Source: Candidatus Marinacidobacterales bacterium (GTDB lineage: Bacteria; Acidobacteriota; Vicinamibacteria; Marinacidobacterales; SMYC01). From it: DNA of 64,000 bases. Shown in pieces: positions 1 to 64,000 of this stretch. Every line of letters begins with the position of its first letter. The first letter of the stretch is position 1. The translations under genes and the position numbers were made by a program. Location: contig CBDCYI010000011.1 of assembly GCA_965224085.1 (NCBI GenBank), positions 704,001 through 768,000 on the forward strand. Reading direction: 5' to 3'. Under the pieces are notes generated by a model. It did no database searches, had not been told where the DNA came from, and worked only from the letters and a program-made list of their open reading frames with translations.

Positions 1-611
1 CGATGCATGTCCGGCGTCACGACCAGCCAGCGAAGCCACCGGTCCACGTTCACCGGAAGTCGAAGGTTACTGTGGTTGAATATCGCGGTGGCGCTCAGAA
101 GCACTTCGAAGGCGACGACGGCGGCGGCCGAAGCGCCGAGAAGCGCCACGACCGCGAGCTTGGTGATCATGGAGAGTACCATCTCGATCGGATGAAAGCG
201 CGCGCCGGTCGTGACGTCGAAATCGAGATCGGCGTGGTGTACTTGGTGGAGTCTCCACAAAAGCGGCACGGCGTGGAACAAGATGTGCTGAAAGTAGATC
301 GCGAGGTCCATCGCCACGACCGCGATCGCGAAGAGCGCCCAAGTGGGAAGGCCGCTCGCGGGAAGAAGGCCGAATCCCGAGGCTTCCGCGAGTGCCGCGG
401 TACCTAGCGCCGCGGTCGGGAAAAGAAGCCTCAGCACGATCGTGTTCGACGCTACGAGCGCGAGATTGCTGGCCCAACGTCCGGTTTTCGCGACGGTCAG
501 CTTGCGTCGCGGGATAACGATTTCAGCGAGCGCTATCAGGGCGAAGACGAAAAAGAAAACGCCGAGTCGAATCGGCATCTCGTGATCGCGGGCCCACTCA
601 TCGAGCGGCAT
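1..611 (-). CDS. Sterol desaturase / fatty acid hydroxylase family protein (3' end runs off window)
   Basis: Not in ORF track. Manual minus-strand translation from ATG at 611 gives MPLDEWARDHEMPIRLG...YFQHILFHAVPLLWRLHQVHHADLDFDVTTGARFHPIE...FNHSN...VTPDMH, with the family His boxes. Confidence 0.9.
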   Translation of the reverse strand, partial: MPLDEWARDHEMPIRLGVFFFVFALIALAEIVIPRRKLTVAKTGRWASNLALVASNTIVLRLLFPTAALGTAALAEASGFGLLPASGLPTWALFAIAVVAMDLAIYFQHILFHAVPLLWRLHQVHHADLDFDVTTGARFHPIEMVLSMITKLAVVALLGASAAAVVAFEVLLSATAIFNHSNLRLPVNVDRWLRWLVVTPDMH

Positions 612-662
612 CAATGTCGATCTCTCGCGAAGCGCTGTCGCGCCGCGGTTCGTCGGACTAGA

Positions 663-2352
663 CTAGTTCCTGTCCAGAAACACCATAACTTGTGGTGTAC
701 GAGAGGCCTATCGAAGATGTGGGTATTATACGTTTTCAGTCGGCACCTCGTAGGCTCGGAAGCGAATGAAAATCTTGGACGAAACGAGAGGCGAATCGTC
801 AGCAATCCATGGCTATAAACGCAGTAAGAGCAATCATTATTATCGTAATAGGTGCCTTGCCATTACCAACAGGTTGCAGGTGATGATGGAACTCCATACG
901 TAGGATTTGAAAGAAGGCAATGAGCGCCATGTGCATCGGTCGAGACCAAAGACTCGTTTCAAGAACGAAATGACGCCTTCGATTCCGCAGCGAAATCGCC
1001 GTAGGCGTTGATAGACCCAGGAACTCTTGACCATATCGGTCACCGCGAAGTGAGCCTTGGTAAAGGCAACATCTTCAACTCCCTTGCCTTTGATGGCTTC
1101 CAAGTTTGCCTTTGAAGAAAACGCGCCATCGTAGGCAACCTGGCGCGGGGCCCGTTCGTAGAGTTCGACTTGACGGTCGATCATGGTTTCCGCGAGAGTT
1201 GAATCGGACGGATTCCCATCCAAGATCACGCAATCCAAAATCATCGAGGACGAGCCACCAGTCAAACACACCTTGTGACCGTAGAGAGTCTCGCGCCGGT
1301 CTTTGCGAATAATGTCGGTGTGTTCTTCGAAGATCGAAACGACCTTTTCCTCCGCAGGCACACGCTCTTCATCAATCACTCTACGCCGAGTTTGGTTGAT
1401 GACTTTTTCGGTGAGGACGAGAAAGTGCTTAAAATCCGCGGCGATCTTCTCCGCACTCGCTCGCTTCACCGGCTCGGTCAAGCCGGACTCGTCCAACTGG
1501 TCTGCAACGCGTTGAGCGGAGCGATAGGTTTCTTCCGACACCTTCAGTAGATCTCGATAGACGCGACGCCTTTGTTCCTTATCCTTCGCGTTTAGAACTC
1601 CCAGTCGACGTCTCTTCGCTTGACGCGTTCGATTGCCGAAGACCACTACTGTACCCAGCAGTTCGCGAGTTCGGCACATGAGGCGAGTGAGAACTCGGAC
1701 GCAGTCATAAAGAAGCTCGGAGTCCGTAGGAGAATGAATATTCGACTCCACTACCGTGCAGTCCACTCGTACTTTTCTTCCTTTTTCGATCGCGGTCTTC
1801 TCGGCAACACTCACCAACTCTCGGTTGATTTTCTCCAGCGTTTCGAACTTCACGGCTTTGATGTTTGCTGCTAGGGTCGACTTCGACGGGCTCGGCTCTA
1901 TGATGCCGAGCTGGCAAAACGTCCGATAGCTTCGAGAGTCTGCCAAGTGAAACGCCAGCTCCCGATAGGTGAACTGATTCAGCTGCTTGACCAACAACGC
2001 CCGGAGAACCTGCTCCGCGCTCATTCCCCCACGACCAACATCGCTCCCTGCCGATGGGGTGACCGACCTCAGGTCTTGCAGTACCAGCTCATTCAGCTTA
2101 GGATGGGCATCGAGCAGCGATGATATCGTTTCGAGCTCGCGTGCGTGCTCCAGCTCCAGCCAGGGCTCGCGAAGGCTTGGTTGTGGGTTGATCGTTTTTC
2201 GCATTTAGGGCTGGTCTCCTTTGGAGTTAAGTCGTTTAGAATCTGCGTTTTTGTCGACTCGATACTAAACGACACTCCCTCAGAAGGCTAGCCCTAAATT
2301 TGCGATTACCCCTTTTTTCTCAACCTCTTACACCTGTCAGGACGGGTACTAG
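663..2352 (-). mobile_element. ISNCY/IS5-like insertion sequence
   Basis: Imperfect terminal IRs CTAGTTCCTGTCCAGAAA (from 663) and, as reverse complement, CTAGTACCCGTCCTGACA (ending 2352). ACTAGACTAGTT is directly repeated at 657-668 and 2348-2359, so the exact IR/TSD boundary is ambiguous. Confidence 0.8.
840..2204 (-). CDS. ISNCY-family DDE transposase
   Basis: 454 aa; RVDCTVVESNIH, YGHK, AYDGAF and RFRCGIEGVIS motifs. Confidence 0.9.
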   Translation of the reverse strand: MRKTINPQPSLREPWLELEHARELETISSLLDAHPKLNELVLQDLRSVTPSAGSDVGRGGMSAEQVLRALLVKQLNQFTYRELAFHLADSRSYRTFCQLGIIEPSPSKSTLAANIKAVKFETLEKINRELVSVAEKTAIEKGRKVRVDCTVVESNIHSPTDSELLYDCVRVLTRLMCRTRELLGTVVVFGNRTRQAKRRRLGVLNAKDKEQRRRVYRDLLKVSEETYRSAQRVADQLDESGLTEPVKRASAEKIAADFKHFLVLTEKVINQTRRRVIDEERVPAEEKVVSIFEEHTDIIRKDRRETLYGHKVCLTGGSSSMILDCVILDGNPSDSTLAETMIDRQVELYERAPRQVAYDGAFSSKANLEAIKGKGVEDVAFTKAHFAVTDMVKSSWVYQRLRRFRCGIEGVISFLKRVFGLDRCTWRSLPSFKSYVWSSIITCNLLVMARHLLR

Positions 2353-2420
2353 ACTAGTTGCGAATCGGTGCTCGCTGCGGAATAGTTTCCGAGGCCCACC
2401 GTCTTCGTTACTGTTTCGGG

Positions 2421-2933
2421 TTACTCTTCCGGGTATCGCTCGAAAAGCGTCGTCACGGCCGCGTTAATCTGCTTTTCCGCTTTGTCCGGTGTTTCGAGAG
2501 GGTAGGTCCGCTTCGCGTGCCACACGAGAAAGTTCGATTCGGCTTCGACGAGCTCGATACTGAAATTCGCGAGCTTCTCGCGGTTGAAATCGATCTGCAC
2601 CGAGGAGTTGGCGTCGTCCCAAACGGAACGCTGTTGGGAGGCGCGGCCTTGGACGCGTTCAACGAGCTCCACGCGGTACTGGATGCGCACATCCGGCCGC
2701 ACGGTGTCGGGTCGATAGCCCAGCTCTTTCAACGACTTCTGAACGGCGTTTACGATTCGCAAGTGGTTGGCCATGTTCTCGAGCGGCACCTGCTTCTTGT
2801 TCCAGGCATAGGTCTTGTAGTTCGAGAGGTCGGTAAGGTCTAGCTCGTCGAGATTAGGAAGTTGTGGTAGCTCCGGTTTCTGGGCCGTCTGGACGAACAA
2901 CGTAGCCGCGAGTGCGAGAACGGGACCGATCAT
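2421..2933 (-). CDS. DUF4136-like exported protein
   Basis: Signal peptide; DLSNYKTYAW motif; C-terminal INAAV..LFERYP; GGAGGA RBS before ATG 2933. Confidence 0.7.
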   Translation of the reverse strand: MIGPVLALAATLFVQTAQKPELPQLPNLDELDLTDLSNYKTYAWNKKQVPLENMANHLRIVNAVQKSLKELGYRPDTVRPDVRIQYRVELVERVQGRASQQRSVWDDANSSVQIDFNREKLANFSIELVEAESNFLVWHAKRTYPLETPDKAEKQINAAVTTLFERYPEE

Positions 2934-2996
2934 CAATTCCTCCAGCACACAGTTTCTCTAATAAGGTGAATCGTTGTCAACTGTACGGACGGCTCG

Positions 2997-3023
2997 ATTG
3001 TATGCATCTAATGAATTGTGTCC
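2997..3023. promoter_or_regulatory. Possible MocR-family operator (two ATTGT repeats) in divergent intergenic region
   Basis: ATTGTATGC at 2997 and ATTGTGTCC at 3015 in an AT-rich spacer upstream of the MocR regulator. Confidence 0.25.
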
Positions 3024-3103
3024 ATGTGACTGAAAACAAGCCTATTAGAAGATCTATGCTATATACCCTTGAGAGGTACTGGAGCTAATGTTACGGTGCA
3101 ACC

Positions 3104-4486
3104 ATGACAATGTGGCGACCTTCCTTGACGGATTCCGAAACGCCTCTCTATCTTTCGATCGCGAACGCGCTCGCGGAGGACATCACCAGCGGGCTGTTAC
3201 AGGAAGGCGTGCGGCTCCCCCCGCAAAGGGAGCTTGCTGACGAGCTCCACGTGGCGTTGACGACGGTCACCCGCGCGTATACCGAAGCCGAAAGGCGTGG
3301 TCTCGTGAGCGGCGAGGTCGGGCGCGGAACGTTCGTGCGCCAGCAGGAGACTTTTCATCTGCGGCGAACGGAGCCTGAGCCCACCGCCATCGACTTGACG
3401 ACCAACAGCTTGCTGCCTTATCCGAAAGGCAAAGCGCTCGCCGAGAGCATGGCGCGGGTTCTGGCGAAGGGCGACCCGTGGGCGGCGCTCGACTATCAAC
3501 CTCATTACGGCACATGCCGTCAGCGCGAAGCCGGCGCGCGGCTTCTCGAGCGCGTCGGGCTCGATGCTGCCGCGGAGTGCGTGGTCGTGACGAGCGGCGC
3601 CCAGCATGCTATGGCGATGGTGTTCTCGGCTTTGACGAATCCCGGCGACACGGTGCTCACGGGCGAGCTCACCTATAGCGGGATGAAATCGCTCGCGAAT
3701 TTCCTGCACATCCGGCTGCGAGGTCTCGCGATGGACGAAGAAGGCATCCGCGCCGACGCGCTCGAAGCGGCTTGCGCGACGACGGACGCGAAGGCGCTCT
3801 ATTGCATGCCGACGCTCCAGAACCCTACCGCCGCGGTGATGTCGGAGCGGCGCCGCCAGGAGATTGCCGCGGTCGCAGAGTCCTATGGCCTCGCTGTCGT
3901 CGAGGATGACAGCTACGGGTTTCTTCTGCCCGAGGTCAAAGCTCTCGGCGCCTATGCAATAACGAAGAAGAACTTCTTCTACCTCACCGGCACATCGAAG
4001 AGCCTCGCGCCCGGCCTTCGCATCGGGTTTCTTCTGTCGCCGGGAGAGATGGTCGATCGGCTCGCCGCGGCGATTTCGGCGACGACGTTCATCGCCTCTC
4101 CGGTAACAGCGGAGGTCGTCACAGCATGGATCGAGGACGGGACGGCCGATCAAGTGATGGAGTGGAAGCGCGGCGAGGTGCGCCATCGCCAGAAGCTCGC
4201 AAAAAAGCTCTTCAAGAATGTCGACTACCGCGCGCATGCGGCGAGCCCTCATGGGGGGCTCACGCTCCCCGAGCCCTGGTGCGTACGTGACTTCGTATCC
4301 CAGGCGCGAATGCGCGGTGTCATCATCTCGCCAGCGGAAGACTTCGTCGCGGCCCGCTCGACCAATGCGCATGCCGTACGCCTTTGCCTCGGACCAGTGC
4401 GCCAAGCCGGCCGGCTGGAACGGGCTCTCGAGACGCTCGTCGAGATTCTCGAAAGCCCGCCCGAGCCGTGCCGCGCGATGATATAG
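3104..4486 (+). CDS. MocR/GntR-family regulator with PLP-dependent aminotransferase domain
   Basis: N-terminal wHTH (RLPPQRELA...GEVGRGTFV); LQNPT, VEDDSY and SKSLAPGLRIG motifs. Confidence 0.93.
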   Translation: MTMWRPSLTDSETPLYLSIANALAEDITSGLLQEGVRLPPQRELADELHVALTTVTRAYTEAERRGLVSGEVGRGTFVRQQETFHLRRTEPEPTAIDLTTNSLLPYPKGKALAESMARVLAKGDPWAALDYQPHYGTCRQREAGARLLERVGLDAAAECVVVTSGAQHAMAMVFSALTNPGDTVLTGELTYSGMKSLANFLHIRLRGLAMDEEGIRADALEAACATTDAKALYCMPTLQNPTAAVMSERRRQEIAAVAESYGLAVVEDDSYGFLLPEVKALGAYAITKKNFFYLTGTSKSLAPGLRIGFLLSPGEMVDRLAAAISATTFIASPVTAEVVTAWIEDGTADQVMEWKRGEVRHRQKLAKKLFKNVDYRAHAASPHGGLTLPEPWCVRDFVSQARMRGVIISPAEDFVAARSTNAHAVRLCLGPVRQAGRLERALETLVEILESPPEPCRAMI

Positions 4487-4637
4487 AACTACGAATAGAC
4501 GCTCGAAAGGATCAATATTACGAAAAAAACTACTATTGATCTCTTGTAGGCCTCCAATTTCGTGCCCTCGAATTCTATCTTGCTGTTCTCCAGCTTCTAG
4601 GCTAGTGTTCCGCATCGATCCTCGAGAGGAGAGAGCG

Positions 4638-6209
4638 ATGCTTTTTCGAAGTCCCCATGCCGACGTTTCTATCCCGAGTCAGCCGCTCACCGACTTCGTT
4701 TTGGAGCCGGCTGCGAAGTGGGCTGACAAGCCTGCCCTCATCGACGGGCCGAGCGGTCGAACCCTGACTTTCAGAGCACTCGGCGATGCGATCCAAAAAG
4801 CTGCCAAGGGCTTCTCCGACAAGGGTATGAAAAAAAGTGAGGTGCTCGCGATTTACAGCCCGAACTTGCCGGAATACGCGGTCGCGTTTCACGGGGTCTC
4901 CGTGATCGGCGGCGTGAGCACGACGATCAACCCGCTTTATACGCCCGAAGAGCTTGCCCGCCAGCTAAACGACAGCGAGGCGCGGTTCCTGCTCACGGTG
5001 CCGCCGTTTCTCGACAAGGCCAAAGCCGCGACGAAGGAATCCGGCGTCGAGGAGATCTTCGTCTTCGGGGAAGCCGAAGGCGCGACGCCGTTCGCTTCGC
5101 TACTCGACAATGACGGGGATGCACCCCGAGTTGATATCGCTCCCGAAGACCTCGTCACGCTTCCTTATTCGAGCGGGACGACCGGGCTCCAAAAAGGCGT
5201 CATGCTCACGCATCGGAACCTCGTGGCGAACCTCACGCAAACCGAGGCCACCTTCGGCGACGGACTGGGCGAGGAGGACGTCGCTATCGGCATCCTCCCG
5301 TTTTTTCACATTTACGGCATGGTCCTGATCATGAACCTGGCGCTTCACCCAGGCTGCACGGTGGTGACGATGCCCAAGTTCGATCTCGAGGAGTTTCTCG
5401 GTTTGATGCAGAAATACAAAGTCACGACAGCGCATCTCGTGCCGCCCATCGTGCTCGCGCTCGCGAAACATCCCGTCGTCGACCAATACGATTTGTCCTC
5501 GCTGCGGTGGCTCATGTCCGGCGCCGCGCCGCTCGGAAAGGACGTGACCGAGGCCTGTTCCAAGCGGCTCGACTGTTTCGTCTTGCAGGGCTACGGTCTT
5601 ACGGAAACGAGCCCAGTCTCGCATTGCAACCCGCCCGACCCGGAGAAGATCAAGGTCGGCTCCGTCGGGCCTTGTATCCCAGGCACAGATTGCAAAATCG
5701 TCGACCCGGGCACCGGAGAGGAGCTTGGACCGAACGAGGAAGGTGAAATTTGGATCCGCGGGCCGCAGGTGATGAAGGGCTATCTCAACAAGCCGAACGC
5801 GACCACGGAGTGCATCGACGCCGACGGCTTCTTCCACAGTGGGGATATCGGCTATGCCGACGAAGACGGCTATTTCTTCATCGTGGACCGGCTGAAAGAG
5901 CTTATCAAGTACAAAGGGATGCAAGTCGCTCCCGCTGAGCTCGAGGCGCTCCTGCTCTCGCATCCCTCGGTGAGCGATGCCGCCGTGATCCCCAAACCGG
6001 ACGAAGAAGCGGGCGAGATACCGAAGGCCTGCGTCGTCGTGCGTGAAGAGATCGATGCTCAGACGCTTCAGGATTTCATCGCGGATCGCGTGGCTCCTCA
6101 CAAGAAAATCCGCGAGATCGAGTTCGTCGACCAGATCCCCAAATCGCCTTCGGGTAAGATCCTGAGGCGCAAGCTCGTCGAGCGGGAGCGTCTGAAGGCC
6201 GCGCCTTGA
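4638..6209 (+). CDS. 4-coumarate--CoA ligase-like AMP-binding enzyme
   Basis: PYSSGTTG, QGYGLTE, GEIWIRG, HSGDIG and PKSPSGKILR motifs; GAGGAG RBS before ATG 4638. Confidence 0.92.
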   Translation: MLFRSPHADVSIPSQPLTDFVLEPAAKWADKPALIDGPSGRTLTFRALGDAIQKAAKGFSDKGMKKSEVLAIYSPNLPEYAVAFHGVSVIGGVSTTINPLYTPEELARQLNDSEARFLLTVPPFLDKAKAATKESGVEEIFVFGEAEGATPFASLLDNDGDAPRVDIAPEDLVTLPYSSGTTGLQKGVMLTHRNLVANLTQTEATFGDGLGEEDVAIGILPFFHIYGMVLIMNLALHPGCTVVTMPKFDLEEFLGLMQKYKVTTAHLVPPIVLALAKHPVVDQYDLSSLRWLMSGAAPLGKDVTEACSKRLDCFVLQGYGLTETSPVSHCNPPDPEKIKVGSVGPCIPGTDCKIVDPGTGEELGPNEEGEIWIRGPQVMKGYLNKPNATTECIDADGFFHSGDIGYADEDGYFFIVDRLKELIKYKGMQVAPAELEALLLSHPSVSDAAVIPKPDEEAGEIPKACVVVREEIDAQTLQDFIADRVAPHKKIREIEFVDQIPKSPSGKILRRKLVERERLKAAP

Positions 6210-7372
6210 GGCTTCGGCTCACGTCGGAGGAAGAGGCGTTCCGCACGCGAGTCCGTGCGTTCATCGACGAAAACCTTCCCGCGGATATTCGCGCGCGCGT
6301 CGAAGGCAGTCAGAAACTCCGCCGCGACGACTTCGTTCGTTGGCACAAGACTCTCTATGAGCAAGGATGGATCGCTCCCCATTGGCCGAAGGAGTACGGG
6401 GGAACTGGATGGACACCCGTAGAGCGCTATCTCTTCGAAGAAGAGCTCGGGGCTGCGTCGGCGCCTTACTTGATTCGTTTTGGTCTTCTCATGGTGGGGC
6501 CGGTCATCATGACCTTCGGAAACCATGAGCAAAAGAAGCGTTATTTGCCCCGCATCCTTTCGAGCGACGATTGGTGGTGCCAAGGCTATTCCGAGCCGGG
6601 CTCGGGCTCCGACTTGGCCTCGTTGCAGACGCGCGCCGTGCTCGAAGACGATCACTACGTCGTCAATGGGCACAAGACTTGGGTCACTCTTGCCCAGCAT
6701 GCGAACCGAATGTTCTTTCTCGGCCGCACGAGCGATGTGGGTAAGAATCAAGACGGCATCTCGTTTTTTCTCGTCGACATGGAGACAGCGGGCATCAGCG
6801 TGCGCCCGATCACCACGTTCGACGGCGGCAACGAAATCAACGACGTGATCTTCGAGGACGTCCGCGTCCCGCGTGAGAACCTCGTAGGCGAGGAAGGGAA
6901 GGGCTGGACCTATGCGAAATTCCTTCTCGGCCACGAGCGAACCGGCATCGCGCACATAGGAAGCTTGAAGCGCTGGCTCGGGAAAGTTCGATCTATCGCG
7001 CCGAAGGAGCCGTCGTTCGGGCGCAAGCTTGCCGGTGTCGAAGTCGAGCTGCTCGCGCTCGAATCCATCGTCTTGAAAGTGCTCGCGGAAGAAACGGCAG
7101 GCCACCCGCCGGGACCGGAGGCGTCGCTCTTGAAGATCCGAGCTTCGGAACTCCAACAGACGTTGACGGAGCTCATGTTCGACGCAGCCGGCTATTACGC
7201 CGGGCCCTACTTGCCCAAAGCACTCGAGAACGGTTTCGCCGAAGAGAATTTCGGTCCTTCTCATGCACCTGCGATAGCCCCTCTTTATTTCAATTGGCGC
7301 AAGGCCTCCATCTATGCGGGGTCGAACGAGATTCAAAAGAACATCATCGCGAAGATGGTGCTCGGTCTATGA
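6206..7372 (+). CDS. Acyl-CoA dehydrogenase (PimC-like large subunit)
   Basis: WCQGYSEPGSGSDLASL and SIYAGSNEIQKNII motifs; TTGA overlap with the upstream gene. Confidence 0.9.
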   Translation: MRLRLTSEEEAFRTRVRAFIDENLPADIRARVEGSQKLRRDDFVRWHKTLYEQGWIAPHWPKEYGGTGWTPVERYLFEEELGAASAPYLIRFGLLMVGPVIMTFGNHEQKKRYLPRILSSDDWWCQGYSEPGSGSDLASLQTRAVLEDDHYVVNGHKTWVTLAQHANRMFFLGRTSDVGKNQDGISFFLVDMETAGISVRPITTFDGGNEINDVIFEDVRVPRENLVGEEGKGWTYAKFLLGHERTGIAHIGSLKRWLGKVRSIAPKEPSFGRKLAGVEVELLALESIVLKVLAEETAGHPPGPEASLLKIRASELQQTLTELMFDAAGYYAGPYLPKALENGFAEENFGPSHAPAIAPLYFNWRKASIYAGSNEIQKNIIAKMVLGL

Positions 7373-7406
7373 GCAGCGAGTGGGACCTCGGTCTTTGAGC
7401 GGCGAG

Positions 7407-8516
7407 ATGGACTTCACGCTGAACGAAGAGCAAAAGCTCCTCAAAGAAAGTGTCGACCGGTTCGTGCGGGAGGCCTACACTTTCGACCGTCGGCAGGCGC
7501 TCGTGGCGAGCGAGCTCGGTTTCAGCCGCGAGCATTGGAAGCAGTTCGCGGAGCTCGGCTGGCTCGGGCTCGGTTTTGCGGAAGAACATGGCGGCCTGGG
7601 AGGCTCGGCTCTCGGTAGCGCCGTGCTAATGGAGGCCTTCGGCCGCGCTCTTCTCGTCGAGCCTTACTTCACGACGGTCGTCCTCGGTGGGAAGATTCTC
7701 GAGGCTACGGGCGGGGCGGCTCTCGTCCCGTCGATTGTGGAAGGGGAGCTGCTCATAGCACTCGCGCACACGGAGCCCGAGTCGCGCTTCGACCTCACGG
7801 CGGTCGGGACACGGGCTGAGCCAGCGGGAAGAGGGTTTCGTCTGCAAGGCCGCAAGAGCTTCGTGCTTCAAGCGGCGACCGCGGATAAGCTCATCGTCTC
7901 CGCCCGCACCGGCGATGAAGGCGTATCGCTGTTTCTCGTGGACCGCGAGAGCGAAGGGGTCTCACTGCGCGCCTATGCGACGGTCGATGGATTGCGGGCC
8001 GCGGATATCGCGCTCGAAGACGTGTATGTAGAAGATGAAGCGCTTCTCGGCGAACGCGGCGGGGCGCTCACCGCGATCGAGCCCGTGATAGACCGCGCCA
8101 TCACGCTTCTCGCGGCGGAAGCTGTAGGGGCGATGGGTGCCCTCAATGAGGCGACGTTCGACTATCTCAAGACGCGGCGCCAGTTCGGTGTTCCCATCGG
8201 AAGTTTTCAAGCGCTGCAGCATCGGGCGGTCGACATGTTCGTGGACTACGAGCTATCACGGGCCCTCGCCTACCGCGCCGCCGCGGCGATCGAGAAACTC
8301 GAGGGCCGTGAGCGCGCGTGGGCAGCTTCTGCCGTCAAAGTGCAAATCGGGCGTGCCGGCAAACGGATCGGCAAAGAAGCCATCCAGCTTCATGGCGGGA
8401 TGGGCATGACGAACGAGCTTGCGATCGGCCACTACTTCAAGCGACTCTCAATGATCGATGTGCTCTTCGGAAACGTGGACCACCATCTCGAGCGACTCGC
8501 GACGCTCCCGCTCTAG
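7407..8516 (+). CDS. Acyl-CoA dehydrogenase (PimD-like small subunit)
   Basis: MDFTLNEEQ start; RRQFGVPIGSFQALQHR and IQLHGGMG motifs; paired with the preceding ACAD. Confidence 0.9.
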   Translation: MDFTLNEEQKLLKESVDRFVREAYTFDRRQALVASELGFSREHWKQFAELGWLGLGFAEEHGGLGGSALGSAVLMEAFGRALLVEPYFTTVVLGGKILEATGGAALVPSIVEGELLIALAHTEPESRFDLTAVGTRAEPAGRGFRLQGRKSFVLQAATADKLIVSARTGDEGVSLFLVDRESEGVSLRAYATVDGLRAADIALEDVYVEDEALLGERGGALTAIEPVIDRAITLLAAEAVGAMGALNEATFDYLKTRRQFGVPIGSFQALQHRAVDMFVDYELSRALAYRAAAAIEKLEGRERAWAASAVKVQIGRAGKRIGKEAIQLHGGMGMTNELAIGHYFKRLSMIDVLFGNVDHHLERLATLPL

Positions 8517-9850
8517 GCGGTCGGCAAAAAAATCGTAGCCGTCGTCCCTTGCCCTTCGACGCTCGAAATCTGCAACGACCCGCCAATCTCTTCGACGCTC
8601 GACTTGCTCATTGGAAGCCCGAGGCGCATGCCGATGCGATCGCCTTTACGGGTCAAACCAAAGTCGAAGATCGTTGCGAACGCGGATGACGGGATACCTT
8701 TGCCGTTATCGACAATCTCCACCACGACGCCCTCTCCTGTCTCGGCGACTTGAATCTGAATCTCGCTTTCGACGTCATCGCTATCGAGAGCCTCGACAGC
8801 GTTCTCGAGAAGGCTCAAGAAGACGCGGTTGAGCTTTGCCGGATAGCAGATGACGAGCGCGAGCTTTTCCGGATATTGCCGCACCACGCGAATCCTGCCT
8901 TCTATTCTAGGGTGCATGAGCGACAACGTGTCATCGATACCTTGACGTATGTCGAAAGGCTTACGTTCCGCCTCGTCGAGCGCGACGAAGCGTTTTAGCG
9001 TCTCGAGGGCGTCGCCGACGCGCGCAGCAGCCTGGGTCAGGCTCCTCGAGGCTTCCGTCCCGGCTTGCACTGCACGCTCGACCTGTCCTTCGCGCATCCG
9101 GTCGAAGCTCTTGGCGATGGTATCGGCCGAAGCCCGCAAGGTTCCGAGAGGCGTGTTGACCTCATGGAGAAGCCCGGCGGCCAGTCGTCCGATCGAGGCG
9201 TGCTTTTCAGACTCGACGAGCTCGCTTTGGGAGCGCTCGAGCTCCGCATAGGCCGCCTCGAGAGAGTTCTCCATGGCCGCGCCGCGACGGCGCGAATGGT
9301 GCGTGAAGGTGGCCGTAAGGAGCGCGACCGATGCGAGCGCGACCCAGTGGTAAGCGTCGACCGGTAGGCTGTCATGGATGACGAAGGGGACGATGCGATC
9401 GCCAAAGAACAAGATCCCGAAGAACGATCCAAGGGACATGACCATGAGGATCGTCGCCGTCCACCGATATTGCGGCGGGCAGAAGAGCGCGATCGCGGTC
9501 ACCGAGATGATCAAGTAGTAATGCGAGCCGGACTCTGGGCCAAAGAGCAACACCGCGAATAGGATATAGACGTTCAGCGAGGAGAACAGCCAGACGATCG
9601 CGAGCCAGTACTGTTTCAGCCGATTCAGGCTCAACGCCACCAAGTAGGCCGCGAGGATGCCGAGCGGCATCCCTATCTTTATGAGCGCCGGAAGCTCCGT
9701 ACGAAGATTCATCGCGAGATATACGATGGATATGGGCGACGCGAGGAGCATCACCGTGTTCAAGAGCACGACATAGCGGGCGAGGCGGGGCGGCGTCGCT
9801 TCTTCGACCCCGAGATGCGAGGCGCGTTGCCAGAGCTCTTTGAAAGCCAA
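8513..9850 (-). CDS. Membrane-bound sensor histidine kinase
   Basis: Multiple N-terminal TM helices; H-box LLHEVNTP, N-box LLENAVEA, G-boxes DNGKG and LGL. Confidence 0.9.
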   Translation of the reverse strand: MAFKELWQRASHLGVEEATPPRLARYVVLLNTVMLLASPISIVYLAMNLRTELPALIKIGMPLGILAAYLVALSLNRLKQYWLAIVWLFSSLNVYILFAVLLFGPESGSHYYLIISVTAIALFCPPQYRWTATILMVMSLGSFFGILFFGDRIVPFVIHDSLPVDAYHWVALASVALLTATFTHHSRRRGAAMENSLEAAYAELERSQSELVESEKHASIGRLAAGLLHEVNTPLGTLRASADTIAKSFDRMREGQVERAVQAGTEASRSLTQAAARVGDALETLKRFVALDEAERKPFDIRQGIDDTLSLMHPRIEGRIRVVRQYPEKLALVICYPAKLNRVFLSLLENAVEALDSDDVESEIQIQVAETGEGVVVEIVDNGKGIPSSAFATIFDFGLTRKGDRIGMRLGLPMSKSSVEEIGGSLQISSVEGQGTTATIFLPTA

Positions 9851-9879
9851 GTTCTTCAGGCGCGTAGTGCCCGACCCCG

Positions 9880-10659
9880 CTAGTCCTTTCCGTTTCGCTG
9901 GGAGAGGATCCAGGCTATGAGCTCCTCTTCCGCGTAGGCACGGTCCCAGGAGTTGTGGGTCACGCCGGGATATTCGGTGTATTTCACGTTACCCCCGGCT
10001 TTCTCGAGCGCCTCGGTCAGCTTACGTGATTCGGTGACGGAAACGCTGCGATCCGCGTCACCGTGAAAGGCCCAAACGGGCACGCTGCCGATGCCGTCGG
10101 CGGTCTCCGTATAAGGGTCCTCGGGCGCACGGGCGGCGGGATGCCAATTGGGGACCGGAAAGGCGCGCCTCGAAGTGACGCCGCCGCATACGGGGACGAG
10201 CGCCGCGAACTTCTTCGGATATTTGTAGCCGAAGGCCCACGTGCCATAGCCGCCCATGGAGAGTCCGGTCAAATACAGTCTCGCCGGGTCGCCATTGAAC
10301 TCTTTCATCGAGGCCTCGAGCGCTGCGAACGCTTGAGCTTCCATCGCTCTCGCTCCCCACCACGTTCGGCGGCGGCATTGCGGCATGACCACGATCGCGG
10401 GGAAATCCGGCTTTCGGCGAAGGATCTCGGGGAGGCCTTCGTCTGTCTGCCGGGCGCCGTCCGCGCCGCTCTCTCCCGCGCCGTGCAAGAAAAAGATCAC
10501 GGGCCATTTTTGGTTCGGGCTCCATCCGGACGGGACGAAGACTTGATAAAGGTAGGTGACGCCGTCGAGCTCGACGGAGCGCGAGAGAAATCCGGTTTCC
10601 TGAGGCGGTGTCCCACTGAAAAAGGCCGTCAGTAGCAAGAGCAAGAGATTCGATGGCAT
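9880..10659 (-). CDS. Secreted alpha/beta-hydrolase (predicted peptidase/esterase)
   Basis: Signal peptide; FLHGAGE, GLSMGG nucleophile, FHGDAD, HNSW. Confidence 0.88.
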   Translation of the reverse strand: MPSNLLLLLLTAFFSGTPPQETGFLSRSVELDGVTYLYQVFVPSGWSPNQKWPVIFFLHGAGESGADGARQTDEGLPEILRRKPDFPAIVVMPQCRRRTWWGARAMEAQAFAALEASMKEFNGDPARLYLTGLSMGGYGTWAFGYKYPKKFAALVPVCGGVTSRRAFPVPNWHPAARAPEDPYTETADGIGSVPVWAFHGDADRSVSVTESRKLTEALEKAGGNVKYTEYPGVTHNSWDRAYAEEELIAWILSQRNGKD

Positions 10660-10665
10660 ATTTAG

Positions 10666-12175
10666 CCCTAATTGAACAATAATTCATGACGCTAGCGCGA
10701 GTTCGATTCTTTCAAAGAGTGTCTGAGTGGAGGAGTTTGTGGCCATTCGGAGCGCGTTTCGACCACTAACGCGAACGAGGCGGCCGGCTTTGTTGATGAT
10801 GCGGAAGCGGATGGTGCGGATGGTGTGCAGCAGATGGGTGCATGTACGCTTTCGAGAGATGCCTTTCGTTTCGGCGATGGTGTCGAGCTGAAAGCTGCGA
10901 CACAGGTTGTGTGCGAGCACGTTCAACTGTTGCCAGGCGCTATTGGCGGCATAGCTTTTAGTGGGCACGACGTCGAGAGCGAACTGGCTGCGCAATTCGG
11001 CGAAGGTTTTCTCTTGGCCGCCTCGCCCAGCAGCGAAGTACCAAAGGCGTTGGACGGTGAGCGATTTGTTGGTGGCGACGGCTGAGTACTCGAAGTAGCC
11101 GTCGTCTGGAGAAAACAGGTCGAGCTGGAAGTTTTTCGGCGTTCGATGTCGAACTCGCTTCCGATAGGTCGCGATCCGGACGGTGATATTCCAGGGCTCG
11201 ATGAAGTGTTTGATGGAGAAGCCATCGATTTCGTCACTCACGCGGTGCCATCGCTTGCGCCCAGCGACGACCTCCTTTAGGCCGAGCCACGGCCAGAACG
11301 GAGCCTTGATCGCGAACTCGCTTCGGGAGCGCTCTAGCCTCTTGAGAATCTTTTCGTTGAAAAACGCGGCATCCGTGCGGAATTCCAGCTTTCGGGACCG
11401 ACCGAACTGGCCCCGTAGCTCGCCTATCAGCTCCCGTAGAAACGCATCGGCACCCTTGGAGTCGTGAACGTTGCCAGGACGATTTCTGGATTTGAGAATC
11501 TGGCCCGTCTGAGCCAGGTGAGCGAACAAAGGGTAGTAACTTTTATTCTTCTTGCGATGAGGATTGAATCCTCGAAACGCCCATCCAACCTGATTGCCTG
11601 CCTGAACCACGGTGCCGTCCATATCTACCGTCAGACGGTTCAGACCCAATCGCTCGATCTGCTCGTGGACCAATACACCGTTCAACTCCGATAGGCCCTT
11701 GAGCCGCTCTCCCGTGAATTGCTTCAGCCAATTCACGATCGTCGGACGGCTCGGTAGTCTTCTCAACCCACAGAAGCGAAGCAGCATCGGGTCATCACAG
11801 ACATACTGCAGGTGCTCTAGACGACGAGCTCCCACGAGCAGCATCCCAACCAACACCAGAACCAGTCGGACGCTCCCGTAGTCCGACCGAATGCCTTTTC
11901 CTCTGCACGCCTTTCCTACCCGGCGGCTTAGCTCAACCCGGCGCAAATATCGTGAAAACAGTTCCAGTCCACCAAACGAGCTCAGGTTCTGCTCTGTGAA
12001 CTCGATCGGAAGATCCTTGTTGAAGTTCCGGCGAAATCGAGATAGTTTCAAGCGCACTATAGGGGCCTCTGGTCGTTTGGGGTTTTGTTTGGAAGCAACG
12101 CTCCAAACATAAACCCAGAGGCTCCTTTGTCAATACTTTCGCGCTACTTTGCTCTCTTTTTTTTTGCGATTAGGG
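10666..12175 (-). mobile_element. IS1380-family insertion sequence with TTAG target-site duplication
   Basis: Ends CCCTAATTGAACAA (10666) and TTTTGCGATTAGGG (12175); TTAG at 10662-10665 and 12176-12179. Confidence 0.9.
10684..12057 (-). CDS. IS1380-family transposase
   Basis: 457 aa; LSSFGGL, VDMDGT, SYYPL, RPGNVH, RTDAAF and RGGQEK motifs. Confidence 0.93.
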   Translation of the reverse strand: MRLKLSRFRRNFNKDLPIEFTEQNLSSFGGLELFSRYLRRVELSRRVGKACRGKGIRSDYGSVRLVLVLVGMLLVGARRLEHLQYVCDDPMLLRFCGLRRLPSRPTIVNWLKQFTGERLKGLSELNGVLVHEQIERLGLNRLTVDMDGTVVQAGNQVGWAFRGFNPHRKKNKSYYPLFAHLAQTGQILKSRNRPGNVHDSKGADAFLRELIGELRGQFGRSRKLEFRTDAAFFNEKILKRLERSRSEFAIKAPFWPWLGLKEVVAGRKRWHRVSDEIDGFSIKHFIEPWNITVRIATYRKRVRHRTPKNFQLDLFSPDDGYFEYSAVATNKSLTVQRLWYFAAGRGGQEKTFAELRSQFALDVVPTKSYAANSAWQQLNVLAHNLCRSFQLDTIAETKGISRKRTCTHLLHTIRTIRFRIINKAGRLVRVSGRNALRMATNSSTQTLFERIELALAS

Positions 12176-12198
12176 TTAGTGTCTCTTCCGGGGATGGT

Positions 12199-12720
12199 CC
12201 GAAACCCCTCGCCTTTAGGCGAAGAGAAGATCGTGGTATTGTGGTCGCGTGCGTCACTACAGGCACGGAGCGCACACGAAAACGGACCTAAAAGCGCACA
12301 TCGTTTGGATACCGAAATATCGTAAAAAGGTTTTGATCGGTCCAGTAGCGGTTCGTGTGCGCGATCTGATTCGTCAGATCGCGATGGAACATGAGCTGCA
12401 CATAATCTCGGGTAAGGTTGCACGCGACCACGTCCACGTGTTCGTATCCTACCGACCACACCAGGACCTGAGTACGATCGTGCAGTGGCTAAAAGGAATA
12501 AGCTCCCGAGTACTCCTTCAGGAGTTTGCTCACCTGAGGAAGAAGTTTTGGGGCCGGCACTTCTGGGCCCGAGGATATCTGGCGGTGAGTTCAGGAAGCA
12601 TAACGGACGAGATGGTAAAGGAGTACATAGACTCCCAGGATGGCGAGCCTCTTCACGACGACAGTCAATTTCCAATTGACAGCCCTTGAAGCCACCGCCT
12701 TCTAGGCGGTGGTTGTTCAC
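12199..12720 (+). mobile_element. IS200/IS605-family element (TnpA only)
   Basis: Terminal hairpins CTCGCC-TTTA-GGCGAAG (~12208-12224) and CCACCGCC-TTCTA-GGCGGTGG (~12693-12712) flank tnpA; no tnpB; ends approximate. Confidence 0.8.
12249..12689 (+). CDS. tnpA: IS200/IS605 Y1 (HUH) transposase
   Basis: HIVWIPKYRK, DHVHV (HUH), FWARGY and catalytic YIDSQ. Confidence 0.93.
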   Translation: MRHYRHGAHTKTDLKAHIVWIPKYRKKVLIGPVAVRVRDLIRQIAMEHELHIISGKVARDHVHVFVSYRPHQDLSTIVQWLKGISSRVLLQEFAHLRKKFWGRHFWARGYLAVSSGSITDEMVKEYIDSQDGEPLHDDSQFPIDSP

Positions 12721-12761
12721 TTCCTCGTAGCTGCGAGCGTCTTTATTCTACAATCTCGGTC

Positions 12762-13859
12762 ATGGATACCGAACTGGAACGGCTGCGGGCGGAGCTCGAG
12801 GGCATCGACTCGCAGATCCTCGAGCTCGTCGCGGAGCGTGCGCGACTCGCCTCTGCGATCGGGAAAGTGAAACGCGACACCGGCCGCCCGACACGTGATT
12901 TCCGGCGGGAGCGCGACGTCATCGAACGGGCTCGGGCGACGGCCGACAAGCTCAAGCTGCCTTCTCGTATGGTCGAGGAGCTGATGCTGCTATTGATCCG
13001 CTCGGCGCTCGAAGTGCAGGAGAAACAAGAGCTTGTGACGTCGAAAAGCGGCTCGGGAAAGAGCGCTCTCGTGATTGGTGGCTCCGGCAAGATGGGACGC
13101 TGGTTCGTGCGATTTCTGACTTCTCAGGGTTTCGAAGTCGAGATCGCGGACCCGAGGCCGTTCGGAGGCGAGCTTCCGCAGGTACGGGAATGGCAGTCAT
13201 CCAATTTAGATCACGACGTCATCGTTCTCGCGACACCACTCGCGGCAACGGGAGCGATCCTCGGCGAGATGGCAAAGCGGCCGCCCCGTGGCCTCGTTTT
13301 CGACGTCGGCTCGCTCAAGAGCCCGCTTCGTGATGGGCTACTCGCGCTTGCGGGAGCGGGCGCACGGGTGACTTCGATCCATCCCATGTTCGGTCCCGAA
13401 ACGGAGCTCTTGTCGGGGCGCCACGTTATTTTCGTGGATGTCGGTGACGAGGAGGCGACGCGCGAGGCGCGAGAGCTCTTCGCCTCGACGATGGCGGCGC
13501 ACGTTGCGATGGACCTCGAGAGCCACGACCGTTCGATCGCTTACGTGCTCGGTCTTTCACACGCGCTCAACATTGCTTTCGTCACCGCGCTCGTCGAAAG
13601 CGGGGAGGCCGCGCCCGCGCTCGCGCGGCTTTCGAGCACGACTTTCAACGAGCAGCTCGCGGTAGCGCGGAAGGTTACGGAGGAGAGCCCCCGGCTCTAT
13701 TTTGAGATCCAGTCGCTCAACGATTACGGCTCGGAGGCTCTGGCTGCACTTGTCTACGCGGTCGAGCGTTTGCGCTCGACCGTTCTCGCTGGTGATGAAC
13801 AGGGTTTCGCGGCGCTGATGGAGAGAGGCCGGGATTATTTCGGCGCGCGCGACAGCTAG
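12762..13859 (+). CDS. tyrA: Bifunctional chorismate mutase / prephenate dehydrogenase
   Basis: N-terminal CM_2 (LRAELEGID...R...IGKVK); [20 protein letters not shown] and HD motifs. Confidence 0.88.
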
Positions 13860-13865
13860 ACTGCC

Positions 13866-15862
13866 CTAGTCCGCGGCCGTCTTCGAAGTGTCGGTGAAAC
13901 CATCGGGCTCATCCGCAGGCACCGCGAACTCTTCTTCGGGATCGGGATCGGTCTCCGGCTCAGGGGCGGGCGCGGCGGCTTCTTCTTTAGGTACGTCTTC
14001 TTCCGCTTCGGGGGTTTCTTTCTTGGGCGGGGATAACTCGCGGGCGCGCTCGGTCATTTCTGCGGCGCGCTCGTGCGCGCCTTGACGCTCGTATAGCGTC
14101 GCGAGCGATTCGAAATAGATGGCGGCTGTCTCGTTGAGCTCCGCGGCGCGAAGGAGCGACTCTTCGGCTTCTTTGATCCAGTTCTGGTTTTTCATGAGCC
14201 CGAGCCCGAGGAGGTGGTGATACTCGGCCACTTCGCTGTCGAGCTCGATCGCTTGCCGCGAAAGCTGAATGGCTTCCCAGAAATCAGTGACTTCGAAGGA
14301 TTCCTTTGCGCGGCTGAACAGCTCGTCCGCAAAGTCACGCCGCTTCATGCTTCCGGTCGCAGCAGGATCTTCTTCTTGCTTGGGAGGCGCGGGCTCGTGC
14401 TTACCGGAGACGGTGCCGAGCGCTTCGGTCAAGATGGCGCACACACGCGCGAGCTTCTTGCGGTCCGGCGCACTGATGCTGCCTTTTTGGGCATCGGGGT
14501 GGTAGCGCTGCACGAGCTCCAGATAAGCGTTCTTGACTTCAGCGCCGGGGGTACTGATGTCGATCCCGAGAAGCTCCGAGTAACGCTTCTCTTTTCCTAG
14601 GCGCAGTACCCGGTCGACTTCGAGAACGAACATCTCGTCGAGCTCGTGCACCGGCTCGGACGCGGCTTCGTCCTCGACGAAAACGAGAAGGCCTTTTTCG
14701 AAAAAGTCGACGAGTGTGCCAGCGGCCTCGGCTTCGGGAACCGCGCTGACCGTCATAATGTCACGCGCGCGCGAAACGCCGTCGATCCGCGATAGCACGT
14801 ACCCTTGTGTCGGCGTTAGCCTAAAGTCTTGAAGGTCGTCGGAGAGCGTGGCCGAAAAACGCAAGGGCCGGTCGTCCGCTTTCAGCGATTGAATTTCGTC
14901 CGCGCTCGCCTCTCTCGGCGGAGACTCGGGCTCGGCGTGGCGGGGGACGGGTGCGGCCGCCACCTTGGGCGTCTCCGATACCGGGACGGGAGCCATCGGT
15001 CGAGCGCCGAGACGAAGGCTCCGGCCGAAAAAAAACGCTCGTCGGGATCTTTGGCGAGCGTTCTTTCGAGAACCGCCGCGACCTCCGTTGGAAAGGTCCT
15101 CTCCTTCCACGCTTTCGCTTCGAACGGGTTGGAGTTGACGATGCTCAGGAGCACACCCGTAAGGCTTCCACCTCGAAACGGTTTTTCGCCGCAGGCGCAT
15201 TCATAGAGAACGCAGCCGAGCGAGAAGAGATCGCTGCGCGAATCGACTTCCTCACCCTTGGCCTGCTCGGGCGACATGTAGTCGGGCGTTCCTACGAGGC
15301 TTCCAGAGTGTGTGAGGTGCGTCGAGCCGTCGGCTTTGGCAATACCAAAATCTGTAATCCGCGCTTCGAACTCCGGGGTAATCATGATTTTCGCTGGCTT
15401 GATATCGCGATGGATGACTTTGTGCTCGTGCGCGTAGGCGAGGGCTTTGGCTACTTGCGTCACGATGTCGACGATTCTCGCGAGCCCGAGCTTCTGTGAT
15501 TCCATCACCTCTTGGAGCGTGGAGCCTTCGATGAACTCCATGACGATGAAGCCCGTTTCGGGGGTAAAGATGATGTCGTGAATCGTGACGATGTTCGGGT
15601 GATGGAGCTGCGCGGCCACCTGCGCTTCTCGGATGAAGCGTTTGTTGAGCGCTTTTCTCTGGTCCGGTTCGAGCGACGTATCGAGGCGGATGCTCTTGAT
15701 AGCGACAAATCGGTTGAGGAAGGTGTCCTGGGCTTTCAAGACAGAGCCGAACGCGCCCACGCCTAGTCGGCCTAGGATCTCGTAGCGGTCTCCCGGTACT
15801 TTTTCGAGCTCTGAAAGCGCGTCGATAGCACTCGGCTGACTTTGCTCGGTCGATGAGGTCAC
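13866..15862 (-). pseudogene. Ser/Thr kinase + J-domain + TPR protein, split by a frameshift near 15000
   Basis: Kinase frame (GVGAFG, VAIK, HRDIKPAK, DFG, YMSPE) ends in nonsense after ALDR; the second frame carries a Pro-rich linker, J-domain RYHPD and TPR repeats. May be a sequencing error or two genes. Confidence 0.65.
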
Positions 15863-16094
15863 TGGTCCGGTCCTGGATTGAAGTTCGCGAGGAGCACCCT
15901 GACCATCAATAGGCAAGATGCGTGCCGAACAGCTATCTTCCGAAAGTCTTCGCAAAGATAAGCACTTAGCTGTACTCCGCGCACGTGCTGGCGCGGGAAA
16001 ACCTCTACGCGTTTGGGGGGAAAGCCCCTCAGTGTGCCGAGGCTGCGCGCTTCAAAACTGAACGCGATACTGAAGATCAAAATCTGTCTTAAGG

Positions 16095-16581
16095 CACGCG
16101 GGATGCCGAGCGACGTGAAATAGTCGTCGGGGTTTCCTGTTTTGGGGGGGACGCCGAAATCGTCCGAGCCTTGAGGGCCGACGATTCGATGGCCGTCGAC
16201 GAGAATCTCGTTCCGCTTCGCTTCGCCGCCGAAGATGGGGTGGTTGTCGAGGATCAACGCGCGACCGGCAGGCTGGAGACGGCGGCAGTGATGGGCCGCA
16301 GAGAGACCGGCAATGCCGCCGCCCACGATCACGAGGTCGTAGCTTTCGCCGGTGTCAATAATATCGACCGAGCGTTCATCAAAAGCGCCTTCTCGCAATT
16401 GACGCGCGACCCGCAACACTTCAGGCGTGTTGCCGTGTGACGACGCGTAGTCACCGACGCCGCCGGGACCGTACCACGCTTCGCCGACGTCGAACGCGTA
16501 TTCCGTCGCGCCGCTCTCTTTAATGGGCGGCGTTTCGCTCGGGGTACCGCAGCTCGAGCTCGTTAGTGCGGCGCCGAGCAT
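16095..16581 (-). pseudogene. N-terminal fragment of FAD-dependent oxidoreductase (spermidine dehydrogenase-like)
   Basis: YDLVIVGGGIAGL and LDNHPIFGGEAKRNE; recognisable similarity stops after DDYFTSLGIPR. Confidence 0.7.
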
Positions 16582-16676
16582 GGCGGTGAGCCGTGGATGA
16601 AATTCCGGCGGGTGATTGGCTGGTTCTGATCAAGCTCGCGGTTGCGTTTGTTCGGCATGGTGAAATGGATGTTACA

Positions 16677-17240
16677 TCAGGGAAGTCGAAAGTCGACGTC
16701 TCCCGGGGTAGCCGAGAACGAACCGCTCACCTCGGCGCGCCGCCGCCGAAGCCCGAACAACGCGCGCGGGTTCCCCGTATAGCCTTCCACGACGAGATCA
16801 AAGCGGCCCTGTACGAGCTCGCTTCCGCTTTCGAGAATCTCGATCGTGCCTGCACCGGTGGAGCCGAGCAGCACAAGCTCCTGGGGATTCATGTCGAAAT
16901 AGAGGAGCACGAAATCCGAGTTCAGCTCGACGTCGTCATAGCCGCCGCTGCTATCGACCTTCGCCACCCCAACCTCATAGGCGCCGGGTTCGGGCATCGC
17001 CGTACCTCGACGCACGAGATAGGCGCCGCCGTCGACGGCTCCCGTGAGCAGGCCGATGATAAAAGCCGGCTCGCCATCGTAGAGTTTCTCGCCTTCTTCG
17101 AAACGGGATGCGCCGAGTTCGAACCCGGAGAGCCCCCCGCTTCTTCGAAATCGGAACTCGCCGATAGTCGCGAGCTCGCAGTCGTAGCCGGTTTGGAGGA
17201 GCGCGACGATGGTCAGAGTGAATGTAGTGAAGAGTTTCAT
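16677..17240 (-). CDS. Hypothetical exported protein
   Basis: 187 aa with signal-like N-terminus; GAGGT RBS upstream. Confidence 0.55.
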   Translation of the reverse strand: MKLFTTFTLTIVALLQTGYDCELATIGEFRFRRSGGLSGFELGASRFEEGEKLYDGEPAFIIGLLTGAVDGGAYLVRRGTAMPEPGAYEVGVAKVDSSGGYDDVELNSDFVLLYFDMNPQELVLLGSTGAGTIEILESGSELVQGRFDLVVEGYTGNPRALFGLRRRRAEVSGSFSATPGDVDFRLP

Positions 17241-17305
17241 TCGTGTTCGACCTCACCCTCCGTGCGGTGGCATGAATGGTAGTTGGAGACTAACATGCGT
17301 CCTGC

Positions 17306-17601
17306 GTGTACTGGAATAAACCCAGAGAAACCATCGGGCGGGAGGAGTTCGAGCGCTTGCAGCTCGAGCGTCTGCAGGCGCTCGTCCCCAGGCTTGCTGC
17401 GGACGTTCCCTTCTATCGAGAGTCGCTCGAGAATATCGGTCCCCCGCGCTCGCTCGAGGACCTCGCCTCGCTGCCGTTCACCACGAAGCAGACGCTTCGC
17501 GACCACTATCCTTTTGGCTTGCTTGCGGTCCCTCGCGAACGTATCGTCCGCGTACACGCGTCGAGCGGTACCACGGGTAAGCCCACGGTCGTCGCTTATA
17601 G
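17306..17601 (+). pseudogene. paaK: Phenylacetate--CoA ligase N-terminal fragment
   Basis: LQLERL, LPFTTK..LRDHYPFGL and RVHASSGTTGKPTVVAY, then abrupt loss of similarity. Confidence 0.85.
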
Positions 17602-17651
17602 TTGTCGAACGCGCTCATTGCGAAGCTCGGGGAGGAGCCAGGAGATGAACG

Positions 17652-18821
17652 ATGAATCCGATTGAAGCGCGACGGCGCTTTTTGAGATATCTGGCGGCGA
17701 GCCCCGCGCTCGTCTTGCCGCAATCGACGCTTCGCTATGCCGGGCTCGGGGATGGACCGATCACGGACCCCGAGCAGGCGATCGACGTCTTCGACTTCGA
17801 GGTGGTCGCCGAGAAGGCTCTGCCGCCAGCGCATTGGGGCTACTTGTCGACGGGAACCGACGACGACAACACGATCCGCGCCAATCGCGAGGGCTTCAAA
17901 CGCTACCAGCTCCGTCCGCGGCGGCTCATCGACGTGCGCAAGATCGACATGTCGACGACGCTTTTTGGTGAGACGTTTCCGTCTCCGATTGCCATCTCTC
18001 CGACGGGCCGCAATCAGGCCTTCCACGCGGAGGGCGAGCTCGCCGTCGCCCGGGCGGCGCGCGCCAAGAACCATTTGGAGATGCTCTCGACCGTCGCCTC
18101 GACGGGCGTCGAGGATGTCATCGAAGCGCGCGGCGCGCCGATCTGGTACCAACTTTATGCCAGCTACACCTGGGACATCACCGAAGCGCTCGTCAAACGC
18201 GCAGAAGCGGCTGGGTGTACCGCGATCGTGCTCACCGTCGATCTCCAAGGGGGAAGCAATCGCCAGACAAATAAGCGGTTGGCGAAGCTCGACGCACGCG
18301 AGTGCACGTTGTGCCACGAGCCGGAGTTCGAGGACTACATTCGAACGAAGCCGATGTTCGATGGGCTCGACGTTTCGCGCGCGGATAACTACGGCAGAAG
18401 CTTGACGTGGGACTGGCTGCGCCGCCTGCGCGACATCACGAGCGTGAAGCTCCTCATCAAAGGAATCGTCCGAGGCGACGACGCCGCGCTCGCAGTCGAG
18501 CACGGGATCGACGGAGTTATCGTGTCGAACCATGGCGGCCGCGCGGAAGCCAGTGGTCGTTCGACGATTGCGTGCCTACCTGAGGTCGTCGAGGCCGTGC
18601 ACGGAAGAATGGCCGTGCTGATCGATGGCGGCTTTCGCCATGGGGCGGACTTCTTCAAAGCGCTCGCCCTCGGTGCGGACGCGGTCTGCATCGGAAGGCC
18701 TTACCTCTGGGGGCTCGCGTCGTTTGGGCAAGCAGGTGTCGAAGCGGTGCTTACGATGCTGCGCGCCGAGCTCGAGATGGTAATGCGGCAGGCGGGCACC
18801 CTTCGTATCGACGCGACATAG
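17652..18821 (+). CDS. FMN-dependent alpha-hydroxy acid oxidase/dehydrogenase with Tat-like leader
   Basis: RRRFL leader; LTVD, IKGI, SNHGGR and DGGFR motifs. Confidence 0.9.
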   Translation: MNPIEARRRFLRYLAASPALVLPQSTLRYAGLGDGPITDPEQAIDVFDFEVVAEKALPPAHWGYLSTGTDDDNTIRANREGFKRYQLRPRRLIDVRKIDMSTTLFGETFPSPIAISPTGRNQAFHAEGELAVARAARAKNHLEMLSTVASTGVEDVIEARGAPIWYQLYASYTWDITEALVKRAEAAGCTAIVLTVDLQGGSNRQTNKRLAKLDARECTLCHEPEFEDYIRTKPMFDGLDVSRADNYGRSLTWDWLRRLRDITSVKLLIKGIVRGDDAALAVEHGIDGVIVSNHGGRAEASGRSTIACLPEVVEAVHGRMAVLIDGGFRHGADFFKALALGADAVCIGRPYLWGLASFGQAGVEAVLTMLRAELEMVMRQAGTLRIDAT

Positions 18822-18883
18822 ATGCCGACGATCGACCGGTCTTATTTAGCTACCGCCGACGGAGGGTGACGCATACGCGTGGA

Positions 18884-19303
18884 CTACCAGACAGCTTCGA
18901 TGCCTGCAGCATCGGCAATACTTGGATCTCGGGTCACGAGTGGCAGACCGAAGACAACAGCGGTTGCCGCAATGAGACGATCGCCATGCTCTTCGATAGC
19001 GTATAGCTCTTCCGCTTTGCGCACGACGTCCAAACAGAGATCGAGAGCGATGAAGTACGGTGACGACAGCAGCTTGTCACACCAAGTGGCAAATCCGCCT
19101 CGAAGCTCGATGACGCCACGGCGTGACGCTTCGGCTATCTCGACGAGCGCCATTGTCGGGACGTAGACCGCCCCGCCACCCGCTTCGGCTCTCTCGAAAT
19201 GTTTTTTTGCCTTTTTGCCGAGCTTCCGATGCCGTTTTGTTGCGTACCAGATCAATGCGTGGCTATCCGTGACCACCAACTCGGACGCTGAGCTAGAGCT
19301 CAT
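18884..19303 (-). CDS. PIN-domain (VapC-like) toxin
   Basis: VTDSHALIW, VEI, HGDRLIAATA and LVTRD acidic motifs. Confidence 0.88.
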   Translation of the reverse strand: MSSSSASELVVTDSHALIWYATKRHRKLGKKAKKHFERAEAGGGAVYVPTMALVEIAEASRRGVIELRGGFATWCDKLLSSPYFIALDLCLDVVRKAEELYAIEEHGDRLIAATAVVFGLPLVTRDPSIADAAGIEAVW

Positions 19304-19604
19304 CGGCCTTGGAGGATGAACGCGTAGCCTGGTCTTGCTTGACGCTGACGAGCGCTTGCTCTAGTTCGTCGTCCGCTAGCGGACTGCTCATGCTGCCCGC
19401 TAGCGTGAACGCGCTATCGGCCCGCTGCTCGGCGGCCGCCACGAGCGCTTCCAGATAACGCAATCGCCCCTCGGTGACGAGAGCTAGCCGCTCCTCCATG
19501 TCTCGGTGCTCGATGAAGACGACTCTCTGTGGCGAGCGGCGCAAATATCTGGCGAGCTCCGGCAACCGGGCTCGCGCTTCGGAGATGCTGATACTACGTG
19601 GCAT
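19293..19604 (-). CDS. Putative Phd/YefM-like antitoxin
   Basis: ISISEARARLPEL N-terminus; overlaps the downstream PIN gene. Confidence 0.75.
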   Translation of the reverse strand: MPRSISISEARARLPELARYLRRSPQRVVFIEHRDMEERLALVTEGRLRYLEALVAAAEQRADSAFTLAGSMSSPLADDELEQALVSVKQDQATRSSSKADEL

Positions 19605-19693
19605 GATGGGCCATTGTACAACATGTAGTACATATCCACAATCTCACACCGATGGGCTGCTCTAGGCGTGGTCGCCGCGCTGCCGCGGCGGCC

Positions 19694-20353
19694 TCAGCGT
19701 GACGGATCCTCTTCAGCCGCACGACCCGTCTCAGCGGCGTTCCAGAGCTTCCTGTACTCGGCCCGAACGCTCTCATCCAGGCGCTCGGCGAGCGAAAGCG
19801 GCAAGCGCAGATGGATAATGAGCTCCTGTACGTCTGCCAAATCTTTGAGTCGGTGGGGAGCGGTAAGTCCAGATGCAAGCTTGAGCTCGATCAACGTCTC
19901 GAGCTCGATGACCCAAAGATTCTCCTTTTTCACACGGGCTTCACCGGGGTCGGGAAAGACAACGGGTTTCCGCTTGCCATCGCCAGGGTAATCGCCGCTC
20001 GTCATGAACTCGACTTTGACCCGAGTACGAGTGTCCCAAAAAGTCTTCTTCGCGCCTTGAAAAGCCTGGAGATAACCCAAGCCAACGATCTTTTCTTGAA
20101 AATGGCGCAGCCCATCGGACGAAAGAAGAATGTCGACGTCTTCGGTGAAGCGGCGATAACCATGTGCAACCAAGGCCATCGCCCCGATCACGGCGTAGTC
20201 GAGTCCCTCGCGCTCGAGACGGGCGACGAGGTTTCGCAGCGTTTCGTAGACGTCTCCTTCTTTCATGAAGAAACGGCTCCCCTCACGATAGTCTTCCCAC
20301 AGGGACGAGCTGGTTGCTTTCATCACCATTATTATAGCGGTTATCAGCCGCAT
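19694..20353 (-). CDS. Putative nucleotidyltransferase-fold protein (start may be ~20323-20332)
   Basis: YAVIGAMAL..HG..RFTEDVDIL; LIELKLASG...KDLADV. Confidence 0.75.
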   Translation of the reverse strand: MRLITAIIMVMKATSSSLWEDYREGSRFFMKEGDVYETLRNLVARLEREGLDYAVIGAMALVAHGYRRFTEDVDILLSSDGLRHFQEKIVGLGYLQAFQGAKKTFWDTRTRVKVEFMTSGDYPGDGKRKPVVFPDPGEARVKKENLWVIELETLIELKLASGLTAPHRLKDLADVQELIIHLRLPLSLAERLDESVRAEYRKLWNAAETGRAAEEDPSR

Positions 20354-20510
20354 GCCCGTTCAACGGCGACGTCCGGGGCGTCGAAGCCTCACTTGCTGTC
20401 GAGCACTGCCATTAATGATTCTGAGATTGCGGTGTTCCGGATAGCGAGGGCTGGCTCTCTATTGCAAACAGCACCTTGCTTTCGTACATCGGCACTATCG
20501 AGAATCCCTA

Positions 20511-20738
20511 GTGCAGACGTTTCGAGCCATCGTGTTTTCCGTCGTCGTCACGCCATCGGCGACTGCGTGGGCGGACTGCACACCTCTCGCCGGGACAGAG
20601 CATGTCCTCGAGCCGGGTACCGTCGTTTTGCTTGGCGAGATACACGGCACCATCGAGGCACCGGAGGCGGTCTCCCGCCTCGCATATGTCGCTCTCGAGC
20701 AGGGACGCCGCGTGACGATTGGCCTCGACAACAACTAG
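20511..20738 (+). pseudogene. Probable N-terminal fragment of an exported protein
   Basis: Signal peptide and VVLLGEIHGT.E.P...VTIGL, ending abruptly at 75 aa. Confidence 0.45.
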
Positions 20739-20815
20739 TGGCCTTTAAGCGCGCGTTCGTGCGTCGGACCAGTTGCCGTCGGCGCCGCCGCTCGTTAGAA
20801 TTTCTCCTTTTGCGA

Positions 20816-21496
20816 ATGCCGTCGAAATCGAAACTTTGGGCCGTCGCTGCGATGGCAGTGGCGTTGGTCTGCATCTTTGTCGCGATGAAGATCGCCGACT
20901 ATGCCGGCGGGCTCGATCTCGTGAACGCGTGGACGAAGGACGTGGGCGTTTTGGGGATGGTTCTCTTTGCGCTCTTGAGCGGGATGTCGGTCGTCTTCTT
21001 TTTTCCAGGCTCCATCCTCATGACGGCGAGTGGCGCGGCGTTCGGGCTTCGGGACGGCTTCGTCGTGGCGCTCGTTGCGACGAGCGTGGGTGCAGCTCTT
21101 GCATTTCTCGCTTCGCGCTACCTCGCCCGCAAAAGAGTCGAAGAGTGGGTGGCCTCGAAGCCGCGTTTCGCAGCTGTAGACAACGCTATCGGCCACGAGG
21201 GCTGGAAAATCGTTGTCCTCACGCGCTGCTGCCCGCTCTTTCCATATATCTTCCAGAACTACGCCTACGGTCTCACGCGGGTCGGCTTCGGCCATTACGC
21301 TTTGGGCTCGCTGCTCGGGCTCATCCCCTCGACACTCGTCTTCGTTTACATGGGCTCGCTGGGCGCGGAAGCGGCGGTTGGCGCGACGAGTTCGCTCGAG
21401 CTCGGCCTCCGAGTACTTGGCTTTGTCGCGACAGTGGTCGTGAGCATCTACATCACGCGGATCTCGACGCGGGCTCTCGAGCAGGCCGGCCTTTGA
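20816..21496 (+). CDS. TVP38/TMEM64 (VTT/DedA) family membrane protein
   Basis: FFPGSILMTASGAAFG, LTRCCPLFPY and NYAYGLT motifs. Confidence 0.9.
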   Translation: MPSKSKLWAVAAMAVALVCIFVAMKIADYAGGLDLVNAWTKDVGVLGMVLFALLSGMSVVFFFPGSILMTASGAAFGLRDGFVVALVATSVGAALAFLASRYLARKRVEEWVASKPRFAAVDNAIGHEGWKIVVLTRCCPLFPYIFQNYAYGLTRVGFGHYALGSLLGLIPSTLVFVYMGSLGAEAAVGATSSLELGLRVLGFVATVVVSIYITRISTRALEQAGL

Positions 21497-21535
21497 GTCA
21501 CGACACCGTCACCCGACTCCTTCTTCACGGCGCCG

Positions 21536-21631
21536 AGTGCGAGCGGAGCGAGCCCGCCCGAATGGGCCGACGGCGGAAAGCCGAGCGAGGAGCGAGGCGC
21601 CAGGCGCGCGAACGACGAGTGAGCGCGCACT
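21536..21631. repeat. GC-rich multi-hairpin intergenic element (REP-like)
   Basis: Closing stem AGTGCGAGC / GCGCGCACT; internal hairpins GCCC..GGGC and CGGC-GGAAA-GCCG; GAGCG repeats. Confidence 0.4.
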
Positions 21632-21727
21632 GAGCTGTTCAATGCCCATCGCGCAACTGAGCGCGGTTTGCTATCCTATTTTCAATCAACCCGAACAACC
21701 GAATAATTCCTTACCCGAAAGGCCAGA

Positions 21728-22351
21728 ATGGGCACACCATCTGTCGACCAGCTTCGGCTCTTGTATATCGTCGACCGCTTTACCCATTCAGGGAACAACA
21801 ACAAGCGCCGTTGGTTGAAGGGTTTGCCCCTATCGGTCCTCGTTTATCACGGTATTGCGAGAAAAATTTTCGACGACTACGACTGGGCACCAAGCCTCGT
21901 CGAGTTCCACGGCGTCAAAATGTATGGGAAAGTCAGCCAGGAGGCCCACGCGGATCTGGAAAAACTCCAGCACGCGCAGCTCTTGGAAAAGCTTCATCTC
22001 TCGACCTGCTTGTACGACTCCATCCGGGCCTATCGCACGACGATGGGAGCTGCCGAAGCACTCGAGGCTCTTCCACTAGAGTGCCGAACGGCACTCGATG
22101 CGCTGCTCTCTTGCGGGCATTGCGGGGCGCTCCAGGAGATCCTGGCCTATATCGAGCGAGCGCGCGGTCATTGGAGCGACGTCCGAAACGCCACCGTGAG
22201 CTTCTGCCCTCGATGCTGCACCGTCAAGAAGCGACCGGAAGGTCCGGTCATTTCGTCGCCCAGGGCTAACGGACGCACGACGATCGATTTCTTCGAAATT
22301 GTGGACGTTGTCTATCGCACGAAACCTGCGGACGCGAGAGGATTCACGTGA
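21728..22351 (+). CDS. Hypothetical protein with C-terminal CxxC...CxxC Zn ribbon
   Basis: 207 aa; CGHC and CPRC; GTGA overlap with the downstream gene. Confidence 0.75.
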   Translation: MGTPSVDQLRLLYIVDRFTHSGNNNKRRWLKGLPLSVLVYHGIARKIFDDYDWAPSLVEFHGVKMYGKVSQEAHADLEKLQHAQLLEKLHLSTCLYDSIRAYRTTMGAAEALEALPLECRTALDALLSCGHCGALQEILAYIERARGHWSDVRNATVSFCPRCCTVKKRPEGPVISSPRANGRTTIDFFEIVDVVYRTKPADARGFT

Positions 22352-23742
22352 GTCACGACCACAAGAACCTGCTCTTCGTCGGTCCGAATCCCTTGGTGAC
22401 CTTGGCGGAATGGATCCCGTTCGGAACCAACAATCTCATCCTGCTCGAAGAGAAGCTCGAAGCCCACAACAAGTGGGGCGAGTGCCTGCTCACGGCGATC
22501 ATCGACGAGGATCCAGAAACATCGACCGTGGAACTCGAAGAGCCCGAGACGAAAGTGATGCCGGTCGACGGAAGAGATGGGGAGTGGATCGCGTTTCAGG
22601 CCGAGGTGAACTACAAAGCCACCGGCGGCGAACATCAAGTCGAGCGTTTTACGACCCGCGTCGCAGAGAGCGGCGTCGTGACCTGTGACCTCGAGCTTCT
22701 CGAGACCAACGGCAATGCTGACCAGCACAGCCTCGACGATATCGCTTCTGTTCTAGCGGATCTCGTCGAGGACACGTCGTCGTTGATGAACACGCTCCTC
22801 AATAACTTTCAGCGGCGCTTGCTCGATCTTGTCTATTGCGACCAGGCGAGCCAGCGTGACAAATACGTTCTTATCCTAGCCAATAGTCTCCTCCCGGAAC
22901 GCGATGTCCAAGACTATTTGGACGATCCCGCCTGCGTAGCCGAGCTCCGGCAGATCATCGGCCGTCCGTTCCGGAGCAATGCCTTCACGCTGAAAGATGG
23001 AAGCAAGTTGATTGCCGGCACGAACGGAGCGCTATTCATTTCGAAAGACGCCGAGTCCTACCGACGGGTGCTCGAGCTCTATTGTTTCGCTCGAAGTATC
23101 CAGGCGTTTTTGACGAACACGTTCTCGCGCATGTGGATGACTTGGGATCGCTTGTCCAAGGTGAAAGAGATGATCCGGGATGACGGCATCCGGAAGATCA
23201 TGGAGATCCAGGACATCATCAGCGACTTGACCGGTGACATCTCGATGTTCGACACCATACTTGCTTACGTGAACCGAAGCGCCGCCCAAGGCGACGAGAT
23301 TCTCCCAGCGATTCGAAACGGGGTCATGGCCGAAGAGGATGACGTGTTGAGCGGGCTCCGGCTCAGCGATGAAGTCGCGAAGCTCAAAAACAGGGTCAAC
23401 GACGCGCACTTGATCGTCGAAGGCCTGCAAAAAGAGATCCAGAGCGTGCGTGCGCTGGCCCACACGCTAGGGGAGAAGGAGACCTATCGCATCAGCCAGT
23501 TCATGAACGTGCTAACCATCGTCTCTGTCATCGTTCTGCCTTTGTCGCTCATTACGGGTTTTTATGGAATGAACTTCCAGGCTTACATGCCTTCGGGGGA
23601 GATGGTAAACCCGTACAACATGCCAGAGCTCTACACGCCCCTCGGCTATTTCGGCGCGATTGGTATCATGTCGCTCATCGCGCTCGTACAAGTGCTCTAC
23701 TTCCGACGCCTCGGCTTCCTCGGTCGGGGCAAACGCCGCTAG
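22348..23742 (+). CDS. CorA-like membrane protein with atypical long N-terminal region
   Basis: Helical stalk, then LTIVSVIVLPLSLITGFYGMNF...MPEL and a second TM helix (CorA GMN signature). Confidence 0.8.
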   Translation: MSHDHKNLLFVGPNPLVTLAEWIPFGTNNLILLEEKLEAHNKWGECLLTAIIDEDPETSTVELEEPETKVMPVDGRDGEWIAFQAEVNYKATGGEHQVERFTTRVAESGVVTCDLELLETNGNADQHSLDDIASVLADLVEDTSSLMNTLLNNFQRRLLDLVYCDQASQRDKYVLILANSLLPERDVQDYLDDPACVAELRQIIGRPFRSNAFTLKDGSKLIAGTNGALFISKDAESYRRVLELYCFARSIQAFLTNTFSRMWMTWDRLSKVKEMIRDDGIRKIMEIQDIISDLTGDISMFDTILAYVNRSAAQGDEILPAIRNGVMAEEDDVLSGLRLSDEVAKLKNRVNDAHLIVEGLQKEIQSVRALAHTLGEKETYRISQFMNVLTIVSVIVLPLSLITGFYGMNFQAYMPSGEMVNPYNMPELYTPLGYFGAIGIMSLIALVQVLYFRRLGFLGRGKRR

Positions 23743-24283
23743 CGCCCGAGCTTTCTAAAAGCCAGTTCAGCAATTGCGGCGTCCTGAGCGCCCACGCCTG
23801 TGAGGTCGCAGACGATGAGCTCGTCCCCCTCGCGACCGGGTTTTTTTCCGGTCACGACATCGCCGAGCTCTGCACTCACGTCGTCCTCGGTCATGAGCTT
23901 CGCCTCCACCGTGTGATGGATCTCCCCGAGGCGCACGCATTGCGAGAAACGATCCGCGATCACTTTGCCGGCCCGCGCCAGGATCTCGGCGTCGATCTCT
24001 CGTTTGTCGGGGCCGTCAGAGCCCACCGCGAGAATCGTCGCGCGCGGCGACACCGCGGCCGCATCGACGATGGGCGTCCGCGCGGTCGTCACCGTCAGCA
24101 CGAGCGAGAACTCCTCAAGAGCGTCTTCGGGGCCGCTCATATCGCGCAAACGGGATCGCGAGCTCGTCTTCCATCTCGCGGCCATAGCGCTCCACGTGGG
24201 CGGGCGTACGGCTCCAAGCGAAGACGTTCGGCCTGCTCTTCTTGGATGAGCTCACGCTGCTCGGACTCGGTGACAGCGCGCAC
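23739..24283 (-). pseudogene. Ornithine cyclodeaminase / mu-crystallin family, internally deleted and frameshifted
   Basis: VRAVTESEQRELI start, mid piece VFAWSRTPAHVERY, C-terminal AVGSDGPDKRE...DLTGVGAQDAAIA, in different frames. Confidence 0.75.
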
Positions 24284-24285
24284 GG

Positions 24286-24735
24286 CTAGTCGATCCTCTC
24301 CATGCGAAAGGGTTTCACGCCTTCGATCCGGATCCGGTCGCAAGCTTCCGCGAAGCCGTCGAGGTTGTCTACGATGCGTCCGAAGAGATTCATCGCGACG
24401 GGACCGGTCGGCATACTGGGTCGAGCGCCGCGGCCATAAAACAACGCGATCTCCGAGAAGTCATCGGGCCAGCCGGCGATCCGTCCACCGTCGACGCAGT
24501 AATAGCCGATGTCGCCGATTTGCGATTGCGTCGTCTGGTTTTCCGGAGCGATTCGGATCTGGGGATCGATGGGAAGATAGGTTTCCGGTCCGGACCAAAT
24601 CGCGTGATAGAGCGTGCCGTCGAAGGGCAGGGCTTGCCAAAGCGCCGAACACGTCTCGGGGGCGTCGCGCTCGAGCAGCTCGGCGGAAGCGACGACACTG
24701 TCCTGGGCAAAGGTCAGCCTGGTCCGTTTCAGCAT
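24286..24735 (-). CDS. DUF3830-like (cyclophilin-like fold) protein
   Basis: APETC.ALW..LP....HAIWSGPE, ENQT, EIALFYGR. Confidence 0.75.
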   Translation of the reverse strand: MLKRTRLTFAQDSVVASAELLERDAPETCSALWQALPFDGTLYHAIWSGPETYLPIDPQIRIAPENQTTQSQIGDIGYYCVDGGRIAGWPDDFSEIALFYGRGARPSMPTGPVAMNLFGRIVDNLDGFAEACDRIRIEGVKPFRMERID

Positions 24736-25147
24736 GTGAGGATTTCCCTACACCTTGCGGGGGGAATTTAACATGATCTAGGACACTGTATCTCGAGTGT
24801 ATCGTGCATAGAGTGCGAGGCGTTGCCCGTGCGGATGGCTGGACTGGCGTGCAGGACGCTTGGCGGGTTCGGACATCTGCCCGCCGGCAACGACGCTTGT
24901 GGGGACGTACGACGCCGAATGGCTGCGTTCACCTCAGGCGGGAGGGGGCGGCCGGGCCGGCCTCAAATCTTGTTTGAGCTCATTTGTCCGTGCCGTCTCC
25001 TCTTTATTTCTCGATTCGGCCCCGCGCCACATTATCGTGAATTAGTGGCGGCTCTGTGACCGGACGAGTATGCGTCGGATCCAGTTTCGAATTTCGAGAG
25101 CGCGTTGGGACCGTTTCGTGAACTTGTCGAGCTAGAGTGCCATCAGG

Positions 25148-25984
25148 ATGCCGCGATCGTATAGACGTTTCGGACCGTGGGCCTTCGGGTTCTTCGTGGT
25201 TGGAGCCGTAGTGGTTTGCCTCTCCTCTCGAGATCGGGTCGAGGGCTCGCTTGCGGCGAGAGCGACCGACGATGTTGAACCGCGCCGGCCCGTCCTGCTC
25301 GAGCTGTTTACCTCGCAGGGATGTTCGAGCTGCCCTCGAGCGGACGCCTTGCTGACGGAGTTCGCTGAGACGCAACCTTTCGCAGGGGTGGAGCTCATCC
25401 CACTCTCGCTTCATGTCGATTATTGGAACCGATTGGGTTGGACCGATCCTTTCTCGCATCCGAAGTTCAGCGGAAGGCAACGCGACTACGCCGATAGTCT
25501 TCCGGAGCGCGGCCGGGTCTACACACCCCAGCTCGTCGTTGACGGCAGATTCGGGATCGTAGGAAGCGATCGGTCCGGTGCCCGCCGCGCCGTTGCATCG
25601 CTCGCCAAAGAGCCTTATGTCCGGCTCATCGTGAAACCGCGGAAAGCTCCGGGAGTCACCGAAATCGAGGTCGATGTCCAAGCTGAGCCCGACCCTCGTT
25701 TTGCCGATCGTGACGCGGAGCTCTTTGTCGCGCTCACGGAAGACGGGTTGACGTCCGACGTGCCGCGCGGTGAGAATGCCGGGCGTCGCCTGGCGCATAC
25801 TTCCGTCGTTCGCATCCTCGAGTCACTGGGAACGGTGACGTTGTCCGCGCATGAGTCCGCTACCCGGACTGTTCGACTATCGCTCGAGCGAGAGTGGAGC
25901 CCCGATGAGCTTTACGTTGTCGCCTGGCTACAAGACCAGCGCAAACGCGTCGTCTTGGGCGCAACGCGCGCGTACCCGTTTTAG
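25148..25984 (+). CDS. DUF1223 thioredoxin-like protein
   Basis: ELFTSQGCSSCP, HVDYW..LGW.DPF, YTPQ and RGENAGR.L.H motifs. Confidence 0.9.
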   Translation: MPRSYRRFGPWAFGFFVVGAVVVCLSSRDRVEGSLAARATDDVEPRRPVLLELFTSQGCSSCPRADALLTEFAETQPFAGVELIPLSLHVDYWNRLGWTDPFSHPKFSGRQRDYADSLPERGRVYTPQLVVDGRFGIVGSDRSGARRAVASLAKEPYVRLIVKPRKAPGVTEIEVDVQAEPDPRFADRDAELFVALTEDGLTSDVPRGENAGRRLAHTSVVRILESLGTVTLSAHESATRTVRLSLEREWSPDELYVVAWLQDQRKRVVLGATRAYPF

Positions 25985-27113
25985 TAAGAGAGTGCCAGCG
26001 CAACGTATTCCTGTTCCAACCGTTCGATCGTCATGCGCGTGCTTGCCAAAAGAAAATTAACCACGTCGTCGTTTCGTTGAAGTCGGCCACTATTAACCCT
26101 AATCGCAAAATCTTCGAAGCACGAAAACGCGAAACAGCCGCACTTGGGCGCAGGCGAGAAGCTCGTGCTGGGGCACCCGCTCGCCGCCACTATAGGTGAT
26201 TCTGCACGGTGTATGCAGAACCTGGAAAAGGTGCTATTCACGGGGCCAAAGACCTCAGACACGGTGACGTTTATTTGCGATTAGGGTTAAGTCCATCGAT
26301 GAGCTCTGACATAGTGGACGGATGTTTCGCAAAAAGGTAGAAAATTAGCATTCCGGCTTGAGAGTAAACCTGACTGGCATCGCGTCCATAGAAGGTGTTT
26401 CGCGACATTCGTAGTAATGTTCCTAGCGGAACCAGCCCTTTTCCGTGCCAGGCGTTGAAATTTGTCTTCAACCAATCGATTGGCTCTGAAACAACGAGGT
26501 CATCCCCGATGAAGTGCCCCGATTCGTAGTACATACCGGTACCTTCCTTGATCCACGGGTTGTCTTCAGACGCTTCATAGGTGAAGAAAAGAAAACTGTG
26601 GCCGATTTCGTGGAGTTGCGTTGCAAAATCCGGTATTCGGAAGGGCACGATAAACCATCGGTAGAACCGCTCCGATTCATCGAAGCAAGTTGTTACCTGC
26701 CTACCTCCTGGAATTACGATGGATGGACAGAAAGCGAAGACTCGCTGATATAAAGAAACATTCTCCGTATAGTACAGTTCAATGCGTCGGCCGGGCGACC
26801 GAGCAAAAACTCGCGAGAAGAACCGCCATACATTGTCCGCGTGATCCGCGTGCTCTCTCGAAAAATTCTCGCTGATGTCTGAGCGCACCTGGACGCTCCC
26901 CTTGTCGGAACGAAAGGGGTACAGTGCGAATAGATCTTCCAGCCGGTTCGGTTCGGGAATAGCCGAGGTTTCCGCTCTCCCCTTGGGCTGCACTTGTGTG
27001 ACCTGCGCGGGTCCATGAGCGCGGGCTGCAACGGAGCCGCTGCTCGAGACGGGCGGAGGTGTCAAGAGAATGCCGGAAAGAACGAGCGCGATGCCTGCAC
27101 TTCGGTTAGCCAT
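25981..27113 (-). pseudogene. Secreted HEXXH (gluzincin-like) metallopeptidase-like gene interrupted by a MITE
   Basis: LHEIGH...WIKEG motif; removing 26097-26286 plus one TTAA fuses ORF 26271..27113 in frame to the tail of ORF 25981..26262. Confidence 0.8.
26097..26286. mobile_element. 190-bp MITE with IS1380-type ends and TTAA TSD
   Basis: Perfect 13-bp TIR CCCTAATCGCAAA / TTTGCGATTAGGG; TTAA at 26093-26096 and 26287-26290; TIR identical to the IS1380 end at 12175. Confidence 0.92.
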
Positions 27114-27134
27114 CGTCGATTTTACATTTGCCGA

Positions 27135-27625
27135 TTAGGCGTCCAGATTTATCCAGGATGTTTTTACCTCGGTATATTTGTCGAGTGCCAAAAGTGACTT
27201 GTCATAGCCGCTACCGGACTGCTTCATACCGCCCAGGGGCACGGTGATATCCGAGCCGCCATAGCAGTTCACGTGAATCAAACCAGACTGTACCTGACGA
27301 ATCATACGGTGCGCCCGGGATAAACCGCGGGTCCAAACCCCGGCGGCCAAACCGAAGGCTGTGGAGTTGGCCAGCTCAACGGCCTGCTGCTCATCTTCAA
27401 ACGGCGTAACCGCCAGGACAGGCCCAAAGACTTCCTCCTGGGCGATGCGCATGTCTGGCCTGACGTCAGTGAAGACCGTCGGGCTCATATAGTAGCCACC
27501 ACTGCTTTCACGGATGCGCTTCCCGCCTGTGCGAAGCACCGCGCCCTCTGTTATGCCCGCATCCACATAGGAGAGGTCGATTTCCAGCTGCTCCAAACTG
27601 TGCACGGCGCCGACATCCGTTGTCA
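27135..27625 (-). pseudogene. Aldehyde dehydrogenase C-terminal fragment
   Basis: QEEVFGPVL, ANSTAFGLAAGVWT and PLGGMKQSG; the N-terminal two-thirds are missing. Confidence 0.85.
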
Positions 27626-27927
27626 TGCGAGGCAAACCGCTTACACACCCAGCAAACGCCATTGGCGGGATGATCCAGCACACCGCAGGCAAGGCCAGTC
27701 TCCTCGATTTTACCGTTGAGATTGGCCCTGGAAGTCAGCCCGATTTTGTAGCCCTTGATCGACCTGCCGGCCGAAATTTTTCGATCCACCCAGCACTTCT
27801 GGATGGCATAGGCCACGTCCAGCGTCATCTCAGGGTGCGAAACGGTCAAGGCCGCAATCTGATAGCGCCGCTCTTCCGCATCGGCTATCTGCGCCGCGAG
27901 CGCCTCGATCTGGGTATCATTCAGCAT
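27626..27927 (-). pseudogene. 2-oxo-hept-3-ene-1,7-dioate hydratase (HpcG/HpaH-like) remnant with internal deletion
   Basis: AYAIQ...GYKIGLTSRA joined directly to NGKIEETGLACGVLDHPANGVCW. Confidence 0.8.
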
Positions 27928-28063
27928 TTCGCCGTTAGTCCTTGTACGCCATTCTCGGGGAGATTAGCAATACAGATCTCGATGTCTGGCAAACCCAACC
28001 GTTAGCTGCCTCGGGGTACCCATCCACGCGGCGCTCCTGTATGATGGGCCGGAGGTGTCGCCC

Positions 28064-29512
28064 ATGCGCTTTGCGCTTTTCGTTTCCGTCATTGGGATCG
28101 CAGCGCCGGCCGCTGCTGTCGCGCAAGCGACGACGGAGCTACTCATCCGCAACGGTGTCATCGTGAACGCCGACGGAACGGCCCGGACGGATTTGCGGAT
28201 CGAGAACGAGACCATCGTTGAGATCGGCCCCAACCTTTCCGCCGGACCCGAAGCGCGCGTGATCGACGCGACTGGGCTGCTGCTGATTCCCGGCGGCATC
28301 GATCCGCATACCCACCTGGCTCCCAACGACAATTACCACGACGACTACGAGAGCGGATCGGCCGCCGCGCTTGCCGGAGGCGTCACGACGATCTCGAATC
28401 AGGTACCGGCCCAGCCCGGCGAAGCACTTACCCTTTCGCTGGATCGCGCCACCGCGCTCGTCCGCACGCAGGCGATTGCCGACGTTTTCCTGCACCCCAT
28501 CGTCCTCGACCCCGCCGCCGAAACCCCTGAGGCGTTGCAGGCGCTCGTCGACTACGGCCAACCGAGCGTCAAAGTACGGCTCCATCGCGGGGCGTACACG
28601 ACCGATCCGTACGGCTATACGACGGGTCTTGCTAACGCGTCCGATGCTGGCGTCGTCACGATGGTGCACGCCGAGGATGGTCCCATCAACCATACGCGCG
28701 CCGAACGGCTCATCTCCGAAGGCCGCGGGTCGATCCACAACTTGATCGAAAGCCGACCGGACGTCTCGGAAGAAGTCGGCGCCCAGCGCGCCGCCGCGAT
28801 GAGCGAAGCCACGGGGGCCCCCGTCTACATCGTCCATCTGGCGGCGAAGCGCGCGCTGGATGTCGCGACCGAGGCGCGGGGCCGCGGTGTCCCCATCTTC
28901 GTGGAAACCCGTCCAGTGTATCTACACTACACCGCCGACGTCTATCAGCAGGAGGACGCAGCGCTCTATCTCGGGGTTCCGCCCATCCGCCCTCAGCGGG
29001 ATCAAGACGCTCTGTGGGAAGGGATCGCCGAGGGAACCGTCCACGTCGTCGGCACCGACCATGTGCCGTACACCAAAGAACACAAGCTCGATCCCACGCA
29101 GAAAGTGGGGCAGGGCAATTTTCAGGCAGGCATGCCAAATCTTCAGGAATACATGCCGATGCTCTATTCGGAAGGCGTCGTCAAAAAGCGCATCACCATC
29201 GAGCGCTTCGTCCAGGTCACGTCGTCGAATCCCGCCAAGCTCTTCGGACTCTACCCGCGAAAAGGCGTGCTCGCCGTCGGCTCCGATGCCGACCTCGCGC
29301 TCTGGGATCCCAACAAGACGCGAACAATCCGAGACGAGGACATGTTGTCGGGCTCCGGCTTTTCGGTCTATGCCGGCTGGGTGGTAACCGGATGGCCTCT
29401 GATCACGATTCGGCGCGGTGAAGTCGTCTACGAAGACAGGAACGTGATCAGCGAGCCCGGCAGCGGAAAACTGCTGGAGCGGAGGAAATGGAACAATCCA
29501 ACCCTTCCGTAG
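28064..29512 (+). CDS. Dihydropyrimidinase/hydantoinase-like amidohydrolase with signal peptide
   Basis: PGGIDPHTH, VHAED, IVHL, GTDH and NPAKLFGLYPRKG..AVGSDAD. Confidence 0.88.
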   Translation: MRFALFVSVIGIAAPAAAVAQATTELLIRNGVIVNADGTARTDLRIENETIVEIGPNLSAGPEARVIDATGLLLIPGGIDPHTHLAPNDNYHDDYESGSAAALAGGVTTISNQVPAQPGEALTLSLDRATALVRTQAIADVFLHPIVLDPAAETPEALQALVDYGQPSVKVRLHRGAYTTDPYGYTTGLANASDAGVVTMVHAEDGPINHTRAERLISEGRGSIHNLIESRPDVSEEVGAQRAAAMSEATGAPVYIVHLAAKRALDVATEARGRGVPIFVETRPVYLHYTADVYQQEDAALYLGVPPIRPQRDQDALWEGIAEGTVHVVGTDHVPYTKEHKLDPTQKVGQGNFQAGMPNLQEYMPMLYSEGVVKKRITIERFVQVTSSNPAKLFGLYPRKGVLAVGSDADLALWDPNKTRTIRDEDMLSGSGFSVYAGWVVTGWPLITIRRGEVVYEDRNVISEPGSGKLLERRKWNNPTLP

Positions 29513-31317
29513 CCGCCCTCGTTCTGGCGAGTGCGGCACTCTTGGCCGCTCCCGTGGAGTCTTCCTACCGACATGCGTCCATCGACGTGGACGGCGTCGA
29601 GGCGCACTACATCGAAGCCGGCGAGGGCGAGCCGTTCCTCCTGATCCACGGCGGACTCGCGTGGTCCTCGGGCGAAGCCAACTATGCGGAGCTGATGGCG
29701 CCGCTGAGCGAGCACTTTCGCGTTATCGCCCCCGACGTGATTGGCTTCGGCCGGACAGCGCCGCGTGGAGCTCGAGACTATTCGGGCCAAGCCCAGGGAG
29801 ATTTCCTGATCGGCTTCATCGAAGCGCTCGGTCTCGGCCCGGTGTCTCTCACCGGCAACTCACATGGCGGATTCCTCGCTCAATACATCGCGCACAAACG
29901 GCCGGACCTCGTGCGCCGACTCGTCATCACCAACTCCTTGAACGGGACGGTTCCGATCCCTTCGCTTCCGGAAGGCGGGGGCTATATCTATGCGGCCGGT
30001 GGGCACCAGTACCAGGCGATGACGAAGGACGAGATCCACGCGATGCTCTTGAGCTACTACCAGCATCGCGAGCTCGTGACCGAGGCGAGAGTTGACCTCG
30101 TGGTCGACAACTACCAGCGGAACTGGGAATACGCCCACGCGCGAGGCACGGCCGTATCGTCTTCGGTGGACGTGCTGAATCGAAATTTGAGCTACGAAGG
30201 AAAACACATCTCGGAGCGCGCGAAGGAGCTTCAGATGCCGGTCCTCCTCATGTGGAGCGAGCCCGGCTCGAAGATCGAATGGGGCCTTCCGCATTTTTTT
30301 ACCGTTCCCGGAGCCGAGATGCATCTTCTTCCTTGGTCCGGTCATCATCTGTTCACCGACCAGAGCGCGCGCTGGGCGCAGGTCGTCACCGACTGGCTGA
30401 CGAACGATCCCGCGCGGCGCCCGGGTGCAAGCGAGCCCGAGCCCAGGGAGACGGGCGGTCACCGCCGCTTCATCGATGTCGACGGCGTCCAGACGCACTA
30501 CGTCGAGGTGGGGCAGGGCCCTCCCTTCGTTCTCGTTCACGGCGGCGGCGCGACGTCCTCCGGCCAGGCCAACTACTACGACGTCATCGTTCCACTCAGT
30601 GAGCACTTTCATGTCATCGCTCCCGACGTTGTCGGCTTCGGCTACACCGCGGGAGGAGCCGGACACTACTCGGGCGAGGCACAGGGCGATCACCTCACGC
30701 GCTTCATCGAGGCGCTCGACGTGGGGCCCGTCTTTCTCAACGGGAATTCGCACGGTGGATTTCTGGTTCAATACGTCGCCCTGAAGCGACCCGACCTCGT
30801 TCGAAGGCTGGTCATCACGAACAGCCTGAACGGGACGTTTCCGATCCCCTCGCTACCCGAAGGCGCCCCGTATATCTACGCGCCCGGCGGGCACCAATAT
30901 CCCGAGCGCACCATCGAGGGGACCCGGGCGTCGCTCGAAACGTTCTACCAGCACGAAGACCTCGTGACCGAGGAGCGCGTCCGGCTCGTCCACGACCTCT
31001 ATGAAAGAAACCACGCCTATGCTCACGAGAGAGGACTGGCTGTCTCGAGCACCGTGGACGCTTTCAACACGAACCTGAGCTACCAGGGAAGGCACATCAC
31101 CGAGTGGGCCGCGGAGCTCGAGATGCCGGTCCTGCTGTTGTGGAGCGAGCCGGGCTCCAAAATCGAGTGGGGTCTGTCGCACTTCTTCCGGGTCCCGGGT
31201 GCAGAGATGCATCTGTTTCCCTGGTCGGGCCATCATTTGATGGCGGACCAGAGAGATCGCTGGGTACAGGTCGTGACCAACTGGCTTTCGAACGAACCTG
31301 CTCGTCGACCAAATTGA
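29488..31317 (+). CDS. Exported tandem alpha/beta-hydrolase (two similar domains)
   Basis: GNSHGGFL, ITNSLNGT.PIPSLPEG, WSEPGSKIEWG and WSGHH each occur twice. Confidence 0.85.
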   Translation: MEQSNPSVAALVLASAALLAAPVESSYRHASIDVDGVEAHYIEAGEGEPFLLIHGGLAWSSGEANYAELMAPLSEHFRVIAPDVIGFGRTAPRGARDYSGQAQGDFLIGFIEALGLGPVSLTGNSHGGFLAQYIAHKRPDLVRRLVITNSLNGTVPIPSLPEGGGYIYAAGGHQYQAMTKDEIHAMLLSYYQHRELVTEARVDLVVDNYQRNWEYAHARGTAVSSSVDVLNRNLSYEGKHISERAKELQMPVLLMWSEPGSKIEWGLPHFFTVPGAEMHLLPWSGHHLFTDQSARWAQVVTDWLTNDPARRPGASEPEPRETGGHRRFIDVDGVQTHYVEVGQGPPFVLVHGGGATSSGQANYYDVIVPLSEHFHVIAPDVVGFGYTAGGAGHYSGEAQGDHLTRFIEALDVGPVFLNGNSHGGFLVQYVALKRPDLVRRLVITNSLNGTFPIPSLPEGAPYIYAPGGHQYPERTIEGTRASLETFYQHEDLVTEERVRLVHDLYERNHAYAHERGLAVSSTVDAFNTNLSYQGRHITEWAAELEMPVLLLWSEPGSKIEWGLSHFFRVPGAEMHLFPWSGHHLMADQRDRWVQVVTNWLSNEPARRPN

Positions 31318-31419
31318 GGACTTTGCCCGCATGCGTTTTGCCGTGCTCGGGGTCGTCGACCGATTGCAAGGCTTACTTGACCGCGGAGTGTACGGCCTCT
31401 AAATCTAAGCTGCGTCATC

Positions 31420-31550
31420 ATGCGAGAGCTCTTATTCAAGATACTGGAACGGCTCCGCGCAGGCGAGTGGATCCCGCGGTTGGTCGTCCGAACGACCATC
31501 GGCTTCATGTTCTTCGGTTCGGGGCTCAACAAGCTCCTCGAGCTCACAAT
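31420..31550 (+). pseudogene. DoxX-family membrane protein N-terminal fragment
   Basis: WIPRLVVRTTIGFMFFGSGLNKL, then loss of similarity. Confidence 0.55.
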
Positions 31551-31594
31551 ATCGCGTGACCCTGAGCCACCTGAAGGAAAAACCGCTGACCGGA

Positions 31595-32425
31595 TCATTT
31601 GTCCGCGCCGCCTCGTCTTGCTGTTGCTTCCGCCTCGGCACGCGCCATTTCGAGTTCCATCCTCGCTTCTTCGACGAGCATCTCTGTTTCCACGAGCGCG
31701 GTCTCGGCTTCCTCCGCGCTCATGTGAGCGCGATCGATCTGGTCGTGGAGTCGCTCGAGTTGCTTGGTCAAGCCATCCACACGCTTGGTCACGGTGTCCT
31801 TTGCGCCGCGCGCCTCGTCGAGGTTCGCTTCACGCTGCCTCAAGAGCTCCTCGGCGCGCGCCACATCATCACGAATTTCTGCCGGCTCTTCTCGCTTCGG
31901 TTCTTGCGCCGGCGCGGGCTTCAGCGCGGCAAAGGCGGCGAAGCCCGGCGGCTCGAGATCGCGTGTGAGTCGGCCGTCCATAGGCTCGGGATTGGCGCTT
32001 CCGTAGCTCGAAAGCGCATCGAGCGTCGTCTCGACGCGTCGCATCACGGCGTTGCTAGCGCTTTCCGCGCTCCGCTCCAATATCGCGCGCACGATGCCCG
32101 TCGCGTCCCGAACCGCCTCGAGCCGCTCTCGCTCCTCATCTTCTCGAACGCCCGGTTGCGATTCCTTCGAGAACACGTCGCGATAGCTGTCGCCCGCCGC
32201 TATGAGCGCATTGAAGGACAGCGGTTCTCTCCAGTACAACTGGTTCACGGCCCACGCGGACGCGTTGGGCTTCACGAGAGCTTTGACGCGCTCGGCGCCG
32301 TGGGCGTCCCCGGCTTTCTTGAGCGCGGCCGCGAGAGCGTTTCGGAGGAAGACGAATTCGCTCAGCGGCGCTCGATAGAGCCTTTCGAGCTCGTCATCTA
32401 TAGACTTGGGTATGGACTCTGACAT
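31595..32425 (-). CDS. Hypothetical protein with C-terminal coiled coil
   Basis: LYRAPLSEFV..RNALA...KP.ASAWAVNQL; GRLTRDLEPPGF; heptad-rich tail. Confidence 0.75.
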   Translation of the reverse strand: MSESIPKSIDDELERLYRAPLSEFVFLRNALAAALKKAGDAHGAERVKALVKPNASAWAVNQLYWREPLSFNALIAAGDSYRDVFSKESQPGVREDEERERLEAVRDATGIVRAILERSAESASNAVMRRVETTLDALSSYGSANPEPMDGRLTRDLEPPGFAAFAALKPAPAQEPKREEPAEIRDDVARAEELLRQREANLDEARGAKDTVTKRVDGLTKQLERLHDQIDRAHMSAEEAETALVETEMLVEEARMELEMARAEAEATARRGGADK

Positions 32426-32429
32426 GCCG

Positions 32430-33647
32430 TCAGCGTGCGATGTCGTAGCTGTAAAGGGTGTCTTGATCGCGAAGGTAGAGCTTTCCGTTCGCGATCACGG
32501 GATGAGACCAGCTGGGGCGGTTGGAGCGCGGAACTTCGAAACGTCCCTCCTCGCGATAGCCTTCGCGCGTGGCTGCGACGAGCCCCATGACGCCGTTTTC
32601 TCCGAAGACGTAGAGATGTCTGTCCGCGTAAATGAGCGAGCCTTTACCAACGCTGCGATCGCGCCATAAGAGCTTGCCCGTCTCGAAATCGAGGGCGGTT
32701 AGGATGCGGCTGTTGTAGCCGTACAGCGTATCGTCCACGAGCACTGAGCTCGCGTGATGGTTCTTCATGTCCCGGCTGAAATAGACCTCGCGAACCGTCA
32801 AGTCGGTTGGACCGCCTTTTATCTCCAGTAGTGCGCAGCCGGTCCCGTAATCCGACGAGACGAACACGAAGTTGCCCCGGACGATCGGCGTGGCGACATT
32901 CGCGGTGCGATTCGAGACGCGCCGGTAGTGCCAGAGAAGCGTGCCGTCGTCGACGCTTATGCCGACCACCCGCTCACCCGTGAAGAACACGGCTTGCCGC
33001 ACGCCGCGGATCGTGGCGACGACGGCGGAGGAGTAGCCCGCTTCGTCTCGCTCGCTCTGCCAGAGGGTAGAACCGTCTTGCTTGTCGAGGGCGACGATGG
33101 ACGCTCTCGAGCCACCGGCATTGGCGAGCACTCGGTCAGAAAGGACGAGCGGCGATTCGCTGATGCCCCAGGAAATGTTCCGGCCACCGAAGCGTTCTAG
33201 AAGATTCACGGACCAGTGGACCTTCCCGGTCGCCACGTCGAGAACCGTCAGATCACCCCTTCCGCCGAGTGCGTAGACGCGGTTGCCATCGACGGTGGGA
33301 GCGCCGCGTGGCCCGTCCCCGCGATTGTTGTGATAGTGCTGACCACTGCGTGCGCGCCAGAGAGCCTTGCCCGTTTCCACGTCGAGGGCAAACACATATT
33401 CGGTGTCCTTCGAGGCGCCGAGCGTGAAGATGCGGCCCCGGGATATCGTGACCGTCGAATAACCCACGCCGAGCCCCCTCGATCTCCAAACGAGCGGTGG
33501 CCCACCTTCGGGCCAGGAGCTCAGGAGGCCGGTTTCGCGAGAGATGCCGTCGCGCGCCGCCCCGCGCCACTGGGGCCAATCTTCGGCGAAGCTGGTAGAG
33601 GCGACGAGCGTTATCGAGAGCAAGCTGGATGCCGTGCAGATGCGCAT
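32430..33647 (-). CDS. PQQ-binding-like beta-propeller repeat protein
   Basis: DWPQWRG..RDG, repeated D..TGK..W motifs, WSHPVIANGKLYLRD. Confidence 0.88.
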   Translation of the reverse strand: MRICTASSLLSITLVASTSFAEDWPQWRGAARDGISRETGLLSSWPEGGPPLVWRSRGLGVGYSTVTISRGRIFTLGASKDTEYVFALDVETGKALWRARSGQHYHNNRGDGPRGAPTVDGNRVYALGGRGDLTVLDVATGKVHWSVNLLERFGGRNISWGISESPLVLSDRVLANAGGSRASIVALDKQDGSTLWQSERDEAGYSSAVVATIRGVRQAVFFTGERVVGISVDDGTLLWHYRRVSNRTANVATPIVRGNFVFVSSDYGTGCALLEIKGGPTDLTVREVYFSRDMKNHHASSVLVDDTLYGYNSRILTALDFETGKLLWRDRSVGKGSLIYADRHLYVFGENGVMGLVAATREGYREEGRFEVPRSNRPSWSHPVIANGKLYLRDQDTLYSYDIAR

Positions 33648-33850
33648 CCCGCCATTTTAGCGCTCAATGGCCTTCCGCGACGGCGCCCATCATCGGTGGT
33701 GCGGAACACACCCGTGCGCTTGTCTGACCTCGATCGTCACAGGAGTACCACGCTAAAGCGCCGAAAAACAAGAGGTTGTTTCTTTCTCCGAGCGCTCTTA
33801 TCATCCCTAAACGCTAGGCGCTCATCGCGCCTTCAAGGAGGGTAGAGCCT

Positions 33851-35479
33851 TTGGACAAAACCGAGGCAAACTTCCGGCCCCTGACTCCCCTCCACTTTCT
33901 CGAGCGAGCGGCGGCGGTTTATCCCGATCACATCGCGGTTATCCATGGGGAGCGTCGCTACGACTATGCGGAGCTCTGGCGGCGCTCGCGAAAGCTCGCG
34001 AGTGCGCTCTGCGCGCGCGGCGTGGAGCGCGGGGATACTGTCAGCATCATTGCGCCCAATACGCCGGCCATCCTCGAAGCGCATTACGGCGTGCCGATGG
34101 CGGGCGCGATCCTTAACCCGATCAATACGCGCCTCGATCCCGACACCATCGCGTTCATCCTCGAGCACAGCGAAGCCAAAGTTCTACTCACGGACCGCGA
34201 GCTGAGCCCGACGGTAGAAAAAGCGCTCGCTTCCGTCGAGAAAGAGCCCGTCGTGATCGACGTGGACGACCCTCGCGGGAGCGGGGGCGATCTTCTCGGA
34301 GAGAAGGACTACGAAGCTTTCCTCGAAGAGGGGAGCTCGGAGGACGAGTGGCTCTGGCCGGAGGACGAGTGGGATGCGATCTCGCTCAACTACACGTCGG
34401 GTACCACCGGCGATCCCAAAGGGGTCGTCTATCACCATCGCGGCGCTGCGCTTTTAGCACTCGGAAATCTCATCGCGTGGAACATGCCCGTGCATCCCGT
34501 CTATTTGTGGACGCTTCCCATGTTCCACTGCAACGGTTGGTGCTTCCCCTGGTCTCTTGCTGTCAACGCGGGAACGCATGTCTGTCTGCGGCAAATAGAG
34601 CCTCGTGGCATCTACGACGCTATCAAACGCCACGGCGTAACCCATCTATGCGGCGCGCCCATCGTGATGCGGTTCATCATTGAAGCGGTCGCTCGGCACG
34701 GGCGCCCCTCCGAGAAAGTCGTGGAAGTTGCGACCGCGGCGGCGCCGCCTCCGGCAGCCACGATCGGAGCGATGGAGGATGCCGGTTTTAGAGTCACCCA
34801 TCTCTACGGTTTGACCGAGACCTACGGTCCCGCCGTCGTCAACGCATGGCATCGAGAGTGGGATGCGCTCGCGCTCGCCGATCGCGCCGAGAAGAAATCG
34901 CGACAGGGCGTTCGCTATCCCGTGCTCGAAGATTTGATGGTCGCGGACCCCTCGATACTGCCACTCGAGCCCGTGCCCTGGGACGGCGAAACGATGGGCG
35001 AAGTGATGTTCAGGGGCAACATCGTGATGAAAGGCTATTTGAAGAACCCGGCGGCGACGAAGGAAGCCTTCGCCGGTGGTTGGTTCCACTCGGGCGATCT
35101 CGGCGTGGTGCACGAGGACGGCTATATCGAGCTACGCGATCGCTCGAAGGACATCATTATTTCGGGCGGCGAGAATATCTCGACGATCGAGGTCGAAGGC
35201 GTTCTCTACAAACACCCGGCCGTCTTGGAAGCGGCGGTCGTGGCGCGCCCCGACGAGAAGTGGGGCGAGACGCCCTGCGCCTTCGTGACGTTGAGACCCG
35301 ATGCGGGTGACCCAGGTGATATCGACGCGCAGGAAATCATCGACTTTTGCCGCGAGCATCTTGCGCACTTCAAAGCCCCCAAGACCGTCATCTTTGACGA
35401 GCTTCCCAAGACCTCGACGGGTAAGATCCAGAAATATGTGCTCAGGGAGCGCGCCCGTTTGCTTGATTCTGAACGATGA
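33851..35479 (+). CDS. Acyl-CoA synthetase (AMP-binding)
   Basis: NYTSGTTGDPKG, YGLTETYG, FHSGDLG and PKTSTGKIQK. Confidence 0.92.
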   Translation: MDKTEANFRPLTPLHFLERAAAVYPDHIAVIHGERRYDYAELWRRSRKLASALCARGVERGDTVSIIAPNTPAILEAHYGVPMAGAILNPINTRLDPDTIAFILEHSEAKVLLTDRELSPTVEKALASVEKEPVVIDVDDPRGSGGDLLGEKDYEAFLEEGSSEDEWLWPEDEWDAISLNYTSGTTGDPKGVVYHHRGAALLALGNLIAWNMPVHPVYLWTLPMFHCNGWCFPWSLAVNAGTHVCLRQIEPRGIYDAIKRHGVTHLCGAPIVMRFIIEAVARHGRPSEKVVEVATAAAPPPAATIGAMEDAGFRVTHLYGLTETYGPAVVNAWHREWDALALADRAEKKSRQGVRYPVLEDLMVADPSILPLEPVPWDGETMGEVMFRGNIVMKGYLKNPAATKEAFAGGWFHSGDLGVVHEDGYIELRDRSKDIIISGGENISTIEVEGVLYKHPAVLEAAVVARPDEKWGETPCAFVTLRPDAGDPGDIDAQEIIDFCREHLAHFKAPKTVIFDELPKTSTGKIQKYVLRERARLLDSER

Positions 35480-37160
35480 CAACGCCCGGGAGAGCGCCGG
35501 TGCGTACGCCGCCATCCACCGTGAGCTCTCCGTTCACGATTACATAGTCGATCCCTACGGGATAGCGATCGGGCTCTAGGATCGTCGCGCGATCCTGGAT
35601 TCTCGCGAAATCGAACAAGACGAGATCGGCTTTGTAGCCTTCACGCAGATAGCCGCGGTCCTCGAGGCCGATGATTTGCGCGGGGAGACCAGTGGAAGAG
35701 CGGATGGCGAAGGGGAGGCTCACGACGCCGCGCTCCCGGACGTAATGCGCGAGCTTTCTCGGATAGGTTCCGTAATAGCGCGGATGCTGCCCGGGGCGCG
35801 TTGTCATGGACACACCGCCATCGGTAGAGGTCGCGGTGTATTCCTGGCGCATGTAGTTCTCGACGTCGAAGCGATCGCCGGCGACCGGGCGGAAGAGCGC
35901 ACCGTGGCGTGCGTCATCCGTTCCCGTCATCGCGAAGTCCACCAGTGTGTCGATGACGCTCTTGCCGTTGTCGCGAGCGACTTCGGCGAGAGTCTTGCCG
36001 ACGAGGGACGGCTCCTCGGCAAAGACCACGATGATGTGGCGCGCAGCGCCTCCCTGCAGATCGAGCACGTGCTCGATATCGGTGATGAGAAGCGGACCCG
36101 TCACGGGATCCGCGAGATTTTTCTTCAAGTTCTCTTTGTGGTCAACGAAGATGCCGTCGGCGCGCCAGAGAGGTGCATCGAGCCCGCCGCTGCGATCGAT
36201 GCCCGGTGCGGCGAAGCCCCAGGACGGAATGACGCCGGTGGGACCACCTCCGAAAGTTTCATAAGGATATTGATCGAGATAAACCTGGACGCCTTCGCCG
36301 CGCGCTTGCTCGATGAGCCGAATGTCGATCGACGCGTGCCCCCACGTCGTCGGTCCTTTTGCTTTGATATGGCTTCCGACGACGCGGATCCCGGTTTCGC
36401 GGCCGATGCGGATGGTCTCCTTCATGCCGTCCGTTCCCGTGAGGCGCCAGCCATCCGCTTCGAGGATGCTCGGGGTCTGCCAGCGAGGAAGAGGCGACTG
36501 GCTTCGTTGATGTGCATAGTAGAAGCCGTCATATTCCGCGACCACCTGTGCGAGCGCCACGAGCTCTTCGGTCGTGCTGAAACGGCCCGGCCGATATTCG
36601 GGGCCGGCGCCGATGCCCCAAGCGCCGTCATCCATGCCCTCGCGCACGAGAGCCTGCATGCGACGCACCTCTTCGTCCGTCGCCACCCGTTCGTAGTCGT
36701 CCTCCATGACGACGCCGCGTACCGTACCGTGCCCGACCATCGGCACGATGTTCAGCGCGATACCCATCTTGCGGAACGCGGCGATCTCTTTCGAGATAGG
36801 CCAGAGGCGGTTGCGTCCATCAGGGCCCCCCACGACGGTCGTAATGCCTTGCGCCACGAGGTTGTGGGCTTTGCGTGCTTCGCGATCGTCGCCTGCGAGC
36901 GCGCGGTCCGCGTGCGAATGCATGTCGATGAAGCCGGGCGCCACGACGAAGCCGGACGCGTCGATCGTGCGCCGCGCTCGCATATCGCCGAGCTTGCCGA
37001 GGGCCAGGATCGTATCGCCGCGAATCGCGATGTCCGCGCGGAAGTCCGGGTTCCCCGTCCCGTCGAGCACGCGCCCGTTCCGGATGAGAAGGTCGACATC
37101 TTGGGCGCCGGCGGAGGCGGCAACGAGTGCGCTAAGAGCGATCGGGAGGACGTAACGCAT
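35442..37160 (-). CDS. N-acyl-D-amino-acid deacylase family amidohydrolase
   Basis: APGFIDMHSH, SHIK, STDG and HPRYYGTYPR; signal peptide. Confidence 0.88.
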   Translation of the reverse strand: MRYVLPIALSALVAASAGAQDVDLLIRNGRVLDGTGNPDFRADIAIRGDTILALGKLGDMRARRTIDASGFVVAPGFIDMHSHADRALAGDDREARKAHNLVAQGITTVVGGPDGRNRLWPISKEIAAFRKMGIALNIVPMVGHGTVRGVVMEDDYERVATDEEVRRMQALVREGMDDGAWGIGAGPEYRPGRFSTTEELVALAQVVAEYDGFYYAHQRSQSPLPRWQTPSILEADGWRLTGTDGMKETIRIGRETGIRVVGSHIKAKGPTTWGHASIDIRLIEQARGEGVQVYLDQYPYETFGGGPTGVIPSWGFAAPGIDRSGGLDAPLWRADGIFVDHKENLKKNLADPVTGPLLITDIEHVLDLQGGAARHIIVVFAEEPSLVGKTLAEVARDNGKSVIDTLVDFAMTGTDDARHGALFRPVAGDRFDVENYMRQEYTATSTDGGVSMTTRPGQHPRYYGTYPRKLAHYVRERGVVSLPFAIRSSTGLPAQIIGLEDRGYLREGYKADLVLFDFARIQDRATILEPDRYPVGIDYVIVNGELTVDGGVRTGALPGVVIVQNQANGRAP

Positions 37161-37193
37161 GGAGCACCTCACAGGGTTGAGACAAGGACATGA

Positions 37194-37355
37194 TCAGTCG
37201 AATGCTTTTTCAACGACCGCCGCTCCGATGGAGTCACCGAGCGTGTTCGTCGCCGTGCGGAAACGATCGAGGAGCCAGTCGACCGAAAGGATGAGGCCGA
37301 TATATTCGGCAGGAAGACCCACCGCGTTCAAGACGATCAGCATAGTGACGGGCTG
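37194..37355 (-). pseudogene. Dicarboxylate/amino acid:cation symporter C-terminal fragment
   Basis: VTMLIVLNAVGLP...VDWLLDRFRTATNTLGD. Confidence 0.8.
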
Positions 37356-37449
37356 AGCCTCACGAATGCGTGGATCGCCAATGCGAGAAGTACCGTCAGA
37401 AAGTACCAGCCCGTCTGGCTGAGCACCGCCAGGAATCGGCGCGCGCAGC

Positions 37450-37602
37450 GTTTCAGTACGCCCCGCCATTTGGTGAGAGGCACTGTCCCGTAATGTAGGA
37501 CGCTTCGTCCGAAGCGAGAAAAACTGTTTCAGTACGCCCCGCCATTTGGTGAGAGGCACTGTCCCGTAATGTAGGACGCTTCGTCCGAAGCGAGAAAAAC
37601 TG
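37450..37602. repeat. Perfect 76-bp tandem duplication of the SDR gene 3' end
   Basis: GTTTCAGTACGCCCC...GAGAAAAACT at 37450 and again at 37526. Confidence 0.95.
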
Positions 37603-38305
37603 CAACGGCCGCGATCTCGTCCGGCGTGGCCCAGCGCCCCAAAGGGATGTTGCCGAGCGAAGCGTCGCGCACCGAACCGGAGATGTGCTGGGTCATTGCC
37701 GTCTCGGTAAAGCCGGGAGCGATAGCGTTCACCCGAATCCCGCGCGAGCCGACTTCCTTCGCCACCGATTTCGTGAACCCGAGCACACCCGCTTTCGCCG
37801 CGGCGTAATGCGGCGCGTCCGCGAGCCCCGCGAGCGCAGCTGTGCTCGAAAGATTGATGATGACGCCACTCGCTTGCGAGCCCATTCTCTGGAGAGCCTC
37901 GCGCGTGCAGAAAAACATACCGTCCAGATGAACGGCCATCATGCGCCGCCAAGTCACGTCGTCCATCGAGACCGTAACATCCCAGTGCGTCGTGATGGGC
38001 TGCTCGCGAAAGCGCGCTTCGGCCTTCGCATTGAGCCTGTCCCACCGCTCCTTCGTTTGGCCAATACCAGCATTATTGACGAGAACATCCAGCCTCTCGA
38101 GACCGGCGAACATCGCTCTAACCTGCCCACTATCCGAAACGTCCGCAACAAGCGCGCTCTTTGCACCGAGCGTCGCTTCGGCGGCGACGCGGTCGACGTC
38201 GTTCACGTAGACGCGCGCGCCTTCGCGATCGAGCTGCCGTGCAATAGCCCGTCCAATCCCCGCCCCCCCTCCCGTAACAAGCGCAACTTTGTTCTCGAGT
38301 CTCAT
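37529..38305 (-). CDS. SDR family oxidoreductase (FabG-like)
   Basis: TGGGAGIG, NNAGI, YAAAK and NAIAPG. Confidence 0.92.
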   Translation of the reverse strand: MRLENKVALVTGGGAGIGRAIARQLDREGARVYVNDVDRVAAEATLGAKSALVADVSDSGQVRAMFAGLERLDVLVNNAGIGQTKERWDRLNAKAEARFREQPITTHWDVTVSMDDVTWRRMMAVHLDGMFFCTREALQRMGSQASGVIINLSSTAALAGLADAPHYAAAKAGVLGFTKSVAKEVGSRGIRVNAIAPGFTETAMTQHISGSVRDASLGNIPLGRWATPDEIAAVAVFLASDEASYITGQCLSPNGGAY

Positions 38306-38327
38306 AGGGAAGAGAGTATAACCGTTC

Positions 38328-38391
38328 AGCATTTCAGCATTCAGATGTTGGCTCCGAACTCCGAGCCACGCGATCCTGAATGCTGAATGCT
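38328..38391. repeat. Inverted array of 7-bp repeats (CAGCATT/AATGCTG) forming a hairpin
   Basis: AGCATTTCAGCATTCAG ... CTGAATGCTGAATGCT with inner TGGCTC/GAGCCA stem. Confidence 0.6.
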
Positions 38392-38400
38392 AAGCACCCG

Positions 38401-38435
38401 AACAAAAAAAGCCCGGGCCGAAAGGCCCGGGCTTT
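38401..38435 (-). terminator. Rho-independent terminator of groESL operon
   Basis: GCCCGGGCC-TTTC-GGCCCGGGC followed by T7 on the minus strand. Confidence 0.92.
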
Positions 38436-38449
38436 GCTGTTTGAGCGCC

Positions 38450-40141
<1,692 letters not shown>

Positions 40142-40149
40142 TCAAAACG

Positions 40150-40437
40150 TTATTCCACGACTCCGAGAACCTCGTCCTCTTTGAGGATGAGATATTCGTC
40201 ACCATCGAGTTTGACTTCCGAGCCCGAGTACTTGCCTACGAGCACTTTGTCGCCGACCTTTACCTCGAGCGGTACTTTCTTCCCGTCTTTCAGGGTTCTG
40301 CCGGAACCGACAGCAATGACCTTGGCCGTTAGAGGCTTTTCCTTCGCGCTATCGGGGATGATGATGGAGCCGATCTTCTTCTCCTCTTCATCCAACCGCT
40401 TGACGACGATATTGTCTTTAATTGGTTTGATCTTCAT
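40150..40437 (-). CDS. groS: Co-chaperonin GroES
   Basis: [18 protein letters not shown] and KYSGSEV. Confidence 0.98.
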
Positions 40438-40506
40438 TTCGCTCCTGTTCCTCCTTCGTTACAACGAAAATTGTCGACGCTCGGTTCGGAAGCTCGAGAA
40501 CGTCGG

Positions 40507-40953
40507 CTACCCACTGATTGGAATTTGACGGCTCTTCTCGCTGACCACTTTAGGTATCGTGACCGTGAGGATCCCCGCTTTGAACTCCGCTTTGACCTCG
40601 TCCGCCTCGACCGGCGTCGGAAGGTCGAAGGTCCGATGGAAGGCGCCATGGGACCGTTCCATCCGAAGAAACTGTTTTTCGCTCACCGCTTCTGCCAGTT
40701 GGCGCTCGCCCTGCAACGTGATGCGGTCGTCGTCGATACGGAGCTCGATGTCGTCCTGATTCACCCCGGGGAGCTCTGCTTTGAGGATCAAGTGCTGATC
40801 GGACTCGTAGAGGTCGACCGCCGGCGACCAAGCGCCGGTCGAGGAGAGCTCCGCGTCCCCGCGCGAGCGCGACAACGTCTCATCGATCAAGCGATTCACA
40901 CGCTCTTGCAAGGAGAGAAGCTCGCGGACAGGGTCCCAATGGGCAAATGGCAT
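40507..40953 (-). CDS. Hsp20/alpha-crystallin small heat shock protein
   Basis: WDP.REL, PAVDLYE, AELPG, ERSHGAF.R and GILTV.IPK. Confidence 0.93.
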   Translation of the reverse strand: MPFAHWDPVRELLSLQERVNRLIDETLSRSRGDAELSSTGAWSPAVDLYESDQHLILKAELPGVNQDDIELRIDDDRITLQGERQLAEAVSEKQFLRMERSHGAFHRTFDLPTPVEADEVKAEFKAGILTVTIPKVVSEKSRQIPISG

Positions 40954-40968
40954 TTTGTTGAGGGCTTG

Positions 40969-40995
40969 TTAGCACTCGACTCGTTCGACTGCTAA
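40969..40995. promoter_or_regulatory. CIRCE element (HrcA operator)
   Basis: TTAGCACTC-N9-GACTGCTAA, one mismatch to consensus, upstream of hsp20-groESL. Confidence 0.93.
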
Positions 40996-41003
40996 CAGAA
41001 CGA

Positions 41004-41032
41004 ATACTACGCAAATTCTTAGTTTTTGTCAA
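41004..41032 (-). promoter_or_regulatory. Sigma70-type promoter
   Basis: TTGACA (41032-41027) - N17 - TAGTAT (41009-41004), just upstream of CIRCE. Confidence 0.85.
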
Positions 41033-41097
41033 GCAGGTATATGTTAACGTCGATAATGTAGATTTAGTCGAATCACTTATTCGCGGTTCTTTCGAAA

Positions 41098-42156
41098 TTA
41101 GGCATTTACTTCTTTGTTTTCTTGGCTAAGGGCTGATTCCAGCACCGAAAGGGCCTGTGTGACCCCGTCAGGTGGGACATCTTGATGGAGAACGGCGCGC
41201 ACGCCGCTTTTTCCCGCAGGCAGCAGATGGAGCCCCTGAGCGTGACAACGCTCCACGAGCTCGAACGACGAGACGGTGGTCACCCGGAATCGAATAATAT
41301 TGGTTTGGACGAGGGAGGTGTCGAGCTCGATCCCCGGGAACGCGGAGAGCCCCTCCGCGAGCGAGCGTGCCTTCTCATGATCTTCGACAAGGCGCCCGCG
41401 GTGGTTCTCCAAAGCATGGAGCGCCGCGGCCGCGATCACACCAGCCTGGCGGAAGCCGCCGCCGAACATCTGCTTGAACCTTCGCGCCCGCTTCATCGAA
41501 TCCTTGCTCCCGGCTAGAGCCGAGCCGACCGGGGCACCGAGGCCCTTTGAAAAACACACGCTCACGGTGTCGAAGAGGGCGGCGTAGTCGGATTCAGGAT
41601 GACCGCTCGCCGCCGAAGCGTGCCACAGGCGAGCTCCGTCCAGGTGCAGCGGGATCGCGTGCCGGCGAGCGACGCCGGCTACGGCGCTCATGGTGTCGAG
41701 CGGCCAAACGATGCCCCCGCCACCGTTGTGGGTGTTCTCGAGGCAGACGAGCTTCGTGGGCGCGGCAAGCGTGCTGGGGTTGAAGGGGTGGAGCGCCCGC
41801 ATCGCCTGCTCGAGCTGCTCGGCGGAGAAGATCCCGTTCTTGCCTGAGATCGGCCGCACGAGAAGGCCTGACAAACCGGCGGGCGCGCCGCCTTCGTTCA
41901 CGTAGATATGCGCTCCGATGTCGGCCAGGATCTCGTCCCCAGATTCCGTGTGGGCCCGGAGAGCAACCTGGTTCGTCATCGTCCCCGTCGGCATGTAGAC
42001 CGCGTCTTCTTTGCCGAGGATCTCCGAGGTGCGCGCCTCGAGCGCGGTTACGGTCGGGTCATCGCCATAAACGTCGTCGCCCACTTCCGCGCGCGCCATC
42101 GCGTCGCGCATCGCCGCGGTGGGTCGAGTCACGGTATCGCTGCGTAGGTCGATCAT
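41098..42156 (-). CDS. ltaE: Low-specificity L-threonine aldolase
   Basis: DLRSDTVT.PT, GDDVYGDDP, HLDGAR and CFSKGLGAPVG. Confidence 0.93.
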   Translation of the reverse strand: MIDLRSDTVTRPTAAMRDAMARAEVGDDVYGDDPTVTALEARTSEILGKEDAVYMPTGTMTNQVALRAHTESGDEILADIGAHIYVNEGGAPAGLSGLLVRPISGKNGIFSAEQLEQAMRALHPFNPSTLAAPTKLVCLENTHNGGGGIVWPLDTMSAVAGVARRHAIPLHLDGARLWHASAASGHPESDYAALFDTVSVCFSKGLGAPVGSALAGSKDSMKRARRFKQMFGGGFRQAGVIAAAALHALENHRGRLVEDHEKARSLAEGLSAFPGIELDTSLVQTNIIRFRVTTVSSFELVERCHAQGLHLLPAGKSGVRAVLHQDVPPDGVTQALSVLESALSQENKEVNA

Positions 42157-42280
42157 GGTGAACGATCATAGCGCACTGGCGGGTGCTGAAGAACTGCCGC
42201 CGCCGATGTGTAAGAAAAAAGGAGAGGCGGAGATAAAATCTCGATCGCCTAATCCCCTCCTATCTCCACATCTCCCTGGC

Positions 42281-42991
42281 TCACGCCGCGCAGCACTGGA
42301 GCGCGAGAAAGCCAAAGTCGTGCACTCGCGTCGCGCCTTTTTCGGTCTCGAGGGCGAGATCTTTCAAGCCTGGCTTGTGGTCCGCGCTCGCGTGAAGATG
42401 GAGCTCCACGTTGCCGAGCGCGATGGTGCCGGGCTCGTCTCCGGATGGCGTCCCGAAGAGTGTCGTGAAACGGCGCGACGCTTCCACCTCGTTACGAACA
42501 TAAGCGCCGACGCGCTGTGCTCGGATCTCGCCGAGCAGCGTGCTCACCGGGAGACCGAGCGCGTCGTCGGGATAGTTCCAGCTCGTGGCATGCGGCTTTA
42601 TGAGCTCCACGGTAAAGCCGATCCCGTCCTCGGGGTAGATGAAGGCTTCGAACCCGTCATTCGCGTCGAAGATGCGATCCTCGAAAATTCGAACGCCAGC
42701 GTTTCTGACACGCGCTACGTCCGCCTCGATGTCGTCGCTCTCGAGCGCCAGGTGCTCGAGGCCCTCGCCGTGGTTCTGGAGGAAGCGGTTGACGCGGGAT
42801 TCGGGGTTCCAATTATGAACCATGTGCAGCCAGCACTCGTTTCCGAGAAGCACCCGCGAATCGTGCTGGAACCCCTTCCCCTGGTCGTTTCGGAAGTCTC
42901 TGGAAGCAAGGCCCACACGCTCCAGAACCGCGACGGCGAGGTCGTGGTCCGCGAGCGCAACTCCGATGTGTTGTAGACGTAGGATGGACAC
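42281..42991 (-). CDS. VOC family protein (methylmalonyl-CoA epimerase-like)
   Basis: LQHIGVA, GEGLEHLAL, FIYP...G..VELI; degenerate second VOC module. Confidence 0.8.
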   Translation of the reverse strand: MSILRLQHIGVALADHDLAVAVLERVGLASRDFRNDQGKGFQHDSRVLLGNECWLHMVHNWNPESRVNRFLQNHGEGLEHLALESDDIEADVARVRNAGVRIFEDRIFDANDGFEAFIYPEDGIGFTVELIKPHATSWNYPDDALGLPVSTLLGEIRAQRVGAYVRNEVEASRRFTTLFGTPSGDEPGTIALGNVELHLHASADHKPGLKDLALETEKGATRVHDFGFLALQCCAA

Positions 42992-43021
42992 GACAAAACC
43001 CTAACGGCTCGGCGTAGAAGT

Positions 43022-43897
43022 TCAAGGCGTCTGTTCGGACAAGGGTTTCTTCAAGACGCTGTCGAGCCCTTCGAGATCGGAATCTTCGGGAACAGCCCTG
43101 TTGGCGGCTTCGGTGACCGGTATTTCTGGCTCGCTTGTTCGAGGGGGTGGTGGGGCCTCTGAGCTCTCTGTAATCGGGGTGAGCCATCCAAGCGCGATGA
43201 AAGCCCAGAGCAGCTGACAAACTTCGAAGTCGCTGAGCTCGGAGTTGGCGCAAGCCTCTGCGATCGTTTTCGGGCCTCTCAGATCGGAGAGGATCTCGAG
43301 CTCTTTCGGGTCGAGCTTTGCGGCTCTCACGCTGTCGTCGATCCCTTCGCACGACTGGTTCACCGCATCGAGCGATCCGATCCCTTGCGCGATGCGTCGC
43401 CAGCTGGAAACGTCACGCACACCGTCGATGATGAGCTTTGGAAGAGCAATGGAAAGCTCGATCGTTTCTTTCGCCAGCTGCTTCTCCGCGAAGATGTAAG
43501 CGGCTTCGGTCCACTGAAAGAGGCTGAGGATGATGGAGCGGACTTGACCGATGACGCCTTGAACCAAGTCATGCGGTGTTATGACGCCGTTTTCGACAAG
43601 AACGGCTCCGAACCTGCGCTCGGGCGTGACGAATCGGCTGAGCTCCGTCAGATGTTCGAACCGGATCTTCTTCGCCTTCAAAAGGTGCGGACCCAGCCGA
43701 TCATCCGCGGAGGACGACTTCGCGAACACGATCGCGCCCTTGTGTACGACAACGGTTTTCTCGGCCTCTGCGCTCACGAAGCGCAGCTCGCCCGTTTGCT
43801 TCAGGCTGCAAATCCTTAGGAGCAGATCGGGCAGATCGTAGGCTTGAGCCCAGCAGTTGAAGCTTCCCGAGAGCGGGATGTCCTGATCGGGCGACAT
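43022..43897 (-). CDS. DUF4388 domain protein
   Basis: LPDLL......TGEL, G.IVFA.S...DRLG..L and LFQWTEA.Y.F. Confidence 0.8.
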   Translation of the reverse strand: MSPDQDIPLSGSFNCWAQAYDLPDLLLRICSLKQTGELRFVSAEAEKTVVVHKGAIVFAKSSSADDRLGPHLLKAKKIRFEHLTELSRFVTPERRFGAVLVENGVITPHDLVQGVIGQVRSIILSLFQWTEAAYIFAEKQLAKETIELSIALPKLIIDGVRDVSSWRRIAQGIGSLDAVNQSCEGIDDSVRAAKLDPKELEILSDLRGPKTIAEACANSELSDFEVCQLLWAFIALGWLTPITESSEAPPPPRTSEPEIPVTEAANRAVPEDSDLEGLDSVLKKPLSEQTP

Positions 43898-44093
43898 GGC
43901 GCGGAGCACCTCCGAGATGGAAGAAATCTTAATTTTGCCGATTGAAGTAATTTTGTCTGATCTCGAGTCTCAGCCCAAACCTTGACACCACGCGGCGATC
44001 AGGAATTGGAGTGTCATCGATGCATCTCTCACGCTCGCCAGCACCGGTGTCGGCTGGGGACAATGTTCGATATTCGAATTTCTGGAGACGCTT

Positions 44094-44759
44094 TTATTCT
44101 AGCAAACGACTCGGCCGCTCGTCATGGTAGATTCGGCCACTCTTCATTACGAATAGCATCTTTCGCAAGGTGGAAATGTTCTCGGAGGGGTCGGATTCGA
44201 GGGCGACGATATCTGCGAATTTGCCGGGTGCTATGGAGCCGATAGCGTCTTCGAGACCGAGGAGGTCAGCGGGTGCGATCGTCGCCGCGCGAAGGGCTTT
44301 TAGCGGAGTCATGCCGGCTTCCACGTAATACTCCGCTTCTCGGACCGTGACGGTGGTGCCGTCGTTGGACTCGAAAGGGAATTGGTCGGTGCCGAGAGCG
44401 ATCGACACACCTTCTTCAATCGCTATTTGGAGCGATCGCCAGTGGCGGGCTCCCACCGTTTTCACCCGCTCGAGATACCAGCGCGGCGAGCCGATACGCT
44501 CAAAAAATGGCATCGTCGCGGGCTGGCGCACCACGATAGTCGGAACGAGCCACGTGCCGTGGGTTTTCATCTCACGCAGAACCTCGCGCGTGAGAAAGTA
44601 GCCGTGCTCGATGCAGTCGATGCCAGCCGCGACCGCGTTCATCATCGTATAGCCGAATACGTGATGGCGCGCCTCTTCGAGCGGGACGTGGCTCGCCGGC
44701 TGTCCGATCACCACGGCGAACTCACACTCCCAGTCGAGCTGTTCGCGCCCCAGCTTCAT
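44094..44759 (-). pseudogene. In-frame chimera: fumarylacetoacetate-hydrolase fragment fused to amidohydrolase C-terminus
   Basis: LDWECEFAVVIG...VFGYTMMN joined to AVAAGIDCIEHG...GTD...GKFADIV. Confidence 0.75.
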
Positions 44760-44874
44760 GAGAGCCCTCGTGCTCGAAAGTTCCGAGTTTGAAGGGCTCC
44801 TCGGATGCGAGCGCTATTTGGGAGAGCAGGACAAGAGCGACAAGCAATCGGCATAAGGAGGGACAAGAACGGCG

Positions 44875-45192
44875 CTAGCGGTCACTCTTCGCCGGTGCCG
44901 CTTTCGACACCACACTTTCGACCTTGTCGCGCATCGACTGCTCACGGTCGGTCCTGGTCCCACACTTGATGTTCGTATGGATGCGCGGCGCCCCCATGTC
45001 GTGAACAGCTTCGTGGCACCGTTTTATCGCTGCGAAGACGTCGTCCCACTCACCCTCGACGTTCGTGCCGTAAGCGTGAAGGTTGTGCTCGAGACCGGCA
45101 TCCGTGATGACCTTCTGACAGGTGGCGATGTGGTCCGAGACCGAAACACCGACGCCCATGGGAATGATGCAGAGATCGGCAATCACTTTCAT
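44875..45192 (-). CDS. MTH1187 family thiamine-binding protein
   Basis: IIPMGVGVSVS, HAYGTNVEGEWD and GTRTDR. Confidence 0.9.
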   Translation of the reverse strand: MKVIADLCIIPMGVGVSVSDHIATCQKVITDAGLEHNLHAYGTNVEGEWDDVFAAIKRCHEAVHDMGAPRIHTNIKCGTRTDREQSMRDKVESVVSKAAPAKSDR

Positions 45193-45219
45193 GACTGCAG
45201 TTTACCCAATGGGGACAGC

Positions 45220-46115
45220 TCACGAGGATCGCGTGAGGTTGAGAACCTGGACCTCGGGCTCCAGTTCGCCTCGAAAAGAGAACGTGGCGCTTACCTCGGC
45301 GACCCGCTTTCGGTAGAGCATGACGACGACCCAAGCAAACGCGAGGCACGTGCAACCCGCGAGCCAGCGGTCCACCTCTTGGAGAAGCCACAGCTCGAGC
45401 CGCGCAGTCGCATAGGCGTAGGTTGCCATCGCCAACAGATAGGCCGGCCACAGAAGCTTCACGTTTGCGTTACCAGGCGCGTAGGCGCACGTGAAGGGCA
45501 CTTCGTGATAGCCGAGAAGGAGTAGCTCGGCAAGGAGCACCGCGCAAAGAAGCCAGAACGCCGTGTGGGCGAGCCCAGCACCGGCTCCCCAGAGGATGCC
45601 GTAGACGGGTAGCGTCACCGCCACAATCGGCATCAGACCAAGAAGTGCCATCGCCTTCCGGACGCCCCGGTAGTAGGGCGTTTTGTCGTTCGTTTCCGTC
45701 ATCTGGAACAGCCAGTTCGAGCGGAGCTCCGTAGGGACAGCAAAGACGACGCGAAGGGCTACGAGCACGAAACAGTTCCTCCACCGATGGGAAGAGCGCC
45801 GAGGATGGCCGCGTCCCGCCGGTCGGGAAAGGCCGCTTCCCACGCGATGACGGTGATGAACCCGACCGCGGTCATCGAATAGCCGATGAAAAAGGGCTTG
45901 TCCGACCACGTCGGATTCGCAGCGAAGTGTTCGAGCGCGACATGTTCCAACACGGCATATTTTGGGAGGAGCCGAAGTGCTACGAACATGGTCGGCGCCG
46001 CGAATAGGGGAACGATCCAAGCGAGAGCATCCCCGACGTCGGCCTCCTCAGAAAGCAGATCGTTCTCGAAGAGCCTTCTAAAGAAGGTCTGCAGGAGTGT
46101 TTGAGCCGGCGTCAT
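45220..46115 (-). pseudogene. ABC transporter permease with large internal deletion
   Basis: N-terminus FFRRLFENDL...FPDRRDAAILGALP joined out of frame to C-terminus P.ELRSNWLF...VPFTC.Y.PG. Confidence 0.7.
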
Positions 46116-46876
46116 AACCGCATCGTTTCGATGAGCTCGTTCGCGACTTGGCGCACGTCTTTGCGAATCGCGAGCTGTGTGAAGACACCTTCGAGCGACG
46201 GTTCTTGCATCAGCGTGCGCAGCTCCGCTACGGCTCCTTCCGCCAAGACGCGCCCTTCGCGCAGGATGACGACGCGCGAGCACACTTGCTCGACGAGCTC
46301 CAAGACGTGTGAGCTGTAGAGAACAACTTTCCCCGCGGCCGCGAGCTCACGGACGAGCTCTTTGAGCACGAGCGTCGAGCCCACGTCGAGGCCAGACGAT
46401 GCTTCGTCGAGAATCACGATCTCCGGATCATGCAGGAGCGCTGCTGCGATCGACACCTTTTGCTTCATGCCTTTCGAGTAGGCCGACATCGGCGCGTAGC
46501 GGTCGCCTTCGATTTCGAACAGGTGCAGGAAGCGCTCGATCTTTTCTTCGAGCACGTTCGATGCGATCTCTCGCAGCCGTCCGACAAGCGTCAAATATTC
46601 CGGGCCGGTGAGATAGGTGTAGAGCTCCGGTGTCTCCGGTACGCAGCCGACCCGGCGGCGGTGCTCGAGCCCGAGCGCTTCGATGTCCCGTCCATCGTAG
46701 AGAATCGTCCCCTCCGTCGGGCTCGAAAGACCGGCGACCATCTTGACCGTCGTGGATTTCCCCGAGCCGTTCGGACCCAGATAGCCGAGCACTTCTCCTC
46801 GCGCGACGCGGAAGCTCACCTCACGCACCGCGGCTAGAGGCCCGTAATACTTGCTGACGTTTCGTAGCTCGAGCAT
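46112..46876 (-). CDS. ABC transporter ATP-binding protein
   Basis: GPNGSGKST, YSKGMKQK, ILDE and SSH. Confidence 0.93.
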   Translation of the reverse strand: MLELRNVSKYYGPLAAVREVSFRVARGEVLGYLGPNGSGKSTTVKMVAGLSSPTEGTILYDGRDIEALGLEHRRRVGCVPETPELYTYLTGPEYLTLVGRLREIASNVLEEKIERFLHLFEIEGDRYAPMSAYSKGMKQKVSIAAALLHDPEIVILDEASSGLDVGSTLVLKELVRELAAAGKVVLYSSHVLELVEQVCSRVVILREGRVLAEGAVAELRTLMQEPSLEGVFTQLAIRKDVRQVANELIETMRL

Positions 46877-46886
46877 TGCAGGACTC

Positions 46887-48853
46887 CTATTCGTGACGAA
46901 GCGCGTTGCAAGGACTCGAGATGGCCGCGCGACGAGCGGGATGGAGACACGCGGCGGCGGACACCGCTATGAGCAGGAGCGCGACTGCGGCGAGAAGCGA
47001 CGGCTCCGTCGCGCTCGTTTGCACGAGAAGCTGCAGCAATAGCTTTCCCACAGCGAGCGCGCCCGCCATCCCAAGCGTCAGGCCCAGCGCGAGCTGGCCG
47101 ACCACGCGCGCTCCGAAGAGGCGAAGGATGTCTCGAACGCTCGCACCGAACGCGAGACGAACGCCGACCTCATGCGTGCGCTCCGCTACCGTGTAGGCGA
47201 CGACGGCATAGAGCCCAATAGCGGACAGGACGAGCGCGATAGCGGCGAATAACAAGAAGAGCGTGCCGAAGACACCATGCCCCATCGCGACTGTTGGACG
47301 AGCTCGTCCATCGAAAGGGCGCCGTATACGGCGAGGCTGGGGTCGAGCGCGAGGACTTCTTCGCGGACGAGCGCTTCCACGGGCCCGCGGCCGCGCACGA
47401 GAAGCACGCCCGTTGCGCTAGGCTCGGCGCGAGAAGGCAGATACAAAACGGGGTCGAGCTCTCTCATCGATTGCTGACGGATGGTCGGAGAGATGCCGAC
47501 GATGGTGAGCCACGGCGCGTCGTCATCGCCCACACGCACCCTCTCGCCGATGGGGTTGTGATTCTGAAAGTGAAGCGAGACGAATCGCTCGTTCACGATG
47601 GCGCTGTCGTGGCCGGTTGTTCCGTCGATCGACGTGAAGACGCGGCCTCGTACGAGCCCGACGCCCAACGTCGCGAAGTAATGTGCGCCGACGCTCACGA
47701 TGGAAACTCTGGGCGCGGGTCGCGCTTCGCTCGGCTTACCTTCGATCGCCAGCGGACGCATGGGCGCTCCGGCGAAAGGTAGAGCGCTGGCGATGGTCGC
47801 GGAGGCAATCGGTTCGACGACCGTAAGGCGCCGCTCGAGCTTCTCATAAAACTGGACCCGCGCTTCCGGCGTTGGGTAGCGATCGGGTGGGAGCGATACG
47901 CGCTGCGACGTGAGTCCTTGGGTGTCCACGATGTGGTCTGCCTGATAGAGCGCCACGAAGCTGCGCATCATGAAGCCCGCCCCCGCGAGCAGAATGAGCG
48001 TCAAGGTCAGCTCGACGACGACGAGCGCGGACATCCAAGCGCGCGCGCGTGTGCCCCCTCCACGACGGTTACCCTGCTTGATGAAAGTGTTCAATCGGGC
48101 TCTCGAGAGGTGGAGCGCGGGTACGAGCCCGAAGACGAATACACTGGTCGTCGCAGCAAGAATGAGAAAAACGGCCACGCGCTCGTCCATCGTCCACTGA
48201 AACCAATAAGGCAAGTTGATGCCTTGGATGGTGCGGGCGAAAAGGCGCACCGCGTGGACCGAGAATCCGAAGCCTAGGACGGCCCCTGCGCATGCAAGCA
48301 CGGCGCTCTCTCTACCATCAACTGCCTCAGGATGCGCCAACGTGTGCCGCCGAGCGCAGCGCGCACCGCGATCTCGCGCGAGCGTGTTACCGAGCGAGCG
48401 AGCAACAGGTTCGCGACGTTGGCACACGCGATGAGGAGAACGAACGCGACCGCGCCCATCAAGGCGGGAAAGATCGCAAAATCGGCGGCCGTTCCGATGA
48501 ACGGCTCGATCCGCGGCGTGAGCCCAGCGTTGGTCTCGGGATGGGTCTCGCGAAGGCGCTCGGCGACGGTGTCGATCTGTCTTTGTGCGGAAGACAGGTC
48601 TGCGGTATCGACAAGTCGGGCGACGACGCGGAGCGTGCGCGCGTCGCGCGTGTCGGTGTCGAGCCCGGGTAGACGCGCAAGTGGCTGCTAGAGCTCGGCG
48701 AAATCGGGAAAGCGAAAGCCTTCTTTCGTAACGCCGATGATCGTCGTCGGTGTGCCGTCTACCTCGATGACGCGACCGAGGACAGCTGAGTCGGCTTCGT
48801 AGTGGGTCGTCCACACCCTATGGCCGAGAATGACGACGGGGGCAGCGCCGGCT
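46887..48853 (-). pseudogene. MacB/FtsX-like (duplicated) ABC permease, 5'-truncated with frameshifts and a nonsense codon
   Basis: VLLIACANVANLLLAR, REIAVRAALG and GLYAVVAY.V..RT.EVGVR.AFGA in different frames; TAG at 48688-48690 in FAEL*QPL. Confidence 0.88.
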
Positions 48854-49045
48854 CAAGCGGTCGAGATTGAACCAATCGAACGCGGACTCGCTTCCGGGCT
48901 CAGAAGCGCTCGCGGTCGCCCAGAAGAGTGCCGCACTCGTCGCGAAATGCACGCTCAAGATGATCGCGATCACCGCGAGCACGAAGTAGAAGACGAGTAT
49001 GTTGCTGTTCTTCCGGGCGTCGTCCTGATGTTGAAAGAAGTCCAT
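48854..49045 (-). pseudogene. M48/HtpX-like peptidase N-terminal fragment
   Basis: MDFFQHQDDARKNS..LV.YF directly downstream of lemA (usual synteny), truncated after ~64 codons. Confidence 0.7.
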
Positions 49046-49066
49046 TCCCATTGGGCGCCCGCGCTG

Positions 49067-49654
49067 CTAGAACTTGACCTTTGGCGCCTCGCGCTGCTCC
49101 GCGACCTCGATCTCGAAAAGCTCCGCCTCTTTAAAGCCCATCGAGTTCGCGATAACGACATTCGGGAATTTTTCCCGCGCGATGTTATAGGCCGTTACAG
49201 CGTCGTTATAAGCTTGGCGTGAGAACGAGATTTTGTTCTCCGTCGACGTGAGCTCTTCTTGGAGCTGCAACACGTTCTGGTTCGCTTTGAGATCCGGATA
49301 GCTCTCCATCAACGCGAACATCCGGCCCATGGCACCGGTCAGAGCACCCTCGGCACCAACGAGGCCTTGGATGGCACCCGCGTCGCTCGGGTCGGCGGCG
49401 GCCGTCTTCGCTGCAGCTTGCGCTTGGTTGCGCGCGTTAATGACCGCTTCGAGCGTTTCACGCTCGTGTTTCATGTAGCCCTTGGCGGTCTCGACGAGGT
49501 TCGGAATCAAGTCGTAGCGGCGTTTGAGCTGCACGTCGATTTGCGCGAACGCGTTCTTGAAGCGGTTCCGCAAAGTGACGAGCCTATTGTAAATGCCGAC
49601 GAGGAACAGGATGAGGAGCCCCGCAGCTCCGAGAAAAATCAACGCACCGATCAT
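49067..49654 (-). CDS. lemA: LemA family protein
   Basis: YNRLV, IDVQLKRRYDLIPNLVE, YPDLKAN and ENKISFSRQAYND. Confidence 0.96.
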   Translation of the reverse strand: MIGALIFLGAAGLLILFLVGIYNRLVTLRNRFKNAFAQIDVQLKRRYDLIPNLVETAKGYMKHERETLEAVINARNQAQAAAKTAAADPSDAGAIQGLVGAEGALTGAMGRMFALMESYPDLKANQNVLQLQEELTSTENKISFSRQAYNDAVTAYNIAREKFPNVVIANSMGFKEAELFEIEVAEQREAPKVKF

Positions 49655-49893
49655 GGAAACTCCTTTCGAAAAAGAGAGAAACTCGGCGGCGCGAGCGTAA
49701 ATCGCTCGAGCGCCTACACATAGACGTTAGATGGTGTTTCTAAATGATGCGGAACGTGTAACCGTGCAACGCGGCCATTATCACTATTATAACATTTCGT
49801 GTTGCGGGTTACTAACGGTCGCGAATTTCACTCCCTAAAAGAGGGCGCGGGCTTGGCCAACGAGCTGCTTGGTGATCTCCCGGTGAAGCGATC

Positions 49894-50382
49894 CTACTCG
49901 TAGCCGTAAATGCTGGGTGGTTCTTTGTCGAGGAGGCGCAAATACGTGTAGAACTGTCCCCGGTGATGCCAATGCTCGTCGTAGAGGAAGTAAAGTACTG
50001 AGTTCCCGTGAATTCTCCGTACTCTGATTTCACCGTCCGCGACAACTCGGTATCGGAGACGCCCCCGAGTGCCGCTTGAGCCGCAGAGTGGCAGCGCTCG
50101 GCAAAGTCCTTTATGTCTCCGATGGAGCGGATTTCCGCGACCGCCGCCGCGCCGACCTCGCTCTCGGGCTCGAGCTCCCGCCCCGCCGCTGCGGAGAGCT
50201 CCCCGCTCTGGATAGCTTCAGCCAACGCCTTCTCGGCGGTACAGGAGCGCCTTAACGGTGCGCATGGTGTCTTTCGGTCGAAAATCGAGGTCTTCATCCG
50301 CAAGCACGCCGATAGCCCGCATCGTCACCCCATGCACCATGTCGAAGTAGCCCCACTGAGCTGAAAAAGCCTCTAAGTTCAT
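49894..50382 (-). pseudogene. DinB family protein with frameshifts
   Basis: Manual reading: MNLEAFSAQW...LDFRPKDTMRTVK at the 5' end and DEHWHHRGQFYTYLRLLDKEPPSIY at the 3' end, in different frames from the middle. Confidence 0.75.
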
Positions 50383-50598
50383 CGATCCTCCAAGTAATAG
50401 TCGAAGCTAACAGAAAAATTGATAGTGGTCTATTTTCGAAACTAAGCCACCACCCGAATTCGTTTCGACAAGAGGTAGTACACTTGCGGCCAAGCATAGA
50501 AGGAGGGCCAATGAGAACGGACGCGCACGTCGCGGCCGCCATCCTAGCGCACATGCTTGCCGGCACAAATTAAGGAGTGAGCGCTCGCGCTCTAGACC

Positions 50599-50940
50599 TT
50601 AGCTGCCCGTCGAGGAAACGGACTCTGTGTCGTGACGCCAACGAACACAGCGAGGCGGGAGCGGAACTTCGGCGAGCACTGCGTCGAGCCCAATAGCAGG
50701 CTCCGTTCCCTCGGGCAGGAGTAGTCTCATCGTCCCCGTCGTTCTGCCGTAAATAACTACGATATAAGAGCCGCATTCAAGCTGGATCAACGCGCCAACG
50801 GACGGCTCCGGCTCCGCAAAAGCATCGAGTTCATCGGTCTCGACTGGGAAAAACTTGCGGAACTCAGGTTCTGAGAGATGTGCGGTGAGCACCGGGATCG
50901 TTTCGCTTTTCAGCTCTTCGGCTTTAGCTCGTCGCATCAA
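50599..50940 (-). CDS. Hypothetical protein (candidate immunity protein)
   Basis: 113 aa; start overlaps the upstream stop. Confidence 0.55.
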   Translation of the reverse strand: MMRRAKAEELKSETIPVLTAHLSEPEFRKFFPVETDELDAFAEPEPSVGALIQLECGSYIVVIYGRTTGTMRLLLPEGTEPAIGLDAVLAEVPLPPRCVRWRHDTESVSSTGS

Positions 50941-51257
50941 TCTACTCTCTTGACTATCTTAATCGGTATTTCCACCTCTTCGCCAGGCACCCCCGAACGC
51001 ACGCCTTCAAGTCCTTCTGGCCAGGTCGCGTCCCCGGGTGCACCATAAGGCGCGGACGAGATCGTCGTGACGAACTCTATCCCGCTTCGGCCAACCGGAA
51101 GAGGGCCATAATATGCTTTGACTGCTGCGACCGCGCCCGCATAAATATTCCTTCGAGCCTTGCCCCTCAGTCGCCCCGAGCGCTCGACGAGCTCGTTCAG
51201 TTCAGCGTCCTGGAACCGGTGAAAAGGCCCGTAGCGCGGTGACGAGTCGGGCGTCAT
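50937..51257 (-). CDS. Hypothetical protein (candidate orphan toxin domain)
   Basis: ~106 aa; GPFHR, VKAY.GPLP....GIEF.T motifs. Confidence 0.55.
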   Translation of the reverse strand: MTPDSSPRYGPFHRFQDAELNELVERSGRLRGKARRNIYAGAVAAVKAYYGPLPVGRSGIEFVTTISSAPYGAPGDATWPEGLEGVRSGVPGEEVEIPIKIVKRVD

Positions 51258-51270
51258 CGCCTGCAAGCCC

Positions 51271-53394
51271 TCACTCAGGCCAGGCCATTCCGAGGTTCTC
51301 CATCACGAAGGCCCAGCGGTCTGCTTGCTCGGCGAGGATCATGCTGGTGGGCTTACCCGCCCCATGGCCTGCGTTTGTTTGGATACGGATGAGCATCGGG
51401 CGCGGCTCGTCGCCGTGTATCTCTTGGAGCCTCGCGGCGTATTTGAACGAGTGGCCGGGGACGACGCGATCATCGTGGTCCGCGGTCGTGACGAGGGTTG
51501 CGGGGAAGTAGGCTGCGGGACGGAGCCGGTGGTACGGGGAGTAGGCGTGGAGCGTTTCGAACTCCTCGGGATTCTCCGACGAGCCGTAATCGGAGACCCA
51601 AGCCCAGCCGATCGTGAACTTGTGAAAGCGCAGCATGTCCATCACGCCCACGGCTGGGAGACCCACACCAAAGAGCTCGGGCCTCTGGTTCATCACCGCA
51701 CCCACGAGCAGGCCGCCGTTCGAGCCGCCGCCAATAGCGAGCTTTTCCGGCCGGGTATAGCCCTCGTCGATCAGAAACTCCGCGGCGGTGATGAAATCGT
51801 CGAACACGTTTTGCTTGTTCGAGAAGGTCCCTCCTTGGTGCCACTCCTCCCCGTATTCTCCGCCGCCGCGTAGATTCGCTTGAGCATAGACGCCGCCGAG
51901 CTTGAGCCACACGAGGTTGCTGACCGAAAAGCGCGGTCGGAGGCTGATATTGAATCCGCCATAGCCGTAGAGATAGGTCGGATTTGTTCCGTCGAGCTCG
52001 AGCTCGCGCTTATGGGTCACGAACATCGGGATCTTCGTGCCGTCCTTGGATGAGTAAAACACTTGCTCGGTCACGAAAGCGCCGCCGTCGAACGCGATCT
52101 GCGGCGAGCGGAAGACGCTCATAGCACCCGTCTCGAAGTCGTAGCGATAGATCGTCGTTGGATAAAGGAAGGACTCGAAGGCGTAAAACATCTCGCGATC
52201 CTTCCGCTCGCCAGTGATCGAGCTTACCGAGCCGAGCGTAGGAAGCTCGAGATTCTTCATCCCGCTGCCGTCTCTACGGAACGTCGCGATGCGGCTGTGC
52301 GCGTCGGTCAGATAGGAGGCGACGAATTTCCCATCGATGATGCGCACGTCTTCGAGTACGTCGTCGGCCTCGGCGATAATTCCCATTTCTTTCGTGTCCG
52401 AGACGCCGGCTCGTATCGCGATCACCCGGTAGCGAGGGGCGTCGAGGTTGGTCAGAACGTAGAGAACGCCGCCGTCATTGCCGATGAACTCGTAGCTCGC
52501 GTCGAAGTCGTCGAGAAGCTTCACGACGTTCCCGTCGAGCCGCGGCTTTTCGGAGTCGACGAGATCGAGGGTGTACAAACGATTGCGCTCGTCGGTCCCA
52601 TGCCGGACATTGAAAATGGCGTAGTTCCCCGCATCCGAGACCGTGACGTCGAAACCCCATTCGGGTTCGTCCGGCCGTTCGTAGACGAGTCTGTCCTCGG
52701 ATTGCGGCGTCCCGCGACGGTGGTAATAGACCTTTTGGTTCAGATTGACGCCGCCCTGCGCCTCGTCGTCCTTGGGCTCCGGATAGCGCGCGTAGAAGAA
52801 GCCTTCGTTGTCGTGGGTCCAGGACGCGCCCGAGAACTTGATGAAGCGCAGGTGGTCGGGCTCGTCTTCGACGGTCTCGATATCGCGGACGCGGAACTCT
52901 TGCCAGTCAGAGCCGCTCGCGGCGACACCATAGGCGAGCCACTTGCCGTTGTCGCTGAGCGCGAGCATCGAGAGCGCGGCGGTGCCTTCCTCGGAGAGCG
53001 TGTTCGGGTCGAGAAGGACCTCGGGCTCCGCGTCGAGCGACTCTTGCTTGTACAAGACGGATTGGTTCTGAAGCCCGTCATTCTTGAAAAAGAAGTAACG
53101 CCCGCCTTTCTTGAACGGCGCGCCGAAGCGCTCGTAGTTCCAAAGCTCGGTGAGCTTGTTCACAAGGCGCGCGCGGTTCGGGAGCGCTTCAAGGTAGCCG
53201 AACGTAACTTCGTTCTGGGCTTCGACCCAATCGGCGGTGTCGGCCGCGTTGTCGTCTTCGAGCCAGCGATAGGGGTCTTCGACTTTGGTGCCGTGATAAT
53301 CGTCGATCTGTTCGACTTTCTTTGTCTTCGGATATTTCATCGGGCCTGCTTGAACCGTAAAGGCGAGAAGAGCGAAGAGTACCGCTCGGGTCAC
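51271..53394 (-). CDS. Prolyl oligopeptidase (S9A)
   Basis: DPYRWLE, GGSNGG, DHDDRV and AGHG catalytic triad; GTG start overlapping the upstream TGA. Confidence 0.95.
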   Translation of the reverse strand: MTRAVLFALLAFTVQAGPMKYPKTKKVEQIDDYHGTKVEDPYRWLEDDNAADTADWVEAQNEVTFGYLEALPNRARLVNKLTELWNYERFGAPFKKGGRYFFFKNDGLQNQSVLYKQESLDAEPEVLLDPNTLSEEGTAALSMLALSDNGKWLAYGVAASGSDWQEFRVRDIETVEDEPDHLRFIKFSGASWTHDNEGFFYARYPEPKDDEAQGGVNLNQKVYYHRRGTPQSEDRLVYERPDEPEWGFDVTVSDAGNYAIFNVRHGTDERNRLYTLDLVDSEKPRLDGNVVKLLDDFDASYEFIGNDGGVLYVLTNLDAPRYRVIAIRAGVSDTKEMGIIAEADDVLEDVRIIDGKFVASYLTDAHSRIATFRRDGSGMKNLELPTLGSVSSITGERKDREMFYAFESFLYPTTIYRYDFETGAMSVFRSPQIAFDGGAFVTEQVFYSSKDGTKIPMFVTHKRELELDGTNPTYLYGYGGFNISLRPRFSVSNLVWLKLGGVYAQANLRGGGEYGEEWHQGGTFSNKQNVFDDFITAAEFLIDEGYTRPEKLAIGGGSNGGLLVGAVMNQRPELFGVGLPAVGVMDMLRFHKFTIGWAWVSDYGSSENPEEFETLHAYSPYHRLRPAAYFPATLVTTADHDDRVVPGHSFKYAARLQEIHGDEPRPMLIRIQTNAGHGAGKPTSMILAEQADRWAFVMENLGMAWPE

Positions 53395-56300
53395 GGTGCG
53401 CCTCCGTTCGTTGTCGTGACCGTTTCCGGTCGGTCGTCCCACCAGAACTGCGGCGGTAGCGACTTTCGCTCGGGCCAGATTTTCTCGAGGGTCGTCGTTT
53501 CGAAGAGCTCGCCGTTCTTCATGACATAGCGCAGGCTGTTCGTGTTCTCGATGTCAACGAGCGGGTTGCGCTCGAGCACGATAATGTCGGCGAGTTTTCC
53601 GGGCTCGAGCGAGCCGAGATCGGTCGAAAGGCCGATAGCCTCAGCGCTATGGAGTGTTACGGCTCGAAGGGTCTCGTGCTCGGTAAGCCCGCCCGATTGG
53701 AGCGCCCACGTCTCCCAATGCGCGCCGATCCCTTGGAGCTGGCCGTGGCTCCCGAGGCCACATTTTCCGCCGGCGCGCACGATCTTCATGCAGCCTTCCG
53801 CGATAGCCGAGTGAACGTATTCTTCTTTCGAAAACCACTGGCCGCGCCGCCGCACCATGTTGTCGAGAAGTTGATAAGGGATGAAGCGTGCGAGCTTCTC
53901 GTCCTGGGCGACGTCGGTGTTTTGAAAGAAGTAGTTCTCCGTCCACGGGCCGCCATAGGCGACGAGAATCGTCGGGGTGTAATAGGTCTCGGTCCTGGCG
54001 ACGTATTGCGCGATGTCGTCATAGATCGGGTTGATGGGAAGGCTGTGCTCGTGGCCGGAATAGCCGTCCGCCATTTGAGTGAGATCGAGCTTCAAGTCGA
54101 GGGCTCCTTCCGTCGTCGGGGTGAGCTCGTATTTCCGCGCCGCCTTCGCGACCCATTGCCGCACGATGCGATCGCCGACGACATATTGCTTGATGGTGCG
54201 CGCGTCATAGGCGTCGCGGTAGCGCTCGAGAAAGTGGTCGGTGGCTTCTTGATCATCGACCCCTGACGTCGCAAAGATGCCGGGGCCGGTGGCGTAGATG
54301 CGCGGCCCGAGAATCTCACCCGCCTCGACGAGGTCGGCGTAGGCGAAGACATCGTCCGTGGAAGTTTGCGGATCCCGCGTGGTCGTCACGCCATAAGCGA
54401 GGTTCGAAAGATATTGCCAGACCTGCGTCTGATGGACGCCGCGCGGCGCCCACATATGCGCGTGCGCGTCCACGAATCCGGGCATGATGGTCCGGCCCGA
54501 CACGTCGATGATCGCGGCGCCGGCCGGAATGGCAACATCATTGCCGATCGCCGCGATCCGATTGTCGGTGACCACGATGTCGGCGCCTTCGAGGATCTCG
54601 TCTCCACGCATCGTGACGATGCGCGCCGCGCCGCGCAGAACGACCGAGCCCGACGGTTTGGGGCGCGCTACGGTGACGGTTATCTCCACGGCCTCGGGCT
54701 CTTCGCCGATCTGCTGGCTGTAGAAGCGCCGCCCCTGTGACCACAACACCTTGGTGCCGTCGGCGGACCAGCTCAAATAGCTTCCGCCCCCGCGGGAAAG
54801 CTCACTCACCGGTACGGCCGCATCGCCCCCGGGCGTGATCTTGATCTCGAGCGTCTCCTTGCCCGCGCTCGGGATCGACACGAGGTAGTGCTTGTTTTGA
54901 AGGTCGACAAACGCGCGGCGGCCATCCGGTGCAAGAACGATCGCGTCCGCGCTCGGCGGATTCGGCCCGGGGCCGGTGCCCTGCACTTCGAAATGGGCTT
55001 TTCGATCGTAGCCGTCGAGACGGATCGAGCTCAAACCGTCAGACGTCGTGAGATAGACGCGCTCCGGATCGTCCGTGAAGTGAGGGAAGCGCCCTCCATT
55101 CGTCGAAGCAATGAGCTTCGAAGCGCCGCCCTCGGCTGGGAAGGATCTCAAATCCGTCGTACCCGTCCGGCGGACGCCTCCGATTTCTTCGTCCTGGTAA
55201 ACATGAGCATCTCCGGGCTCATTCAAGAACGAATAGAGCTGGTCGTCGCGCGAGCCTGTAATGAAGACGATACGGCTGCCGTCTGGCGCGTAGACGGGAT
55301 CGGCGTAGTAAGCCGCATGCTCCGACAGCCGCTCGGGATCGCTCCCAGGAGCCACACGGTAGATGTGCCCCCCATCGATATCCCAAGTGACGAACGTGAC
55401 GTAGCGGCCTTCGGGCGACCAGCTCGGCATGAACTCGCCCACGTCTAAATCCGTGAGGCGCTCGGGCGTTCCCATCGGAAGCGTCATCCGCCACAAGCGG
55501 TTGAAGGCGCTGAACACGAGCTCGTTCTCGTCGGGGGAGAGCGCGGGCCAGCGGATAATTCGTGCTCGCACCGTGGCACTGTCATCGACGCGCCCGTCGA
55601 AATGAATGCGCGGGCCGATTTCAGCGGCGACGTGCGCGGTGAACGGGATGTCCTCGGACGCACCCGTCTCGAAATCGATGCGGCGGATCTTGCCGTCGAT
55701 CGGCACGATGAGCGAACGGCCATCAGGATCGAAAACGTAGCTCGGCATCGTATCGCGCGACGCCCGCGACTCCTGGTCGTCCCGCGTGACGGGGTAGGCG
55801 AGCCAGCGTTCGGCGCCCGTCTCGAGATCCCGAACCCTGAGACCGGTCCCGGTGCGAAAACGCGTCGCGTAGACGAGATGGTCGCCGTCGGGGGAAAGTA
55901 CCGGCCGCATGGCGCTTCCTTGCGCGTTAGTGATGGTCGCCGTCTCGCTCGTTTCCCGGTCGAAGCGGACGATCTGCCAGATGGGGAACTGCGCGTTGTA
56001 GTTGAACGTCCCACGCCGTTCGCCGTAATAGATGAAACGCCCATCGGGCGAGGCTACCGCGCCGACCTTGTTGGGCGGCTGGACGCGGGGGGCGCCCGGC
56101 GAGGGCGGTGTTGGTGGTGGCGCCGGACCGACGCGAACCCCCGTGCCCCCGTCGCGGTGGTACATGAAAAGACCGAACGTTCTTTCTGGAGTGCGCTGCT
56201 TCGAGACGAGGATGTAATCGCCGTCCGCGGTCCAAGACGGTGAGGCCATGAGCTGCGGCCTCGATTTAGTGGGTTTGTCTTTACCCACTGCACGCGGATT

Positions 56301-56654
56301 TCCGCCATCCGCGTCAGCGATCCAGAGGTTTTCGACGCCGCTGCGGTCGCTCAAAAAAGCGATGGTGGTGCCGTCGGGCGAGAACCGCGGCTGGCTTTCG
56401 AAAGACATGCCGCCGACAATGCGCGTCGCCTCGCCACCCGTGATCGGGAGAGTATAGAGGTCGCCGAGCACATCGAATACGAGCGTCGTCCCATCGGGAG
56501 AGACGTCGAGCGACATCCAAGTGACCTCGTCGACGGTGAACGCGAGCGTCTCCGCTACTTCGAGCGGTAGACCTTCTTCTTTTTTGTCATCTTGCGCCTG
56601 CGCCCCCGAGAGCGCCCATACGGCAATCAACCCCATCATGGTCTGGCACTTCAT
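53391..56654 (-). CDS. PD40/TolB-like beta-propeller + amidohydrolase protein
   Basis: WMSLDVSPDG and other SPDG repeats; MPGFVDAHAH, GSHGQ and GKLADI; AGGAGG RBS. Confidence 0.9.
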   Translation of the reverse strand: MKCQTMMGLIAVWALSGAQAQDDKKEEGLPLEVAETLAFTVDEVTWMSLDVSPDGTTLVFDVLGDLYTLPITGGEATRIVGGMSFESQPRFSPDGTTIAFLSDRSGVENLWIADADGGNPRAVGKDKPTKSRPQLMASPSWTADGDYILVSKQRTPERTFGLFMYHRDGGTGVRVGPAPPPTPPSPGAPRVQPPNKVGAVASPDGRFIYYGERRGTFNYNAQFPIWQIVRFDRETSETATITNAQGSAMRPVLSPDGDHLVYATRFRTGTGLRVRDLETGAERWLAYPVTRDDQESRASRDTMPSYVFDPDGRSLIVPIDGKIRRIDFETGASEDIPFTAHVAAEIGPRIHFDGRVDDSATVRARIIRWPALSPDENELVFSAFNRLWRMTLPMGTPERLTDLDVGEFMPSWSPEGRYVTFVTWDIDGGHIYRVAPGSDPERLSEHAAYYADPVYAPDGSRIVFITGSRDDQLYSFLNEPGDAHVYQDEEIGGVRRTGTTDLRSFPAEGGASKLIASTNGGRFPHFTDDPERVYLTTSDGLSSIRLDGYDRKAHFEVQGTGPGPNPPSADAIVLAPDGRRAFVDLQNKHYLVSIPSAGKETLEIKITPGGDAAVPVSELSRGGGSYLSWSADGTKVLWSQGRRFYSQQIGEEPEAVEITVTVARPKPSGSVVLRGAARIVTMRGDEILEGADIVVTDNRIAAIGNDVAIPAGAAIIDVSGRTIMPGFVDAHAHMWAPRGVHQTQVWQYLSNLAYGVTTTRDPQTSTDDVFAYADLVEAGEILGPRIYATGPGIFATSGVDDQEATDHFLERYRDAYDARTIKQYVVGDRIVRQWVAKAARKYELTPTTEGALDLKLDLTQMADGYSGHEHSLPINPIYDDIAQYVARTETYYTPTILVAYGGPWTENYFFQNTDVAQDEKLARFIPYQLLDNMVRRRGQWFSKEEYVHSAIAEGCMKIVRAGGKCGLGSHGQLQGIGAHWETWALQSGGLTEHETLRAVTLHSAEAIGLSTDLGSLEPGKLADIIVLERNPLVDIENTNSLRYVMKNGELFETTTLEKIWPERKSLPPQFWWDDRPETVTTTNGGAP

Positions 56655-56688
56655 GGACTGGCCTCCTGGGTGCGATAATAAACGAAAT

Positions 56689-57855
56689 ATGGTCGTCACC
56701 GGGCTCGAGAAGCTTCTAGGCGCTGAAATCGACCGCGTTGCCGGAAAGACGGTCGGGCTCATCGCGAACTCCGCGACCGTAGACAGCGCGCTCTGTCATG
56801 CGATCGATCGACTCTACGCTCGAAAAGAGATCGAGCTCGCTTGTTTGTTCGGCCCCGAGCACGGGTTGCGGGCGAGCGCTCAAGATCTCATCGAAATCGA
56901 AGACGACGCTGACCCGATCACGGGCCTTCCGGTCCGGAGTCTCTACGGGCCGACCCGTGTTCCCTCGAAAGAGATGCTCGACGGTCTCGACGCCGTCATC
57001 TTCGACATCCAGGATGTCGGCTCGCGCTACTACACCTACATCTGGACGATGGCACATGCCATGGAAGCTTGCGCGCGCGACGACATCGAGCTCATCGTGC
57101 TCGACCGTCCCAATCCCATCGACGGCGTGCACATGGAGGGGAATCTCATCGAGGGGAGCCATCTTTCCTTCGTCGGTGTCTACCCGATCCCGAACCGGCA
57201 CGGCATGACGTCGGGTGAGATCGCACGGCTCGTGAACGACGAGTTCGGAGTGCATTGCCCGCTCACGGTGGTCGAAATGGACGGTTGGCGGCGCAGGGAC
57301 TGGTTCGACGAAACGGGCCTTCCCTGGGTGCTGCCGTCGCCGAACATGCCGACGCTCGACACAGCGACCGTCTATCCCGGAGGCTGTCTCATCGAAGGCA
57401 CCAATCTTTCCGAAGGGCGCGGCACGACCCGGCCTTTCGAGATCATGGGCGCGCCATGGATCGACGGAGAGAAGTTGGCACGCGCCCTCCGCGAAGAAGA
57501 TTTGCCGGGAGTGGTCTTTCGCCCGCTCTGCTTCCAGCCCACGTTCCACAAGTTCGAAGGCGAACTCTGCGGGGGTATCCAGCAGCATGTCGTCGATCGA
57601 GACGCCTACCTACCACTGCGAACCGGCTACGCGCTGTTGCGCGCTATCCGGAAGCTTTGGCCGCGAGAGTTCGCCTGGCGACCTCCTCCCTATGAATACG
57701 AGCTCGAACGCCCCGCGATCGAAATCCTCACTGGCAACAGCAAGATTCGCGAGCAGATCGACAACGCGGTGCCACTCGTTGATATCGAGAACGCATGGCA
57801 AGTCGACTTCGCCAGGTTCGAGAAGGTGCGCGAGCGCTATCTTCTCTACGATTAG
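56689..57855 (+). CDS. Exo-beta-N-acetylmuramidase NamZ family (DUF1343)
   Basis: FGPEHG, FDIQDVGSRYYTY, LDRPNP, RHGMT.GE, SPNMP and SEGRGT. Confidence 0.92.
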   Translation: MVVTGLEKLLGAEIDRVAGKTVGLIANSATVDSALCHAIDRLYARKEIELACLFGPEHGLRASAQDLIEIEDDADPITGLPVRSLYGPTRVPSKEMLDGLDAVIFDIQDVGSRYYTYIWTMAHAMEACARDDIELIVLDRPNPIDGVHMEGNLIEGSHLSFVGVYPIPNRHGMTSGEIARLVNDEFGVHCPLTVVEMDGWRRRDWFDETGLPWVLPSPNMPTLDTATVYPGGCLIEGTNLSEGRGTTRPFEIMGAPWIDGEKLARALREEDLPGVVFRPLCFQPTFHKFEGELCGGIQQHVVDRDAYLPLRTGYALLRAIRKLWPREFAWRPPPYEYELERPAIEILTGNSKIREQIDNAVPLVDIENAWQVDFARFEKVRERYLLYD

Positions 57856-57872
57856 AGAGGAGCGCATCCAGT

Positions 57873-58523
57873 ATGAGTCCGTCGACCCAACTCGCGTCGG
57901 ATGACCAAAAACGGGTCCGGATGCTTGCCCTCATCGCAGCTGGGCTCGGCGTGGCGCATGTCGTCGCCATGCTTCTCTACTATGGAGATTTTGTCGACGA
58001 CTACGTGCACGTCTCCTTCTTCGACCTGGACGAGGAAGAAAGCTTCGGGACTTGGTTCAGCGCGGTGATTCTGCTCTACGCGGGACGCATCCTGCTGCGA
58101 CACCCACGTGCTGACGGCGACCCCTGGCATCGTTGGTGGCTCTTGCTCGCGATCGGATTTCATATTCTGTCCATCGACGAGGTCGCGGCGATGCACGAAT
58201 ACGTCAACACCGTCGTCGAAAACACACGATGGACCACGTTCGGTGCAGCCATCGTTGCGGTTGTCGGGCTGGCCTACCTTCCTTTTTTGCGCGCGCTGTC
58301 CGCGAGGATTCGCTTCCTGTTCATCGTGGCGGCGGTCGTCTATGTCGGCGGCGCCGTGGGCGTCGAGCGTGCGACCGACTGGTATGATGTGCACGACCTT
58401 CTCAACACGCTTGCCTACAACCTCTGGACGGCGGTCGAGGAAACGATGGAAATGGCCGGCGTCATCGTCTTCATCTACGCGCTTCTTCTTCTCAAGGATG
58501 AACGAAAAGTGAAGACGTCGTGA
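57873..58523 (+). CDS. Hypothetical multi-pass membrane protein
   Basis: Hydrophobic helices; F.LD.E...TW, SIDE...HE and EE..EM.G. Confidence 0.75.
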   Translation: MSPSTQLASDDQKRVRMLALIAAGLGVAHVVAMLLYYGDFVDDYVHVSFFDLDEEESFGTWFSAVILLYAGRILLRHPRADGDPWHRWWLLLAIGFHILSIDEVAAMHEYVNTVVENTRWTTFGAAIVAVVGLAYLPFLRALSARIRFLFIVAAVVYVGGAVGVERATDWYDVHDLLNTLAYNLWTAVEETMEMAGVIVFIYALLLLKDERKVKTS

Positions 58524-59466
58524 AAACACGGTCACCCCAGCGTTTCTTGTAACGGACTTGCGTGCCGAGATCATACGTAGAGACACCCGCGTCGCACAAG
58601 CGGCGGATTTGCTCGAGCTGGCACAGATTGCCGAGGGAAAGATCGGCGTAGCGATGATCGAAGCTGAACTGCAGGCCACGATACGTGTCGCCGAAAAGCC
58701 CACCGAAGATATAGGCGACGTCGGCGCCATCGAGGGTCGCGAAGAGGAGCCGGCGCGCACCCCTGTCGACGAGGCGGCGATTCATCTCGCGGTAAAACGA
58801 GCCCATCGGGTCGCCATCGATCCCGACGCCGCGTTGGCCTTTCCAACTCTTGCGCTCGATGGTCAAAAGTCTGTCGAAGGACGCGTCGGCCTCGCTGGCC
58901 TCTGCGTTATCTGCGACCTCGAATCGAATGCCCGCGCCGCGAGCGCGCTTTTCGGCTTTCCGCAGATTCTTGCGGAAGCCAGTCGAACGATTCGCGAGAA
59001 AACCGTCGACTCCCTTGGCTAGCCTTGCCACATAGCGACGCGTCGCCGCCCCACGCGAGAGCGAGAAGCGCTGGCTGAGCTCGGGGACGAGCTTCTGCCA
59101 GAGCCCAGAGCTGTCGCCGATCCCCGAGACGAGTGCTACGTCCCAAGAGTCGTCATCCGTGAGGGAGCTTACGAGAAGCTCGGCGAGCTCTGCGGGATTA
59201 CCGCCGGCGAGAGGTGATGCGAGCCCCCACATCGCTTCGAGTGGATGGACCAACCGCGTGCCGTCGTTGTGACGCGTGTGCGCGAGGGTCAAGTACGCGT
59301 CCTGCGAGCGAACGACAAAAGGCCTTGAAGCAGCAGAGAAGTGCTGTACCGCCGGAAGTATCCAGAGTGAGGAGGAGCAGAAATGATCGATCGCAGGCGT
59401 TGTGAGCACGACCTCGTCGTAGTGGGCCGCGTCTGCGGAGAGCTCTTCGAAGCTAAGGCGAGACAT
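58492..59466 (-). CDS. GNAT family acetyltransferase (CelD/BcsL-like)
   Basis: FRKNLRKAEKRA, SWKG, FD..YA..S.G.L, YDLG...YK.RW. Confidence 0.8.
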   Translation of the reverse strand: MSRLSFEELSADAAHYDEVVLTTPAIDHFCSSSLWILPAVQHFSAASRPFVVRSQDAYLTLAHTRHNDGTRLVHPLEAMWGLASPLAGGNPAELAELLVSSLTDDDSWDVALVSGIGDSSGLWQKLVPELSQRFSLSRGAATRRYVARLAKGVDGFLANRSTGFRKNLRKAEKRARGAGIRFEVADNAEASEADASFDRLLTIERKSWKGQRGVGIDGDPMGSFYREMNRRLVDRGARRLLFATLDGADVAYIFGGLFGDTYRGLQFSFDHRYADLSLGNLCQLEQIRRLCDAGVSTYDLGTQVRYKKRWGDRVFTTSSLFVHP

Positions 59467-59583
59467 CGACACGGCCGATAATACGCCACGCTGCAAAAAA
59501 CACGATGCGCGACTCCTCCAATGAGAAGCTTGCGAAGCCGTATGCGCCCGTGTGATTCTACGCGCCATGGGAGGACTCCAAAA

Positions 59584-60495
59584 ATGAAGCAGGCAAGAAA
59601 GACACAGTTTTTCGTCGCTGCGATCGCGATATTGGCCGGATGGTCAACCTTGGCCGCGGCGCAGGGACAGCGCGCCTTGACCCCGGAAGAGCAAGCCGAG
59701 CGGGAGAAGCGGTTTCAAGCCGAGCTCGTCATGCCTCGACCGGTTGAAGCGCTCGATTCTATCTGGATCGAGGAGCTGACCTGGGTCGAGATTCGTGACG
59801 CGATCGCCTCCGGGAAGACGAGCGTCCTCGTCCCGACCGGAGGGATCGAGCAAAACGGCCCCTACGTGGCGATGGGGAAGCACAACTACATTCTTCAGAC
59901 GGCGTGCGAGGACATCGCGAGAGAGCTAGGCAACGCGCTCTGTGCGCCCATCGTCAAGCTCGTGCCGGAAGGCGATATCGACGAGCCGTCGGGCCACATG
60001 CGCTATTCGGGCACGATCAGCGTCCAAAACGAGACTTTCGAGGCCGTGCTCGAAGACGTCGGCCGGAGCCTGAAGGTGCATGGCTTCGAGAACATCATTT
60101 ATATAGGCGATAGCGGAGGCAATCAGCTCGGCCAAGAGGCGGTGACTGAGCGGCTCAACAAGCGCTGGAAGGACGCGCGCGCGCATCACATCGGTGGTTT
60201 TTACGACAATAACGGGCTCATCAAATACATGAATGACGAGCTCGGGATAACCGAGCCTTCGAGTGACGGCGTTCACGATTCTTATTGGATCACGGCGCTT
60301 CAGATGGTGACGGACCCATCGACGGTCCGCTACGAACAGCGGGTGGCCGCGAACAAAGCGATGGTGAACGGTGTGAGCATCGCGGACCTCGACAAGACGG
60401 TTGCGGTCGGCAAGAAGCTGATGCAGTGGCGCGTCGACAAAACGGTCAAGCTGATTCGCGAATCGATTGGCGCGGGCCATGCGTCACAGCAATAA
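59584..60495 (+). CDS. Creatininase family protein (exported)
   Basis: EELTW.E, PTGGIEQNGP...GKH, IGDSGGN and HD. Confidence 0.88.
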   Translation: MKQARKTQFFVAAIAILAGWSTLAAAQGQRALTPEEQAEREKRFQAELVMPRPVEALDSIWIEELTWVEIRDAIASGKTSVLVPTGGIEQNGPYVAMGKHNYILQTACEDIARELGNALCAPIVKLVPEGDIDEPSGHMRYSGTISVQNETFEAVLEDVGRSLKVHGFENIIYIGDSGGNQLGQEAVTERLNKRWKDARAHHIGGFYDNNGLIKYMNDELGITEPSSDGVHDSYWITALQMVTDPSTVRYEQRVAANKAMVNGVSIADLDKTVAVGKKLMQWRVDKTVKLIRESIGAGHASQQ

Positions 60496-60507
60496 GACGC
60501 GCGCTTG

Positions 60508-60577
60508 ATGTCACTTGCTGCCGGCTCCCGCCTCGGCTCTTACGAGGTGGGCTCTGCGATCGGTGTCGGTGGTATGG
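60508..60577 (+). pseudogene. Ser/Thr protein kinase 5' end interrupted in the Gly-rich loop by IS110 end
   Basis: Manual translation MSLAAGSRLGSYEVGSAIGVGGM, cut where GEVY would follow. Confidence 0.8.
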
Positions 60578-60592
60578 ACTCCCCACGCCGGA

Positions 60593-61888
60593 TCAAGAGA
60601 AAACCTTCTTCGTAGGAATCATCGTCGATTCGCTTTTTGTTGTGGACGTCCGCGAGGGGTCGTAAAGAGTTCTTTGTCGAAGCATCGCCATGGCGATGGG
60701 TAGAATGCGGTCCATGACGCCTCTGAGAGCTCTGGCATGGCTGTGGCCCGCGTCGCGAAGCCGATCGTAGTGCTTTTTAAAGTGTGGGTCGCGAAGCACG
60801 GCAGTGCTGGCCCAATGATGGAGAGCGTTATTGAGGGGCAAAGAGCGAGCTCTCCTCATCAGGATAGTTGGTCGCAACTGACCGCGCTTGCCGCTTTTTT
60901 TCGTGACGGGTGCGATGCCGCTGAGAGTCCTGAAGGCTTTGAGATTTCGTAGCCGAATGGGGTCGTGGGCATAGCAGAGCACGGAGGCGAGCACGTAAGC
61001 ACCGACGCCGGGCAAAGAGGCAAGAATGGCAGCGTCGGAGCACTGCTTGTCGTTCAGTGCTTGCAAGCGCTTGAACCACTTCTCGAGATGCTGGTCGGAG
61101 GCACGACGATGTTGTCGAACGAGGAGCAACTGCTGAAGGAGCAGTTCGAGATGCTCAGAAGTAGCTTTGGTGGTTGCATGCGCGACTCGGAGTGGTTTTT
61201 GATTGAGGGTATCGAGGATCTGCTCGGGTTTTACGCGTCGGATGCGGTGTTTTTTAACGAGCGTCTCGATGGTGTGGCGGCTAAGAGAGTTGGGGCTGGA
61301 TTCGAAGAAGAGTTTTAGGAGCTCGCAGAAAAACGCGTCGAGAGCCTTATTCTTTGGCGCGAGCGAGACGAGGTGAGGCCAACAACGAGTAAGGAGTTCT
61401 CGGATCTGCGAGCTGAGGGCAACGTGGTTTTTGACAAGTTGGTCGCGGGTGCTCAACAGCCCGCGCATAGCAAGGATCTCCGGAGGTGGAAGTTGCAAGC
61501 GCTGAAAGCGGTGACCGTCGGTTCTGAGCGAATCGGCGAGAACGAAGGCGTCGCGCCGATCATCCTTGGCGCCGCTCATAGAATGCCGGTCGCGGAAACG
61601 GTCGACCTGCTTGGGATTGATGGAGAAAATGGCGATGGCGTTGTCAAGAAAGAGCTCGACGACGGCTCCATGAGGCTTTTCGATCGCCACTGCGATGCGC
61701 TCGGTGTCTTGCGTGGTCAGTTCCAGAAGCCAGCCGATCGTTTCTGAAAGTCCTTCGCGGCTATGAGGAAAGCCGCGCTCCCCCATAAATTGTCCCCTGG
61801 TATCGACCACGCTGGCCAAGTGAAGCCATTGGCCCAGGTCGACACCGACGAAGAAGTCGTAGTCGAGCTGATTCCTGGAAGAACTCAT
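60593..61888 (-). CDS. IS110-family recombinase/transposase
   Basis: DEDD RuvC-like residues (GVDLG, AIEK, KDDRRDA); SLPGVG and GIAPVTKKSG (Tnp-domain Ser). Confidence 0.95.
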   Translation of the reverse strand: MSSSRNQLDYDFFVGVDLGQWLHLASVVDTRGQFMGERGFPHSREGLSETIGWLLELTTQDTERIAVAIEKPHGAVVELFLDNAIAIFSINPKQVDRFRDRHSMSGAKDDRRDAFVLADSLRTDGHRFQRLQLPPPEILAMRGLLSTRDQLVKNHVALSSQIRELLTRCWPHLVSLAPKNKALDAFFCELLKLFFESSPNSLSRHTIETLVKKHRIRRVKPEQILDTLNQKPLRVAHATTKATSEHLELLLQQLLLVRQHRRASDQHLEKWFKRLQALNDKQCSDAAILASLPGVGAYVLASVLCYAHDPIRLRNLKAFRTLSGIAPVTKKSGKRGQLRPTILMRRARSLPLNNALHHWASTAVLRDPHFKKHYDRLRDAGHSHARALRGVMDRILPIAMAMLRQRTLYDPSRTSTTKSESTMIPTKKVFS

Positions 61889-61901
61889 TGCCGTCAGCGC
61901 A

Positions 61902-62036
61902 TGTGATGTTTCATCGGCCCCTGTACCGGCGCTCGAAGCGCAACTCCCCATTGGATGTCCATCACAAGAAAATTGCCGGCACGCGTGTCCATACCGGGCG
62001 CTCGGAGCGCAGGGCGAAGTATGGCGTTGCCGGCAA
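61902..62036 (-). ncRNA. Putative bridge RNA (target-binding and donor-binding loops); 5' end not defined
   Basis: Two stem-enclosed internal loops, each capped by a GCGCT-N3-AGCGC hairpin; loop sequences match the observed insertion junction and the element end. Confidence 0.8.
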
Positions 62037-62083
62037 GCTGCTGACGAAATCGAAAATAGTTCAAGCTCATCGTGAGATTTGCT

Positions 62084-62500
62084 CTACCACTGCAATCGAA
62101 GCTGGCGCGCGATGCCACCAGCTCGTGCTGGTTTTTTTCTCGGTTGTTTCGGGCGAAGCACGTCTGCGAGTTTTTCTCGAAGGTAGCGAACATAAGGCGG
62201 GTCTAGATATTCACTTCGCACTTCCTCGAGCACAGGTGAAAAATAGCGAAGGGAGCGAATGGGTTGTAGTGGCTCCTCATGCTCTTGTAGCTCCCGACGA
62301 GCGCAACCCAGAAGTAGGGCGCACTCGAATTCGTATAACGGGACGCCCTGGCGGTAGAGTCGCGTCGCCATGAAGCGATCGTCGCGCCGTGGTCGCTCAG
62401 GTGTGTTCGGAATAGAAACATAGATATCCAAAACCGCCCGGACATAATCGTTTTCTGTTAGAGCGTCGCTCGTGAGCGGTTTATCACTGAGCTTCGACAT
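62084..62500 (-). CDS. Hypothetical passenger protein
   Basis: ~138 aa; YVRAVL..Y...P.TP, ALLLGCARR, PIRSLRYF.PV.EEV; GGAGG RBS. Confidence 0.7.
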   Translation of the reverse strand: MSKLSDKPLTSDALTENDYVRAVLDIYVSIPNTPERPRRDDRFMATRLYRQGVPLYEFECALLLGCARRELQEHEEPLQPIRSLRYFSPVLEEVRSEYLDPPYVRYLREKLADVLRPKQPRKKPARAGGIARQLRLQW

Positions 62501-62889
62501 CCATCCACCTCCCGCGTCCGCCGCAGATACAGCATTTGGCATATCCGAAACTGTCAAGCTTCGTTTTCATTGAAAGAACCATCGAGCTCCGTGACCGGAT
62601 CTGTTCTCTGATTCCTACATTGCCCGAGTTACCGACGTGAATGGAACCATGATCCGTTACTTTTTCTTGGTGTCGTCGATACTCACGTTGCCGGTCCGCA
62701 CAATCTCGACTGTCCTTCGACACTTTCTCGATCTTTGCGGTTGTAGCCGCGACACTTTATTAGGCCGGCATGATAAGAGCACGCTTTACCGCAGTAGCAG
62801 TGTCCACGGTCACAGCTCTTGCAGATGTAGAAGGCCTCTGAACAGTTACGACAAAAACGCTGGTACACAACGACTGGTTTGGTGGCCAT
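62484..62889 (-). pseudogene. Cys-rich (Zn-finger-like) passenger protein, frameshifted near 62720
   Basis: CRNC...CKSCDRGHCYC..AC in one frame, continuing as DRQREYRR...VTDHGS...CCICG in another. Confidence 0.65.
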
Positions 62890-62947
62890 TTGAGACTCAG
62901 CAAGCGCTGGACTATGGCGTTTTCTCTTGATCCGGCGTGGGGAGTCC

Positions 62948-63921
62948 ATTCCGTACGGATCCTCGTGATGGTACTCGAGCCGGTTGCGCTCGGGACATCG
63001 TCTGCCGTCGTGCGCGACAAACGTGCACTGTCCCCCATCTCGCACCCATACGAAACGTTTCACCGCGGCGGCGATGCCGCGCACACCCGGTGACGTGTCG
63101 GCGTCTTCGACATTCGTTCTCGGGTTCTTCGTTTTACCGAAACGCTTGGCTTCGAGCCGCTCGAGCTTTTCGCTCACCGCCGCGTCGATGACCGAAGCGA
63201 GGTCACTACCGGGAATGAGCGCCTCGAGTCGTTCGAGTTTGTCGCGAAGCTCGGCGCTCGCCGTGAATGTTACTTGATAGCGCGCCGGTGATAGCGGCGC
63301 CACGGTCGGACGTTTTTCAGGTGCTGTCTCACGTGCCTGTGGCGGCTCATTCTCACCCGGCTCACCCGGCTCACCCGGCTCACCCGGCTCACCGTGCGCC
63401 TCTGCTCTTTCTTCACGTTGCTCGTCCGACGGCTTGGAAGGCTTGGACGATCCGGACTGGGCTTTCGGTTGCGGCTTCTTTCGAATCTTCGGTGGAACAT
63501 CCGGTTTCGGAGCCCATTCCGCCACGAGCTCTTCGAGCTCGCGTTTGCTCTTGTGAGTGGCTCTTGCCAAGACCTCTTCGCCATTGGCCTCGGTGAGATG
63601 TTTCGCGATCACGGCGATGCCACACAAGTGAAGGCGTCCATCCTCGAGCATTGTGAGAAGCGCGGGAAATCTGCGTGATAGCCGGGCGGCGGTGATTCGC
63701 CGATAGGCTTGCGCTTCCGATAAATGCAAAACGTCCAAGCAAAAGCGGAACATGGACGGCGCGGCTTCGCGAGCAAAGAGACGACGCGCATCGACCGCAG
63801 CGATATGCGCGACGAGCACGGCCTCGCGACACCGCGACTCCTTGAGGGCGTCCGATAGTCGAACAAGAAGCTCGTCATCCGATAATGCTGAGAGCCATTT
63901 CAATGTGTCCTTTGTAGTCAT
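62948..63921 (-). pseudogene. DUF222-like/HNH endonuclease domain protein truncated within the HNH motif by IS110 end
   Basis: LSDDELL.RL...LHLSEAQAYRRI.AAR; VWVRDGGQCTF...RC...LEYHHEDPYGM, then IS end sequence. Confidence 0.8.
63352..63393. repeat. 9-bp tandem repeat (CTCACCCGG)x4 plus partial, encoding GEP repeats
   Basis: Direct reading; lies in the linker of the HNH protein. Confidence 0.9.
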
Positions 63922-64000
63922 GCTTTCTTATAACATGGACTTTTTGGACGCTCACCGCTAGCGAGTAACTAACACTATCGGATAGAAACGCTTTCGAAGT

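Follow-up and report, generated by a model that had tools for sequence, protein, structure and literature searches.

Within the window, that is, the whole stretch of 64,000 nucleotides that was analysed, the region discussed here begins on the forward strand with the 5' fragment of a Ser/Thr kinase gene (60508..60577), whose open reading frame starts at the ATG at 60508, reads MSLAAGSRLGSYEVGSAIGVGGM and is interrupted within the glycine-rich loop. The frame is terminated by GGTATGG (60571-60577, forward strand), a right half-site plus core whose motif pattern recurs at other right-end junctions. An earlier note had placed the end of a mobile element directly beside this heptamer in the kinase fragment, and the coordinates bear this out. 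The last two bases, GG (60576..60577; CC on the element's sense strand), are the core dinucleotide of the right-end junction. On the reverse strand there follow the non-coding right end of the element (RE, 60578..60592), whose sense strand finishes ..CCGGCGTGGGGAGT, and the gene of a transposase of 431 residues (60593..61888, counted from the ATG at 61888).

The earlier assignment of this recombinase to the IS110 family (DEDD + Tnp) agrees with the Pfam matches of the open reading frame 60593-61951 of the reverse strand (PF01548, 5.7e-30; PF02371, 2.9e-11), with the NCBIfam model NF033542 'IS110 family RNA-guided transposase' (161.8 bits; cut-off 140) and with the similarity to the structure entries of the IS621 transposase (8wt6, E 5e-7) and of ISCro4 (9t56). 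Which start codon is used is uncertain, as the open frame extends to the ATG at 61951, within the second loop of the RNA described below. In the alignment with 8wt6, ..VTKKSGK.. of the query lies over ..RRYESGS.., and the serine of this motif is presumably the catalytic one.

Passenger genes, element ends and the state of the window copy

Two conserved passenger genes on the reverse strand sit between the left end of the element and the RNA. The first (62084..62500, from the ATG of MSKLSD..; the listed open reading frame starts at the TTG at 62557 and has 157 codons) encodes a protein of 138 residues for which AlphaFold predicts a five-helix bundle (pLDDT 79), and the comparison of this model with the PDB gave no match at E <= 0.001; its 72 homologues are all unnamed or 'hypothetical' and without a Pfam domain. 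The second (62484..62889) encodes a Cys-rich protein with eight Cys residues that are invariant in its family of 14 homologues, again all unnamed or 'hypothetical'; the gene is frameshifted in the subtype of the window and intact (137 residues) in a second subtype, and its model (pLDDT only 59) is too poor for a structure search. No family was found for the passenger proteins in Pfam or NCBIfam. Since both small genes are kept with the element over transposases as low as 61% in identity, their conservation suggests that they serve the element itself.

The element is larger than the approximately 1.5 kb that had been assumed for it: it measures approximately 2.6 kb and, in the window, continues beyond 62036 to at least 62918. 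The last part of the left end (LE) that is retained here lies at 62890..62918 of the reverse strand, and complete copies have approximately 261 bp more, up to ..GCAAGCGTACA-GG. In place of this missing portion, the window copy abuts an inverted 27-nt fragment of the RE (62919..62945, forward strand) that belongs to a second copy and is followed by its own flank, CCATTCC (62946-62952). This flank opens the 5' part of a DUF222/HNH-type gene (62946..63921, reverse strand; the DUF222 match of 20.2 bits is under the Pfam cut-off of 24.4), which is cut after ..EYHHEDPYGM; the junction is a near-cognate site because paralogues of the gene run on as ..YGLGGD... For the junction between 62918 and 62919, neither a simple recombinase-type nor a homology-based explanation was found.

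The presence of ACTCCCCACGCCGGATCAAGAGAAAAC, the 27-mer in question, in inverted orientation on both sides, together with the likeness of the flanks, raises the question of whether the structure is a transposon bounded by terminal inverted repeats of 27-34 bp (60571-60604 and 62919-62952) that merely carries an IS110-type gene. This reading was rejected, and we consider it highly improbable, as it is contradicted by the other copies: the 27-mer occurs 11 times in the genome, with an inverted partner only in the window, and nowhere else does such an inverted 27-mer stand beside an element; all other complete copies extend approximately 261 bp past the point equivalent to 62918 and finish ..GCAAGCGTACAGG, without an inverted repeat; and the flank of the inverted 27-mer is a near-cognate site of its own, in a different gene. 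Complete copies instead have GG at both junctions (..ATGG|ACTCC...TACAGG|GCGAG..) with no longer duplication of the target, and terminal inverted repeats are absent, the two ends being different.

Having lost its left terminus, the window copy is probably immobile on its own, although the RNA and an open frame for the transposase are still present in it. Recent activity of the element is shown by three copies of the second subtype without a single difference over 2,639 bp and by the window copy, which departs from its sister at three of 2,341 positions. The hexamer TTGATC (60596-60591), which overlaps the stop codon of the transposase gene, might be the -35 element of a junction promoter, and TTGATC, 17 nt and TACGCT would then span the point at which RE and LE are joined as a putative promoter. 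Downstream of this point, a single strand carries the RNA and all the genes of the element.

A two-loop RNA and its guides

Directly upstream of the transposase gene, fold and alignment point to a bridge RNA of approximately 150 nt with two loops (reverse strand, ~62045-61895, ends approximate). The first, target-binding loop (61973..62036) is closed by the arms UUGCCGGCA (62036-62028) and UGCCGGCAA (61981-61973), which read TGCCGGCAA (62028-62036) and TTGCCGGCA (61973-61981) on the forward strand. It contains the inner hairpin GCGCUCCGAGCGC (62010-61998), the left guide LTG ACUUCGCCC (62020-62012; 9 nt, ACUUCGC plus the core CC) and the right guide RTG GGUAUGG (61995-61989; 7 nt, GGUAU plus the core GG). 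The coordinates that had been given for loop, hairpin and guides were all recovered on the sequence. The second, donor-binding loop (61902..61966), absent from the earlier description, is closed by UGUGAUG (61966-61960) and CAUCACA (61908-61902) and contains LDG UGGGGAGU(U) (61950-61942), the inner hairpin GCGCUUCGAGCGC (61941-61929) and RDG GUACAGG (61926-61920). Its guides fit the element's own ends (..GTGGGGAGT-CC / CC-TGTAC..), LDG matching the RE ..GTGGGGAGT and RDG the LE CC-TGTAC.

The fold of the single sequence (MFE -75.7 kcal/mol, z = -1.85) is not significant alone, with 6 of 200 shuffles equally good. Over 35 distinct homologous sequences, the four helices are 98.3% paired, compensatory changes occur in 7 of 29 helix pairs and none of 500 shuffles reaches the same helix support; when the partners are slid along the alignment as a control, pairing drops to 19-51%. 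The search of the window from 60000 to 64000 against Rfam gave no match at E <= 1, although Rfam 15 may hold no bridge-RNA model, and the promoter scan of 60500-63000 gave no sigma-70-like site upstream of the RNA on the minus strand. Three RNA-labelled marine-sediment metagenome libraries, in which the matching shares are small, have contigs with 90-95% relatives of the transposase, and the region of the RNA is covered in two of them (X18 and X20) and hardly in X19 (depth 0.28), the sole run recorded as RNA; being contigs only, they cannot show transcription.

The pairing of the donor loop with the element is consistent across the related loci. RDG is the complement of the core and the start of the LE in 32 of 33 loci, and where RDG reads GUAUAGG the LE begins CCTATAC in all four loci in which its start was recovered; LDG is identical to the final 8 nt of the RE in 30 of 35 loci (four of the five misses are a shift in register of 1 nt in the scoring), and two loci (L136 and L137) pair an LDG GUGGGAAGU with an RE ..GGGAAGT.

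For the target loop, the rule by which the guides had been converted into a target is the published one, the core being included in all four pairings in the account of it in Durrant 2024 (PMC11208160). Under this rule ACUUCGCCC and GGUAUGG fit a 14-bp site, GGT ATG GGC GAA GT, which encodes G-M-G-E-V around a GG/CC core. The predicted target ACTTCGC-CC-ATACC, or GGTATGGGCGAAGT, fits the flanks, the intact 14-mer of the genome and the empty alleles. The genome has a single exact occurrence of the 14-mer, which falls in the glycine-rich loop of a kinase that is intact (LGKGGMGEVWLADD). As had been noticed, the right guide matches the flank of the window copy at 7/7 positions. The suggestion that the left guide predicts the missing G-E-V codons stands for complete copies elsewhere in the genome, which continue G[C/T/G][G/T][A/T][G/C]GT.. 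and read GEVY, GDVY or GVVY; at the window copy the 3' half of its kinase is absent, so that this copy itself does not show them. The left guide often has mismatches to its site (0-3 in 9), and the sole complete copy of the subtype of the window has two (ACGACGC vs ACUUCGC).

Positions 1, 2, 5 and 7-9 of LTG and all positions of RTG except the third are invariant, and variation is almost confined to three positions that correspond to codon wobble positions and co-vary with the flanks. At LTG positions 3 and 6, Watson-Crick pairs are found in 43 of 82 cells (shuffle mean 28.6; p <= 1e-4), or 64 of 82 when G-U is counted (51.4 when shuffled; p <= 1e-4), and at RTG position 3 in 26 of 44 (11.6 when shuffled; p <= 1e-4), in shuffle tests that ignore kinship among the elements. 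As a control, the variable RNA column beside RTG (its eighth position) matches the next target base in 8 of 43 cases (11.3 expected), that is, without co-variation.

These observations bear on the possibility that the site is picked by protein or by DNA structure, the hairpins serving translational or transcriptional control and the complementarity to the flanks being a by-product. The transposase frame is indeed open across the second loop, and the first contains a terminator-like hairpin with a U-run at 61997-61976, which forms its 3' half and is the sole terminator-like hit on the minus strand in the scan of 60500-63000. Nevertheless, the restriction of guide-flank co-variation to precisely the three guide positions that vary, with none at the neighbouring variable column, the changes in element ends that mirror the variants of the donor loop and an architecture shared with the experimentally proven RNA of IS621 make this possibility very unlikely. 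The element is, with high probability, a copy of an IS110-family insertion sequence whose insertion site is found via base pairing between RNA and DNA.

Insertion sites in kinase genes

The earlier note had also proposed that the element homes to a multicopy kinase family. This holds for the related elements of other genomes and metagenomes, whose right-end flanks lie in the glycine-rich loop of a kinase at 33/33 loci, and holds in part for the genome of the window, where kinase glycine-rich loops account for six of the 11 right-end and five of the nine left-end junctions and the remaining five right-end junctions are near-cognate sites outside kinase genes. For this genome and the related loci together, the right-end flank reads G-x-(G)-G-M in 39 of 44 cases and the left-end flank G-[E/D/V]-V-[Y/F] in 35 of 41. 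Against 46 Pkinase matches in this genome, at least seven kinase loci contain the element in full or as a fragment, and a scar is left in a further one. At two left-end junctions (C5:1765446 and C4:1685155) the matches to Pkinase (PF00069) begin exactly at the junction, at profile position 13, and the reconstructed target kinase reads ..LGAGGM|GVVYRAKD...HRDIKPSN. The right end of an outgroup element (8 loci, transposase 42% identical) is similar, but its flanks are not kinase sequence.

The empty allele, proposed earlier as a check, was obtained for another kinase that was hit: at C5:1762845, three genomes of the same genus have the allele without interruption, ..GGCGGGATGG|GCGTCGTC.., and these empty orthologues (..ATGG|GCGTC..) contain GG once and are scarless. 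For the kinase of the window the allele was sought in G002-G004 and is not recoverable, the upstream gene being syntenic while similarity ends with that gene and different sequence lies beyond.

It could be argued that the kinase flanks are duplicates of one block of kinase plus element, or that the kinase fragment is part of the element, given that the BLAST hits of some copies reach 10-50 bp past the element end into the flank. This explanation has next to no probability: it is contradicted by the orthologous kinase without the element in the three genomes just mentioned, the flanks encode different kinases (PYEILGPIGAGGM, RYEFIEKLGAGGM, CKILEKIGQCGM and others) that are fully diverged a few codons from the junction, and still other kinase sequences flank the 33 loci of other genomes and metagenomes. 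Nor is it easy to attribute the bias to selection after random or loose insertion, with survivors only in redundant kinase genes. Kinases are numerous (46 Pkinase matches in the genome) and probably dispensable individually, and near-cognate insertions outside kinases do occur; yet every insertion uses the same bond, the same codons and the same orientation, the non-kinase sites are also similar to the 14-mer and retain the core together with the greater part of the right half, and a precision of a single nucleotide is beyond what survival alone can give, which leaves this explanation exceedingly improbable.

A frame that leads from the left end into the kinase in the sense direction was considered as a conserved fusion and rejected. 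It is open for 52-177 codons in subtypes A and B and in the locus L056, and it is not conserved because its length ranges over 0-177 codons in 33 related loci, with an immediate stop in four of them (L128, L136, L137 and L151). An ATG stands five codons ahead of the junction (M-x-A-[S/R]-V-Q-G) in eight loci.

The kinase genes of two sister genomes (G002 and G003) contain, at the same bond, an unrelated element that is a putative group II intron. Its open reading frame for a reverse transcriptase matches RVT_1 (5.1e-32), and its matches to the Rfam models group-II-D1D4-6 (47.2 bits, E 3e-11) and Intron_gpII (30.5 bits, E 0.005) are under the gathering scores of 49 and 40, respectively, the latter match stopping exactly at the 3' end of the element. 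At its positions 354-360 the putative intron reads CCAUGCC, which might fall in an EBS1 loop.

Proposed mechanism and comparison with known systems

Taken together, the original observation is confirmed, and its interpretation is supported with the corrections given above. The first loop would read ACYTCNC-CC-ATNCC, the antisense of GGN ATG GGN GAR GT, and its target would be the codons with which Hanks-type Ser/Thr kinases specify the G-M-G-E-V of their glycine-rich loop, while the second would read the joined ends of the element (..GTGGGGAGT-CC-TGTAC..). By analogy with IS621, the element may be excised as a circle, a complex of recombinase and RNA may bring circle and target together, and strands may be exchanged at the CC core; exchange at this core would place the element always antisense to the kinase gene, which is split between the Met and Gly codons. 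As the guide RNA matches the DNA of the glycine-rich loop, the element would land repeatedly in kinase genes, and conservation of the motif in approximately 40 paralogues would offer it many targets. Most differences between lineages of the element fall at the three guide positions opposite the wobble bases of codons.

A wider proposal, to which we give an even chance, is that the glycine-rich-loop codons are a shared, RNA-readable landing site in this acidobacterial lineage, where the guides of an IS110 clade are fixed on G-M-G-E-V and drift only at three wobble positions, tracking the paralogues, where a group II intron of unrelated origin has come by convergence to use that bond too, and where the clade may need two small proteins. 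That the putative intron uses this bond points to strongly conserved codons as landing sites of RNA-guided mobile DNA in general.

Known bridge RNAs aim at non-coding repeats, and a natural guide aimed at a conserved protein motif has an unusual target, one that provides dozens of sites per genome and remains available in any host with Hanks-type kinases. The element remodels the kinase repertoire, and its clade, with about 45 junctions, is a natural experiment on the evolution of guides and the tolerance of mismatches. Two small passenger proteins and an RNA located approximately 1 kb inside, unlike the minimal layout of IS621, may indicate extra steps of control; if the clade depends on these proteins, they would count as the first accessory factors known for a bridge recombinase. 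The mechanism itself is already known, and what is new is the class of target and the architecture. No report of an IS110 element or a group II intron homing to kinase genes was found in the literature, and the word 'kinase' is absent from the main texts of PMC11208160, 10.64898/2026.10.21.760802 and 10.64898/2026.08.14.744561; the motif tables in Supplementary Data 2 of the first might contain the motif.

The closest known system is the IS621/IS110 group, with which (Durrant 2024, PMC11208160; Hiraizumi 2024, PMC11208158) the element shares a DEDD plus Tnp transposase, an RNA upstream of the gene with two internal loops, in each loop a 5' guide (8-9 nt) that reads like the top strand and a 3' guide (7 nt) complementary to that strand, a 2-nt core at both ends, the absence of terminal inverted repeats and scarless empty sites. 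It differs in that the core is CC rather than CT, in that one or two conserved protein genes separate the RNA from the left end, which is 0.6-1.2 kb away instead of adjacent, and in that its natural target is a motif in the coding sequence of a gene family rather than a REP element; the transposase is only remotely IS621-like (E 5e-7 to 8wt6). Other IS110-family elements with repeated targets are cited in PMC11208160 (its references 10, 11 and 16), namely those that use REP sequences and IS4321/IS5075 on the inverted repeats of Tn21. Like these, the present element aims at a sequence present many times per genome; their targets, however, are non-coding repeats or ends of mobile elements, whereas here they are the codons of a protein motif, with a guide that varies at synonymous positions, and the target repeat exists only because the motif is conserved. 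Cargo-carrying IS110 elements, as portrayed in a preprint (Hu et al. 2026, 10.64898/2026.08.14.744561), have taken up large cargo, mostly plasmid-derived and resistance genes, via repeated insertion; the present element likewise exceeds the canonical ~1.5 kb and has extra genes inside, but its two are small and conserved with the element. Finally, mobile group II introns also make an RNA-guided choice of a DNA site of approximately 14 nt (retrohoming, with EBS-IBS pairing), but they do so with a reverse transcriptase and by another mechanism, inserting in the sense direction so that splicing out is possible in principle, whereas the IS110 element inserts antisense and breaks the kinase gene.

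The element and the genes that it carries

The sequence features that the earlier note described were all found in place in the window sequence. The transposase open frame (60593-61951, minus strand, 452 codons) contains both IS110 transposase domains, its product reaches the NCBI cut-off for "IS110 family RNA-guided transposase", and it shows remote similarity to the solved transposases of IS621 and ISCro4. The frame is uninterrupted through the entire donor-binding loop of the predicted RNA (61888-61951, minus strand), with an ATG or GTG inside the left donor guide throughout the clade, so the predicted bridge RNA and the transposase coding region may overlap.

Full and partial copies, of two subtypes, were found when the genome of the window was searched with the element. 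Subtype A is that of the window copy, and the other A copies are 99.9-100% identical to it; subtype B shares approximately 86% identity with A overall, rising to 94% within the RNA region. The length of complete copies is 2,602 bp in A and 2,639 bp in B; on the window's plus strand they run from ACTCCCC (preceded by ATGG) to GCAAGCGTACAGG (followed by GCGAG); on the sense strand, the right end closes with GCGTGGGGAGT-CC and the left end opens with CC-TGTACGCTTGC. These lengths and ends place approximately 1.1 kb of the element beyond the RNA, and the span originally proposed for it (60508-62036) is therefore too short. Some copies are recent: three of subtype B show no differences over 2,639 bp, there are differences at 3 of 2,341 positions between the window copy and its sister copy, and the transposase frame is open in at least eight copies.

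The window copy breaks off at 62918, approximately 261 bp before the left terminus, where its truncated end meets head-on, in inverted orientation, a 27-nt piece of another copy's right end (62919-62945); this piece keeps its own flank, GGAATGG, within a DUF222/HNH-type gene. It is because of this fragment that the window seems to hold a terminal inverted repeat, which is only apparent and is the sole case among 11 right ends in the genome. Neither homology nor a core-like motif in the sequence of the 62918/62919 junction accounts for the joining; the bases just before it, CTATGG, look like a right half-site.

Read along the transposase strand, the left end is followed by the Cys-rich gene, the 138-aa gene, the bridge RNA, the transposase and the right end. 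The Cys-rich gene (62484-62889, minus strand) is frameshifted in subtype A, the window included; the intact subtype-B version (L003:3460-3870, minus strand) encodes 137 aa, and eight Cys are invariant in 14 sequences (CxxxxC..CxxC..C...C plus a C-terminal CxxC). Its presence (126 aa) in L056, a genome-assembly locus from another genus, indicates that the gene has co-travelled with the element over a range of transposase identity that reaches down to 61%. Subtype A spread recently despite the frameshift, so that, judging from the sequences, the gene is either dispensable or provided by subtype B. The 138-aa gene (62084-62500, minus strand) is absent from L056, and the 72 homologues of its product, none of them named, were found only with this element clade. 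The protein was modelled as an all-helical five-helix bundle (pLDDT 79), for which a fold search of the PDB returned no match at E <= 0.001. Pfam and NCBIfam hold no family for either passenger protein, and the homologues of both are without a name.

The predicted bridge RNA

The predicted bridge RNA, from approximately 62045 to 61895 on the minus strand, consists of two similar modules. The first has the stem UUGCCGGCA/UGCCGGCAA, a 5' strand ending in ACUUCGCCC, the hairpin GCGCUCCGAGCGC and a 3' strand beginning with GGUAUGG; the second, which the earlier note's description did not contain, has the stem UGUGAUG/CAUCACA, a 5' strand ending in UGGGGAGU(U), the hairpin GCGCUUCGAGCGC and a 3' strand beginning with GUACAGG. 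According to the rule as outlined for IS621, all four guide pairings take in the 2-nt core (PMC11208160). Applied on the sense strand, this rule yields ACTTCGC-CC-ATACC from module 1, and TGGGGAGT-(C)C and CC-TGTAC from module 2. Module 1 fits the flanks, with left and right target guides (LTG and RTG), and module 2 fits the joined element ends, with left and right donor guides (LDG and RDG). From their sequence, the joined right and left ends would give TTGATC, 17 nt and TACGCT, a candidate junction promoter.

Searches of the window with Rfam models gave no match to the RNA region, and the single-sequence fold is unremarkable. The two-loop structure is settled by the comparison of homologues, drawn from 40 metagenomic loci (transposase identity 61-90%) and two genome-assembly loci, namely L056 (61%) and L082, a partial copy from the same genus. 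In 35 distinct RNA sequences, the four helices are 98.3% paired, with compensatory changes in 7 of 29 pairs, values that were reached by none of 500 shuffles; sliding the helix partners, as a control, brought pairing down to 19-51%.

Kinase genes as the target

It had been proposed that the element homes to a conserved coding motif of a kinase family, the Gly-rich-loop (G-loop) codons G-M-G-E-V, and the flanks bear this out, with a kinase pattern, over all junctions, in 39 of 44 flanks at right ends and 35 of 41 at left ends. Within the window's genome, copy by copy, the expectation holds in part: right-end flanks encode [LI]G-x-G-G-M in 6/11 (e.g., PYEILGPIGAGGM and RYEFIEKLGAGGM; SYEVGSAIGVGGM at the window copy) and left-end flanks G-[E/D/V]-V-Y-[R/K/L]-A in 5/9, but five right-end sites are non-kinase. 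The latter still resemble the 14-mer: the core is intact, as is most of the right half (0-2 mismatches), and the left half has 2-3 mismatches, which agrees with the description of bridge recombinases as tolerant of mismatches. Joining both flanks in silico restores a continuous kinase frame (e.g., KLGAGGM followed by GVVYRAKDTRLNRIVAYKML and, further on, HRDIKPSN), and Pkinase matches start at profile position 13, exactly on two left-end junctions. Beyond this genome, 33/33 right-end flanks encode G-x-G-G-M and 30/32 left-end flanks fit the kinase pattern, the two exceptions being a kinase that carries a later stop codon and a locus with a miscalled left end; the complete insertion in L056 splits IGAGGM from GEVYRARDTKLDRTVALKILP. 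At eight loci (L056, L126, L138, L141, L143, L144, L153 and L154) the final codons of the left end, in kinase frame, are M-x-A-[S/R]-V-Q-G, with an ATG five codons ahead of the remaining kinase part; this arrangement does not occur in the window's subtypes, and a stop stands in its place at four further loci.

An outgroup element (42% transposase identity; eight loci, L156-L163, on metagenome contigs) has a similar right end, GGTGGGGAGT-CC, and right flanks that are a GC-rich palindrome in 7/8 (GCGGGTCCCCCTGGACCCGC or GGGCGACCCCCCGGTCGCCC) and kinase sequence in 0/8, so that kinase targeting is a property of this clade. The window's genome has 46 Pkinase matches, and seven kinase loci hold a copy or fragment. 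An unoccupied, intact Ser/Thr kinase gene lies in the window at 15032-15784, minus strand (C11:719032-719784); its loop, GVGAFGSV, is five mismatches away from the 14-mer of either subtype.

In 4/4 same-genus genomes there is an orthologue, 87-93% identical, of the kinase into which the complete subtype-A copy is inserted (C5:1762845-1765446). In G001, G002 and G004 the orthologue is uninterrupted, GGCGGGATGG running straight into GCGTCGTCTAT (GAGGM, then GVVYRAKD), which implies that insertion was precise and that the GG core was single beforehand. The predicted 14-mer, GGTATGGGCGAAGT, occurs once in the window's genome, where it forms part of the G-loop in a kinase that is intact (LGKGGMGEVWLADD), and its G-U variant, GGTATGGGCGAGGT, once, in another kinase. 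The window copy's own left target half is lost. The empty allele of that copy's site was not found in the sister genomes, where the orthologous neighbourhood is rearranged. Another kinase (C11:655213, approximately 655,213-655,260) carries an 8-nt left-end remnant in place of 10 nt of its G-loop (ATCGGCAAG, CGTACAGG, GTGAGGTC; i.e., HYEILEPIGK, CGTACAGG, then GTGAGGTCTAT). From its sequence, this scar looks like a deletion of nearly the whole element between the kinase TCGGCAAG and the same left-end 8-mer.

The RNA is highly conserved across the clade, and the first-loop guides vary only at LTG 3, LTG 6 and RTG 3, which face the third bases of GAN, GGN and GGN in GGN-ATG-GGN-GAN-GT. In the window's genome, subtype A has LTG ACUUCGCCC and RTG GGUAUGG, with right flanks GGTATGG in 2/3, and subtype B has LTG ACGUCGCCC and RTG GGAAUGG, with right flanks GGAATGG in 3/7; the latter flank is also that of the orphan fragment at 62919-62945, of unassigned subtype. 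Over all junctions, LTG 3 and 6 form Watson-Crick pairs in 43/82 cells (shuffle mean 28.6), or 64/82 counting G-U (51.4), and RTG 3 is paired in 26/44 (11.6), with p <= 1e-4 in all three tests, whose shuffles ignore the relatedness of the elements. As an internal control, a variable column of the RNA adjoining the RTG on its 5' side was compared with the next target base, and the two do not co-vary (8/43 vs 11.3 expected). The donor guides match the element ends at 32/33 loci (RDG) and 30/35 (LDG), four of the five LDG misses being a register artefact of the scoring script. The donor loop co-varies too: where the RDG is GUAUAGG and the left end was recovered, that end starts with CCTATAC (4/4 loci), and in L136 and L137 LDG GUGGGAAGU is accompanied by the right end GGGAAGT.

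A second element at the same bond, and comparison with known systems

In G003, a same-genus genome, the orthologue of the kinase at C5:1762845-1765446 is also split, at a position that agrees to +-1 nt, but the insert is a different, intron-like element (L202, G003:C1:875200-880500, positions 967-4495, in kinase sense), other copies of which (L203-L241) lie in G003 and G002. The element is approximately 2,033 bp long, and the insert at this locus is 3.5 kb, with another IS lying inside. It encodes an RVT_1 reverse transcriptase (5.1e-32), and its matches to the Rfam group II intron models fall short of the gathering scores, which are 49 for domains I-IV (match at 47.2 bits) and 40 for domains V/VI (30.5 bits), the latter match ending exactly at the element's 3' end. 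The putative intron sits between GGNATGG and GCGAGGT, the same G-loop bond as that used by the IS110 clade: 12 of 16 5' ends (12 from G003, four from G002) follow G-x-G-G-M and one more G-x-S-G-M, and the 3' end is followed by G-[E/D]-V-Y in 11 of 19 cases and by G-x-V-[Y or stop] in three more. The commonest 5' exon end, GGCATGG, has its complement in a CCATGCC stretch at intron positions 354-360, a candidate EBS1 sequence. A 438-nt intron probe found no match in the window's genome, G001 or G004.

By every sequence-level criterion testable here, the window's element belongs to the IS110 group and its bridge RNA is of the IS621 type. A literature search covering main texts returned no report of an IS110 element or an intron homing to kinase genes. 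The mechanism is already known; what is new is the class of target, together with the architecture. The element is of clear interest both to bridge-recombinase researchers and to students of bacterial kinomes. Cargo-carrying IS110 elements have been described as large accretions of plasmid-like DNA (10.64898/2026.08.14.744561), whereas the cargo here is the Cys-rich and 138-aa genes. Four points set the element apart from IS621: it has a CC core; its RNA is placed far in from the left terminus, with conserved protein genes between the two; it targets a coding motif that is conserved among the paralogues of a gene family; and its guide diversity is limited to wobble positions.

Follow-up and report, generated by a model that had tools for sequence, protein, structure and literature searches.

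We analysed a 64,000-nt stretch of DNA (the window) from contig CBDCYI010000011.1 of the Candidatus Marinacidobacterales bacterium assembly GCA_965224085.1. Near its end, the 5' parts of two genes are joined to an insertion sequence of the IS110 family (Table 1). The open reading frame of a Ser/Thr kinase gene is broken after G-V-G-G-M, and the core GG at 60576-60577 closes the stub, whose N-terminal pattern also flanks other copies of the element in the genome. A creatininase gene lies directly upstream of the kinase stub. The second reading frame, of DUF222/HNH type (DUF222 match weak, 20.2 bits vs. a cut-off of 24.4), is broken after ...EYHHEDPYGM (P-Y-G-M) and reads in the same direction as the genes of the resident element, copy 1. 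Paralogues of this HNH gene go on with GGDRSAKNIRLxCxxHN, the expected codons being GGT-GGC-GAT.

A perfect 31-bp inverted repeat had been noted in a preliminary description of the window. We located it at 60574-60604 and 62919-62949, where it comprises 27 nt of element end and the adjoining ATGG. A repeat search of 58000-64000 gave full arms of 34 nt (60571-60604 and 62919-62952; 97% complementary, spacing 2314 nt); the remaining 11 inverted pairs in that range were only 14-19 nt long, and thus the 31-bp pair stands far above background. The 27-nt terminus at 60578-60604 contains the left-donor sequence GGGGAGT and the conserved -35-like TTGATC. In element orientation, the junction reads ...TGGGGAGT-CC-ATACC on the kinase side and ...TGGGGAGT-CC-ATTCC on the HNH side. 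These junctions, with the kinase cut at GGM and the HNH gene at YGM, are as first described, and so are the lack of a TSD at the locus, the absence of the left end (CC-TGTAC) from both the kinase and the HNH junction, and the absence of either gene's other half from the window. Base 62918 (C), the last before the right arm, is compatible with both parents (copy 1 and the second copy) and is the v2-type base.

Table 1. Features of the locus at 60508-63921 (positions in the window).
Feature	Position	Strand	Remarks
Ser/Thr kinase gene, 5' stub	60508..60577	+	23 codons MSLAAGSRLGSYEVGSAIGVGGM plus G; ATG at 60508
Copy 1, IS110-family element, variant v1	60578..62918	-	2340-2341 of 2600 nt
Right-end terminus of copy 1 (left arm of inverted repeat)	60578..60604	-	27 nt, identical in v1 and v2
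Recombinase	60593..61951	-	452 aa, intact ORF
Bridge RNA core, two loops	61902..62036	-	Just upstream of recombinase
Donor-binding loop of bridge RNA	~61902-61966	-	Guides GGGGAGU and GUACAGG
Target-binding loop of bridge RNA	~61973-62036	-	Guides ACUUCGCCC and GGUAUGG
Accessory ORF	62084..62557	-	157 aa listed; likely start MSKLSD, giving 138 aa; conserved
Cys-rich accessory gene	62484..62892	-	Frameshifted in v1 into 69-aa and 79-aa ORFs
Right-end stump of second, inverted copy (right arm of inverted repeat)	62919..62945	+	27 nt, 28 with 62918
Core dinucleotide CC of second insertion	62946..62947	.	Assigned by analogy with the junctions of other copies
DUF222/HNH-type gene, 5' part	62948..63921	-	325 codons, start at 63921

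BLAST of 60540-62990 against the genome found five full copies, two that keep both ends but are deleted internally, and five further one-ended fragments. Including the window there are 13 loci, among them six one-ended pieces and the two internally deleted copies, which indicates that random truncation is common. Elsewhere in the genome the IS110-family element is 2600 or 2637 bp long; its ends are unlike, a core GG stands at either side and a TSD is lacking. Full copies have the layout flank-GG-ACTCC...GTACA-GG-flank, with the two flanks joining in one reading frame. Their left end, ~260 bp beyond the equivalent of 62918, reads TGTACGC..., and every copy that has this region runs on past that point with the same ~260 bp, terminating ...GCAAGCGTACA. 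The left end CCTGTAC and the sequence GCGAAGT, which had been predicted from the two bridge-RNA loops, are both borne out at these full copies. Copy 1 shows 99.7% identity over 2359 nt to the full copy C5:1762827-1765185 and lacks the final 259-260 nt of the left end. The right arm of the 31-bp repeat matches solely the right-end termini of other copies, and a second arm is absent from all 12 other loci with element sequence in the genome. An exact-match comparison of the first and last 80 nt detected no inverted match of at least 6 nt in either full variant. One fragment (C4:1482098-1483633) is also flanked by two convergent kinase 5' parts, and an orphan left end (C9:747925-748786) adjoins a kinase 3' part.

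The recombinase matched the profiles PF01548 (DEDD RuvC-like, E 5.7e-30) and PF02371 (C-terminal Tnp, E 2.9e-11), and scored 161.6 bits against NF033542, 'IS110 family RNA-guided transposase' (cut-off 140). Among structure chains it matched IS621 (8wt6_A; E 5.9e-7), SLPGVG standing opposite SIPGIG in the alignment, and ISCro4 (E 2.2e-6). Several features of the IS110 family are present: DEDD and Tnp domains in the recombinase, full copies with unlike ends, no TSD and one core dinucleotide shared by the two junctions, and a two-loop bridge RNA with strands matching target and donor. The layout is that of the IS110 group, with the RNA upstream of the recombinase and overlapping its start, a long left part (~1.27 kb) and a short right end (15 nt past the stop codon). 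Sub-terminal inverted repeats of 7-17 bp and a guide RNA in a long right end, the features of the IS1111 group, were not found in this element; the IS1111-like sub-terminal repeat architecture, raised earlier as an alternative, is rejected on the RNA upstream of the recombinase and on the lack of an inverted end match of at least 6 nt. A -35-like TTGAC[CA] or TTGATC is kept in 34 of 34 right ends among those listed and stands 17 nt before the left-end TACGCT when the ends are joined on paper; judged by its sequence, the conserved TTGATC is a candidate promoter box. Among the assembled contigs of related strains that were compared with 60400-63300, none showed a circle joint.

The fold of the bridge RNA is kept in 25 sequences, with 98.3% of cells paired and compensatory changes in seven pairs, a level reached by none of 500 shuffles. 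Its guide sequences match those of the target and of the ends of the element; the RNA in two full copies had no match in Rfam. In Ser/Thr kinase genes the insertions occur at the Gly-loop codons (G-x-G-G-M|G-E-V-Y). Pkinase was detected in the far flank of both full copies tested, from profile position 13 (E 1.2e-13 and 2.8e-12), and counts by eye in related loci gave G-x-G-G-M in 32/32 right-end flanks and G-[EV]-V-Y in 17/17 flanks. The guides of related elements vary at codon wobble positions, and the wobble base of the guide equals that of the target in 25 of 42 insertions (11.0 expected; reached by 0 of 20,000 shuffles). The resident copy 1 has the guide GGUAUGG (v1) and the second variant of the genome (v2) has GGAAUGG. 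Since the HNH half-site GGAATGG matches the v2 guide exactly, the stump of the second copy is probably derived from v2. The one mismatch previously ascribed to the second event therefore holds against the resident v1 guide and disappears against the v2 guide. The HNH site (TAC-GGA-ATG|G) may be a kinase-like near-cognate or half-match target.

Two accessory genes separate the left end from the bridge RNA. They belong to the constant, conserved make-up of the subfamily (39 and 36 related loci have them), and the Cys-rich one is intact in v2 (137 aa). Neither protein matched a family in Pfam or NCBIfam, and their matches in a protein atlas were to unnamed clusters only (scores 0.91-0.97). Folds were predicted with a pLDDT of 81.2 for the 138-aa protein and 72.3 for the Cys-rich protein, and Foldseek found no match for either model in the PDB at E ≤0.001. 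With VIA-align, the helical 138-aa model reached a top Z of 7.1 (AAA lid domains), with DnaD-like domains at 5.4-5.7, and the Cys-rich model a top Z of 3.0 (YacG, PNUTS:Tox4), all below the level that is meaningful for this tool.

The best reading of the locus, which we hold to be probable though by no means secure, has two guided insertions and, after them, a single illegitimate deletion. Copy 1 (v1, 2.6 kb) would have inserted at the kinase Gly-loop codons GGT-ATG|G, its usual type of target, and a second copy, probably v2, would have entered a nearby DUF222/HNH gene at TAC-GGA-ATG|G, pointing the other way. The proposal of two insertions of bridge-RNA type, made from the window alone, is supported by the canonical right-end-core-target junction at each gene. 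A later deletion, with 0-1 nt of microhomology, would have had one breakpoint in copy 1, 259-260 nt in from the left end, and the other in copy 2, 27-28 nt in from the right end. Lost with it would be the left end of copy 1, the 3' parts of the kinase and HNH genes, and almost the whole of copy 2; what was left would be a copy that lacks a left end but has its recombinase and bridge RNA intact, between two right-end termini whose sequences make up the 31-bp inverted repeat. The data directly show the anatomy of the locus, its family, the target rule and that the lost halves are absent from the assembly; we infer in what order the events took place, that the kinase and HNH genes were once neighbours, and that a deletion occurred. 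Two details count against a deletion, both of them coincidences if one took place: in copy 1 the break comes straight after TATGG, a match to 5 of 7 bases of the v1 half-site with core, and on the other side the break is only 27-28 nt from a terminus.

The 3' parts of the kinase and HNH genes are present neither in the window nor elsewhere in the 12-contig assembly. The search for the kinase 3' half and the HNH tail that the preliminary description advised found neither of them in the assembly, which fits loss and not relocation. No orphan HNH tail was found in the assembly, and none of the nine left-end junctions of the genome, read by eye, adjoins an HNH-like tail. At this locus four relatives (G001-G004) are without the HNH gene and without the kinase 5' part, and have only a short 3' remnant of a PD40-propeller gene; of this remnant the genome studied here holds no close copy (best 49%). 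Among genes in this genome with the relatives' type of C-terminus, 1 of 11 has an in-frame kinase P-loop; the PD40 remnant is therefore unsupported as the kinase tail, and the in-situ status of the kinase stub rests on parsimony. The proposed two-insertion intermediate was seen in none of the four relatives' genomes, which counts against the deletion history. In the relatives the HNH family has multiple copies at scattered sites (3-27 matches), and orthology cannot be set from these matches.

We compared 60400-63300 with short-read contigs of four runs from three studies (X19, X21, X22 and X24). The strains differ from the assembly (word share 0.74-0.81), and cover is poor past 63213. Contigs spanned 60400-60600/60603 without differences and reached 23-26 nt into the element, vs. 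a bridging rule of 31 nt. Among the contigs listed for the four runs, none bridged 62918|62919 or 62945|62948. An uninterrupted HNH allele in the related-strain contigs reads ATG-CGT, i.e., GC at the expected core GG, which counts against the proposed history.

The break in copy 1 falls exactly after TATGG, the cleavage point predicted by the v1 right target guide. This suggests another origin of the odd junction, in which the bridge recombinase joined the copies, or made a partial element, via the pseudo-half-site TATGG(C) of copy 1. Half-match recombination, one-terminus partial circles and re-integration of partial IS110 elements are described in the available parts of two reports (10.64898/2026.08.31.748434; 10.64898/2026.08.14.744561). 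However, at the partner break (…GAGAAAAC|G/C…) neither a matching core in register nor a donor or target arm is present, and the other one-ended fragments in the genome break at different, unrelated positions. Core-to-core exchange models of this junction were rejected, as exchange at the nearest CC cores gives a product 2 nt shorter than that observed. We consider an origin by the recombinase unlikely.

Improbable, too, is a false join at 62918|62919 made by the assembler, with two complete elements at separate loci in the true genome. The junction does lie within a multi-copy repeat and is bridged by none of the contigs listed, but the points that it joins have no homology, only 0-1 nt being common to both, whereas false joins of repeats by assemblers arise through sequence that the repeats share. 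A chimera also predicts that the assembly contains the 3' parts of both genes and an extra left end; none was found, at a completeness of 95%.

The inversion, translocation or mobile composite unit first suggested finds no support in the other copies, which are ordinary 2.6-kb elements within one gene. The 5' parts of two genes do converge on the unit, as they do at C4:1482098-1483633, and the scattered, multi-copy HNH family would suit an inversion or translocation between two complete copies with the reciprocal product elsewhere or later lost. Recombination between inverted copies, however, gives complete hybrid elements and no 27-nt stump; the reciprocal junction was not found in the genome, and the left end at C9:747925-748786 has no tie to this kinase. 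Such a rearrangement is quite improbable. Classical intramolecular replicative inversion was also rejected: it would put two right ends outward across an inverted segment, the opposite of what is seen. A mobile 2.37-kb transposon, TIR-bounded, IS1111-like or composite, for which the 31-bp inverted repeat is the sole support, is very improbable, since both arms occur together once and in none of the 12 other loci, the full copies have no inverted end match of at least 6 nt, the flanks come from two different genes, and recurrence of the unit with different flanks, or with both inverted ends and one-target flanks, was never found in the genome.

Of the known systems, the element resembles IS621 and the IS110 group in its DEDD and Tnp recombinase, in a bridge RNA with target and donor loops upstream of the recombinase, in the identical core dinucleotide at both junctions without a TSD, in the short right end (here 15 nt after the stop codon) and in a -35-like right-end box that would face the left end across the circle junction, as far as these are given in the accessible sections of Durrant et al. 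(2024; PMC11208160). According to the same sections, elements of the IS1111 group are different: their right end is long, the guide RNA lies downstream of the recombinase, and they have inverted repeats of 7-17 bp in a sub-terminal position. What the element here shares with that group (IS1111, IS4321/IS5075, IS1111-attC) is the recombinase family and a strictly sequence-specific choice of target. Unlike IS621, the element has the core CC (vs. CT), a target that is a coding motif of a gene family instead of a REP-type repeat, a 1.27-kb left part with two conserved protein genes before the bridge RNA, a recombinase of low identity (E 5.9e-7, match in the C-terminal domain only) and an RNA without an Rfam family. 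Hiraizumi et al. (2024) reportedly also dealt with IS621 and bridge-RNA elements of the IS110 group. Half-match off-target insertion is reported for IS621 in the available part of one study (10.64898/2026.08.31.748434), and the HNH site may be a case of the half-match IS110 insertions, with one arm and core only, covered in parts of that study and of another (10.64898/2026.08.14.744561). In size (>1.5 kb) and in partial one-terminus copies the element is like the expanded cargo-bearing IS110 loci that the available parts of both describe; in contrast to such loci, the extra genes here are fixed, not variable cargo, and the odd junction misfits core-to-core exchange.

A literature search pairing IS110 with the glycine-rich loop found no such report, and the supplementary target tables of the 2024 papers may list such elements; a search for IS110, bridge RNA and protein kinase returned, by titles and the openings of abstracts, genome-editing reviews only. 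The kinase-homing elements comprise 13 loci in this genome and ~42 related loci from other genomes and metagenomes. We tentatively suggest, at somewhat less than even confidence, that they form an apparently undescribed IS110 subfamily whose bridge RNA homes to the kinase G-G-M-G-E-V codons, with guides that vary only at wobble positions and so address variant-specific kinase paralogues, and with one or two conserved accessory proteins. On this view the left-end-less copy in the window, which now follows the HNH promoter and points the same way, could be a fixed source of recombinase and bridge RNA that serves the other copies in trans.

The structure with two right ends is best read as the decay of two insertion-sequence copies, of local interest only; the locus is ordinary decay, and the subfamily that homes to a kinase motif is the interesting part. 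Signalling kinases in this acidobacterial lineage are inactivated by these elements. If confirmed, the two conserved accessory proteins would be candidate regulators of bridge recombination, and the wobble-position variation of the guides would offer a natural set of guide and target pairs for studies of mismatch and wobble tolerance. It would also mean that RNA-guided insertion sequences exploit conservation at the protein level, and not just REP-like repeats, to find many targets per genome.

A repeat search between 58 and 64 kb of the window returned one outstanding inverted pair of 34 nt, the remaining 11 inverted pairs being 14–19 nt each. Every detail that the preliminary description gave of its 31-bp perfect portion and of the two genes joined to it was confirmed from the sequence. 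The kinase 5′ stub on the left follows a creatininase gene (PF02633, 1.7e-27). Between the arms lie four features, all on the minus strand: a recombinase, a structured RNA region, a 157-aa ORF and a Cys-rich ORF. The recombinase scored 161.6 bits against NF033542 (cut-off 140) and gave an E-value of 5.9e-7 against the IS621 chain. In the DUF222/HNH gene, five tandem units of 9 nt encode a (GEP)n stretch.

Features of the locus, element copies in the source genome (G000) and related positions (bare coordinates, window, which spans C11:704001-768000; C, contigs of G000; L, element loci)
Feature	Position	Strand	Remarks
Inverted pair	60571-60604 / 62919-62952		34 nt, 97%
Perfect portion	60574-60604 / 62919-62949		31 bp; ATGG + 27 nt
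Left ORF (kinase 5′ stub)	start 13 nt past creatininase stop		reads MSLAAGSRLGSYEVGSAIGVGGM, then enters repeat
Copy 1 (variant v1)	60578-62918		
IS110-family recombinase		minus	452 aa; PF01548 5.7e-30, PF02371 2.9e-11
Two RNA loops	61902-62036	minus	
Cys-rich gene	62484-62892; L014 2152-2782; L015 2123-2536		
Copy 2, right-end stump	62919-62945		terminal 27 nt of right end, inverted
Core CC, then ATTCCGTACGG	62946-62947		
DUF222/HNH-type ORF	right side	minus	325 codons, ...EYHHEDPYGM, then enters other arm
9-nt unit, x5	63352-63396		CTCACCCGG
MITE-like repeat	26092-26290 (C11:730092-730290)		~197 bp
Next conserved gene	C11:768355-769014		
Full copies (n = 5)	C11:289307, C11:626413, C5:1762827, C5:803840, C4:1682507		
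Both-ended, internal deletions (n = 2)	C9:115774, C5:333077		
One-ended fragments (n = 5)	C4:1482098 (L017, to 1483633), C4:1704404, C5:1946508, C9:748786, stump at second arm		
Left end of full v1 copies	L014 2586-2845		260 nt

BLAST of 60540-62990 against the 12 contigs of G000 placed the query sequence at 12 further places. The full v1 element is 2600 bp (99.7% identity to the window copy) and that of v2, the second guide variant of the genome, is 2637 bp (∼86%). In all copies having that region, homology runs ∼260 bp beyond the equivalent of 62918, to ...GCAAGCGTACA. Within G000 the right arm of the repeat matched only the right-end side of other copies and never the far end. Junctions of full copies read flank-GG-ACTCCCC...GTACA-GG-flank without duplication, both flanks join as a single reading frame, and no inverted match of at least 6 nt was found between the first and last 80 nt of full elements. 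Given this continuation in other copies and the unlike ends, the 2.37-kb unit is an element copy whose left end has been lost. Random truncation, which leaves one-ended or internally deleted copies, is frequent in G000.

A terminal-inverted-repeat element or a composite unit was rejected on the BLAST of other copies, their left-end junctions and the end comparison. The composite unit of the preliminary description fails because copies elsewhere reach a left end ∼260 bp further on and never have the right arm there; its alternative of IS1111-like sub-terminal repeats finds no inverted match of at least 6 nt in the ends. Fragment L017 is another copy without a left end, of which only the right end, the bridge RNA and the recombinase remain. 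Its neighbours are a kinase 5′ stub on one side and, on the other side and the opposite strand, a second kinase gene cut in subdomain V (...MELVEGES), so that two convergent kinase 5′ parts flank it in the same layout as in the window. The MITE-like repeat, met in the BLAST search near copy C5a, occurs at about 35 other genome places (96–100% identity) across all four large contigs.

The RNA region forms two homologous loops that lie immediately 5′ of the recombinase gene and overlap its start. In each, a stem is followed by a GCGCU-UCG-AGCGC hairpin with one guide on its 5′ and one on its 3′ side. The target-loop guides, ACUUCGCCC and GGUAUGG, correspond to the two halves of the target sequence GGTATGG|GCGA(A/G)GT; those of the other loop, GGGGAGU and GUACAGG, correspond to the element's right and left termini. 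The CCTGTAC and GCGAAGT of the preliminary description were traced to these loops (donor and target guide, respectively). Of the two loops, only the target loop differs in v2, with ACGUCGCCC and GGAAUGG as its guides. What the element targets is the Gly-rich loop of Ser/Thr kinases: for two full copies, the flank on the far side matches the Pkinase profile from its position 13 onwards (E 1.2e-13 and 2.8e-12), and G-x-[GC]-G-M precedes the right-end junction in 6 of 11 cases in G000. Only 13 free sites in G000 fit GGNATGGGNGANGT, two of them perfect for v1 and none for v2; with so few free sites, off-target insertion is unsurprising. In the left end of full v1 copies, a part that the window copy lacks, there are several hairpins rich in GC, together with a stretch, GGAUGG...CCAGUACAGG, similar to the right target guide and the right donor guide. 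By analogy with CazIS110, for which 10.1101/2025.10.25.684509 proposes a truncated second guide RNA, this stretch could be such an RNA.

With its terminal 27 nt followed by the core, the second arm reads as a canonical right-end junction. The sense-strand half-site in the HNH gene, GGAATGG, departs from the resident v1 guide at one base and matches that of v2 exactly, so the one-mismatch second event proposed earlier holds for v1 and not for v2. Base 62918 is that of v2, not v1, at right-end position 28, and is compatible with copy 1 too; since it fits both copies, junction microhomology is 0–1 nt. In HNH paralogues the intact gene goes on GGT-GGC-GAT... (GGDRSAKNIRLxCxxHN). The predicted intact site would be GGAATGG|GTGGCGA, against a kinase consensus of GGNATGG|GCGAGGT, and judging from these paralogues all six left-guide positions nearest the core would pair with it, G:U included. 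Half-match insertion is reported for IS621 in bioRxiv 10.64898/2026.08.31.748434. Contigs of two short-read runs from related strains (X19 and X21) carry 62946/7-63100 with 0–2 differences and run into an uninterrupted in-frame HNH continuation, hence an unbroken allele exists; it reads GC at the position of the G000 core GG.

The missing gene pieces are absent from the assembly. A tblastn search of G000 with a paralogue's HNH tail gave paralogues and degenerate fragments only, none adjoining a left end; the tail motif of the uninterrupted allele is absent from G000, and 0 of 9 left-end junctions there show an HNH-like tail. From the creatininase gene to the next conserved gene is ∼0.4–1.4 kb in three relatives of the same genus (G001-G003) and 3.77 kb in G000. 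In these relatives nothing but the 3′ end of a PD40-propeller gene remains in the interval; a fourth (G004) has a different gene. The remnant, the last 120–140 codons, comes right after the creatininase stop (L078, L011 and L012 in G001, G002 and G003). Its presence in all three indicates that a gene at this position was destroyed independently in that lineage and in G000. G000 has no close copy of the remnant (best 49%), and 1 of the 11 G000 genes having such a C-terminus has an in-frame P-loop.

The simplest history, and probably the correct one, is two insertions and one deletion. A kinase gene, possibly a kinase-PD40 fusion, would have stood downstream of the creatininase gene and received copy 1; a downstream member of the multi-copy HNH family would then have received copy 2, and a single deletion with ends within both copies would have removed all in between. 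It is unlikely that the recombinase itself made the junction between the copies. The breakpoint directly after TATGG makes this attractive, as do preprint accounts of half-match events and of partial circles. At the partner site, however, there is neither a core in register nor an arm, and an exchange from core to core should give a product shorter by 2 nt than the one seen. An assembly chimera is equally improbable, as the join is at non-homologous points and the spare gene halves are not in the assembly. The inversion or translocation of the preliminary description, whose observation stands and whose interpretation is supported only partly, is slightly more doubtful still for want of a reciprocal product.

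Scanning one genome per species gave 60 loci; among metagenome contigs there were 163, and 80 of these were retained. Recombinase identity is at least 60% in 42 loci (L018, L079-L119); the closest named relative is L019 (Candidatus Marinacidobacterales bacterium, 85%). The RNA region aligns nearly gap-free over 43 sequences. For 25 of these, 98.3% of cells are paired in the two-loop structure (21–45% with partners slid) and compensatory change occurs at 7 pairs, a number reached in 0 of 500 shuffles. Guide bases vary at GG[N]AUGG and AAC[N]UC[N]CCC, which are the wobble bases of the codons for Gly, Gly and Glu in G-M-G-E-V. Flanks were retrieved from the 42 loci for 32 right ends and 17 left ends (the remainder being contig ends or pattern misses); counted by eye, all 32 encode G-x-G-G-M and all 17 encode G-[EV]-V-Y. 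Guide and target wobble bases agree in 19 of 32 insertions (expected 9.8; 8 of 20,000 shuffles reach 19) and, with 10 G000 insertions added, in 25 of 42 (expected 11.0; 0 of 20,000), figures that somewhat overstate significance because related copies are not independent. Left of the L018 element, the 3′ part of the kinase gene (1438-1797, minus strand) contains stop codons: here, too, the interrupted gene is in decay.

By the features given in PMC11208160, the element shows all the tested defining ones of the IS110 group and not those of the IS1111 group. Unlike IS621-type elements, it has a CC core, targets a coding motif of a gene family, varies its guides only at wobble positions, and has two conserved accessory genes between left end and bridge RNA. 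No description of a kinase-motif target was found in the literature, supplementary tables aside. The Cys-rich gene was present in 39 of 82 screened loci, all 39 in the set with at least 60% recombinase identity plus L019 and L151, and the 138-aa gene in 36 of 82. For both proteins, searches gave no Pfam or NCBIfam family, no informative protein-atlas cluster and no convincing structural neighbour. The Cys-rich gene is intact in v2 (137 aa); in the v1 copies examined (window and C5a), a frameshift divides it into two ORFs, of 69 and 79 aa. Despite this split v1 occupies at least four loci, and it may depend on v2 in trans.

Runs X24 and X21, from related strains, have loose ends at 60574-60580 that represent one or more right-end junctions in another kinase Gly-loop, which is none of the G000 copies. 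Within the species, the element therefore appears active, or polymorphic at the least. The locus itself is ordinary decay of two element copies. Copy 1 retains an intact recombinase and bridge RNA; the loss of its left end deprives it of the donor site's left half and of the left-end side of the presumed junction promoter. Such a promoter would be made up of a conserved right-end TTGAC[CA]/TTGATC and, 17 nt on, the left-end TACGCT. Its genes are co-directional with the HNH 5′ part, and a fused frame of 412 aa begins at the HNH start and extends into the Cys-rich ORF. Through such read-through expression, copy 1 could possibly serve as a putative trans-acting helper.

Follow-up and report, generated by a model that had tools for sequence, protein, structure and literature searches.

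A putative IS621-type bridge RNA in an IS110-family element that interrupts kinase glycine-loop codons in a Marinacidobacterales genome

The window (the whole stretch of 64,000 nucleotides analyzed here) contains a truncated IS110-family element whose minus strand very probably encodes, at 61892-62046, an IS621-type bridge RNA with its donor-binding loop at 61902-61966. The same high confidence extends to the whole explanation of donor, target and circle junction that follows from the two loops of this RNA. The system is an IS110 bridge-RNA element, a known type, with an unusual layout and an unusual target. New features are the displacement of the RNA from the left end of the element, a target consisting of a coding motif that is addressed by guide variants at a wobble position, and a group II intron occupying the same site in sister genomes.

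The element lies at 60578-62918 on the minus strand and retains 2341 of 2602 nt, as determined by blastn against its own genome (full copy, L001 1005-3606). It adjoins the 5' fragment of a Ser/Thr kinase gene (60509-60577, plus strand; MSLAAGSRLGSYEVGSAIGVGGM, read and translated), cut in its glycine-loop codons. This fragment forms the flank on the right-target side of the insertion (element strand, CC-ATACC), and its context is the same as that of the flanks of other copies, which Pfam calls Pkinase from profile position 14. The core dinucleotide at 60576-60577 is GG on the plus strand and CC on the element strand. The IS110-type recombinase gene (60593-61888, minus strand) encodes 431 aa plus a stop codon, with the domains DEDD_Tnp_IS110 (PF01548, 6e-30, residues 14-171) and Transposase_20 (PF02371, 2.7e-11, residues 287-374). 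Upstream of it on the same strand are the RNA (outer closing helix, target-binding loop, linker, donor-binding loop; covariance model score, 156 bits, with covariation), an ORF of 157 aa without a known family (62084-62557), which is cargo in the copies of this genome, and a frameshifted Cys-rich accessory gene (62484-62889; N-terminal frame 62683-62889, C-terminal frame 62484-62723).

A sequence-only reading of the window had delimited the donor-binding loop, and its coordinates are exact. The stem is formed by TGTGATG (61902-61908) and CATCACA (61960-61966) on the plus strand, the inner hairpin (61929-61941) is GCGCT-CGA-AGCGC, and ACTCCCCA at 61943-61950 reads UGGGGAGU in the minus-strand RNA, identical, as claimed, to the end of the element at 60578-60585. 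The latter is the left donor (TGGGGAGT, minus strand), the final 8 nt of the right end, which adjoin the GG/CC core; the matching side of the loop is the left donor guide (LDG). The right donor guide (RDG) is GUACAGG, encoded by CCTGTAC at 61920-61926 on the plus strand. In the target-binding loop (61973-62036, minus strand; stem 61973-61980/62029-62036), the left target guide (LTG) is ACUUCGCCC at 62012-62020, the right target guide (RTG) is GGUAUGG at 61989-61995, and the inner hairpin spans 61998-62010. The right guides of the two loops had also been described as equally spaced, and the core-pairing G pair is indeed at +8 and +9 after the inner hairpin in both (CCGGUAUGG vs CGGUACAGG).

Within the window, TGGGGAGT occurs four times against 1.04 expected (0 of 100 shuffles reach four), and the element accounts for three of these, one in its right end, one in the loop and one in an inverted right-end relic (62938-62945). 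GTACAGG is found six times against 2.2 expected and is not rare alone; the weight of the argument therefore rests on independent left ends found elsewhere. The plus-strand GTACAGG matches at 31264 and 50239 are both remote from the element, and thus the window holds no left end.

Copies in the rest of the genome supply these ends. The donor GGGGAGT-CC-TGTAC, a blind prediction of the sequence-only reading, is borne out by eight of nine left ends and all 11 right ends. Blastn against the genome itself (G000) yields 12 further places, which fall into two subfamilies with approximately 99.7% and 90% identity to the window copy. On contig C5, the full copy (L001 1005-3606) measures 2602 bp and members of the 90% subfamily measure 2639-2641 bp, so the mobile unit is much longer than is visible in the window. 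When the nine left-end copies are aligned in window orientation, eight end in ...GCGTACAGG (CC-TGTAC on the transposase strand), reading ...GCAAGCGTACAGG before unrelated flanks begin; in the ninth, a C9 fragment, one nucleotide is deleted (GCGT-CAGG). Each of the right ends reads GGGGAGT-CC, then AT.... The ends and the loop are identical in L008, from another genus (protein identity 62%), and both are also the same in L028, a decayed copy in a congener. Distant relatives keep the guide-end rule with other letters (GUAUAGG with CC-TATAC; CGUGGAAAGU with CGTGGAAAGT-CC). The donor loop of a bridge RNA, read from raw sequence, can predict an element end that is absent, which provides an annotation rule for truncated IS110 copies.

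The left end had been called unseen; it is absent from the window, but it has been deleted from this copy and does not merely lie beyond view. The left flank predicted for a junction, GCGAAGT, is exact in L008 and matches at six of seven positions (GCGAGGT) in two copies of this genome, while the exact 14-mer GTACAGGGCGAAGT is absent from the genome. An earlier caveat, that the LDG stops before the CC core, is true: it makes no pair with the second core base and reaches the first only by a U-G wobble, the RNA base that comes next being U. The caveat raises no difficulty, since the LDG duplex of IS621 (A123-C130, 8 nt) is also shorter than its LTG duplex (A50-U58, 9 nt) in the available text of Hiraizumi et al. 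2024 (PMC11208158).

On the transposase strand, the complete unit begins CC-TGTACGCTTGC... and continues through ~280 nt of non-coding DNA with a strong hairpin, the Cys-rich gene, the 157-aa ORF, the RNA and the recombinase to its right end ...GTGGGGAGT, which is followed by the CC of the target. Orthologous empty sites in three congeners (G001, G002 and G004) read ...GGCGGGATGG|GCGTCGTCTAT..., encoding GAGGMGVVY, and comparison of ATGG|GCGTC (empty) with ATGG-[2602 nt ending GG]-GCGTC (occupied) establishes an insertion of 2602 bp with a single 2-nt CC core and no duplication. In addition, a 381-nt contig in public run X19 joins L001 1002 to 3605, skipping 2602 nt with a two-letter ambiguity. 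Given its low depth and a resemblance to the flank of only ~90%, this contig probably represents the empty site of a related organism and not excision. The back-joint of a circle appears neither in the assembly nor in the contigs of four public runs, and contigs cannot show rare forms.

The structure of the RNA is conserved far beyond these copies. Seven RNAs (the window, the 90% subfamily, L008 and four distant relatives, with recombinase identities of 30-100%) were aligned with MAFFT and folded with RNAalifold. The consensus has an outer helix followed by two like-shaped stems, each with an internal loop and a hairpin, and compensatory change is present in 21 of its 41 pairs. A covariance model built from this alignment was run on 60 loci retrieved with the recombinase and matches 53, all on the gene strand and ending a few tens of nucleotides upstream of the recombinase. 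Across 50 distinct sequences, 88.5% of cells are paired, compared with 28-41% when partners are slid, and both sides vary in 37 of 42 pairs; the underlying alignment was fitted to the model, which inflates these pair counts, and the independent seven-sequence run agrees. None of 500 shuffles equals the observed pairing and covariation values. The model gives one match each in L001, L002, L008 and the window, all 5' of the recombinase, and finds no second bridge RNA near the left end at E values up to 10. Nothing was returned by an Rfam scan of 60000-64000 (bridge RNAs may be absent from release 15). Folding 61880-62100 as a single sequence gives the two-loop shape with z = -1.77 relative to shuffles, which is not significant and was excluded from the evidence.

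The guides follow an established arrangement. According to the available text of Durrant et al. 2024 (PMC11208160), left guides of IS110 elements run in top-strand sense and right guides complement that strand, and the guides of the present RNA obey this rule. Read by eye, the handshake positions also appear to fit those of IS621, with the A after GGUAUGG facing donor T7 and the G after GUACAGG facing target C7. In the proposed mechanism, the 5' side of the donor loop, UGGGGAGU, equals the right end's top strand and would pair with the bottom strand, while the 3' side, GUACAGG, would pair with core plus left end on the top strand, CC-TGTAC; together the two sides would specify the circle junction GGGGAGT-CC-TGTAC. 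The upstream loop would likewise specify the target ACTTCGC-CC-ATACC. The DEDD/Tnp20 recombinase would swap strands at the common CC core, placing the 2602-bp element antisense in kinase genes without duplication.

As far as IS621 of E. coli and the IS110-group bridge RNA system are described in the available portions of Durrant et al. 2024 (PMC11208160) and Hiraizumi et al. 2024 (PMC11208158), they share with the present element a DEDD and Tnp20 recombinase, an RNA with two internal loops upstream of the gene, LTG and LDG in top-strand sense with RTG and RDG complementary, the handshake positions, a common 2-nt core without duplication, a donor that is more conserved than the target, and a -35-like sequence in the right end with a -10-like one in the left end. 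The systems differ in the core (CC here, CT in IS621), the length of the RTG (7 nt vs 4), the size of the element (2.6 kb vs 1.28 kb) and the target, which is a coding motif here and a REP element for IS621. In addition, the LDG here ends before the core, and ~1.1 kb containing two ORFs separates the left end from the RNA, so that the putative junction promoter does not adjoin the RNA.

The target-binding loop, with ACUUCGC-CC on the left and GGUAUGG on the right, addresses ACTTCGC-CC-ATACC, which on the other strand is GGT ATG GGC GAA GT, the codons for G-M-G-E-V of a kinase glycine loop. We identified 14 distinct insertion sites in the genome (11 right-end junctions, two left-end-only junctions and one footprint). 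Eight are in GxGGM|GxVY codons of Ser/Thr kinase genes, one is ambiguous and five are elsewhere. Downstream flanks are recognized by Pfam as Pkinase from profile position 14 (E values of 2e-52, 2e-31 and 1e-41), and the L008 and L028 copies are also within kinase loops. At least eight kinase genes are thus interrupted in this genome, and the element may shape kinase repertoires. Known natural targets are extragenic repeats; here a natural bridge RNA with a 7-nt RTG is aimed at a coding motif.

Right guides and right flanks vary together. The RTG of the window copy is exactly complementary to its flank, CC-ATACC, and GGUAUGG has this same flank in C4a, with ATCCC in C5c. The 90% subfamily carries GGAAUGG, and the corresponding ATTCC is exact in three of its seven flanks (C11a, C4b, C5b), with one mismatch in C9a and C5a and two in C11b and C4c. 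L008 combines GGGAUGG with the flank CC-ATCCC. Position 3 of the RTG is therefore U, A or G in the three variants, pairing with ATACC, ATTCC and ATCCC, respectively, and these natural variants at the wobble position form a ready series for studying retargeting and mismatch rules. A perfect 14-nt guide-target match is present once in the 6.87-Mb genome, at an unoccupied kinase loop, FQLIRPLGKGGMGEVW; two of seven one-mismatch sites are kinase loops and two-mismatch sites are mostly non-kinase. Occupied sites have from one to five mismatches (C11b has five among 12 non-core positions). This uneven fit reflects either an unequal weight of positions or old insertions that preceded guide drift.

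The kinase site is also used by a second, different element. In congener G003, the orthologous kinase gene is split exactly at ATGG|GCGTC by 3529 nt in the sense orientation of the kinase. This element has a reverse-transcriptase ORF (RVT_1, 5e-32), a nested DUF772 transposase and similarity to Rfam group II introns, with 41.8 bits (E 9e-10) for domains 1-4 and 30.5 bits for domains 5-6, both below the gathering score and the latter extending to the final base of the insertion. Matches to the element number 17 in G003 and four in G002; no match occurs in G000, G001 or G004. All 16 of the 5' flanks examined end in ...ATGG and 13 of them read as kinase loops (e.g., HYEILEPIGKGGM). The sequence CCATGCC at position 353 of the intron complements the exon end GGCATGG and is a candidate EBS1 (CCAUGCC). 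From its sense orientation, the intron could be spliced out. Literature searches on group II intron homing to bacterial threonine kinase genes, and on IS110 insertion in protein-kinase glycine-loop sequence, returned nothing relevant.

We lean, by a modest margin of belief, towards a broader reading in which the kinase glycine-loop codons (GGN GGN ATG|GGN GAN GT) are a common landing pad in the genus that is repeated genome-wide only through conservation of the protein motif. Two unrelated RNA-guided elements would home to one bond within it, an antisense and disruptive IS110 element with a wobble-varying RTG and a sense-oriented group II intron, and cargo would have uncoupled the bridge RNA of the former from its junction promoter. 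If this is true, RTG variation at the codon wobble (GGU, GGA or GGG before AUGG) would let sublineages sample other paralogues, and the uncoupled RNA would be made in some other way. The presence of IS110 and a group II intron at one bond suggests that conserved motifs of large paralogue families can act as homing sites.

The sequence-only reading also proposed a promoter-like sequence at the circle junction, and fusion of the right end with the true left end does give TTGATC, 17 nt (CGGCGTGGGGAGTCCTG) and TACGCT. The -35-like TTGATC is at 60591-60596 (minus strand), 13 nt before the core, and overlaps the stop codon of the recombinase. At the junction, TG abuts TAC and is displaced by one base from its place in the canonical extended -10 (TGnTATAAT), and the -10-like TACGCT is weak (three of six positions). 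We assembled junctions from loci with donor-guide matches at both ends, 23 after de-duplication plus the two subfamilies of this genome; these 25 junctions are related by descent and are not 25 independent tests, and L065 is probably a false right-end match. TTG is located 13-14 nt before the core in 23 of the 25 predicted junctions, and 21 have TAnnnT at positions +3 to +8 beyond the core. TTG and the spacing are constant while the last three positions of the -35 drift (GAC, GCG, GCC, GCA, GAT). This geometry agrees with the available description of IS110 elements in Durrant et al. 2024 (PMC11208160), in which the right end supplies a -35 and the left end a -10 that form a promoter at the circle junction; the same source shows that the junction promoter of IS621 drives the RNA. 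On formation of a circle, the joined ends would create TTGATC-N17-TACGCT, a geometry conserved in the clade, which probably works as a circle-specific promoter.

Relative to such a promoter, the RNA is displaced. Among the 47 relatives that have an upstream match to the RDG complement, the match precedes the RNA by 36-55 nt in 33 and by no more than 155 nt in 42. The distance from CC-TGTAC to the RNA is 610 nt in L027 (the same locus as L008), 1171 nt in L028 and ~1.1 kb here, and because cargo is placed between the left end and the RNA, the junction motif does not abut the bridge RNA. A junction promoter would first transcribe 0.6-1.1 kb of cargo (the Cys-rich gene, with or without the 157-aa ORF), and expression of the bridge RNA would then need read-through and processing, or an internal promoter. 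A consensus scan of L001 900-3700 found no sigma-70-like site upstream of the RNA on the element strand. The layout poses the question of how a bridge RNA arises 1.1 kb from its putative junction promoter.

An intact Cys-rich gene is carried by the 90% subfamily (137 aa) and by L008 (126 aa), the latter without the 157-aa ORF; in the subfamily of the window the gene is frameshifted. It matches no Pfam family and has 14 unnamed homologues. Of 401 genomes sampled in the phylum, 22 contain relatives, often in multiple copies, the unpublished G089 among them. No IS110 recombinase was found by tblastn next to the homologues at 14 other loci, and one homologue is directly upstream of an IS21-type transposase, which suggests that this is a travelling gene.

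Several alternatives bear on these interpretations. The matches of the loops to the element ends could be coincidental, and the stem-loops merely structure in the 5' UTR of the recombinase mRNA. The single-sequence fold (z only -1.77) and the frequency of GTACAGG in the window would suit this explanation, but it is contradicted by recovery of the predicted left end in eight of nine copies and in two further genomes, by the co-variation of guides and flanks, by structural covariation among 50 distinct sequences and by the empty orthologous sites, which together make it exceedingly improbable. More serious, but still unlikely in our judgment, is the possibility that TTGnnn-N17-TACnnT is not a working promoter in this lineage. 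The motif would then be kept by contacts of the recombinase or RNA with subterminal DNA, by the stop codon inside TTGA or simply by descent, and transcription of the RNA and recombinase would begin at an internal start or depend on read-through. The distance between RNA and left end (~1.1 kb here, 610 nt in L027 and 1171 nt in L028, compared with 36-55 nt in 33 of 47 relatives) favors this possibility, as do the fit of the -10 at only three of six positions, the short subterminal inverted repeat of IS110 donors noted in the available text of Durrant et al. (PMC11208160), and the near invariance of donor ends in the clade, from which conservation cannot separate roles. A fixed contact is, however, less well suited than a promoter to a -35 whose variable bases drift around a fixed TTG and a fixed 13-14 nt spacing. 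The IS621 precedent, in which the junction promoter drives the RNA (available text of Durrant et al., PMC11208160), and the failure to find another sigma-70-like site on the element strand also count in favor of the circle-junction promoter.

A further alternative concerns origin and is compatible with the bridge mechanism. The 2.6-kb unit may be a secondary expansion, in which an ancestral element of ~1.5 kb with its left end a short way upstream of the RNA captured the Cys-rich gene, and later the 157-aa ORF, by use of an outer CC-TGTAC while the inner end decayed. L008 has TGTACG ~35 nt upstream of the RNA start, the usual left-end distance in relatives, although a 6-nt match in ~20 nt has a chance of ~0.5% and this one was found post hoc. 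The Cys-rich gene behaves as a travelling gene (homologues without IS110, one beside an IS21-type transposase), and flexible end recognition is reported to give expanded IS110 loci in the available text of Hu, Xie, Yang and Rubin (bioRxiv 10.64898/2026.08.14.744561). Against expansion, the copies in this genome show no TGTAC at the matching place, and full copies all move as the long unit, with no short form found. We regard such an origin as possible but hold it only tentatively.

Larger IS110 elements have precedents. The available text of the same preprint describes IS110 elements with cargo over a wide size range, and the element described here is similarly >2 kb, with extra genes and guides that match the outer boundaries. 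That text emphasizes plasmid-derived and resistance cargo, 3' extensions and mostly partial mobilization, whereas here a small, fixed cargo separates the left end from the RNA and at least seven sites have received the whole unit. Cargo in IS110 is therefore not new; a description of cargo between the left end and the RNA was not found, though a similar layout may exist in the remainder of bioRxiv 10.64898/2026.08.14.744561.

Other members of the family provide partial parallels. Our element inserts into a repeated sequence in a sequence-specific manner and a single orientation, as do IS1111-type elements. IS4321/IS5075 and IS1111-attC insert into transposon ends or attC sites, whereas the targets here are codons of a protein motif. 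The IS1111 group encodes its seekRNA downstream of the recombinase. Membership in that group was considered and rejected, the only RNA match (by our own upstream-RNA model) being 5' of the gene, with 15 nt between the stop codon and the right end. In IS492, a promoter is reportedly assembled across the joined ends of the excised circle; the putative junction promoter here is alike and is predicted from motif conservation. Durrant et al. (PMC11208160) cite work on the IS1111 group with seekRNA, IS4321/IS5075 and IS1111-attC, and IS492 is among the reports behind their junction-promoter statement.

The window copy itself has been rearranged. Its alignment to the full copy ends at 62918 (C5:1765185), short of the left end at C5:1765446, and 261 nt of the left end are missing. 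Fused to it at 62918/62919 is an inverted 29-nt right-end relic of a second copy (62919-62947, plus strand), comprising 27 nt of right end plus the CC core; blastn against the genome detects this as an exact inverted match of 31 nt between 60574-60604 and 62919-62949. Contigs from independent runs break at 62918/62919, which makes an assembly artefact there unlikely. The truncation with its relic, the ~1.1 kb between left end and RNA, and the kinase glycine-loop target are all points beyond the sequence-only reading. Having lost its left end, the window copy can no longer be recognized as a donor. Comparison with the C5 and C4 copies calls its recombinase 100% identical (bit score 961.4 vs 963.2 for its own copy), and the intact recombinase and RNA could act in trans.

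The relic copy cut an HNH-type endonuclease gene (62948-63921, minus strand) after ...EYHHEDPYGM. The assignment of this gene rests on a weak DUF222 match (2.7e-4, under the Pfam cut-off) and on an HH...PYG motif read by eye as 'HNH'. In the simplest reading, two copies inserted head to head, one in the kinase gene and one in the HNH gene, and a later deletion removed the left end of the first copy, the intervening DNA and all but 29 nt of the second. The flank in the HNH gene, CC-ATTCC, fits the RTG of the 90% subfamily.

The Ser/Thr kinase glycine-loop codons (GxGGM|GxVY) targeted by the IS110-family bridge-RNA element are also the site of a group II intron, which lies on the kinase-sense strand of the orthologous kinase locus of a congeneric genome, G003 (L106, 267-3795), and is marked by an RVT_1 ORF and sub-threshold Rfam intron matches. 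The intron and the IS110 element share the insertion bond ATGG|GCGTC at exactly the same position, and a DUF772 transposase is nested within the L106 intron. Intron matches occur at 17 places in G003 and at 4 in a second congeneric genome, G002 (copies including L107-L122). The 5' flank ends in ATGG in all of the copies examined from the two genomes (16/16), and 13 of these 16 flanks read as kinase loops. The sequence CCATGCC, at intron position 353, is a candidate EBS1.

Outside the window, near position 655213 of contig C11 of the window's own genome (G000), a kinase gene reads ...HYEILEPIGK-CGTACAGG-GEVYRARD.... In its loop, GGNGGNATGG has given way to the final 8 nt from the left end of the element. 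TCGGCAAG is present in this gene and, in identical form, immediately internal to the left end in the subfamily whose copies are ~90% identical to the window copy; the site looks like the footprint of a deletion between the two occurrences.

In L008, a relative from another genus, a TGTACG (~2925-2935, minus strand) precedes the start of the bridge RNA by ~35 nt, a spacing usual for the left end in relatives; this motif could be what remains of an inner left end that an ancestor possessed. In several Acidobacteriaceae relatives (L041, L043, L044, L052, L053, L073 and others), 2.2-4.8 kb separate the left end from the donor-guide match at the right end, which suggests cargo downstream of the recombinase.

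The full copy at L001 contains a 14-bp GC-rich hairpin (3415-3445) 160-190 nt from its left end, in the part deleted from the window copy; L008 has a hairpin at about the equivalent place. In a terminator scan, both this L001 hairpin and a second site immediately upstream of the bridge RNA (L001 2544-2559) received terminator-like scores on the antisense strand relative to the recombinase. These antisense sites could either stop read-through from the kinase or attenuate junction transcripts. The scan also gave a terminator-like score to the linker between the two bridge RNA loops, AAUUUUCUU (window 61967-61975, minus strand; L001 2424-2403), which directly follows the strong target-loop stem. 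In principle, termination here could yield transcripts carrying only the target loop.

A small gene (window 62484-62889 and L002 2926-3336, both minus strand; L097 1489-1935) encodes a Cys-rich protein with the layout CxxC...CxxC...YC...C and a C-terminal CxxCG, for which no family was found in Pfam. It is present in 22 of the 401 Acidobacteriota genomes sampled (one of the 22 unpublished), several with multiple copies, and in one genome is directly followed downstream by an IS21-type transposase. The gene seems to travel as an accessory of mobile elements. The interrupted HNH/DUF222 gene contains a perfect short tandem repeat of GCTCACCCG units (window 63340-63392), encoding the peptide GEPGEPGEPGEPGE.
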